This document shows positions 1 through 44,826 of a DNA stretch of 44,826 nt, piece after piece. How positions within the stretch are numbered: position 1 is the first letter of the stretch; each line of letters opens with the position of its first letter. A program made the translations under genes and the position numbers. The notes under the pieces are model-generated. The model was not told the origin of the DNA. It did not search any database and was given only the letters and a program-made list of their open reading frames with translations. Origin of the DNA: a virus (Duplodnaviria > Heunggongvirae > Uroviricota > Caudoviricetes); IMG/VR virus record IMGVR_UViG_2718218398_000008. The stretch is one strand, 5' to 3'.

Positions 1-91
1 CACAACATCCGAGGACAGCAACACCCGATACTTTTTCCTGGCTTCCAGCAACGGGGTTTCTTCCTCCGTTGCATATACAGCTCACCTTTTT

Positions 92-385
92 TCACCCACG
101 ATTAACCAACAGCCAGACCAGCAGACACGCCACCACCGGCACAGCAAAATCCATCAGGCTTGCCACATCCCAAGCTCGCGGATCAAAACCGCCCCACCAC
201 GGCATATTCATTCGCTTGCCATGCCCGAACATTTCAATCCAGCGATATTCTGCCTGGGTATGTTCACGCGCAATGAAGAACGTACAACCGGCTATCGCTC
301 CGTAAGCCCAGTTTCCGGTAAAAAGACCAACCAGTATCTGCGCAGCCACAGCACAAAGTGCATGAAGTAAGGGGCTTATATCCAT
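92..385 (-). CDS. hypothetical small membrane protein (97 aa, 2-3 predicted hydrophobic helices), last gene of the tail fibre operon
   Basis: ORF track; hydrophobic stretches at residues ~5-23, ~27-38 and ~77-95; 12 bp downstream of preceding ORF on same strand; no family recognised. Confidence 0.4.
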   Translation of the reverse strand: MDISPLLHALCAVAAQILVGLFTGNWAYGAIAGCTFFIAREHTQAEYRWIEMFGHGKRMNMPWWGGFDPRAWDVASLMDFAVPVVACLLVWLLVNRG

Positions 386-397
386 TATTTCCTCCTT

Positions 398-676
398 TCA
401 GCTCCATTCCCGAAGCGGTGTTTCCAGCTCCACGACATAATCAGAGAATACAGAAACATCAAACAAGTCATCAAGAATGCGAATGTTGACAAAATAACCG
501 TCATTCCGGACACAGACAGGTTCTCCCTCTTCTGTTACCCCTGTTTCTGTGTAGGTGAAACCAATTTCATCGACTAACAGTTTATTCTGGAGGTCTTCAT
601 CCTCCTCCCAGTCAAGAGATGACAGGAAGGATTTAAACTCTCTGTTACCAGGAAATTTCAAAGTTAAATCTTTCAT
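398..676 (-). CDS. hypothetical strongly acidic protein (92 aa), start overlaps stop of upstream tail fibre gene
   Basis: ORF track; Asp/Glu-rich composition; start/stop overlap (673..676) with stf-like gene suggests translational coupling; sits where lambda tfa would be but does not resemble Tfa. Confidence 0.4.
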   Translation of the reverse strand: MKDLTLKFPGNREFKSFLSSLDWEEDEDLQNKLLVDEIGFTYTETGVTEEGEPVCVRNDGYFVNIRILDDLFDVSVFSDYVVELETPLREWS

Positions 677-2700
677 ACTGCCTCCTTGATTTGCCTGTCA
701 TTTAATTCTTTAAACCAGACTCTGAAATTTCTGATGTGTCCAAACAAATGACGCGTTCCTGCTGCGGTCTGCCCACCAAACCGGTACGATGTTGCTGTAA
801 CTCCAAATATTTTACCATTAAGGTTTGTTGTATAATTACCATTGCATATTGCATTTACTGATAAATCAGATTTAGCTCTCACACCCACAATGAACCTTTC
901 TCCATCTGAGGCAATTTGTGGCTGAACCATTCCTACGTTGGCGCTTATCTTTCCTGTTGCAACAAACCCCAGCGATAAATAATTATCATCAATACTGTGC
1001 CCTCCAACATCAAATATCCTTGGCGCAACATTGGGCGGTGTACTCCAGTTCCTGCTTACTTCGCACAATACCGTAAAAGGCCGTGTTGACAGGTTATTCT
1101 GCGATGGGATAGTAACTACATCACTTGCGCGTGTTGTTGGCATTGTAGTTACAATAAATGACGATGCCGTATTGCCCAGTTCAATTTGCGGCGTCGTCAT
1201 GGTTAATGTTGAGTCATCATAGAATGTCTCATTACTTATTTTATTTGTCATATAAAAAGCACAGTTAACGGTATCAATGTCCGTATTAGCTGTATAAGTG
1301 GCCTCATAGTAGGTCCACTCGCCCTGTTGTTCAGCTTTGGCTGTTATAAGGGATGTATTACCGCTTACTGTTGCGATCCGGGTATCCAGATCAAGATAAG
1401 AGTCAGCAGAGAAGGTATCTGTTCCACCAATAATAACTGAAACTCTTAACCTGCATCGTGCTTTAGCGCCTTTAACCCGGCACGAAAAAGTGAAACATTC
1501 ACCACTTGCCAGCGGGAATCTGTCTGCTGCAACCACACCATGCACAGTATAGCCACCTGTTGTTCCCACTATACTTTCCGTGGGTGTCACCGTGGCATAA
1601 TTGAACCCCTGTTTATCAGTGCCAAATGTTTTATTCAGTGCGGAATGAACAGTCCATGAGTCTGGTTTATTTGAGTTCCTCAGATAATTTGTCCTCTGTC
1701 CTTCAATCAATAAGCCATCGCGCTCAAATCGCGGTTCGTCAACTTCAGCAAGCTTGAGTTGGCCGGACTTATTAATATACGTTGCTGTTGAAGCACGTTT
1801 AAACTTAACAATCTTGTCGCCTGGCATTGTTATTTCATCGTCACCAATAACTATCTTTTTATAAGATGGCGAAAAACCCGTAATCATATCCAGTGAATCG
1901 TTAAACGGTATCCACACATCAGGCAGCGGCGGCACTATATTCGCACAGGGCTCTGCAGTCACTTCCGCTGCGGCTTCTGCGCGGTCTGCCGCCTTTTCAG
2001 CTCGTGTCGCTGCCGACAGAGCCTCATCCTTTTTCTGCCCGGCCTTTGTTGCGTCTGCTGCGGCCTCCCGCGCTTTTGTGGTGGCGACTCCGGCATTTTC
2101 AGCGGCTGACTCTGCATTACGGCGGGAAGCCTCTTCACTGTCTGCGGAGGCTTCTTCTGACGCACGGGCATTTGTCTCTGAACGTTCTGCCGCTGTTGCT
2201 GCGTTTTGTGCGGCTGTTTTTGAAGAAGCTGCCGCTTTCGCGCTGTTACCTGCATTCGTCTCTGATGTTTTCGCCGCGTTCCTGGACGATGCCGCTGCTG
2301 TTTCTGATTTCTTTGCTGCCGCTGCGCTCTGAGAGGCGGCTTCAGCGTTGCGTGCCGCCTCTTCCACCATCTTTTCAAAACGATACAGTGCCTCCGGACA
2401 AACATCATCTTCTGTTGCAGCGCCCAGAAAATCATTCAATGTCCCCGGCTTAGAATCCTCATACACGGTGATGGTCCCGGCATGTGAAGGCGGAAAACCT
2501 TCAACCAGCAGGGCGACGCTGTACTGGCCATACTCAACATCCATGCTGTAACGTCCGGCTTCATCCGGATTTTCTGAGGCCACCGTGTTCACCACAACTG
2601 TGGTGCTGTTACGTTTTGCTTTGAGCTGAATGGTGCAGTTCTGTATCGGTTTTCCTGCACCGTCTTTCAGCACACCTGAAATCTGTACTGCCATATTCAC
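673..2700 (-). CDS. stf: side tail fibre protein (Stf-like): lambda-type N-terminus, Ala/Ser-rich low-complexity shaft, non-lambda C-terminal domain
   Basis: N-terminus MAVQISGVLKDGAGKPIQNCTIQLKAKRNSTTVVVNTV... matches lambda Stf N-terminal domain; Ala/Ser/Glu-rich repeats; C-terminal ~400 aa beta-rich and unlike lambda. Confidence 0.75.
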   Translation of the reverse strand: MNMAVQISGVLKDGAGKPIQNCTIQLKAKRNSTTVVVNTVASENPDEAGRYSMDVEYGQYSVALLVEGFPPSHAGTITVYEDSKPGTLNDFLGAATEDDVCPEALYRFEKMVEEAARNAEAASQSAAAAKKSETAAASSRNAAKTSETNAGNSAKAAASSKTAAQNAATAAERSETNARASEEASADSEEASRRNAESAAENAGVATTKAREAAADATKAGQKKDEALSAATRAEKAADRAEAAAEVTAEPCANIVPPLPDVWIPFNDSLDMITGFSPSYKKIVIGDDEITMPGDKIVKFKRASTATYINKSGQLKLAEVDEPRFERDGLLIEGQRTNYLRNSNKPDSWTVHSALNKTFGTDKQGFNYATVTPTESIVGTTGGYTVHGVVAADRFPLASGECFTFSCRVKGAKARCRLRVSVIIGGTDTFSADSYLDLDTRIATVSGNTSLITAKAEQQGEWTYYEATYTANTDIDTVNCAFYMTNKISNETFYDDSTLTMTTPQIELGNTASSFIVTTMPTTRASDVVTIPSQNNLSTRPFTVLCEVSRNWSTPPNVAPRIFDVGGHSIDDNYLSLGFVATGKISANVGMVQPQIASDGERFIVGVRAKSDLSVNAICNGNYTTNLNGKIFGVTATSYRFGGQTAAGTRHLFGHIRNFRVWFKELNDRQIKEAV

Positions 2701-2752
2701 TCCACAAATAAAAAAGGCACCATTTCTGGTGCCCGAATTTGGGTTTTAAAAT

Positions 2753-5700
2753 TCAACTGATACTGATGCCGGCTGTTGATTTCTTCATCACGACAACAAG
2801 AAGGTCGCTGATACTGGTCGTTGGCGTCCAGTTATTTGCACCATATGAAGAAACATTGAAAGTCAGGGTGACATGGCCGTGTCCGGCAGGCATATCAATG
2901 ACTGATGAAAATACCCTGCTGACATCCGTCGCGGGTTGCTGAAAGATTTCCTGTCCGTTCTTCAGCACCTGCAGCTTACAGGTTGAATACCAGTATGACT
3001 GTTGGTTGTTGCTGTTGAAGTTTTCATGCTTACCACCGCGAAACAGAACGGGGGGGACGACTATCTGACGGTCAAAAGCCTGGTCATCGTACACAGTGAC
3101 CGTTATTGTACCGCTGGCATAACTGCCATTTCTCGGAAAGGCTTTTCCCACCGTTTTGACAATATCACCTTCAATCTGGTTAGCTGACAGTTTTCCCAGA
3201 ATCCGACAGTTCTGGTTAATCGTGACATTATTGAGCGTCCCGGAGTTCGCATTCACGTTACCGCTGATATCCGCATTTCTCGCAGAAAGTCGACCATCAG
3301 GTGTCAGTGAAAACGTTGGGGGATTGCCACCGCTGGTAATGGTGGGAGCCGTCAGATATTTCAGGAACACTTCGTTCATGAATATCTGATCGCCCTGCCC
3401 AACAAACATCGGCTTTGTATTGCCATTCGCAGGATTAATCATCGCAATCCTGTCCGCCGCCAGCAGCACCTGACTCTGCATACCGTCAGGGGTATTCTCA
3501 ATACCGGCACCAATACCCGCGATATAAAGGCGTCCGTCCTGCATCTGCTGCAGCTTCACAGCCCACATGCTGTTCAGGTTATTATTTGTATCAACCTGAA
3601 CCTTCTGTATCTGCTGGATCGCTGCACTCTGGTCTTCCAGTTTCTTATTGACGGTCTGCGTGATTTCATTGCTGACATCCGTAATGGACGTCCTGATTTC
3701 AGCCAGGTCAGGCGCAAGCTGACCGTTATCAATCTGCGTCCACAACTCCTGAGCCAGATGGGTTTTCCCTATCTCTCCTTTGAAAAAATCCAGATAGCCG
3801 GATGCATCATCACTCGGCTGGCCAACAGCCTCCACAAATGCCGATTTGCCAACGGTGTTCACACTGCGAATGTAAAAATAATAATCATGGCCCGGTTTGA
3901 TATTGATACTGGCGGCTATCCAGTACAGCGCCGTACCAAGATAACGCGCGCTGGCTTCAACCTGCCTGATATCCGCAATCCGCTTTTCCGAGAACCAGAA
4001 CTCAAACTGTACCGTCGGATCATAAACGGCAAGATGCGGCGTTGCGGTTATCTGAAAATAGCCCGGCGTCAGCTCAATCCGCGATGGCGCTGCCGGTGCG
4101 GCAATCCGGAACGATACCGACGCCGGATCCCCCTGCTGCCCCCACGCATTTACCGCCCGGACTGTCAGCCTGTAGTTCCCCAGCGCCAGTTGCCTGAAGC
4201 GGTATGTGGTTTCCGTCGTCCTGGCCGTGCTGACCAGCCGCTCACTGCCGTCATCCGCTGCCACGGTCAGGCGAAGCATAAAGCTCACCCCCTTCACCAC
4301 CTTCGGTGTGTCCCATCGCGCCAGCACCTGATATTCCCCGCTGTCTGCGGTGACTTCTGCGGTCAGGTGCTGCACCGCGGGCGGCGTGACACCATTCACC
4401 GTGCCACTCTGTTCGCCGTCAAAGTGCGCCCCGTTATCCACGATGGTCTCTTTTTCCGGCACATGCTGCACGGCGGTGATGGCATACGTGCCGTCGTCGT
4501 TTTCACGGATACTCACGCAGCGGAACAGTCGCTGGCGCAGCGTCGGCAGCTTCAGCCCCCATACGCTGTATTCAGCAACACCGTCAGGAACACGGCTCAC
4601 TTTCACCTTCACGCCGTCGGTGACGGACTGAACCTCCACGCTGACCGGATTGCCACTTCCGTCAACCAGGCTTATCAGCGTGGTACCGGAGGATGGCAGC
4701 GTGATTTCACGGTCGAGCGTCAGCGTCCGGGTCTGGCTGTTCACCGCCAGCACACGACCACCGGTGCTGATACCGGCATAGTCATCATCGCAGATTTCAA
4801 TGACATCCCCCGGTACATGGCGAAGCCCTTCAGCACCCACGCTGAAGTCCACGGTCTGCGTTTCCAGCAGCTCCGTTTTAATCAGCCACAGCCCGGCGCG
4901 GTGTGCCTGCCCCCGGCTGGTACAGCCAAAGGCATCCATCTTCGTGACGTTACGGCCGTAACGGGCAATGGCCTGCGTATCCTCCACGAGCTCTGTCGCC
5001 GTCTCCCAGCCGTTATCCGGGTCAATCCAGTTCACCTCAACGGCATTATGGCGGTCCTTCAGGGCGCTGAAGCTGTAGCGGAACGGCGCGCCATCATCCG
5101 GCATCACCACATTACTGCGGTTATAGGTCCACACCTTATCTGATGGTCGGTCCTGCACGAACGTCAGCGTCTGCCCGTTCCATACCGGCATACAGCGCAT
5201 CGCCGAGCAGAAATCACTGAGCACATCCCACGCCTTGCGCTGTGTGGTCAGGTACGCATTACAGGTAATGCGCGGCTCCGTGCCGCCAAAGCCGTCCGGC
5301 ACCGACTGGTCGCAGTACTGGCCGATGACATACAGCGCCCATTTATCCACATCCGCCGCACCAAGACGTTTCCCCATGCCGTAGCGCGGATGGGTCAGCA
5401 TATCCCACAGACACCAGGCCATGTTGTTGCTGTATGCCGGTTTTAACGTTCCGTCCCAGATACCGCTGTATTGCCGCGTCTGCGGGTTATAGTTCGACGG
5501 CACCTGCAGAATGCGCCCGCGAAGATGATAATTACGGCTCACCTGCTGGCTGCCGAACTGCTCCGAGTCCACCTGCACGCCAACCAGTGCCGTGTTCGGG
5601 TAGCACTGTTTCACATCGATGATTTCGGTGTATGACGACCAGAGCGTTTTGTTCAGCAGCTGGTCTGTGGTGCTGTCCGGCGTCATCCTGCGCATCCGGA

Positions 5701-6235
5701 TATTAAACGGGCGCGGCGGCAGGTTATCCACCACCACCGAGGCCAGATACTGCGAGGTGGTTTTGCCCTTAATGGTGATGTCTTTTTCCGTCACCCAGCC
5801 ACCGTTACGCTGTATCTGAACCAGCAGGCGAACTTCCGACGGATTCCTGTCTCCCTTTGAGGTGGTTTCCACCAGTGCCTGTACACCGAAGGTAAAGCGC
5901 AGACGGTCGATGTTTGCCGACGTGATGGTCCGGGTGATCGGCGTGTCATATTTCACTTCCGTACCCAGCACCGTCTCGGAGCCGGAGGATTCAAATCCCT
6001 CCGGCGGTGACTGCTCCTGCTCACCGGCCCGGAACACCACCGTGACGCCGGATATATTGGTATTCCCCTCACTGTCCAGCACCGGCGTACTGTTCAGCAG
6101 CACGCTTTTTAATCCATCCACCGGACCTTCAACCGGCCCTTCGCTGATGGCATCGATCACACTCAGCAGCTGCGTGGACTTCAGGTTGTCCTTCGCTTCG
6201 CGCGGGGTATGCCCCTTACTGCTGCCTTTACCCAT
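2753..6235 (-). CDS. J: tail tip / host specificity protein J (1160 aa), C-terminal receptor-binding region diverged from lambda
   Basis: Length and position after I; conserved lambda J motifs through most of the protein; last ~150 aa differ from the lambda LamB-binding domain. Confidence 0.95.
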
Positions 6236-6295
6236 TCGTCATGCTCCATAAACGATAAAACCGCCCGGAGGCGGTTTCACATAAAACGTTTTTCA

Positions 6296-6937
6296 TCAGC
6301 GACCAATCACCACAACCTGACCACCATCACCTTCATCTGCTGTGCTGATCTCCTGAGATACCACACGTGATCCCACGCGCATTTCACCGTACAGAACGGG
6401 CAGAACATTGCCCTGGGCAACCATATTATCCAGTGAAGAAAAATAGGTGTTCTGTTTGCCGTTATCCGTTGTCTGTGTGCGGGGGGTTCTGGGTTTAGGG
6501 GCCAGCATCTGTGCAACACCGCCAAGCGTCATACTGGCACCGAGAGAAAACAGCAGATTACTCGCCATAATTCCTACCCCCGGCATCCATATAGCAACCG
6601 CCATAACAGCCGCCCCCAGCACAGCCTGAAACACACCGCCACTTTTGGCTCCTGCCAGACGCGGCACGATATGGATCACAGCACCATTTGCCAGCGGTTC
6701 ATTAAGACGGGCTGATAATTCCGTTTCACCTGTATCACGCCCGGCAATCCGTACCTGATACCAGCCGTCGCTCAGTTTCTGACGAAACGCCGGGAGCTGT
6801 GTGGCCAGCGCCCGGATGGCTTCAGCCCCCGTTTTCACACGAAGGTCGATGCGGCGGCCAAATCGTTGTAAATCCCCGTAAAGGCAGATGCGCGCCATGC
6901 CCGGTGACGCCAGAGGGAGTGTGTGCGTCGCTGCCAT
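6296..6937 (-). CDS. I: tail assembly protein I
   Basis: Lambda I-like sequence; overlaps K by ~100 nt as in lambda. Confidence 0.9.
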   Translation of the reverse strand: MAATHTLPLASPGMARICLYGDLQRFGRRIDLRVKTGAEAIRALATQLPAFRQKLSDGWYQVRIAGRDTGETELSARLNEPLANGAVIHIVPRLAGAKSGGVFQAVLGAAVMAVAIWMPGVGIMASNLLFSLGASMTLGGVAQMLAPKPRTPRTQTTDNGKQNTYFSSLDNMVAQGNVLPVLYGEMRVGSRVVSQEISTADEGDGGQVVVIGR

Positions 6938-7578
6938 TTGTCGGTATACCTCTCTCGTTTGCTCAGTTGTTCAGGAATATGGTGCAGCAGCTCGCCATCA
7001 CCACAGTAAATGGCGGCATGATTCGGCACCGATGAACCAAAACAGCACAGCAGCACATCGCCCGGTTGTGCTGATGACAACGGCACCTGATACAGCCCTG
7101 TGGCCTCCAGATTATCCAGATAGAGATTCTGACCGTGACGCCACCAGTCATCCCCGCGATGAAAATCCGGCATCTCAATCCCCGCCAGATGATAAGCATC
7201 CCGGAACAGCGTGTAACAGTCCGTCACCCCGTGCTCAAAGCACCGCCCGGTAAGATGCGGCACACAGCGGAATTTATGAATCTCACCCCGGCAGACCAGC
7301 CACCACGGCAAATCGCTCTGCACCTGCAGCCGCCTGTCAGCCTCACTCAGCCAGGGCAGACCACCGGGGTGGCTGTGGACCAGCGCCACAATCTCACCCT
7401 GCATCTCTGCCCGCAGCCAGTCCTCCGGCGACATCCGGAAATACGCCTCCGGCTCACCGGAGATATTCACGCAGGGAAAATATCTTTCCCCCTTCGGCGT
7501 TCTCACCACGAAGCCACACGACTCCGCTGGCGCACATCGCCGGGCGTGCGCCAGAATCGCTGATTCTGTCTGTGTCAT
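6835..7578 (-). CDS. K: tail assembly protein K (NlpC/P60-like); start placed at MTQTES, alternative lambda-annotated start near 7431
   Basis: Lambda K-like sequence including conserved Cys/His; follows L. Confidence 0.85.
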   Translation of the reverse strand: MTQTESAILAHARRCAPAESCGFVVRTPKGERYFPCVNISGEPEAYFRMSPEDWLRAEMQGEIVALVHSHPGGLPWLSEADRRLQVQSDLPWWLVCRGEIHKFRCVPHLTGRCFEHGVTDCYTLFRDAYHLAGIEMPDFHRGDDWWRHGQNLYLDNLEATGLYQVPLSSAQPGDVLLCCFGSSVPNHAAIYCGDGELLHHIPEQLSKRERYTDKWQRRTHSLWRHRAWRASAFTGIYNDLAAASTFV

Positions 7579-7582
7579 GGGA

Positions 7583-8281
7583 TTACTGCGAAAGTTTGTT
7601 AATGGAAAGGAAGCCGCCAAAGTTGCCGACGTTATTGCGGAACTTACAACCGCTCAGGCATTTGCTGCATTTATCCTTCGTGATATCGGACGTTGGCTGG
7701 TCATATTCATCCGCGACAGCCGGACCGCTATAACCGCACTCGTCACCGCGATAGGTCCAGGTGCAGGTGTTGGCCAGCATGATACGTCCCGGAAAAACAG
7801 CGCCATCCGTTTCCGTCGGCGTGGACAGTACAAAGGAGGCACTCACCGCGCTCAGTTCGCTGCACTGCTCAATGCGCCAGCGGCTGATCACCTCCTGCTC
7901 CGGATCGGCATAACTGTTTCCGTTGACGAAGTTCACCGCATCCAGAAAACGGGCGTAAACCTTACGCCGGACCACCGTTCCGCCGACCAGACTCTGCAGA
8001 TCTTCCGCCATCCCGGTGACCATACCGTACAGGTTAGAAACCGTCAGCGTGGGGCGCGTACTGGTGCCTTTGCCATTCAGTTCAAAACCGCTCCCCTGAA
8101 TGGGATACGGCTGATACTGTCGCCCCTGCCAGGTGACCGGCTCACCTTTTTCGTTCTGCTCATTACAGAAAAAATAACGTTCTCCACCGACCTCTGTCAG
8201 GTCGATTTCCCAGAGCACCACGCTGGCCGACTGCTCCGCACGGGTGCATTCATTCAGTGTTTCCTGCCGGATATCCTGCAT
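7583..8281 (-). CDS. L: minor tail protein L
   Basis: Lambda L-like, 232 aa, correct synteny. Confidence 0.9.
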   Translation of the reverse strand: MQDIRQETLNECTRAEQSASVVLWEIDLTEVGGERYFFCNEQNEKGEPVTWQGRQYQPYPIQGSGFELNGKGTSTRPTLTVSNLYGMVTGMAEDLQSLVGGTVVRRKVYARFLDAVNFVNGNSYADPEQEVISRWRIEQCSELSAVSASFVLSTPTETDGAVFPGRIMLANTCTWTYRGDECGYSGPAVADEYDQPTSDITKDKCSKCLSGCKFRNNVGNFGGFLSINKLSQ

Positions 8282-8610
8282 CAGTTCACCACCTGTTCAA
8301 ACTCTGCGCTGAACTCAACACGCAGCATACTGACCCGCGACGACCATTTTGCGCAGGTCACCTTTATCTGCTGCCACTCATAAGGCGGCGTCCACAGAAA
8401 GGATTTCCAGCCCCCGTGCTCTTCCAGAAACGACTCCAGTACCGTGGCCTCCTCACGGGGGACAGAAAGCGTCACGCTGTACGTTTTCAGGTTGGCATTC
8501 AGCCCGGCAGGCGCTCGCTGAGAATAGCCATCACCAAAGCGCACCTTTCTTACAGAAGGGACCGAAGCCACATCCATACCGGGTTTCACTTTCCAGCGGA
8601 AGGTCTTCAT
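8281..8610 (-). CDS. M: minor tail protein M
   Basis: Lambda M-like, 109 aa. Confidence 0.9.
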   Translation of the reverse strand: MKTFRWKVKPGMDVASVPSVRKVRFGDGYSQRAPAGLNANLKTYSVTLSVPREEATVLESFLEEHGGWKSFLWTPPYEWQQIKVTCAKWSSRVSMLRVEFSAEFEQVVN

Positions 8611-11168
8611 CGTCCACCTCCGGAGAACAGGCCACCATCACGCATCTGTGTCTGAATTTCATCACGGGCACCCTTGCGGGCCATGTCATACACCGCCTTC
8701 AGAGCAGCCGGACCTATCTGCCCGTTCGTGCCGTCGTTGTTAATCACCACATGGTTATTCTGCTCAAACGTCCCGGACGCCTGCGACCGGCTGTCTGCCA
8801 TGCTGCCCGGTGTACCGACATAACCGCCGGTGGCATAGCCGCGCATCAGCCGGTAAAGATTCCCCACGCCAATCCGGCTGGTTGCCTCCTTCGTGAAGAC
8901 AAACTCACCACGGTGAACAATCCCCGCTGGCTCATATTTGCCGCCGGTTCCCGTAAATCCTCCGGTTGCAAAATGGAATTTCGCCGCAGCGGCCTGAATG
9001 GCTGTACCGCCTGACGCGGATGCGCCGCCACCAACAGCCCCGCCAATGGCGCTGCCGATACTCCCGACAATCCCCACCATTGCCTGCTTAAGCAGAATTT
9101 CTGTCATCATGGACAGCACGGAACGGGTGAAGCTGCGCCAGTTCTGCTCACTGCCGGTCAGCATCGCCGCCATATTCTGTGCAATACCATCAAAGGTCTG
9201 CGTGGCTGCACTTTTTACCTGCGACATACTGTCCGTGGCGCTCTCTTCCCACTCACTCCAGCCGGACTTCAGGCCTGCCATCCAGTTCCCGCGAAGCTGG
9301 TCTTCAGCCGCCCAGGTCTTTTTCTGCTCTGACATGACGTTATTCAGCGCCAGCGGATTATCGCCATACTGTTCCTTCAGGCGCTGTTCCGTGGCTTCCC
9401 GTTCTGCCTGCCGGTCAGTCAGCCCCCGGCTTTTCGCATCAATGGCGGCCCGTTTTGCCCGTTGCTGCTGTGCGAATTTATCCGCCTGCTGCGCCAGCGC
9501 GTTCAGGCGCTCCTGATACGTAACCTTGTCGCCAAGTGCAGCCAGCTGGCGTTTGTACTCCAGCGTCTCATCTTTATGCGCCAGCAGGGATTTCTCCTGT
9601 ACAGACAGCTGGCGACGTTGCGCCGCCTCCTCCAGTACCGCGAACTGACTCTCCGCCTTCCACAAATCCCGGCGCTGCTGGCTGATTTTCTCATTTGCTC
9701 CGGCATGCTTCTCCAGCGTCCGGAGTTCAGCCTGAAGCGTCAGCAGGGCAGCATGAGCACTGTCTTCCTGACGATCGCCCGCAGACACCTTCACGCCGGA
9801 CTGCTTCGGCTTTTTCAGTGTCGTTTCATAGTCCTTTTTCGCTGCCGCCATCAGCGTGTTGTAATCTGCCTGCAGGATTTTTCCGTCTTTCAGGGCCTTA
9901 TTCAGTTCTTCCTGACGGGCGGCATATTTCTCCAGCGGCGTCTGCAGCCGTTCGTAAGCCTTCTGCGCCTCTTCGGTATATTTCAGCCGTGACGCTTCGG
10001 TATCGCTCTGCTGCTGCGCATTTTTGTCCTGTTGACTCTGCTGTTCAGCCTTCTTTCGGGCGGCTTCAAGCGCAAGACGGGCCTTTTCACGATCATCCCA
10101 GTAACGCGCCCGCGCTTCATCGTTAACAAAATAATCATCCTTGCGCAGATTCCAGATGTCGTCTGCTTTCTTAAACGCAGCCTCTGCCTTAATCAGCATC
10201 TCCTGCGCGGTATCAGGACGACCAATATCCAGCACCGCATCCCACATGGATTTGAATGCCCGCGCAGTCCTGTCTGCCCAGGTCTCCAGCGTGCCCATGT
10301 TCTCTTTCAGGCGGCGGGTCTGGTCATCAAACCCTTTCGTTGCGGCCTCGTTCGCCGCCTGCAATGCCCCGGCTTCATCGCCGGAACGCTGCAACTGAGC
10401 AACATACGCAATCTGCTCCGCCGTCACGTTATGGAACTGGCGTGCCATCGCCGTCAGCCCCGACGTCGGGTCTGTGGTCAGCTTCCCGAAGGCTTCAGCG
10501 ACCTTGTCCACCTCCACGCCGGATGCAGAGGAGAAACGCGCCACACTCTGGCTGATGGACGCAATCTGAGCCTCACCGCTTACCCCCGCCTTAACCAGTG
10601 CGCTGAGTGACTCGCTGGTCTGGTTAAACGTCAGCCCTGCCGCCTGCCCGGCTCTGGACAGGACCAGCATACGATCTGCCGTCAGACCCGCCTGATTGCC
10701 GGAAAGGACCAGCGTTTTGTTGAAATCGGACAGGGTTGAGTTGCCCTGATACCAGGCATACGCCAGCGCACCGGTCGCCACCGCCAGCGAGGTGGCCCCC
10801 ACCATCGGCAGGGTGATCGCACCGGCAAGCCCCCTGAACATGGGGATCATCCCGCCGAAGGAGTCCTTCACCTGCCCCCCCTGTTGCAGCAGGATCAGCC
10901 ACGGACTTTGCCCGCCTGCAAGCTGCGTGGCCACGTCGGTGAACTGTGCAGGCAGCATACGCATGGCGGCTTTATACTGCCCGACGGAAATCCCCGCTTT
11001 CTGTGCAGCCAGCGCCTGTCGGCTCAGCGACTGTTCAACGACTGCCGCTGTTTTTTTCGCATCACTTTCCGTACCGGAAAAATGACGCCTGACTCTGGCC
11101 ATCTGCTCGTCAAATCTGGCCGCATCCAGACTCAAATCAACGACCAGATCGCCTACCGGTTCAGCCAT
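8607..11168 (-). CDS. H: tail tape measure protein H
   Basis: 853 aa, same length as lambda H; coiled-coil-rich middle; Gly-rich C-terminal region. Confidence 0.95.
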   Translation of the reverse strand: MAEPVGDLVVDLSLDAARFDEQMARVRRHFSGTESDAKKTAAVVEQSLSRQALAAQKAGISVGQYKAAMRMLPAQFTDVATQLAGGQSPWLILLQQGGQVKDSFGGMIPMFRGLAGAITLPMVGATSLAVATGALAYAWYQGNSTLSDFNKTLVLSGNQAGLTADRMLVLSRAGQAAGLTFNQTSESLSALVKAGVSGEAQIASISQSVARFSSASGVEVDKVAEAFGKLTTDPTSGLTAMARQFHNVTAEQIAYVAQLQRSGDEAGALQAANEAATKGFDDQTRRLKENMGTLETWADRTARAFKSMWDAVLDIGRPDTAQEMLIKAEAAFKKADDIWNLRKDDYFVNDEARARYWDDREKARLALEAARKKAEQQSQQDKNAQQQSDTEASRLKYTEEAQKAYERLQTPLEKYAARQEELNKALKDGKILQADYNTLMAAAKKDYETTLKKPKQSGVKVSAGDRQEDSAHAALLTLQAELRTLEKHAGANEKISQQRRDLWKAESQFAVLEEAAQRRQLSVQEKSLLAHKDETLEYKRQLAALGDKVTYQERLNALAQQADKFAQQQRAKRAAIDAKSRGLTDRQAEREATEQRLKEQYGDNPLALNNVMSEQKKTWAAEDQLRGNWMAGLKSGWSEWEESATDSMSQVKSAATQTFDGIAQNMAAMLTGSEQNWRSFTRSVLSMMTEILLKQAMVGIVGSIGSAIGGAVGGGASASGGTAIQAAAAKFHFATGGFTGTGGKYEPAGIVHRGEFVFTKEATSRIGVGNLYRLMRGYATGGYVGTPGSMADSRSQASGTFEQNNHVVINNDGTNGQIGPAALKAVYDMARKGARDEIQTQMRDGGLFSGGGR

Positions 11169-11595
11169 ACCGGACTCCTCCTGCGATCCCTTCTGATACT
11201 GTCATCAGCATTACGTCATCCTCCGTCATGTCCGCCACATCCGGGGAAGCGGGGATAACTTCATTCCCGTCCGGGCCAAAGCGGACACCTCCGGCAAGCC
11301 CTGCCGCTTTCTGCATCAGCACATCATCTTCAGGCTCTTCGTCAGCCTCGCGCCGGTTCAGCAGACTGAAATCCAGCGGATGCATATCCGGATCGCTGAA
11401 AAACAGGCTGAGCACGGTGTACGTCAGCCCGGAAAAGTGCATATCCAGCAGAACATCATGAAAATAATGGGTACTGTAAAAGCGGTGCCAGTCGGCATAC
11501 TCCGTGGATGACATCCCGGCAAGCATGGCACGCCAGTCGGGTCGCCCCATCTCACGCGCCAGTTTCAGGGCAAAACTCAGCTCACCGTCGAACAC
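11161..11595 (-). CDS. T: tail assembly protein T frame, expressed as G-T fusion by programmed -1 frameshift
   Basis: Lambda T-like ORF in -1 frame overlapping 3' end of G; slippery GGGAAAG on coding strand at ~11595..11601. Confidence 0.8.
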   Translation of the reverse strand: MFDGELSFALKLAREMGRPDWRAMLAGMSSTEYADWHRFYSTHYFHDVLLDMHFSGLTYTVLSLFFSDPDMHPLDFSLLNRREADEEPEDDVLMQKAAGLAGGVRFGPDGNEVIPASPDVADMTEDDVMLMTVSEGIAGGVRYG

Positions 11596-11999
11596 TTTCC
11601 CGCAGAAACAGGCTCTGCAGGCCCGGCGTCCTCTGCCTGTTCGGGGGCATTATTCACCACAAACTCATACATACCGGACAGCCGGTACACCACGTTTTCA
11701 GCATGAGAAATTGCCTCTGTGGGCCAGGTGGTAAGCACTTCCTGCTCAATCTGTTTAACGGCTTCATTCATGGACGGCATCTGCGTCTTCTTCGGATGGT
11801 TATGCCACAGGGACATCGCCACCAGAAACGCGCCGGTTCTGATGACGTCTTCCACAGTAACCTGCCGGTTGCTGTCGGATCCCGCCGGTTCTGCCTGCCG
11901 TTTCATCAGGGCAAGATGCTCAATACGCTGCAGGGCTGACAGTTCAGAAAGCGTGACGGTCACGCCGTTATATTCAAATGATTCGGTTTTCAGGAACAT
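11577..11999 (-). CDS. G: tail assembly chaperone G
   Basis: Lambda G-like, 140 aa, ends ...PAEPVSAGKCSTVS with the slippery site in the GKC codons. Confidence 0.9.
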   Translation of the reverse strand: MFLKTESFEYNGVTVTLSELSALQRIEHLALMKRQAEPAGSDSNRQVTVEDVIRTGAFLVAMSLWHNHPKKTQMPSMNEAVKQIEQEVLTTWPTEAISHAENVVYRLSGMYEFVVNNAPEQAEDAGPAEPVSAGKCSTVS

Positions 12000-12014
12000 C
12001 GCTGACTCTCCGGA

Positions 12015-12755
12015 TTAACTGGCGGTGACGGTGATTTCTGCAACCGCAGCAAACTCACCATTACCGGATACAACCGGAATGTTGACCTTGCCTGCAGCAA
12101 CGCCGTTCACGGTGATGGTCATACCGCTGACCGACACGGTGGCTTTTGTTTTATCCGCAGACACCGCACGGAAGCTCTTGTCGGTTGCGCCCTCCGGCTG
12201 GAATGCCACGGTCAGCGTAGTGCTCTGCCCTTTCACTACGGAAGCACTGGCGGGTGTCACCGTCATGCCGGTTGTCGCCGTCACCGTGCTGCGATCTTCT
12301 GCCATCGACGGACGTCCCACGTTGGTGACTTTCACCGTGCGGGTGATCACTTCCTTCGCCGTCACCGCCTTACCGATACTGCTGACCCAGCCGCGGAACA
12401 CATCGACCGTGCCGTTCGGGAAGCGGATTTTATAGGCACGGGTATCCCCTTCATTAAACCACGCCAGCAGCGCCTGCTGCCCCTGCTCTCCGGGCATCCA
12501 CGCCAGCGTGAAGCTGGTATCTCCGGCAGATTTCTGCCCCTGCCCGGTCGCAGTCCAGTCCGCATCTTCATCATCGAGATAGCTGTCGTCATAGGACTCA
12601 GCGCTCAGTTCGCCGGGCGTCAGGTCTTTAACTTTAGCCAGACGCGACCAGTCAACGTCTGAAAGCGGGTTCGCATAAGGGTCACCGTTCCCCTTATAAA
12701 CCCACAGGGTGGTCCCGGCCCCTTTCACCGGCATTACTGGATTTGGTACAGGCAT
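12015..12755 (-). CDS. V: major tail protein V (start at MPVPNPV; Ig-like C-terminal domain)
   Basis: Lambda V-like over full length, 246 aa from internal Met. Confidence 0.95.
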
Positions 12756-12762
12756 ATCGTCC

Positions 12763-13158
12763 TCACATTTCATAGGTAATGACATAAGTCAGATCGGCTG
12801 AACTCCACAGGCCCGCATCATCGTCGCGCCGGTAGTCATAGCCACTGGCCACCATACTGGTGATCAAATCTGACAGTGCCGGGACATCGCTCATCACCGG
12901 ATAAATCCGGGACTCCATCCACGAATCCAGCTCTGAATCCGGCACCTGAGCAGGCAGGAAAACTTCAATATGCAGCTCCGCCTGCCAGGTATCGCTGTCC
13001 AGCTCTTCGCCCGTGTATTCAGCGCCGGTGAGATAAACGGCAACTGCCGGAAAATCCTCCTCATCAAAAACAGCGGGGCGACCATCAAAAAGCGTCGCCC
13101 CGGTGTCATGTTTTTCCAGTGCATCCAGTACGGCTGCACGGAGTTCTGTATGTTTCAT
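12763..13158 (-). CDS. U: tail terminator protein U
   Basis: Lambda U-like, 131 aa. Confidence 0.9.
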
Positions 13159-13733
13159 CGCTTTATTACCATCCTCAGTTGATGCTGCAGCGCATAGCCC
13201 AGCTCTTTCGGAAGACGTTCACGCCGTATCCGCTCAATATTCTGTTTAAACGCCGTGGTCAGCGGCACTGCCATCGGGATTTTCACCACATCAATGGGGT
13301 AACGGTTTTTCCCGGCCACACGCTGCATGACATGCCATCGGCCATTTTTCAGTTGCTGAATAAACGCGCCGGGAATACGACGGTTTCCCACCACAAGCAC
13401 GCTGTCGCCACCTTTCAGGGATGAACGCTGCCCCTTTTTACGACGCCTGCGTCGGGACAGGACAACCCGCGCGTTACCCAGCCTGATTACGGGCAAATCC
13501 CCCCGGTTAACCTTGATTCTGGCCTGCGGATTTTTGACCGTGGCCCTTTTCAGCCTGGCCCTTTCCTTTACCAGTTTCCGGCGTACCTTTGTCTCACGGG
13601 CAACCTGTGACGCCGACTGCGATATCGCGGATGAAGCAACGCGGTTAATGGCCATTGCGGCGGCACCGGGCACCGCCGTTCTGCTGATACGGCTGAGGTT
13701 TTCAACGGCCTGCTCAAGACCTTTTATGGCCAT
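13155..13733 (-). CDS. Z: tail completion protein Z
   Basis: Lambda Z-like, 192 aa. Confidence 0.9.
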   Translation of the reverse strand: MAIKGLEQAVENLSRISRTAVPGAAAMAINRVASSAISQSASQVARETKVRRKLVKERARLKRATVKNPQARIKVNRGDLPVIRLGNARVVLSRRRRRKKGQRSSLKGGDSVLVVGNRRIPGAFIQQLKNGRWHVMQRVAGKNRYPIDVVKIPMAVPLTTAFKQNIERIRRERLPKELGYALQHQLRMVIKR

Positions 13734-13744
13734 ACATCCCCCCT

Positions 13745-14098
13745 TCAGCGACGACGGTTAACGGCAGGCGGCACGCCACGCCCAAGCCAGAGATGACAGC
13801 TTCCGCCATCATCCGTCGAAATCCGGTCTATCCAGAAGTTTTCCTCACCGATGGTCAGCGTGTCGCCGCGCCGCAGCTGCCGCACATCATCAGTCCGGAC
13901 AAACAGGGACGGGCTGGAGCCTTCAACGCGCACGCCCTGTCCGGCATAGCTGATATTTTCAGGGTCATCAAAAACACCACGTATTACTGCGCCGGACTGC
14001 TCACCGGATGTCATGGTGGCTGACGTTCCCATGTACCCGCGTATCGTTTCATCGGCGCGGACAATGGCAGCATCGAACAGGTTATCGAAATCAGCCAC
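13745..14098 (-). CDS. FII: head-tail connector protein FII
   Basis: Lambda FII-like, 117 aa. Confidence 0.9.
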   Translation of the reverse strand: MADFDNLFDAAIVRADETIRGYMGTSATMTSGEQSGAVIRGVFDDPENISYAGQGVRVEGSSPSLFVRTDDVRQLRRGDTLTIGEENFWIDRISTDDGGSCHLWLGRGVPPAVNRRR

Positions 14099-14109
14099 AG
14101 CGCCTCCCG

Positions 14110-14508
14110 TTATTGCATTCTGGCCAGGCCACGTTCTGTCATTTCGGCTGCCACACCGGCAGAGACACGGAACGCCGTTCCCGGAAGCACAAATGCCACA
14201 GGTTCATCCCGCGTGGCGTGAAGTGCATCAGTATGCAGCGTCACCAGTGCCACGACCGTGACCAGTTCAGACGTATCCAGAATCACGGTATCCGGCTGCG
14301 CTGATCCCACCTCATTTTCATGTCCGGTCAGCACATTTTCCCGGCTGAGAGGGGTGTCCTGACCGGCAGTTTCATCCGTGTCATCAAGCTCCTCTTCCAG
14401 CTCTGCCACACGGAGCGCCAGTTCTTCTTTCGTCCCCGTCAGGCTGACATCACGGTTCAGTTGTTCACCCAGCGAGCGGAGACGGGCAATCAGTTCATCT
14501 TTCGTCAT
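14110..14508 (-). CDS. FI: DNA packaging protein FI (start at MTKDEL)
   Basis: Lambda FI-like, 132 aa from internal Met. Confidence 0.9.
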   Translation of the reverse strand: MTKDELIARLRSLGEQLNRDVSLTGTKEELALRVAELEEELDDTDETAGQDTPLSRENVLTGHENEVGSAQPDTVILDTSELVTVVALVTLHTDALHATRDEPVAFVLPGTAFRVSAGVAAEMTERGLARMQ

Positions 14509-14549
14509 GGACTCCTCCACAGAGAAACAATGGCCCCGAAGGGCCATGA

Positions 14550-15575
14550 TTACGCCAGTTGTACGGACACGAACTCATCAGGGTCAGCCAGCAGCATCAG
14601 CGGTGCTGACTGAATCATGGTGAACTCACGCGCCGGATCGCCGGTGGTCACCCAGTTTTTCGGGTAACGGGCAGAGGCGTTAATGCCTTCGAGCTGTGCG
14701 TCCGCATCCTGAATGCAGCCATAGGTGCGCAGACCGCGTGCCTGAGTGTTCCCCAGCACCATCGTGTTGTCCGGCAGGAAGTTCTTTTTGACGCCGTTTT
14801 CCACGTACTGTCCGGAATACACGACGATGGCCACATCGCCATACATCCCCTTATAGGACACCGCTTTACCCAGGTCTTTCACCGCTGTCTCCAGCTCGGA
14901 ATTAGAACCACGACGGGTATCCAGCTTCTCCTTGACGGCTTTGAAGGAACGGAACAGCGCCCAGCCTTTCGGATCGAACACGATGATATTCACCACACCG
15001 CTGGCGTTCAGCGCGTAGGCTTCGATATCGTCGGTCGGGTCATACGTGGACTTGTCACGCTTGCTCCACTCCGTGCCGCCGGACTGCGTGATGTTATTCT
15101 CCTCACTGCGGCCCATATCCACCTCAACCGGATCGAAGGCTTCACCGGTCATGGTGTATTTGCCCTTAAGCACGGCAGAAACTGCCTGCATCTCTTCGAC
15201 CTGAGCAATGGCCAGCTCTTCGTCACGCATGTTCTGCATGATGATGCGACGGCGGCGGTAAGCCGGGTCCACCAGATTCTGCGGATCTTCATCCGGCAGG
15301 CGACGCAGGGTCATCTGCGGATTCACTTCATGCTTCGGCTTGACATATCCCGGCGTAAATTCAGAGGTGGAGCCGCCACGGGAACGGATAACCTCACCGG
15401 AAACAATCGGCGAAACGTACAGCGCCATGTTTACCAGTCCCGGAATTTGTGAGAGATAGACTTTCTCCGTGGTGAAGGGATAGCTCTCACGGAAAAAGAG
15501 ACGCAGAAACAGCGGATCAAACTTAAATTTCTGCTCATTTGCCGCCAGCAGCTGGGCGGTTGTGTACATCGACAT
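14550..15575 (-). CDS. E: major capsid protein E (start at MSMYTTAQ)
   Basis: Lambda E-like, 341 aa. Confidence 0.95.
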   Translation of the reverse strand: MSMYTTAQLLAANEQKFKFDPLFLRLFFRESYPFTTEKVYLSQIPGLVNMALYVSPIVSGEVIRSRGGSTSEFTPGYVKPKHEVNPQMTLRRLPDEDPQNLVDPAYRRRRIIMQNMRDEELAIAQVEEMQAVSAVLKGKYTMTGEAFDPVEVDMGRSEENNITQSGGTEWSKRDKSTYDPTDDIEAYALNASGVVNIIVFDPKGWALFRSFKAVKEKLDTRRGSNSELETAVKDLGKAVSYKGMYGDVAIVVYSGQYVENGVKKNFLPDNTMVLGNTQARGLRTYGCIQDADAQLEGINASARYPKNWVTTGDPAREFTMIQSAPLMLLADPDEFVSVQLA

Positions 15576-15630
15576 AAAAAAATCCCGTAAAAAAAGCCGC
15601 ACAGGCGGCCTTTAGTGATGAAGGGTAAAG

Positions 15631-15963
15631 TTAAACGATGCTGATTGCCGTTCCGGCAAACGCGGTCCGTTTTTTCGTCTCGTCGCTGGCAGCCTCCGGC
15701 CAGAGCACATCCTCATAACGGAACGTGCCGGACTTGTAGAACGTCAGCGTGGTGCTGGTCTGGTCAGCAGCAACCGCAAGAATGCCAACGGCAGCACCGT
15801 CGGTGGTGCCATCCCACGCAACCAGCTTACGGCTGGAGGTGTCCAGCATCAGCGGGGTCATTGCAGGCGCTTTCGCACTCAATCCGCCGGGCGCGGTTGC
15901 GGTATGAGCCGGGTCACTGTTGCCCAGCGGCTGGTAATGGGTAAAGGTTTCTTTGCTCGTCAT
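15631..15963 (-). CDS. D: head decoration protein D (start at MTSKETF)
   Basis: Lambda D-like, 110 aa. Confidence 0.95.
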
Positions 15964-15972
15964 AAACATCCC

Positions 15973-16578
15973 TTACACTGGTGTGTTCAGCAAATCGTTA
16001 ACGGCATCAGATGCCAGGTTACCTGCAGCCAGCGGTGCCGGTGCCCCCTGCATCAGACGATCCAGCGCAGTGTCACTGCGCGCCTGTGCACTCTGTGGTG
16101 CAACTGCCAGAATGCGGCGGGCCGTTTCCACGGTCATACCAGGGGTTTCGGCCAGCACGCGTGCCTGTTCTTCGCGTCCGTGAGCTTCCTCACAGTTGAG
16201 GATCCCCATAATGCGACTGTTTTCTGCCGCAACCGCTGCGGTGATCTGCGCGTTCACGTCCGGCTGCGCAGCGCTGGCGTTCTCGCCCTCCGTCGCTGGC
16301 ACCACGCCAGTAACGTCAGCCTGCGAAGCAGTGGCTGAAACAGTTGTTGATTGAGTCTCTTTGGTCATTCGCCCTCCTGAGAGACGGGATTTACGTGCAT
16401 CCAGTGCATCACGCATGACGGTGATCGCATCGGTACTGTTAACAAGTTCATCAGCCAGTCCGGCATCAATGGCCTCCTGACCGCTGTACACTGCAGCCTC
16501 GGTATCCAGCACAGCCTGCACGGACAGGCCGGTATATGCCGACACCTTCTGTGCAAACATCCGGCGGGTTGCATCCAT
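15973..16578 (-). CDS. nu3: scaffold protein Nu3, nested in-frame in the 3' part of C
   Basis: In-frame internal ATG at ~16578 with same length as lambda nu3 (606 nt); by analogy with lambda. Confidence 0.5.
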   Translation of the reverse strand: MDATRRMFAQKVSAYTGLSVQAVLDTEAAVYSGQEAIDAGLADELVNSTDAITVMRDALDARKSRLSGGRMTKETQSTTVSATASQADVTGVVPATEGENASAAQPDVNAQITAAVAAENSRIMGILNCEEAHGREEQARVLAETPGMTVETARRILAVAPQSAQARSDTALDRLMQGAPAPLAAGNLASDAVNDLLNTPV

Positions 16579-17272
16579 CCGGGACTGCAGTGTTTCCCGG
16601 ACATCATCCGGTAGATGGCTGTAGGGGTTGCCATCCACCTTATGGCTGCCGCTGTAAATCAGCGTGATTTCCACGCCCTGTTTCTCCAGCGCAGCACCGT
16701 AATTACTGTGAGCCATCATGACGCCGATGGAGCCTGTCCGGGCGGTCTGCGTGACCAGACGTCGGGAGGCGGCGCTGGCAAGCAACTGACCTGCACTGCA
16801 GTTCATGTCGTTGGCCAGCGCCCATACCGGCTTTATGTCACGCACACGGGCGATGATGTCAGCGCAGTCAAATGCCCCTGCCACCATCCCGCCTGGCGTA
16901 TCCATATCGAGCAGAATGCCGTCCACCATCGGGTCGCTGGCAGCCTGTTGCAGACGGGCGATAATGCCGTTGTAACCGGTCATCCCCGAATACGGCTGCA
17001 GCGCTCGCGTCCGACTGACCAGCGTGCCGGACACCGGCAGCACGGCGATGCCGTTCATGACCTGATAACTGCGGGCCTGTCGTGGTCCGTCATCATCAAC
17101 GGATAACGCCAGCGCCGCGGGTGCCTCTCCGGCAGTCAGGCTGTCGCCGGATACCGCATCCGTCAGGCGGCTGATCCCAAGCTGGCCTGCAAGCGCACAA
17201 AAGAAAACCCGCGCATAGGCGGGTTCAAGCATCAGCGGCTCATTAAAGGCCATACTGGCAATATGCGGGAGA

Positions 17273-17292
<20 letters not shown>
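15973..17292 (-). CDS. C: capsid assembly protease C (S49 family), GTG start
   Basis: Lambda C-like from VTAELRNLPHIASMAFNEPL...; 440 codons; ORF-track Met lies upstream inside B. Confidence 0.9.
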
Positions 17293-20973
<3,681 letters not shown>

Positions 20974-20999
<26 letters not shown>

Positions 21000-21519
21000 T
21001 CAGCAACCCCGGTATCAGTTCATCCAGCGCGGCTGCTTTGTTCATGGCTTTGATGATATCCCGTTTCAGGAAATCAACATGTCGGTTTTCCAGTTCCGGA
21101 AAACGCCGCTGCACCGACAGGGGGATCCCGTCGAGAATACTGGCAATTTCACCTGCGATCCGCGACAGCACGAAAGTACAGAATGCGGTTTCCACCACTT
21201 CAGCGGAGTCTCTGGCATTTTTCAGCTCCTGTGCGTCGGCCTGCGCACGCGTAAGTCGATGGCGTTCGTACTCAATAGTCCCTGGCTGGAGATCTGTCTC
21301 GCTGGCCTGTCGCAGTTCTTCAACCTCCCGGCGCAGCTTTTCGTTCTCAATTTCAGCATCCCTTTCGGCATACCATTTTATGACGTCGGCAGAGTCATAA
21401 AGCACCTCATTACCCTTCCCACCGCCTCGCAGAACGGGCATTCCCTGCTCCTGCCAGTTCTGAATAGTACGGATACTCGCGCCGAAAATGTCAGCCAGCT
21501 GCTTTTTGTTGACTTCCAT
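20974..21519 (-). CDS. nu1: terminase small subunit Nu1
   Basis: Lambda Nu1-like MEVNKKQLADIFGASIRTIQNWQEQGMPVLRGGGKGNEV..., 181 aa. Confidence 0.95.
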
Positions 21520-21696
21520 TGTTCATTCCACGGACAAAAACAGAGAAAGGAAACGACAGAGGCCAAAAAGCCCGTTTTCAGCACCTGTCGTTTCCTTTCT
21601 TTTCAGGGAGTGTTTTAAATAAAAACATTAAGTTACGGCGAAGAAGAACGGAAACGCCTTAAACCGGAAAATTTTCATAAATAGCGAAAACCCGCG

Positions 21697-21708
21697 AGGT
21701 CGCCGCCC
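21697..21708. other. cos: cosN cohesive end site (12-nt lambda-type sequence AGGTCGCCGCCC, i.e. GGGCGGCGACCT on the other strand)
   Basis: Exact 12-mer ~180 bp upstream of nu1 start; flanking sequence resembles lambda cos region. Confidence 0.8.
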
Positions 21709-21856
21709 CGTAACCTGTTGGATCGACGGAAAGGACCCGAAAACGAGAATAATTATCACTTACAGCAAGAATCGAATCTGATCTATTATGGTGCTTGCTA
21801 TTATGTGCCGGCACAAGTGCGTCGTTTACCGTCATTTCACACAGAGGCATCATCAA

Positions 21857-22108
21857 ATGAAAATCAGAAATATTCTCGCTATCTCCCTTGCGACATCATC
21901 CTTCAGTTGCCTGGCATTTAAATCCTCGCCCAATGTGCTACCAGGACCAACGAATCAACTAACTGCGGTAGAAAGTAAAATTATCGGACATTTTTATGCC
22001 CCACACAGTACATTACCCGGAACAACCATCACAGGGACATGTGACGCCTCCCCCGTCCCGGGATGCACCTGTCCGTTTTGTACTATGCTGCGTAGCCAAA
22101 ACCGATAA
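21857..22108 (+). CDS. small secreted Cys-rich protein (84 aa with signal peptide; mature part ends ...CDASPVPGCTCPFC...)
   Basis: Start chosen at MKIRNILAISLATSSFSCLA with AGAGG ribosome-binding site ~9 nt upstream; four Cys clustered near C-terminus. Confidence 0.5.
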   Translation: MKIRNILAISLATSSFSCLAFKSSPNVLPGPTNQLTAVESKIIGHFYAPHSTLPGTTITGTCDASPVPGCTCPFCTMLRSQNR

Positions 22109-22169
22109 CATCCGCATTTACCTGGTATTCCATGATGAGTTCACGCAGCGACTGATAGAGGAAGGAAAG

Positions 22170-22349
22170 ATGGTTAGTAAAAGCAAGGCGCATTGCCGCC
22201 GCATGCTGCAGGCATTGCAACAGACGAGAGCAGGTATTTTTGACCAGTTGGAAAACTGCCAGCATACTTTGCCCGAGTATATCGCCATCTCATCGGAAAC
22301 CAGTGCAACTCTTATTCATCGGGTTCCACCAGAGAAAAAGAAGAAATGA
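22170..22349 (+). CDS. hypothetical small basic protein (59 aa)
   Basis: Strong GAGGAAGG ribosome-binding site immediately upstream of ATG; followed by a hairpin; no family recognised. Confidence 0.35.
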   Translation: MVSKSKAHCRRMLQALQQTRAGIFDQLENCQHTLPEYIAISSETSATLIHRVPPEKKKK

Positions 22350-22362
22350 ACAGTGAGGCGTT

Positions 22363-22387
22363 GTGTGGCATACAACGCCTTCTTCCA
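22363..22387. terminator. stem-loop (9-bp perfect inverted repeat AGGCGTTGT/ACAACGCCT) between convergent genes
   Basis: Inverted repeat read directly; weak T-tract, so terminator function uncertain. Confidence 0.4.
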
Positions 22388-22471
22388 TCATTCCTCGTCA
22401 GCCATGACAAAAATATAACCGCTGGCTCTTTCATTTTTCTCCTGCTTCCAGCCCCTCTCTACCTGGAAGCA

Positions 22472-22798
22472 TCAAGGACGTGACGGCGTAAAGATAAATT
22501 GTCTCTTCACTCCCTGACAGGGGCGATTCTTTTCAAATCGCCATTTCGCCATGGCCTTCACCACTTCATCACGAAACAAATTATGAGGCTCTGAGCGGAG
22601 AAAAACGATCCGTGTCACAGTCCCATCAGCACCAATATCGAACTTAACCTCAACCAGCCCCTTGATATAATTTGCTGCAGCATATTCCGGATATCGTGGA
22701 TACACCGTCACTAATTGCCGGGGCTCATCAGCTTTTTGCTGCGAGCATCCCACTGCCAGGACAGATAACAGAAAAAGTAGTAAAAGGCGTCTTTTCAT
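22472..22798 (-). CDS. lipoprotein with TonB C-terminal-like domain (start at MKRRLLLLFLLSVLAVGC lipobox)
   Basis: Signal peptide plus lipobox LAVGC; C-terminal region resembles the TonB_C fold. Confidence 0.65.
   Translation of the reverse strand: MKRRLLLLFLLSVLAVGCSQQKADEPRQLVTVYPRYPEYAAANYIKGLVEVKFDIGADGTVTRIVFLRSEPHNLFRDEVVKAMAKWRFEKNRPCQGVKRQFIFTPSRP

Positions 22799-44826: not shown

Follow-up and report, generated by a model that had tools for sequence, protein, structure and literature searches.

Small envelope proteins are encoded beside or behind the tail or receptor-binding genes of a number of phages, including HK97 (gp15), T5 (Llp), phi80 and N15 (Cor), P2 (the Z/fun slot) and epsilon15 and D3 (polymerase inhibitors). 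Fibre genes may also be followed by a small partner gene, as for the “transient chaperone caps” of Alteromonas A5 and V22, where the fibre and its partner are transferred as a set among unrelated phage families (PMC10579305). Fibre domains related to those discussed here have been associated with surface polysaccharides. The head spike fibre of RcGTA, GhsB, binds capsular polysaccharide in a reversible first attachment (PMC7296036), and the BASEL papers assign lateral fibres carrying the module described below to O-antigen recognition, with the C-terminus of IrisVonRoten Gp22 described as “galectin-like” and a possible extra receptor-binding domain (PMC11990801).

Here we describe a locus at the start of a 44,826-nt Caudoviricetes sequence (IMG/VR record IMGVR_UViG_2718218398_000008; the whole of this stretch is referred to as the window), in which a side tail fibre gene is followed by two small genes for an acidic 92-aa protein and a 97-aa membrane protein. 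The three genes are not one unit, as the fibre module and the 92-aa gene have a history separate from that of the 97-aa gene. Our combined explanation, to which we give a probability of roughly 55%, is that the locus encodes a chimeric lectin fibre, a dedicated 92-aa partner of this fibre and a separate 97-aa cargo protein acting on the envelope.

Organisation of the locus

All three genes lie on the minus strand (Table 1) where a preliminary description of the sequence had placed them, and the overlap and 12-bp gap reported there were confirmed: the ATG of the 92-aa gene (676–674) overlaps the fibre TGA (675–673) in an ATGA, and the 97-aa gene begins 12 bp past the 92-aa stop. The fibre ORF was mechanically called from a GTG at 2700 (673–2700), however the true start is likely the ATG at 2694 (MAVQISG...), as in the PhiR47_2 annotation. 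The 52-bp gap beyond the end of J (2753) contains only a terminator-like hairpin, hence lom is absent, as had been noted; the phage 21 annotation likewise has a terminator at this position. There is likewise no tfa at the locus. The genes are real and not chance ORFs, since the small ones have hundreds of homologues, low dN/dS and confident AlphaFold models.

Table 1 Features of the fibre locus, with window coordinates
Feature	Position	Strand	Basis or remark
97-aa three-helix membrane protein gene	92..385	-	phrog_1443; member of a broad proteobacterial family
Shine-Dalgarno AAGGAGG of 97-aa gene	391..397	-	
92-aa acidic alpha/beta protein gene	398..676	-	phrog_1361
Side tail fibre gene	673..2694	-	673 aa from ATG 2694; phrog_1419, E=2e-294
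Shine-Dalgarno AAGGAGG of 92-aa gene	681..687	-	Inside fibre 3' end
LamG/concanavalin-A-like C-terminal domain	685..1125	-	PF13385 Laminin_G_3, sub-threshold
RcGTA head-spike-fibre-like beta-sandwich, variable, probably glycan-binding	1126..1710	-	NF048003; PDB 6tb9_F3; weak CBM_4_9 match
Conserved proximal part of mobile C-terminal module (PDVWIPFNDSL...EPRFERDGLLIEGQRTN)	1666..1950	-	Alignment
Ala-rich (35% Ala) probable coiled-coil shaft	1951..2394	-	Composition; GC 0.59
Lambda-Stf-type N-terminal anchor domain	2302..2694	-	~aa 1–131; PF08400 phage_tail_N, E=2.8e-67
Terminator-like hairpin between J and fibre gene	2715..2734	-	Slot of lom in lambda

The whole locus is 100% identical in phage 1H12, as is the fibre in Lambda_ev phages, and phage 21 has a deposited record with the same arrangement, annotated [quoted passage not shown]. 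Nor is it a rarity in E. coli. The pair of small genes, or the 97-aa gene alone, was present in 1902 of 5426 complete genomes (~35%), with up to seven matching sites per genome.

Neither small protein had been thought to match a recognised family. This stands for Pfam, NCBIfam, PADLOC and the PDB, in which no relative was found, but not for PHROG, where the two belong to phrog_1361 and phrog_1443, both of unknown function. Cluster look-up returned “hypothetical protein” only, and a search of the literature on the phage 21 side tail fibre, fibre-adjacent exclusion genes and the RefSeq protein accessions yielded no paper on either protein; the BASEL papers treat the fibre and not the 92-aa gene. 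The anatomy, homologies, linkage patterns and selection reported for the locus are observations, and the biochemical functions proposed for its products below are all inferred.

The side tail fibre

The predicted fibre is a chimera of a lambda-type anchor, an Ala-rich shaft and a horizontally mobile lectin module of ~425 aa. This agrees with the earlier view of a lambda N-terminus joined to a foreign C-terminus, with PF08400 and the lambda Stf structure matching at one end and NF048003, RcGTA and LamG-like domains in the C-terminal ~425 aa. The N-terminal PF08400 match scored 225 bits (cut-off 26.6), and the lambda Stf chain 9e7m_Ta (PDB 9e7m) aligned to aa 3–96 (E=1.6e-49). The shaft was assigned because the sequence here has a repeat character. 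GC content is 0.52–0.59 in the N-terminus versus 0.43 in the C-terminal module, and a lambda-like C-terminal receptor-binding region was not detected by Pfam or PHROG searches (best PHROG phrog_1419).

Within the module, aa 331–525 matched NF048003 GTA_spike_fiber at 65.7 bits (NCBIfam curated cut-off 36), a profile search matched Rcc01080 (PDB 6tb9_F3, E=8.2e-17), and E. coli copies carry the PGAP name “phage head spike fiber domain-containing protein”. The LamG-like assignment derives from a match below threshold (Laminin_G_3, E=6.8e-4, 20.3 bits vs a gathering cut-off of 27.6), which spans model positions 4–151 of 151 and is present in all eight of the eight homologous fibres. Other Pfam matches in the C-terminal half, to CBM_4_9 and Omp85_2, were both weak and sub-threshold.

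The module was found in 227 phage records, covering lambdoids, Drexlerviridae, T5-like, Queuovirinae, Dhillonvirus and rV5-like phages, and it is carried by the lateral fibres of T5-like, T1-like, Queuovirinae, Dhillonvirus and rV5-like phages. Its proximal part, a conserved linker, shows 72–91% identity across distant siphoviruses and 49% in the rV5-like CarlMeissner. Homology to the capsule-binding RcGTA fibre, together with the module’s role in T5-like and T1-like lateral fibres, suggests that its primary receptor is most likely a surface polysaccharide (O-antigen or capsule).

The acidic 92-aa protein

The protein encoded directly behind the fibre is very acidic, as described previously (pI 4.05; 22 D+E vs 8 K+R). 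Structure prediction, which had been proposed for both small proteins, gave a confident alpha/beta fold for this one (pLDDT 92.8), for which no solved relative was found, and three helices for the 97-aa protein. The 92-aa protein would take Tfa’s place without any relationship to Tfa: there was no Caudo_TAP match at E<=1 in Pfam, no fold likeness to Tfa-type chaperones and no similarity to any known chaperone in sequence and structure comparisons. None of the 315 homologues found is named.

Linkage of this gene to the fibre module is tight. It lies directly 3' of the module with a stop/start overlap in all eight lineages inspected, virulent ones included, and overlapping copies occur in phage 21, ev243, KarlJaspers, ityhuna, VogelGryff, IrisVonRoten and CarlMeissner. 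Among the 78 IMG/VR prophage loci where the gene could be located, 75 have it immediately after the fibre with its start overlapping the fibre stop. Its GC content (0.42) is near that of the module (0.43), and dN/dS of about 0.22–0.41 indicates purifying selection. We consider it most likely that the 92-aa protein is a dedicated partner of the fibre C-terminal module. It may help the conserved scaffold of the lectin heads to assemble or fold, or may stay bound to that scaffold as a small subunit or cap, and fibre maturation, one of the functions first suggested for the two small proteins, is the leading idea for it.

Its lack of similarity to known chaperones counts against a chaperone, and so does its pattern of variation: unlike gp38/Tfa-type chaperones, the 92-aa sequence does not co-vary with the receptor-binding core. 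Between phage 21 and this phage the variable fibre core is 32% identical and the 92-aa protein 93.5%, while in KarlJaspers the core is 69% and the 92-aa protein 49% identical. The Spearman correlation was 0.37 with the core versus 0.78 with the conserved proximal segment, both values being confounded by shared ancestry. A specificity-matched chaperone in the manner of gp38 or Tfa was rejected owing to this lack of co-variation.

In many phages the next gene after the 92-aa gene encodes a second fibre of the S74 (intramolecular-chaperone) type, so an adaptor role would fit equally well. Such fibres follow the 92-aa homologue in IrisVonRoten (574 aa), VogelGryff (388 aa), KarlJaspers (225 aa) and three E. 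coli prophages (234–346 aa). The 92-aa protein could then be a virion component that serves as a structural adaptor or cap, left alone in this phage after loss of the second fibre. Its tracking of the conserved frame of the fibre is as expected of an adaptor, the IrisVonRoten copy is annotated “tail fiber protein”, and the second fibre of IrisVonRoten was predicted in the BASEL work to attach to the proximal fibre (PMC11990801). However, many lambdoid prophages without a second fibre keep the gene under purifying selection, the published complex models are described without the 92-aa protein, and no virion proteomics was found in the literature. On balance we regard an adaptor left over in this way as a serious but minority possibility.

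Comamonas and Pantoea prophages carry a candidate distant version of the 92-aa protein in the same slot. A local HMM of the family did not detect these small proteins and profile–profile comparison gave only a weak match (E=4.7e-4, probability 33%), hence homology is probable but unproven. The C-terminal extensions fused to them had no Pfam match and gave no fusion clue.

The 97-aa membrane protein

The last protein of the locus is hydrophobic (GRAVY +0.53). Two to three hydrophobic helices had been noted in it, and the AlphaFold model contains three (residues 4–23, 26–53 and 74–96; pLDDT 95.0); transmembrane domains were also predicted by the phage 21 annotators. Its family comprises 447 clusters at 50% identity and, among the 150 listed, members are 63–146 aa long with no fusion to a larger protein. 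Conservation is high: the family alignment has 22 invariant columns and a nearly invariant motif (IAREHTQAEYRWI...GKR.NMPWWGGFD.R.W), dN/dS is 0.16–0.27, and relatives in Aeromonas, Comamonas, Pantoea, Leclercia and alphaproteobacteria are strongly conserved.

Homologues were found directly 3' of a P22-like tailspike, P2-type Tfa, S74 fibres and a tailspike-N protein, and others follow a DGR Mtd-like gene (with Avd downstream), a J-like giant protein and phrog_5939 fibres. In siphoviruses, myoviruses and podoviruses, family members lie behind unrelated receptor-binding genes of at least six kinds. In phiHAP-1 the homologue fills the slot that P2 uses for Z/fun, with the fibre genes on one side and the sheath gene on the other. 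This consistent position behind the receptor-binding genes of all tail types suggests a general step in phage–envelope interaction. Full-length copies occur in lambdoid, P22-like, Halomonas and Aeromonas phages and in none of the virulent phages inspected. Where virulent phages share the fibre and 92-aa gene, the 97-aa gene is missing or decayed, and HC6 retains a decayed remnant behind its tailspike. Stand-alone chromosomal copies adjoin pirin in Aeromonas (A. rivipollensis and one or two other species) or ligA and further housekeeping genes, with conserved synteny.

These patterns call for a revision of the preliminary description, which saw the small genes as a coupled pair replacing tfa: the 92-aa gene is tied to the fibre module in every lineage checked, and the 97-aa gene represents an independent family. 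The homologies that would have pointed elsewhere were sought for both products. The 92-aa protein does not resemble Tfa, and no known housekeeping protein matched the 97-aa protein, though its family includes vertically inherited chromosomal members.

We consider the 97-aa protein most likely to be cargo of temperate phages that acts on the envelope. In such phages, of all three tail types, its gene travels at the end of receptor-binding modules, and it persists as a stand-alone chromosomal gene too. From the inner membrane the protein may act on a conserved envelope component in a way that favours the lysogen or the cell late in infection; it might, for example, block superinfection at the inner membrane or alter glycan export. 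Its target would not be the fibre itself. Of the marks of a moron, the gene has a distinct composition (GC 0.53 vs 0.42–0.43 in its neighbours) and a presence independent of its neighbours, but not a promoter and terminator of its own: a simple consensus scan (sigma-70-like), which is weak evidence, found no promoter-like or terminator-like site flanking 92–385. Tight coupling into the late operon with no recognisable promoter is atypical of a moron expressed in lysogens and counts against cargo.

An exclusion or envelope function is the leading idea for the 97-aa protein, with exclusion itself possibly its role. Known exclusion proteins evolve fast, and the unusually high conservation of the family counts against this role; the protein also had no PADLOC match and no homology to a described exclusion or defence family. 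A lipoprotein of the Cor/Llp kind was rejected, as there is no lipobox: Leu occupies position −1 relative to Cys11, a cysteine that the family does not conserve.

Interpretation of the locus

Along the lines of the preliminary description, the fibre module, the 92-aa protein and the membrane protein could form one functional system. The 97-aa protein would then serve this glycan-binding fibre and could, for instance, prevent the trapping of new fibres or progeny by glycan intermediates or debris, or exclude phages using the same receptor. In 70 of 78 E. coli prophage loci the three genes adjoin one another and are translationally coupled. The trio recurs as distant sequence versions in three Comamonas loci and one Pantoea locus, and in Chelativorans the fibre and membrane genes overlap by 4 bp. 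In species-representative genomes, 27 genes lying upstream of the membrane gene include 5 fibres of phrog_1419/5939. However, the membrane gene is also found behind receptor-binding proteins of unrelated kinds and, with conserved synteny, by itself in chromosomes. It is lacking from virulent phages that share the fibre and the 92-aa gene, and it differs from the module in GC content, making a single system improbable. The recurrence of the trio in Escherichia, Pantoea and Comamonas nevertheless leaves room for a real functional link between the 97-aa protein and the fibre type.

A lysis-related role for the 97-aa protein, as a late product that resembles class I holins or modulates a holin, would suit a small protein with three predicted helices, co-transcription with late genes, a strong Shine-Dalgarno and, at one Comamonas locus and the Pantoea locus, next genes that resemble holin and endolysin (judged from translations by eye), but it was rejected as very improbable given that the lysis genes of the window lie ~23 kb off beside Q (near 23.6–24.5 kb), the C-terminus is only “NRG” with no charged tail, cross-genus conservation is extreme and unlike that of holins, stand-alone chromosomal copies adjoin housekeeping genes and no PHROG lysis family matched.

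Our preferred reading, a lectin fibre with its own 92-aa partner beside a separate envelope cargo, can be extended more speculatively. The 97-aa protein might belong to an unrecognised pan-proteobacterial class of inner-membrane factors linked to receptor-binding modules and sharing one conserved mechanism; such a class could prevent genome entry by binding an envelope component that is universal, or stop surface-glycan export when receptor-binding proteins are made. The 92-aa protein might represent a new class of chaperone or cap that completes or masks lectin-type heads, the two forming with the fibre a portable three-part host-recognition cassette from Escherichia to Comamonas. We hold this extension to be rather unlikely.

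The lectin-type module and its 92-aa partner are common to lambdoid prophages and several virulent coliphage families used in therapy and in the BASEL collection. If the fibre works only with the 92-aa protein, the protein has to move along with the module in host-range engineering, and it would be a type of chaperone or adaptor unrelated to Tfa, gp38 and the intramolecular S74 domains. The ~300-bp gene of the 97-aa protein is among the commonest uncharacterised prophage genes in E. coli.

Comparison with known systems

Compared with HK97 gp15, Llp, Cor and Z/fun, the 97-aa gene is likewise a small envelope protein gene behind the receptor-binding genes of temperate phages. It differs in that no homology of the protein to these was found and there is no lipobox, its family is far more conserved, and it is not bound to one receptor or tail type. 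The 92-aa gene shares its position directly 3' of a fibre gene with separately encoded chaperones (A5/V22 caps; Tfa of Mu, P2 and lambda; T4 gp38), but no sequence or fold relationship between the proteins was found, and variation in the 92-aa protein does not follow that of the receptor-binding tip. GhsB (Rcc01080, PDB 6tb9) has a homologous beta-sandwich domain, there in a single chain on a pentameric base at capsid vertices and here at the end of a trimeric tail fibre.

In common with Stf/Tfa of Ur-lambda, the fibre lies after J and has a homologous anchor (PF08400; 9e7m), an Ala-rich shaft and a small gene directly 3'. However, it ends in the lectin-type ~425-aa module and not in the lambda receptor-binding region, the downstream protein has another fold and no Caudo_TAP/Tfa match, and lom is absent. 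The lateral fibre loci of BASEL phages (T5-like IrisVonRoten Gp22–Gp24, Drexlerviridae, Queuovirinae, Dhillonvirus and rV5-like) have other N-terminal anchors, often a second S74-type fibre after the small gene, and no 97-aa gene, whereas the module (35–69% identity), the small protein (41–50%) and the stop/start overlap are shared. In the records of phage 21, 1H12 and Lambda_ev the small genes are annotated only as hypothetical or putative membrane proteins. Phage 21 (CPT_21_22/23/24, OL657228) has a different variable fibre core (32% identity), but its gene order is identical, with the 97-aa protein 100% and the 92-aa protein 93.5% identical to those described here.

Gene layout and relatives of the fibre locus

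Three closely packed genes lie on the minus strand of the window at 92–2700, downstream of J (2753–6235): a lambda-Stf-type side tail fibre gene, a gene for an acidic 92-aa protein (phrog_1361; pI 4.05, 22 acidic versus 8 basic residues) and a gene for a hydrophobic 97-aa membrane protein (phrog_1443). The 52 bp separating J and the fibre gene, the place of lom in lambda, hold only a terminator-like hairpin, hence lom is absent. Gene coordinates, the acidity and hydrophobicity of the two small proteins and the missing lom all bear out the preliminary description of this locus. Phage 21 has a terminator annotated at the place matching the hairpin and, if the hairpin terminates transcription, fibre expression would need Q-mediated read-through.

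Over bases 1–2800 the sequence matches Escherichia phage 1H12 and several “Lambda_ev” infant-gut phages at 100% identity, and phage 21 shows 94% identity across two thirds of this length. The phage 21 record names the three genes “side tail fiber”, “hypothetical protein” and “putative membrane protein”; beyond them lies a convergent sitABCD operon. The window begins exactly past the stop of this Mn/Fe transporter operon as found in phage 21, PhiR47_2 and 4A7 (window 1–91; comparison loci L001/L002, 1–3000), and a consensus scan of the stretch from sitD to the 97-aa gene detected no terminator. The operon is reportedly carried by 70% of infant-gut lambda phages (PMC6969025). An IS insertion with three transposase ORFs truncates the fibre gene of phage 4A7 (locus L005, 616–5794), where both small genes are intact and the encoded 97-aa protein matches that of the window at 100% identity.

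The two small genes were matched in 1902 of 5426 complete E. coli genomes, with no more than seven matching sites per genome, and the copies are invariably annotated “hypothetical protein”. Databases already contain both protein sequences, listed as unnamed PHROGs and in the well-annotated record of phage 21; the novelty here lies in recognising two linkage patterns, rather than in new sequence.

Elsewhere in the window, the early-right region of this lambdoid phage carries a large, adhesin-like cargo gene, an inverse autotransporter gene located between the replication gene P (35825–36526) and the antiterminator gene Q (25152–25841). An IS66-family element and an esterase ORF share this region.

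Features of the window and genes adjoining homologues of the 97-aa protein in other genomes
Feature	Genome	Position	Strand	Remarks
Fibre ORF	Window	673–2700	-	Probable start ATG 2694 (MAVQISG..., 673 aa), per PhiR47_2 annotation
92-aa ORF	Window	398–676	-	ATG overlaps fibre TGA (ATGA); AAGGAGG upstream
97-aa ORF	Window	92–385	-	Start 12 bp beyond 92-aa stop; AAGGAGG upstream
Terminator-like hairpin	Window	2715–2734	-	GGGCACCAGAAATGGTGCC, then T-run
Inverse autotransporter, 1421 aa, intimin/invasin type	Window	31310–35575	-	PF11924 IAT_beta, E = 6e-101; Big_1/Invasin_D3 repeats
IS66-family element	Window	within 27690–30965	+	HTH ORF 28549–28974; 537-aa transposase 29352–30965
Alpha/beta-hydrolase/esterase ORF	Window	27690–28478	+	BD-FAE; adjoins IS66-family element
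P22-like tailspike	Lederbergvirus JEP4			Directly 5', 4-bp overlap
Tail-fibre assembly gene	P2-like Halomonas phage phiHAP-1			Directly 5'; homologue between fibre genes and sheath gene
S74 fibre, 939 aa	Leclercia prophage			Directly 5'
Short S74 fibres	Escherichia			Directly 5'
Tailspike-N protein	Leclercia			Directly 5'
Mtd-like gene (370–383-aa phrog_2889 protein)	Comamonas nitrativorans, Pigmentiphaga	L044 3785–5691, L047 3824–5691		Directly 5'; DGR Avd gene 3'
J-like protein, 2520 aa, and 72-aa ORF	Comamonas testosteroni			5'
phrog_5939/1419 fibres	Comamonas kerstersii, Pantoea, Chelativorans			Directly 5'
Pirin	A. rivipollensis	L004 6001–6309 (homologue)		Homologue downstream; phage genes absent nearby
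ligA	Sphingomonad-like genomes			Adjoins stand-alone homologue
GNAT or secreted protein gene	Leclercia, Silvania			Adjoins stand-alone homologue

A lectin-type fibre head and its overlapping partner gene

Residues 3–133 of the fibre form a lambda-type anchor (PF08400, E = 2.8e-67; lambda Stf in PDB 9e7m, E = 1.6e-49), placing it in the lambda-Stf anchor family, and are followed by a shaft with 35% alanine. The C-terminal ~425 aa (phrog_1419, here the module) comprise a proximal segment conserved in the homologue alignment, a region (aa 331–525) matching NCBIfam GTA_spike_fiber over its cut-off, and a C-terminal LamG/ConA-like domain matched at full length, under the Pfam threshold, in all eight homologues. 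Membership of the GTA-spike-fibre domain family held when tested, and a profile of eight fibre homologues retrieved the RcGTA head-spike fibre Rcc01080 (PDB 6tb9, E = 8e-17), which mediates reversible attachment to capsular polysaccharide with one chain per spike (PMC7296036). The GC content of the module is 0.43 versus 0.52–0.59 in the N-terminal half of the fibre, and the module is present in 227 phage records, spanning lambdoids, Drexlerviridae, T5-like Tequintavirus, Queuovirinae, Dhillonvirus and rV5-like myoviruses. Lateral fibres of this kind are viewed as O-antigen binders by the BASEL authors (PMC8594841), and the C-terminus of IrisVonRoten Gp22 is described as a protruding “galectin-like domain”, a possible extra receptor-binding domain (PMC11990801). 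Taken together, these features describe a fibre in which a lambda anchor carries a mobile, lectin-type head, and we infer that this head binds glycan.

The 92-aa protein is, with a probability of roughly 70–75%, tied to this module, whether as an accessory or as an adaptor. A first search for relatives found only Escherichia and Shigella, tblastn against phage genomes returned 159 records, mostly virulent siphoviruses, and a profile search gathered 315 clusters, none of them named. In all lineages opened (phage 21, ev243, KarlJaspers, ityhuna, VogelGryff, IrisVonRoten and the rV5-like CarlMeissner, whose version is 110 aa) the homologue lies immediately 3' of a module-bearing fibre, with overlapping start and stop codons. 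Of the 78 IMG/VR prophage loci where the gene was located, 75 show the same linkage; the fibre gene was not recovered in the other three. The 92-aa gene has a low GC content like that of the module (0.42), and its dN/dS of 0.22–0.41 indicates purifying selection, also where a second fibre is absent.

A fibre-maturation role had been among the functions first suggested for the small genes. A specificity-matched chaperone was rejected, as similarity of the 92-aa protein does not track the variable fibre core: compared with the window, phage 21 has 32% identity in this core and 93.5% in the 92-aa protein, and KarlJaspers 69% and 49%, respectively. In these comparisons, what the protein tracks is the conserved frame together with the phage lineage, rather than the surface that binds the receptor. 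It may be a dedicated accessory or assembly factor serving the conserved scaffold of lectin heads, the reading that we favour, at slightly less than even odds. A virion-bound adaptor or cap is unlikely but a serious rival to a folding role, because a short fibre with S74, an intramolecular chaperone, follows the 92-aa gene in many phages, being the next gene in IrisVonRoten, VogelGryff, KarlJaspers and the E. coli prophages L017, L148 and L149. In the last two (L148, 4001–7357; L149, 3992–7662; both E. coli chromosomes) this extra S74-type fibre of 234 or 346 aa lies between the 92-aa-type and 97-aa genes, the same order as IrisVonRoten Gp22-Gp23-Gp24 plus a membrane gene at the end.

A membrane protein that travels with receptor-binding genes

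A first search with the 97-aa protein turned up more than 577 clusters, those from Comamonas, Aeromonas, Salmonella, Leclercia and Citrobacter being ~60% identical, and an exhaustive profile search gave 447 clusters at 50% identity, the best 150 of which are all stand-alone proteins of 63–146 aa, with no fusions to larger proteins. The alignment has 22 invariant columns; invariant residues include the intrahelical polar H8, Q16 and D79 and the block R40-E41...Q44-A45-E46-Y47-R48-W49...G56.R58..M61-P62..G65-G66-F67....W72. The predicted model is a three-helix bundle (pLDDT 95) for which a PDB search gave generic helical matches only, and no matching family was found in Pfam, NCBIfam or PADLOC. 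The gene has a GC content of 0.53, which sets it apart from the neighbouring 92-aa gene and the module; its dN/dS is 0.16–0.27.

Gene contexts (see table) were surveyed in 52 species-representative loci, about 15 inspected phage records and 80 IMG/VR loci. The homologues in L044 and L047 (Comamonas nitrativorans and Pigmentiphaga) lie directly 3' of a probable DGR-diversified receptor-binding gene. Stand-alone homologues adjoin housekeeping genes; in other Aeromonas species a pirin match was found in two of 27 scanned upstream neighbours, with a Pfam pirin neighbour in only one or two of loci L020, L022 and L026 (A. aquatica, A. media and A. taiwanensis), and vertical inheritance of the Aeromonas copy is no more than suggested. 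Among phage records, full-length copies occur in lambdoid, P22-like, Halomonas and Aeromonas phages, and the gene is missing in the inspected virulent phages that carry the module fibre and the 92-aa gene. Escherichia phage HC6 (L150, 2965–3120) has only an unannotated frameshifted remnant (...IPWWGGFDWRAWDLPSLLD; ...ANIPWWGGFDWRAWDLPSLLD), directly 3' of an 859-aa tailspike-N/S74 protein and with ssb and recombinase genes adjacent; ST1UNAM, PBM-2 and PBM-3, with an equal partial tblastn match, apparently carry it too. The gene appears dispensable to a virulent phage. Given the varied receptor-binding neighbours, the stand-alone copies and the loss in virulent phages, the family is a traveller with receptor-binding cassettes, retained in temperate phages and some chromosomes.

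We read the 97-aa protein as cargo that targets a conserved envelope component; candidate actions are exclusion at the inner membrane and interference in a glycan or lipid-carrier pathway. Either would suit a protein with polar residues inside the membrane whose gene stands behind many genes for glycan-binding proteins. A classical moron fits poorly on three counts: a promoter/terminator scan of the gene found neither, its coupling to the late operon is tight, and the protein shows far stronger conservation than that of known exclusion proteins.

In the Comamonas locus L023 (5189–6129) and the Pantoea locus L032 (5362–6257), the translated genes directly 3' of the homologue seem to resemble a holin-type membrane protein and an endolysin, which would place a lysis cassette directly after the receptor-binding module.

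In these two loci and Comamonas L036 and L043, an ORF of 95–188 aa sits between a phrog_5939 fibre and the membrane gene, with stop/start overlaps at both ends. Its N-terminal ~95 residues share the 92-aa family pattern M.FL.F...A..AF......VD.IG......G....PG.H.NL......P.RVF, and profile–profile comparison put 58 columns in register with a weak score (E = 4.7e-4, probability 33%). If this homology is true, gamma- and betaproteobacteria share a conserved order of fibre module, small α/β protein and membrane protein. We consider it improbable that a general membrane factor linked to receptor-binding modules and a new chaperone class form a portable cassette, and the earlier idea of the three as one functional trio, which this order would keep in play, is also doubtful.

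Comparison with known systems

As a fibre partner gene, the 92-aa gene is comparable with Tfa, gp38 and the Alteromonas “chaperone caps” (PMC10579305). It shares their position, but fell outside these groups on all other membership tests. Tail-adjacent envelope cargo is known from HK97 gp15, Cor, Llp and the P2 Z/fun slot. The 97-aa protein resembles these in being putative envelope cargo next to tail genes, but differs in having neither homology to them nor a lipobox, and in its much wider distribution.

Follow-up and report, generated by a model that had tools for sequence, protein, structure and literature searches.

The window analysed here, a stretch of 44,826 nucleotides from a virus of the class Caudoviricetes, represents, in reverse complement, a lambdoid prophage similar to PhiR47_2 and runs from just beyond stf to int. 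It is colinear with PhiR47_2 (PV340567) throughout, at 96–99.5% identity over most of its length, and the lambda-like tail gene set is complete and colinear with the annotated tail genes of that phage. Among these genes, J forms a single intact open reading frame of 1160 codons plus stop, 28 residues longer than the J protein of lambda (J02459; 1132 residues). By BLASTP the two proteins are 83% identical overall, an identity that is very unevenly distributed along their length. Positions 2753–3250, singled out in a preliminary description of the sequence as a receptor-binding end unlike that of lambda, are the 3' end of this reading frame and encode residues 996–1160.

Table 1. Features of the window, with positions counted from its first nucleotide; ~ marks approximate limits.
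Feature	Position	Strand	Evidence
stf, side tail fibre; likely start ATG at 2694	673..2700	-	Pfam phage_tail_N, 225 bits
Terminator-like hairpin and T run, between J and stf	2715..2734	-	Nearly identical element annotated as terminator in phage 21
Gene J, tail tip/central tail fibre protein	2753..6235	-	Open reading frame and translation; 99.9% nucleotide identity to PhiR47_2 J
Lambda-like proximal part of J, aa 1-805: hub domains, FNIII-A, two Ig/FNIII domains	3821..6235	-	Pfam; identity to lambda
Phage 21-type distal module of J, aa 806-1160: alpha-helical shaft, central straight fibre, receptor-binding domain	2756..3820	-	Identity; G+C
28-aa insertion relative to lambda, aa ~836-866, alpha-helical shaft	3638..3730 (~)	-	Alignment gaps
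Central straight fibre (beta-prism), aa 872-1000	3236..3622	-	PF09327 Phage_Tail_Tip, 108 bits
Ig-like receptor-binding domain, aa 1027-1160	2756..3157	-	PF12421 Ig_GpJ_C, 129 bits
Codons I1025 and V1026, fibre/receptor-binding domain junction	3158..3163	-	Residues present at phage 21 numbering
Codon E1071 (GAA)	3023..3025	-	Translation; laboratory phage 21 has E1071K (G18903A)
IS66-family insertion sequence, three ORFs	28549..30965	+	HTH_Tnp_1, TnpB_IS66, DDE_Tnp_IS66
Intimin/invasin-type inverse autotransporter, 1421 aa	31310..35575	-	IAT_beta, 338 bits; Big_1/Invasin_D3 repeats

The domain order of J is that of a lambda-type gpJ. Seven Pfam families are common to the window J, lambda J and the J of phage 434, and they lie at matching positions. 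The N-terminal hub and the FNIII/Ig domains that follow it were recognised by Phage-tail_3 (148 bits), FNIII-A_GpJ (139 bits), Ig_J (144 bits) and Ig_J_second (133 bits), in positions unchanged from lambda J, and the central fibre followed by a C-terminal Ig-like receptor-binding domain (RBD) was recognised by PF09327, PF12421 and an AlphaFold2 model. Between J and stf the window lacks the lom gene of lambda and 434, and the interval 2701..2752 holds only the hairpin; the order J, terminator, stf, again without lom, is also that of phage 21. The proximal part of stf is 93% identical in nucleotides to phage 21 stf, and its distal part, especially ~785..1684, gave no blastn match to phage 21; a weak match to the carbohydrate-binding module CBM_4_9, below the cut-off, was seen in this distal part.

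Elsewhere in the window, other differences from PhiR47_2 were observed. The inverse autotransporter looks like a virulence-type cargo gene and lies in the early-right region, where PhiR47_2 has other genes, and the IS66-family insertion sequence is absent from PhiR47_2. Around ~39214..39226 the window is without a 1.37-kb segment of the kil region-cI interval that is annotated in PhiR47_2 as GevT toxin and GevA antitoxin, the flanks of the absent segment abutting with a 13-bp overlap. Across the whole window, neither tRNA genes nor Rfam families passing the gathering threshold were found; the genome announcement of phage 21 lists two tRNA genes in that phage.

A codon-level profile against lambda J located the divergence. 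Residues 1–805 are 97.8% identical to lambda in amino acids and 96.6% in nucleotides, whereas residues 806–1160 are 56% and 63% identical. Mismatches are sparse until nucleotide ~2400 of the gene and dense after it (residues ~800–806, window ~3820–3835), the step from 96.6% to 63% taking only a few tens of bases, and at the same point G+C drops from 0.59 upstream to 0.49 in the distal module. Taken relative to lambda, these sequence features support a sharp, apparently recombination-type breakpoint at residues ~800–806. J had been described as lambda-like over most of its 1160 residues, which the profile bears out, and as differing from lambda in the last ~150 of them. The C-terminal end does differ (51% amino acid identity over residues 996–1160, and 47% over the RBD, residues 1027–1160), but the divergent tract is really ~355 residues long. 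Within this tract lies a better conserved island, residues ~946–1005, which is 80–87% identical to lambda and reaches from the lower part of the central fibre to where the RBD region begins.

The length difference had likewise been noted correctly, at ~28 residues, but had been placed in the receptor-binding end. All 28 extra residues come from one insertion in the alpha-helical shaft, which corresponds to lambda residues 809–861 (PMC11101478), and this insertion lies outside positions 2753–3250. If this insertion is helical, we estimate that it would add ~4 nm to the shaft. The RBD itself carries three small indels relative to lambda (-4, +5 and -1) that sum to zero; they map to lambda residues ~1012, ~1048 (1048–49) and ~1107 and coincide with natural indel hotspots listed for J by Maddamsetti et al., who found that the "specificity region" of J circulates as an independent module (PMC6646904). 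The J of phage 434 retains the lambda shaft and fibre and diverges in the RBD alone, from about residue 1000, so exchange points within J vary.

In a megablast comparison with phage records, 168 of them matched over at least 80% of the gene, most closely PhiR47_2 J (XSB42920.1; 3 nucleotide differences in 3483), followed by gut lambdoid isolates at 97–98% and phage 21 at 96.6%. The J protein of phage 21 (OL657228, UMO75436.1) also has 1160 residues, of which 1139 are identical to the window's without gaps, and all 21 substitutions lie at or before residue 986. Over the distal module, residues 806–1160, the two are 98.9% identical in amino acids (346 of 350 aligned, no gaps) and 98.4% in nucleotides, and phage 21 has the same 28-residue shaft insertion; both the insertion and this near-identity mark the distal module of the window as phage 21-type. 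The last 174 residues (987–1160), including the entire RBD (134 of 134), are the same in both proteins. Across these residues the codons differ at 12 synonymous and 0 non-synonymous positions, which indicates that the exact protein sequence is maintained by purifying selection. The mosaic replacement proposed in the preliminary description is therefore upheld, with its joint at residues ~800–806 and a distal part that is 98.9% phage 21 against 56% lambda. Phage 21 is in places further from the window in proximal J than lambda is. As a separate observation, proximal J is a fine-scale mosaic of lambda-closer and phage 21-closer segments: residues 466–630 are 98–100% identical in nucleotides to lambda and 89–94% to phage 21, and over residues 631–675 phage 21 is the closer of the two.

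Two other accounts of the altered end were weighed against module exchange, and we consider both very improbable. One is ordinary point-mutation drift in the lambda J lineage without any exchange, an account that suits ends which are homologous throughout and share their domain order with lambda. It is already refuted by the step itself, where nucleotide identity and G+C change together at nucleotide ~2400 of the gene, and it does not sit with the near-identity of the distal part to phage 21 in nucleotides, with the independent exchange points seen in 434 J or with the documented circulation of the J specificity region as a module of its own (PMC6646904). The other is that J is a decaying remnant of a defective prophage and its altered end has no function. 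In its favour are the IS66-family insertion of the window and its departures from PhiR47_2 in the early region. Against it, the frame of 1160 codons is intact, the lambda-like tail genes are all in place, the distal 174 codons differ from phage 21 only synonymously, and PhiR47_2, a viable phage whose recorded host is E. coli C, carries a J only 3 nucleotides different. The reading of J as a pseudogene was ruled out by the intact frame and the synonymous-only differences. Exchange of a distal module thus remains our reading of the joint, in a gene that is intact.

The distal allele is very common. The 498 bp at positions 2753–3250 matched 2538 of 5426 complete E. coli genomes, with 468 records at 99% identity or above and 614 at 95–99%. 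The last 498 bp of lambda J (4407–4904 of the lambda stretch) matched 98 of the 5426, always at 99% or above, and the carriers among the matches listed were laboratory strains such as DE3 lysogens. On these counts it is the textbook lambda allele that is unusual in nature. Alleles matched in the protein database graded from 99% to ~60% identity, and all were annotated as J/DUF1983/DUF3672 fragments.

The RBD of the window is clearly homologous to that of lambda and has the same fold, diverged rather than foreign. PF12421, the family of the C-terminal RBD, was matched far above its cut-off of 26.2 bits in the window J and at 88.8 bits in 434 J (OL657227), which shares the architecture and has its RBD in the same family. 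Searching the PDB by sequence with the distal 355 residues returned the gpJ713 protein of A8 (9wca/9wcb; 9.1e-150) and lambda gpJ (8xcj/8xck, 8iyk; ~1e-100). An AlphaFold2 model of residues 1010–1160 was all-beta, with a mean pLDDT of 81 and a pTM of 0.76, and Foldseek matched it to A8 gpJ (9wca/9wcb) with a TM score of 0.84–0.85 at 81% identity and to lambda gpJ (8xcj/8xck) with 0.78–0.79 at 46% identity; the remaining matches had TM scores below 0.45. A non-homologous replacement of the RBD was ruled out by these Pfam and fold matches to lambda. Structure prediction of the C-terminal domain, one of two checks that the preliminary description had proposed, thus returned the gpJ RBD fold (TM 0.85 to A8, 0.78 to lambda). 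The other, pairwise alignment, gave the stepwise divergence from lambda described above and RBD identities of 47% to lambda, 45% to 434, 81% to A8 and 134 of 134 residues to phage 21.

Three relatives frame the question of the receptor. Lambda gpJ (J02459; PDB 8XCJ/8XCK/8IYK), whose receptor is LamB, has the same seven-domain architecture and RBD fold as the window J, without the 28-residue shaft insertion and with different RBD loop indels. A8 gpJ, whose receptor is OmpC (PDB 9WCA/9WCB; Brodel et al. 2024), is an engineered chimera that is lambda sequence proximal to residue 992 and from window residue 992 onward is 82% identical to the window without indels; a recipient with lamB deleted was used for its selection, and its structure, the closest solved one to the window RBD, has OmpC bound. 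The window RBD differs from that of A8 at 26 of 134 residues, and at 81% identity it is not itself an A8-type RBD; RBDs identical to A8 are present in other natural E. coli proteins. The receptor of phage 434 is OmpC.

Phage 21 is the closest relative with receptor data. Spotted on a lamB deletion strain, the ancestor gave no lysis, and use of OmpC and then OmpF was seen only after J mutations arose (Borin et al., bioRxiv 10.1101/2023.04.13.536812). In Table 1 of Gerbino et al. the ancestor is LamB-only; they found that I1025T alone adds OmpC use, with I1025 and V1026 lying at the fibre/RBD junction (PMC11336670); both residues and their numbering agree with the window J. As GenBank phage 21 and the window share an identical RBD, the receptor with the best support is LamB. 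It is thus quite probably the receptor of the window J, the same one that lambda uses, and the window prophage would be expected to behave as phage 21 does in receptor use; another porin in this role is improbable. The suggestion that the divergent end implies a different outer-membrane receptor is for this reason not sustained, as the RBD is the very one of a phage whose native receptor is LamB. Lambda and phage 21 RBDs are 47% identical and both use LamB, and those of A8 and phage 21 are 81% identical and use OmpC and LamB, so that divergence is a poor predictor of the receptor. The gain of OmpC by the single substitution I1025T shows in turn that receptor specificity is labile in this J family. 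If there is a host-range difference from phage 21, it would more likely lie in the distal part of stf than in J.

One complication concerns the strain in which LamB dependence was seen. Compared with GenBank, the laboratory phage 21 carries G18903A in J (Borin et al.), which translates to E1071K, inside the RBD; the window and GenBank phage 21 both have E1071, and among 96 natural homologues this position was E or Q, never K. It could thus be argued that the receptor of a 21-type RBD with E1071 is not LamB, with OmpC the most plausible candidate, and that the LamB dependence of the laboratory strain reflects its substitution to a residue that none of the natural homologues examined has. The OmpC-bound A8 RBD, at 81% identity and selected on a lamB deletion recipient, points the same way, as does the acquisition of OmpC by the single mutant I1025T. 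We nevertheless regard this account as unlikely: the RBD one residue away is strictly LamB-dependent and reached OmpC only by further mutation, for the same authors the native receptor of wild-type phage 21 is LamB, and A8 differs at 26 of the 134 RBD positions. In the literature searched, the Meyer-lab papers were the only ones on the phage 21 receptor, and no independent account of the E1071 form was found. The phage 21 genome announcement is silent on the receptor, PMC12315714 does not mention the PhiR phages or their receptors, and a 2026 receptor-prediction preprint covers Drexlerviridae GpJ, with the lambda and 21 types absent.

LamB as the receptor does not imply docking as in lambda. 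The loops of the window RBD that are most unlike lambda's are those expected to touch the receptor, and the details of LamB docking need not match lambda's; in the lambda structures the gpJ loops are named L1–L4, without residue numbers in the text (PMC11101478). There is a slight chance that the natural E1071 form does not depend on LamB as the laboratory E1071K form does, or that it docks through loops unlike lambda's. If so, the pair of phage 21 and A8, 26 substitutions apart and with LamB and OmpC as their respective receptors, would offer a natural system in which to map a switch of porin receptor.

The route from docking to tail opening may be drawn by homology with lambda, whose gpJ-LamB structures are the source of the mechanism of tail-tip opening (PMC11101478). 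In the window J, as in lambda, the RBD loops of a J trimer would enter the porin trimer, after which the base of the RBD would widen and spread. Through new hydrogen bonds the straight fibre would then become more compact and twisted, the helical shaft would flip back, and the FNIII strings would part and so open the tail tip.

In sum, the window J is an intact lambdoid tail-tip protein composed of a lambda-like part (residues 1–805) and the distal allele of phage 21, and LamB is its probable receptor. The mosaic joint is real, but the importance of the finding for discovery is small: the phage 21-type allele is already known, having been sequenced, modelled and experimentally evolved, it is very common in E. 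coli, and modular exchange in J is documented. For annotation the lesson is that the receptor of a gpJ protein is not predicted by how far its sequence diverges from lambda.

Follow-up and report, generated by a model that had tools for sequence, protein, structure and literature searches.

A question raised by the DNA beside the cohesive end of a phage-21-like E. coli prophage is whether a short open reading frame for an apparently secreted, Cys-rich peptide (ORF1) is a genuine gene, and whether it works together with the small basic reading frame that follows it (ORF2). The prophage is the whole stretch of DNA analysed here, 44,826 nucleotides in length, hereafter called the window. Taken as a whole, the evidence is best explained, with a probability of roughly 0.7, by ORF1 being a genuine moron gene for an exported protein with four Cys residues (Cys4), whose homologues carry predicted boxes for the zinc regulator Zur and for which ORF2 is no partner.

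Position of ORF1 beside cos

The alignment with the phage 21 record OL657228 begins at window position 21,709, where the linear phage 21 genome ends, and in this region the window and the right end of phage 21 are identical. The cosN cohesive-end sequence aggtcgccgccc (21,697–21,708) is identical to the lambda end region and is the complement of GGGCGGCGACCT, which we take to be the cohesive end as established for lambda. The packaging termination subsite cosQ lies at 21,732–21,738 on the minus strand, as given by the phage 21 annotation (L001, 24–30). ORF1 runs on the plus strand from the ATG at 21,857 to the TAA at 22,108, about 150 nt from cosN and inside the right cohesive end. It is placed between cos/Nu1 and the lysis genes, both on the minus strand, and is thus antisense to the late operon. 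Further on lie a gene on the late (minus) strand for a lipoprotein with a TonB C-terminal domain (22,472–22,798; Pfam TonB_C, 1e-12; TonB family protein in PGAP) and the bor/iss gene for a serum-resistance lipoprotein (23,279–23,572; Pfam Lambda_Bor, 1e-30; iss in PGAP), the latter on the same plus strand as ORF1. Across the ORF1 region, the GC content falls to 0.41–0.50.

That this arrangement is not a standard lambda feature, as had been noted before, was confirmed: lambda has no ORF1, and a small ORF with a DUF3950 product, which is unannotated in NC_001416, occupies the corresponding cos-proximal slot on the same strand. The DUF3950 protein is unrelated to ORF1 and carries no signal peptide. 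In a second type of E. coli prophage, which has different neighbours, the two stand in tandem, ORF1 followed by the DUF3950 ORF. ORF1 is absent from most phage records, only seven of which match. It lies between phage modules, runs against the flanking operon and varies in presence among syntenic relatives, and its layout is that of a lysogenic-conversion "moron". In this it resembles the lambdoid morons of the Bor/Iss and Lom type, which likewise code for small exported envelope proteins, run against the late operon close to the lysis–cos end, vary in presence among lambdoid phages and are lower in GC than their flanks; in Salmonella islets, a bor homologue directly follows the ORF1 homologue. 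Unlike Bor, however, ORF1 is Cys-rich, has no canonical lipobox and shows no sequence relationship (no match to Pfam Lambda_Bor), and unlike the Bor/Iss morons, its family also occurs outside prophages, behind Zur boxes.

The stretch from cosQ to the ORF1 ATG gave no consensus sigma-70 promoter, and an Rfam scan of 21,400–23,400 returned sub-threshold noise only. We assume that the prophage ORF1 would be expressed from a promoter of its own in the lysogen. Neither the phage 21 record nor any RefSeq E. coli record inspected annotates ORF1; what they annotate instead is an unsupported ORF. Among 5,426 complete E. coli genomes, 1,222 carry this DNA in prophages.

The ORF1 protein and its family

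ORF1 encodes an 83-aa precursor and is preceded by a Shine-Dalgarno sequence, AGAGG (21,843–21,847, plus strand), 9 nt before the ATG. Residues 1–20 (21,857–21,916, plus strand) form the signal peptide MKIRNILAISLATSSFSCLA, which is followed by F21 and consists of the n-region MKIR, the hydrophobic core NILAISLATSSFS and the cleavage site C-L-A/F (the slash marks the cut). Judged by rule (a positive n-region, an h-region of 10–16 residues and A-x-A at −3/−1 for signal peptidase I), the charged n-region, the hydrophobic h-region and the small residues at −3 and −1 all fit the Sec/signal-peptidase-I pathway. The predicted product is therefore a small, Cys-rich, Sec-exported protein. Its Cys cluster, C62-x7-C70-x-C72-xx-C75 (22,040–22,081, plus strand), sits in GTCxAxPVPGCxCPFCTMLR. 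The original prediction of a secreted peptide stood as regards the signal peptide, whose A-x-A/F site is invariant in the family, and as regards the C-terminal CX7CXCX2C cluster, which matches exactly; the lengths needed correction, the precursor having 83 rather than 84 aa and the mature part, with the predicted cleavage between A20 and F21, 63 rather than about 64 aa.

We then consider whether such a small ORF is more than a chance reading frame. A word-index search gave 22 homologues of 82–84 aa with 54–77% identity, and the profile search, with 30 HMM matches to the family, gave about 20 further members of 79–85 aa with 27–55% identity. A conserved-motif search for related loci recovered solely family members bearing CPFCTML(R). 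The length is thus kept at 27–77% identity across Enterobacteriaceae, the ORF being conserved in at least eight genera. Pairwise dN/dS values of the homologues were 0.09–0.20, at synonymous sites that are saturated (pS 0.5–0.85), and the differences concentrate at third codon positions. All 24 diverse members share A20, F21, C62, G69, C70, C72 and C75 without exception, L78 and R79 are nearly invariant, and the family consensus at the signal-peptidase site is ALA/FQAK. The start context ATCATCA(A/G)ATG is common to the E. coli, C. koseri, Klebsiella and Salmonella copies. Strong purifying selection in at least eight genera, which retain the ORF together with its length, makes ORF1 more than a chance reading frame: it is a real gene, and the conservation across relatives that the original prediction called for is there. 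Within E. coli, it is intact in all 23 haplotypes (73 viral contigs), and constraint is weak, with four synonymous and five non-synonymous changes.

ORF1 and its homologues constitute an uncharacterised Enterobacteriaceae family of 79–85-aa proteins. Profile searches of Pfam, NCBIfam, PHROGs, PADLOC and PDB with ORF1 and the family alignment gave no match, and no hit of ORF1 in Pfam, NCBIfam or PDB had an E value as low as 1. AlphaFold2 returned no confident fold for full-length ORF1 (24 sequences) or its mature part (33 sequences), with a pLDDT of about 60 and a pTM of 0.22. Literature searches on Zur, pliG, c1265, Zur-regulated cysteine-rich proteins and phage 21 morons gave no description of the protein. 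PGCNCPKCTxLR repeats were seen in two long, low-complexity, eukaryote-like proteins, for which Pfam gave no clue.

Two kinds of known secreted peptide were considered and rejected. With the precursors of the heat-stable enterotoxins STa and STb, ORF1 shares a Sec signal peptide, a poorly conserved middle, a conserved Cys-rich C-terminus and a location on a mobile element; in contrast to them, it shows no sequence similarity and no Pfam toxin match, and its four Cys residues (CX7CXCX2C) differ from the six-Cys pattern of STa. An enterotoxin role is further argued against by the fact that the family is common in the plant- or environment-associated Kosakonia, Phytobacter and Raoultella. Neither a heat-stable enterotoxin nor another known secreted toxin matched by profile, and the toxin-like role once suggested for ORF1 is left without support, with zero matches to any toxin family. 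A class II microcin precursor was discarded on account of the leader, which is of the Sec and not the double-glycine (GG) type; the contexts of the ORF1 homologues examined contained no microcin exporter or immunity gene.

ORF2, the antisense ORF and the hairpin

ORF2 (22,170–22,349, plus strand) is a 59-aa basic ORF with a net charge of about +5, starting 61 nt past the ORF1 stop and followed by a hairpin, so that the elements originally described, including a gap of about 60 bp, are all found in the sequence. The ribosome-binding site, described as strong, proved equivocal: a purine run, GGAAGGAAAG, does directly precede the ORF2 ATG, but its spacing of merely 3–4 nt is short for a Shine-Dalgarno sequence.

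Whether the two ORFs work together as a module of two genes, one for a secreted peptide and the other for its cytoplasmic partner, is a different matter. Such a module would account for the common strand, the 61-nt gap, the purine-rich run before ORF2 and the hairpin after it; ORF2 is also intact in 20 of 23 haplotypes, has a PHROGs family (phrog_4843) and is called by PGAP in some genomes. The comparison of loci nevertheless argues against it, because ORF2 is missing beside every diverged ORF1 homologue: tblastn of ORF2 in the loci of Salmonella, Klebsiella, Citrobacter, Enterobacter, Kosakonia and Phytobacter gave no match, and its DNA is missing even from the second type of E. coli prophage that carries ORF1. 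No ORF2 homologue was found beyond near-identical E. coli copies, so the conservation and synteny expected of a partner failed to appear. A 1-nt insertion after codon 5 produces a frameshifted variant on 486 contigs, and a deletion shifts the frame in a second haplotype group. Altogether, ORF2 shows three synonymous and seven non-synonymous changes and two indels, against a neutral expectation of 21% synonymous, and its SNP density of 5.6 per 100 nt is that of intergenic DNA; the TonB_C gene, taken as the positive control for constraint, shows 10 synonymous and 4 non-synonymous changes. ORF2 is hence a fast-evolving, lineage-restricted sequence between ORF1 and the hairpin and not the partner of ORF1, and the proposed pairing, which we consider highly improbable, does not hold. 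ORF2 is probably not a gene and non-functional, representing 3' untranslated region or decaying sequence.

The same DNA carries a 60-aa ORF on the minus strand (22,083–22,265), which is WP_000881610.1 in PGAP and CPT_21_75 in phage 21. It shows no synonymous and seven non-synonymous changes, a nonsense change (E46*) in 23 loci and a frameshift as well. Coding by this antisense ORF is unsupported, making it a weaker candidate than ORF2; PGAP is inconsistent here, calling the antisense ORF in some genomes and ORF2 in others.

The hairpin (22,355–22,381), 244 nt downstream of ORF1, has a 12-bp GC-rich stem and stands between the convergent ORF1 (plus) and TonB_C (minus) units. Its fold energy is −19.8 kcal/mol (z = −3.1), and only one of 200 shuffled sequences folds as well. 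A stricter terminator scan did not call it, and its T-tract is weak. We regard it as a candidate bidirectional terminator, which would probably end the ORF1 transcript.

Zur boxes and the possible role of ORF1

The regulatory sequences of the homologues point to zinc. The Zur box is GAAATGTTATA-N-TATAACATTTC with the core TGTTATAnTATAACA, and both this consensus and the Zur control of pliG in E. coli are known (PMC4219657). Using the scan pattern TGTTATANTATAACA at a threshold of 12/14, we obtained 16 matches in 341 kb of fetched loci, and each of them adjoins a homologue of ORF1. In 15 cases the box immediately precedes either the homologue or a pliG located before it; the sixteenth is found downstream of ORF1 in an Enterobacter locus (L021), about 75 nt beyond the stop codon. 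The upstream box is perfect (14/14) in Salmonella, where the 133-aa neighbour is PliG and the ORF1 homologue stands immediately downstream of pliG, the two genes behind this one box. It scores 13/14 in Kosakonia, in two Phytobacter species and in a chromosomal-type Klebsiella copy outside the 341-kb set, and 12/14 in Enterobacter and, as a weaker match, in C. koseri; the candidate sites of the homologues are TGTTATAGTATAACA. Given these upstream boxes, the family in its chromosomal locations is probably induced by zinc starvation as part of the Zur regulon. The window copy has no Zur box scoring 11/14 or more from −300 to +20 of ORF1, and no match of 12/14 or more occurs in the whole window, so zinc regulation of the window copy is unsupported.

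Near cosQ, the window has a Fur-box-like 7-1-7 palindrome, CGAGAATAATTATCA (21,744–21,758), which matches TGATAATnATTATCA at 12/14, lies 99–113 nt upstream of the ORF1 ATG and is the only match with two or fewer mismatches in the 44.8-kb window (0.1 expected). Lambda holds a perfect TGATAATGATTATCA at this position, just before its DUF3950 ORF; the palindrome is kept in one further locus (L009) and degenerate in another (L003). It is a candidate operator by its sequence, and the prophage copy, having lost the Zur box, may have come under this palindrome for its expression. A PhoP box (GTTTA...ATTTCA at −33) was dismissed because a transcription start and a ribosome-binding site would not fit between it and the ATG, and because it is unconserved in the homologues. 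An ORF1 copy on a Klebsiella plasmid adjoins genes for a ZigA-like GTPase and a Fur-family regulator; as this copy is a prophage remnant with a degenerate cos flank, the adjacency may be accidental.

Like the Zur-regulon proteins ZinT, ZnuA and PliG, the ORF1 family is predicted to be exported and, in several genera, is preceded by an operator of the TGTTATAnTATAACA type. Unlike them, ORF1 is far smaller (about 63 aa when mature) and without homology to them, its candidate ligands are four Cys residues instead of His/Asp/Glu-type ligands, its regulation is predicted, and the window copy has no Zur box. The metal-binding option contained in the original prediction gains indirect support from the Zur boxes upstream of the homologues, and the Cys4 site may serve in the periplasm to handle zinc, whether it binds the metal, scavenges it or passes it on, a reading that we hold tentatively and at somewhat less than even odds. 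At least as plausible is that the four Cys residues form two DsbA-made disulfides, since a zinc site made of four Cys residues would be uncommon in a compartment as oxidising as the periplasm.

Such disulfides would also fit a different role, in which ORF1 is not a metal handler but a disulfide-stabilised factor of envelope defence, a small periplasmic inhibitor of or decoy for a host antimicrobial effector, with zinc starvation serving only to tell the cell that it has entered a host. DsbA normally oxidises Cys pairs in the periplasm, and several neighbourhoods are suggestive: in Salmonella, a Zur box, pliG (a lysozyme inhibitor), the ORF1 homologue, a bor homologue and an omptin follow one another on one strand; PagP is the upstream neighbour in Kosakonia and Phytobacter; a lipid A acyltransferase adjoins the C. 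koseri homologue; and in the window ORF1 shares its strand with iss/bor. These neighbours differ between genera, however, which makes guilt by association weak, and no similarity to Ivy, PliC/MliC or PliG was found in Pfam, NCBIfam or PDB; we therefore see envelope defence as possible, though doubtful. ORF1 might instead be a membrane-anchored lipoprotein in its enteric subfamily, with signal peptidase II cutting just ahead of C18, and would then not be soluble in the periplasm. C18 is nearly invariant among 19 close homologues, the residue before it is S or G, and some members are auto-named "Lipoprotein" in UniRef. Measured against a lipobox of the form [LVI][ASTVI][GAS]C that ends the signal peptide with a conserved Cys, though, the motif S-F-S-C18 lacks the usual L/V/I at −3; position 18 is Ala in most of the wider family, where the A-x-A/F signal peptidase I site is invariant, and Cys itself is accepted at −3 by signal peptidase I, which leaves a lipoprotein unlikely. 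That the prophage ORF1 serves the phage itself, for instance through superinfection exclusion or through modulation of an envelope receptor or TonB together with the TonB_C lipoprotein, is suggested by the several phage-borne family members near packaging genes and by the adjoining TonB_C gene in the window. Yet a large number of homologues stand alone on chromosomes, as single-gene islets with Zur boxes and no surrounding prophage, PADLOC gave no match, and TonB_C co-occurs solely in the phage-21-type module, so that we give a phage-serving role very little credence.

With ORF1 taken as an exported Cys4 moron gene, the family, which has no description in any library searched, includes a conserved gene overlooked in a model phage as classical as phage 21, where it lies about 150 nt from cos, and annotation should be corrected by adding ORF1 and removing the antisense 60-aa ORF. 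The homologues bear some of the best Zur boxes in their genomes, making them zinc-starvation candidates in Salmonella, Klebsiella and Enterobacter and, given the strength of these boxes, a cheap, testable candidate for a new protein of the zinc-starvation response. The locus also illustrates how a prophage may free a host stress gene from the control of its regulator. A bolder reading, toward which we remain sceptical while thinking it conceivable, is that ORF1 belongs to a new family of Zur-controlled periplasmic Cys4 mini-proteins whose gene lambdoid prophages captured, stripped of Zur control and spread beside iss/bor as a moron. If this were true, zinc binding or transfer by these proteins, under starvation imposed by the host, would be a so far overlooked element of how enterobacteria acquire zinc, and the prophage form would be present in about a fifth of sequenced E. 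coli as a fitness or virulence moron.

A small exported cysteine protein encoded beside cos

The window corresponds to a lambdoid E. coli prophage, whose late genes, including those for Rz (23604-24065), Nu1 (20974-21519) and terminase A (19074-20999), lie on the minus strand, with bor/iss (23279-23572) on the plus strand. Comparison with lambda places the cohesive-end site at 21697-21708, and cosQ occupies 21732-21738. Given this cos position and the strand of the late genes, two plus-strand frames, ORF1 (21857-22108) and ORF2 (22170-22349), fall within 650 nt of the right genome end, on the strand that carries bor and opposite to late transcription. The DNA of this region (21709-22500) matches the right end of phage 21 (OL657228) with 100% identity and, at a coverage of at least 80%, also occurs in 1,222 of the 5,426 complete genomes of E. 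coli.

ORF1 encodes 83 amino acids, not the 84 of an otherwise accurate original prediction, and has an AGAGG Shine-Dalgarno sequence 9 nt upstream of its start. As had been described, the product carries a Sec-type signal peptide (MKIRNILAISLATSSFSCLA, followed by F) and a C-terminal cysteine cluster, C62-x7-C70-x-C72-xx-C75. Word-index searching identified 22 relatives, 82-84 aa long and 54-77% identical, in Escherichia, Citrobacter, Klebsiella and Salmonella, and a profile search covering 1.84 billion representatives added about 20 proteins of 79-85 aa, with identity down to 27%. Among 24 diverse family members, A20, F21, C62, G69, C70, C72 and C75 are invariant and L78 and R79 nearly so; the four cysteines sit within GTCxAxPVPGCxCPFCTMLR, and the invariant A-x-A|F reads as a textbook signal peptidase I site. 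Furthermore, a codon-aligned comparison of six loci gave a dN/dS of 0.09-0.20, with saturated synonymous sites (pS 0.47-0.85) and 50-65% of the differences at third codon positions; in the closest pair, amino acid identity (71%) exceeds nucleotide identity (68%). The frame is intact in all 23 haplotypes from 73 IMG/VR copies, and about 80 near-identical E. coli copies show 4 synonymous and 5 non-synonymous changes, with no stops or indels. The initiation context ATCATCA(A/G)ATG is common to the E. coli, C. koseri, Klebsiella and Salmonella copies, which share no sequence further upstream; the start is therefore 21857, and the ATG at 21788 was ruled out. ORF1 is thus a real gene with an export signal, an invariant four-cysteine cluster and the layout of a moron, that is, a lysogenic-conversion gene set apart from the flanking phage operons.

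This gene is uncharacterised and usually unannotated. ORF1 has no match in Pfam, NCBIfam, PHROG, PADLOC or PDB, and its family members are named only 'hypothetical', 'uncharacterized' or, automatically, 'Lipoprotein'. It is annotated in none of the curated phage 21 record (CPT), the PGAP genomes inspected, PhiR47_2 and ev017. Two antisense ORFs are called here in the phage 21 record; PGAP annotates either an antisense 60-aa ORF (22083-22265, minus strand) or ORF2, depending on the genome, moving to ORF2 where the antisense frame is broken; PhiR47_2 has a 117-aa alternative frame and ev017 yet another. The discordantly annotated stretches are 22083-22265 and 22312-22434 (both minus) and 21996-22349 (plus). 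Five database proteins (P0003, P0004, P0006, P0022 and P0027) are frameshift chimeras of ORF1 with its +1 frame or ORF2, reflecting indel variants or assembly errors in the C-rich run at about 22040-22060.

ORF2 and the antisense frames

ORF2 has the layout originally reported, starting 61 nt past the ORF1 stop and encoding 59 aa with a net charge of about +5, followed by a 12-bp hairpin (22355-22381; folding z = -3.1). The proposal that it is a cytoplasmic partner of ORF1 is not supported. A tblastn comparison detected no ORF2 DNA at any diverged ORF1 locus, and database searches returned no matches beyond near-identical E. coli copies. A variant on 486 contigs (O157-type prophages) has a 1-nt insertion after codon 5, and a separate haplotype carries a 1-nt deletion. 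Among the roughly 80 near-identical copies, ORF2 shows 3 synonymous and 7 non-synonymous changes and 2 frameshifts (neutral expectation, 21% synonymous), compared with 10 synonymous, 4 non-synonymous and no other changes in the control, a TonB_C lipoprotein gene on the late strand (22472-22798, minus). SNPs occur in ORF2 at a density of 5.6 per 100 nt, versus 5.1-6.6 in flanking non-coding DNA. These results indicate that ORF2 is not conserved and evolves like unconstrained sequence. The simplest reading is that 22109-22354, which ends at the hairpin common to ORF1 and the convergent TonB_C gene, would be either the untranslated 3' end of the transcript from ORF1 or decaying DNA.

The frames called on the antisense strand are clearly spurious. 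The 60-aa ORF has 0 synonymous and 7 non-synonymous changes, 1 nonsense change (23 loci) and 1 frameshift, and in many genomes the antisense ORFs annotated by phage 21 and PGAP are disrupted by nonsense changes or frameshifts. The TonB_C gene is under purifying selection, and its product has a lipoprotein-like signal (LAVGC). Its best-matching PHROG family, phrog_1267, is labelled 'Rz-like spanin', apparently a mislabel; a role as periplasmic TonB-box decoy is conceivable.

Genomic homes and predicted metal operators

The ORF1 family occurs in two E. coli prophage types, where cos/Nu1 invariably flanks it on one side and the lysis genes on the other, both on the opposite strand. The second type (locus L009) has a DUF3950 gene (6644-6835) directly after the homologue, whereas lambda lacks ORF1 and holds in the same slot an unannotated 64-aa DUF3950 ORF on the bor strand (NC_001416, complement of 48112-48303; minus strand of L032 2213-2404; Pfam 1.9e-20). 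The family is also present on 66 Klebsiella plasmid records, mostly conjugative; the copy examined, a prophage remnant beside a degenerate cos, also adjoins genes encoding a ZigA-like GTPase and a regulator of the Fur family. Single-gene islets were found in C. koseri (between a lipid A acyltransferase gene and icd), Citrobacter sp. JGM124 (between fecI and narL), Enterobacter, and Kosakonia and Phytobacter (after pagP). The gene travels alone.

The fetched loci (341 kb) were scanned for the proteobacterial Zur box core TGTTATAnTATAACA (14 scored positions, cut-off 12/14; consensus quoted in PMC4219657). All 16 matches adjoin an ORF1 homologue, 15 immediately upstream of it or of its preceding pliG, a proven Zur target in E. 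coli (PMC4219657). The boxes score 14/14 in Salmonella (50 nt before pliG, or before the ORF1 homologue in lineages without pliG), 13/14 in Kosakonia and two Phytobacter species (-89), and 12/14 in Enterobacter (-98) and C. koseri (-44); outside the scan, a Klebsiella chromosomal-type copy has a 13/14 box at -107. The remaining match, in Enterobacter (L021 5320-5334, 12/14), lies 75 nt past the homologue's stop and upstream of a gene for a 627-aa HflK-like membrane protein. Since the chance of one match per 130-nt upstream region is roughly 1.5e-3, yet upstream matches occur in at least six independent lineages, we infer that zinc starvation induces the family where it resides in chromosomes. 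The phage-borne copies, including that of the window, have no Zur box.

In several Salmonella lineages, the perfect box, pliG, the ORF1 homologue, a bor homologue and an omptin gene follow one another on one strand (L006, L020 and L029, 4454-7200; L026, 5951-8157), which may form an envelope-defence islet derived from a prophage and controlled by zinc starvation. Structure 4dy5, of S. Typhimurium PliG, bears the title 'Gifsy-1 prophage protein'.

A different signal lies beside cosQ. The 44.8-kb window contains a single Fur-like 7-1-7 palindrome (21744-21758, 12/14), 6 nt beyond cosQ. The palindrome is kept, 6-8 nt from cosQ, in phage 21 (12/14) and the second E. coli prophage type (L009, about 5861-5885); at the corresponding position lambda carries a perfect TGATAATGATTATCA (L032, about 2556-2570, minus strand). 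It precedes whichever moron fills the cos-proximal slot, and could act as an operator that responds to iron or belong to an extended cosQ.

Possible roles of the ORF1 protein

By analogy, the exported 63-aa protein might bind zinc in the periplasm through its four cysteines, or these might form two disulfides locking a small functional C-terminal knot. The early suggestion of metal binding gains indirect support from the predicted Zur boxes, Zur control of the relatives being read from operator sequences. A serious rival is an envelope-defence role under host conditions, for which the recurrent neighbours PliG, Bor, omptin, PagP and lipid A acyltransferase argue. Lipoprotein processing is also possible, given that members of the close enteric subfamily retain Cys18 in the signal peptide. 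AlphaFold models were too low in confidence to inform on function (pLDDT about 60). Two long low-complexity eukaryote-like proteins (P0045 and P0047), with no Pfam match, contain 4-6 tandem P[IL]PGCNCPKCTxLRN copies with the same GCxCPxCxxLR core as the ORF1-family C-terminus. This suggests that the motif forms an autonomous unit, possibly metal-binding.

Overall, the original prediction had spotted a true gene missed by current annotation, and ORF1, an uncharacterised gene, belongs to known kinds, as a moron of the prophage and as a candidate for a periplasmic protein of the Zur regulon, rather than being a new kind of system.
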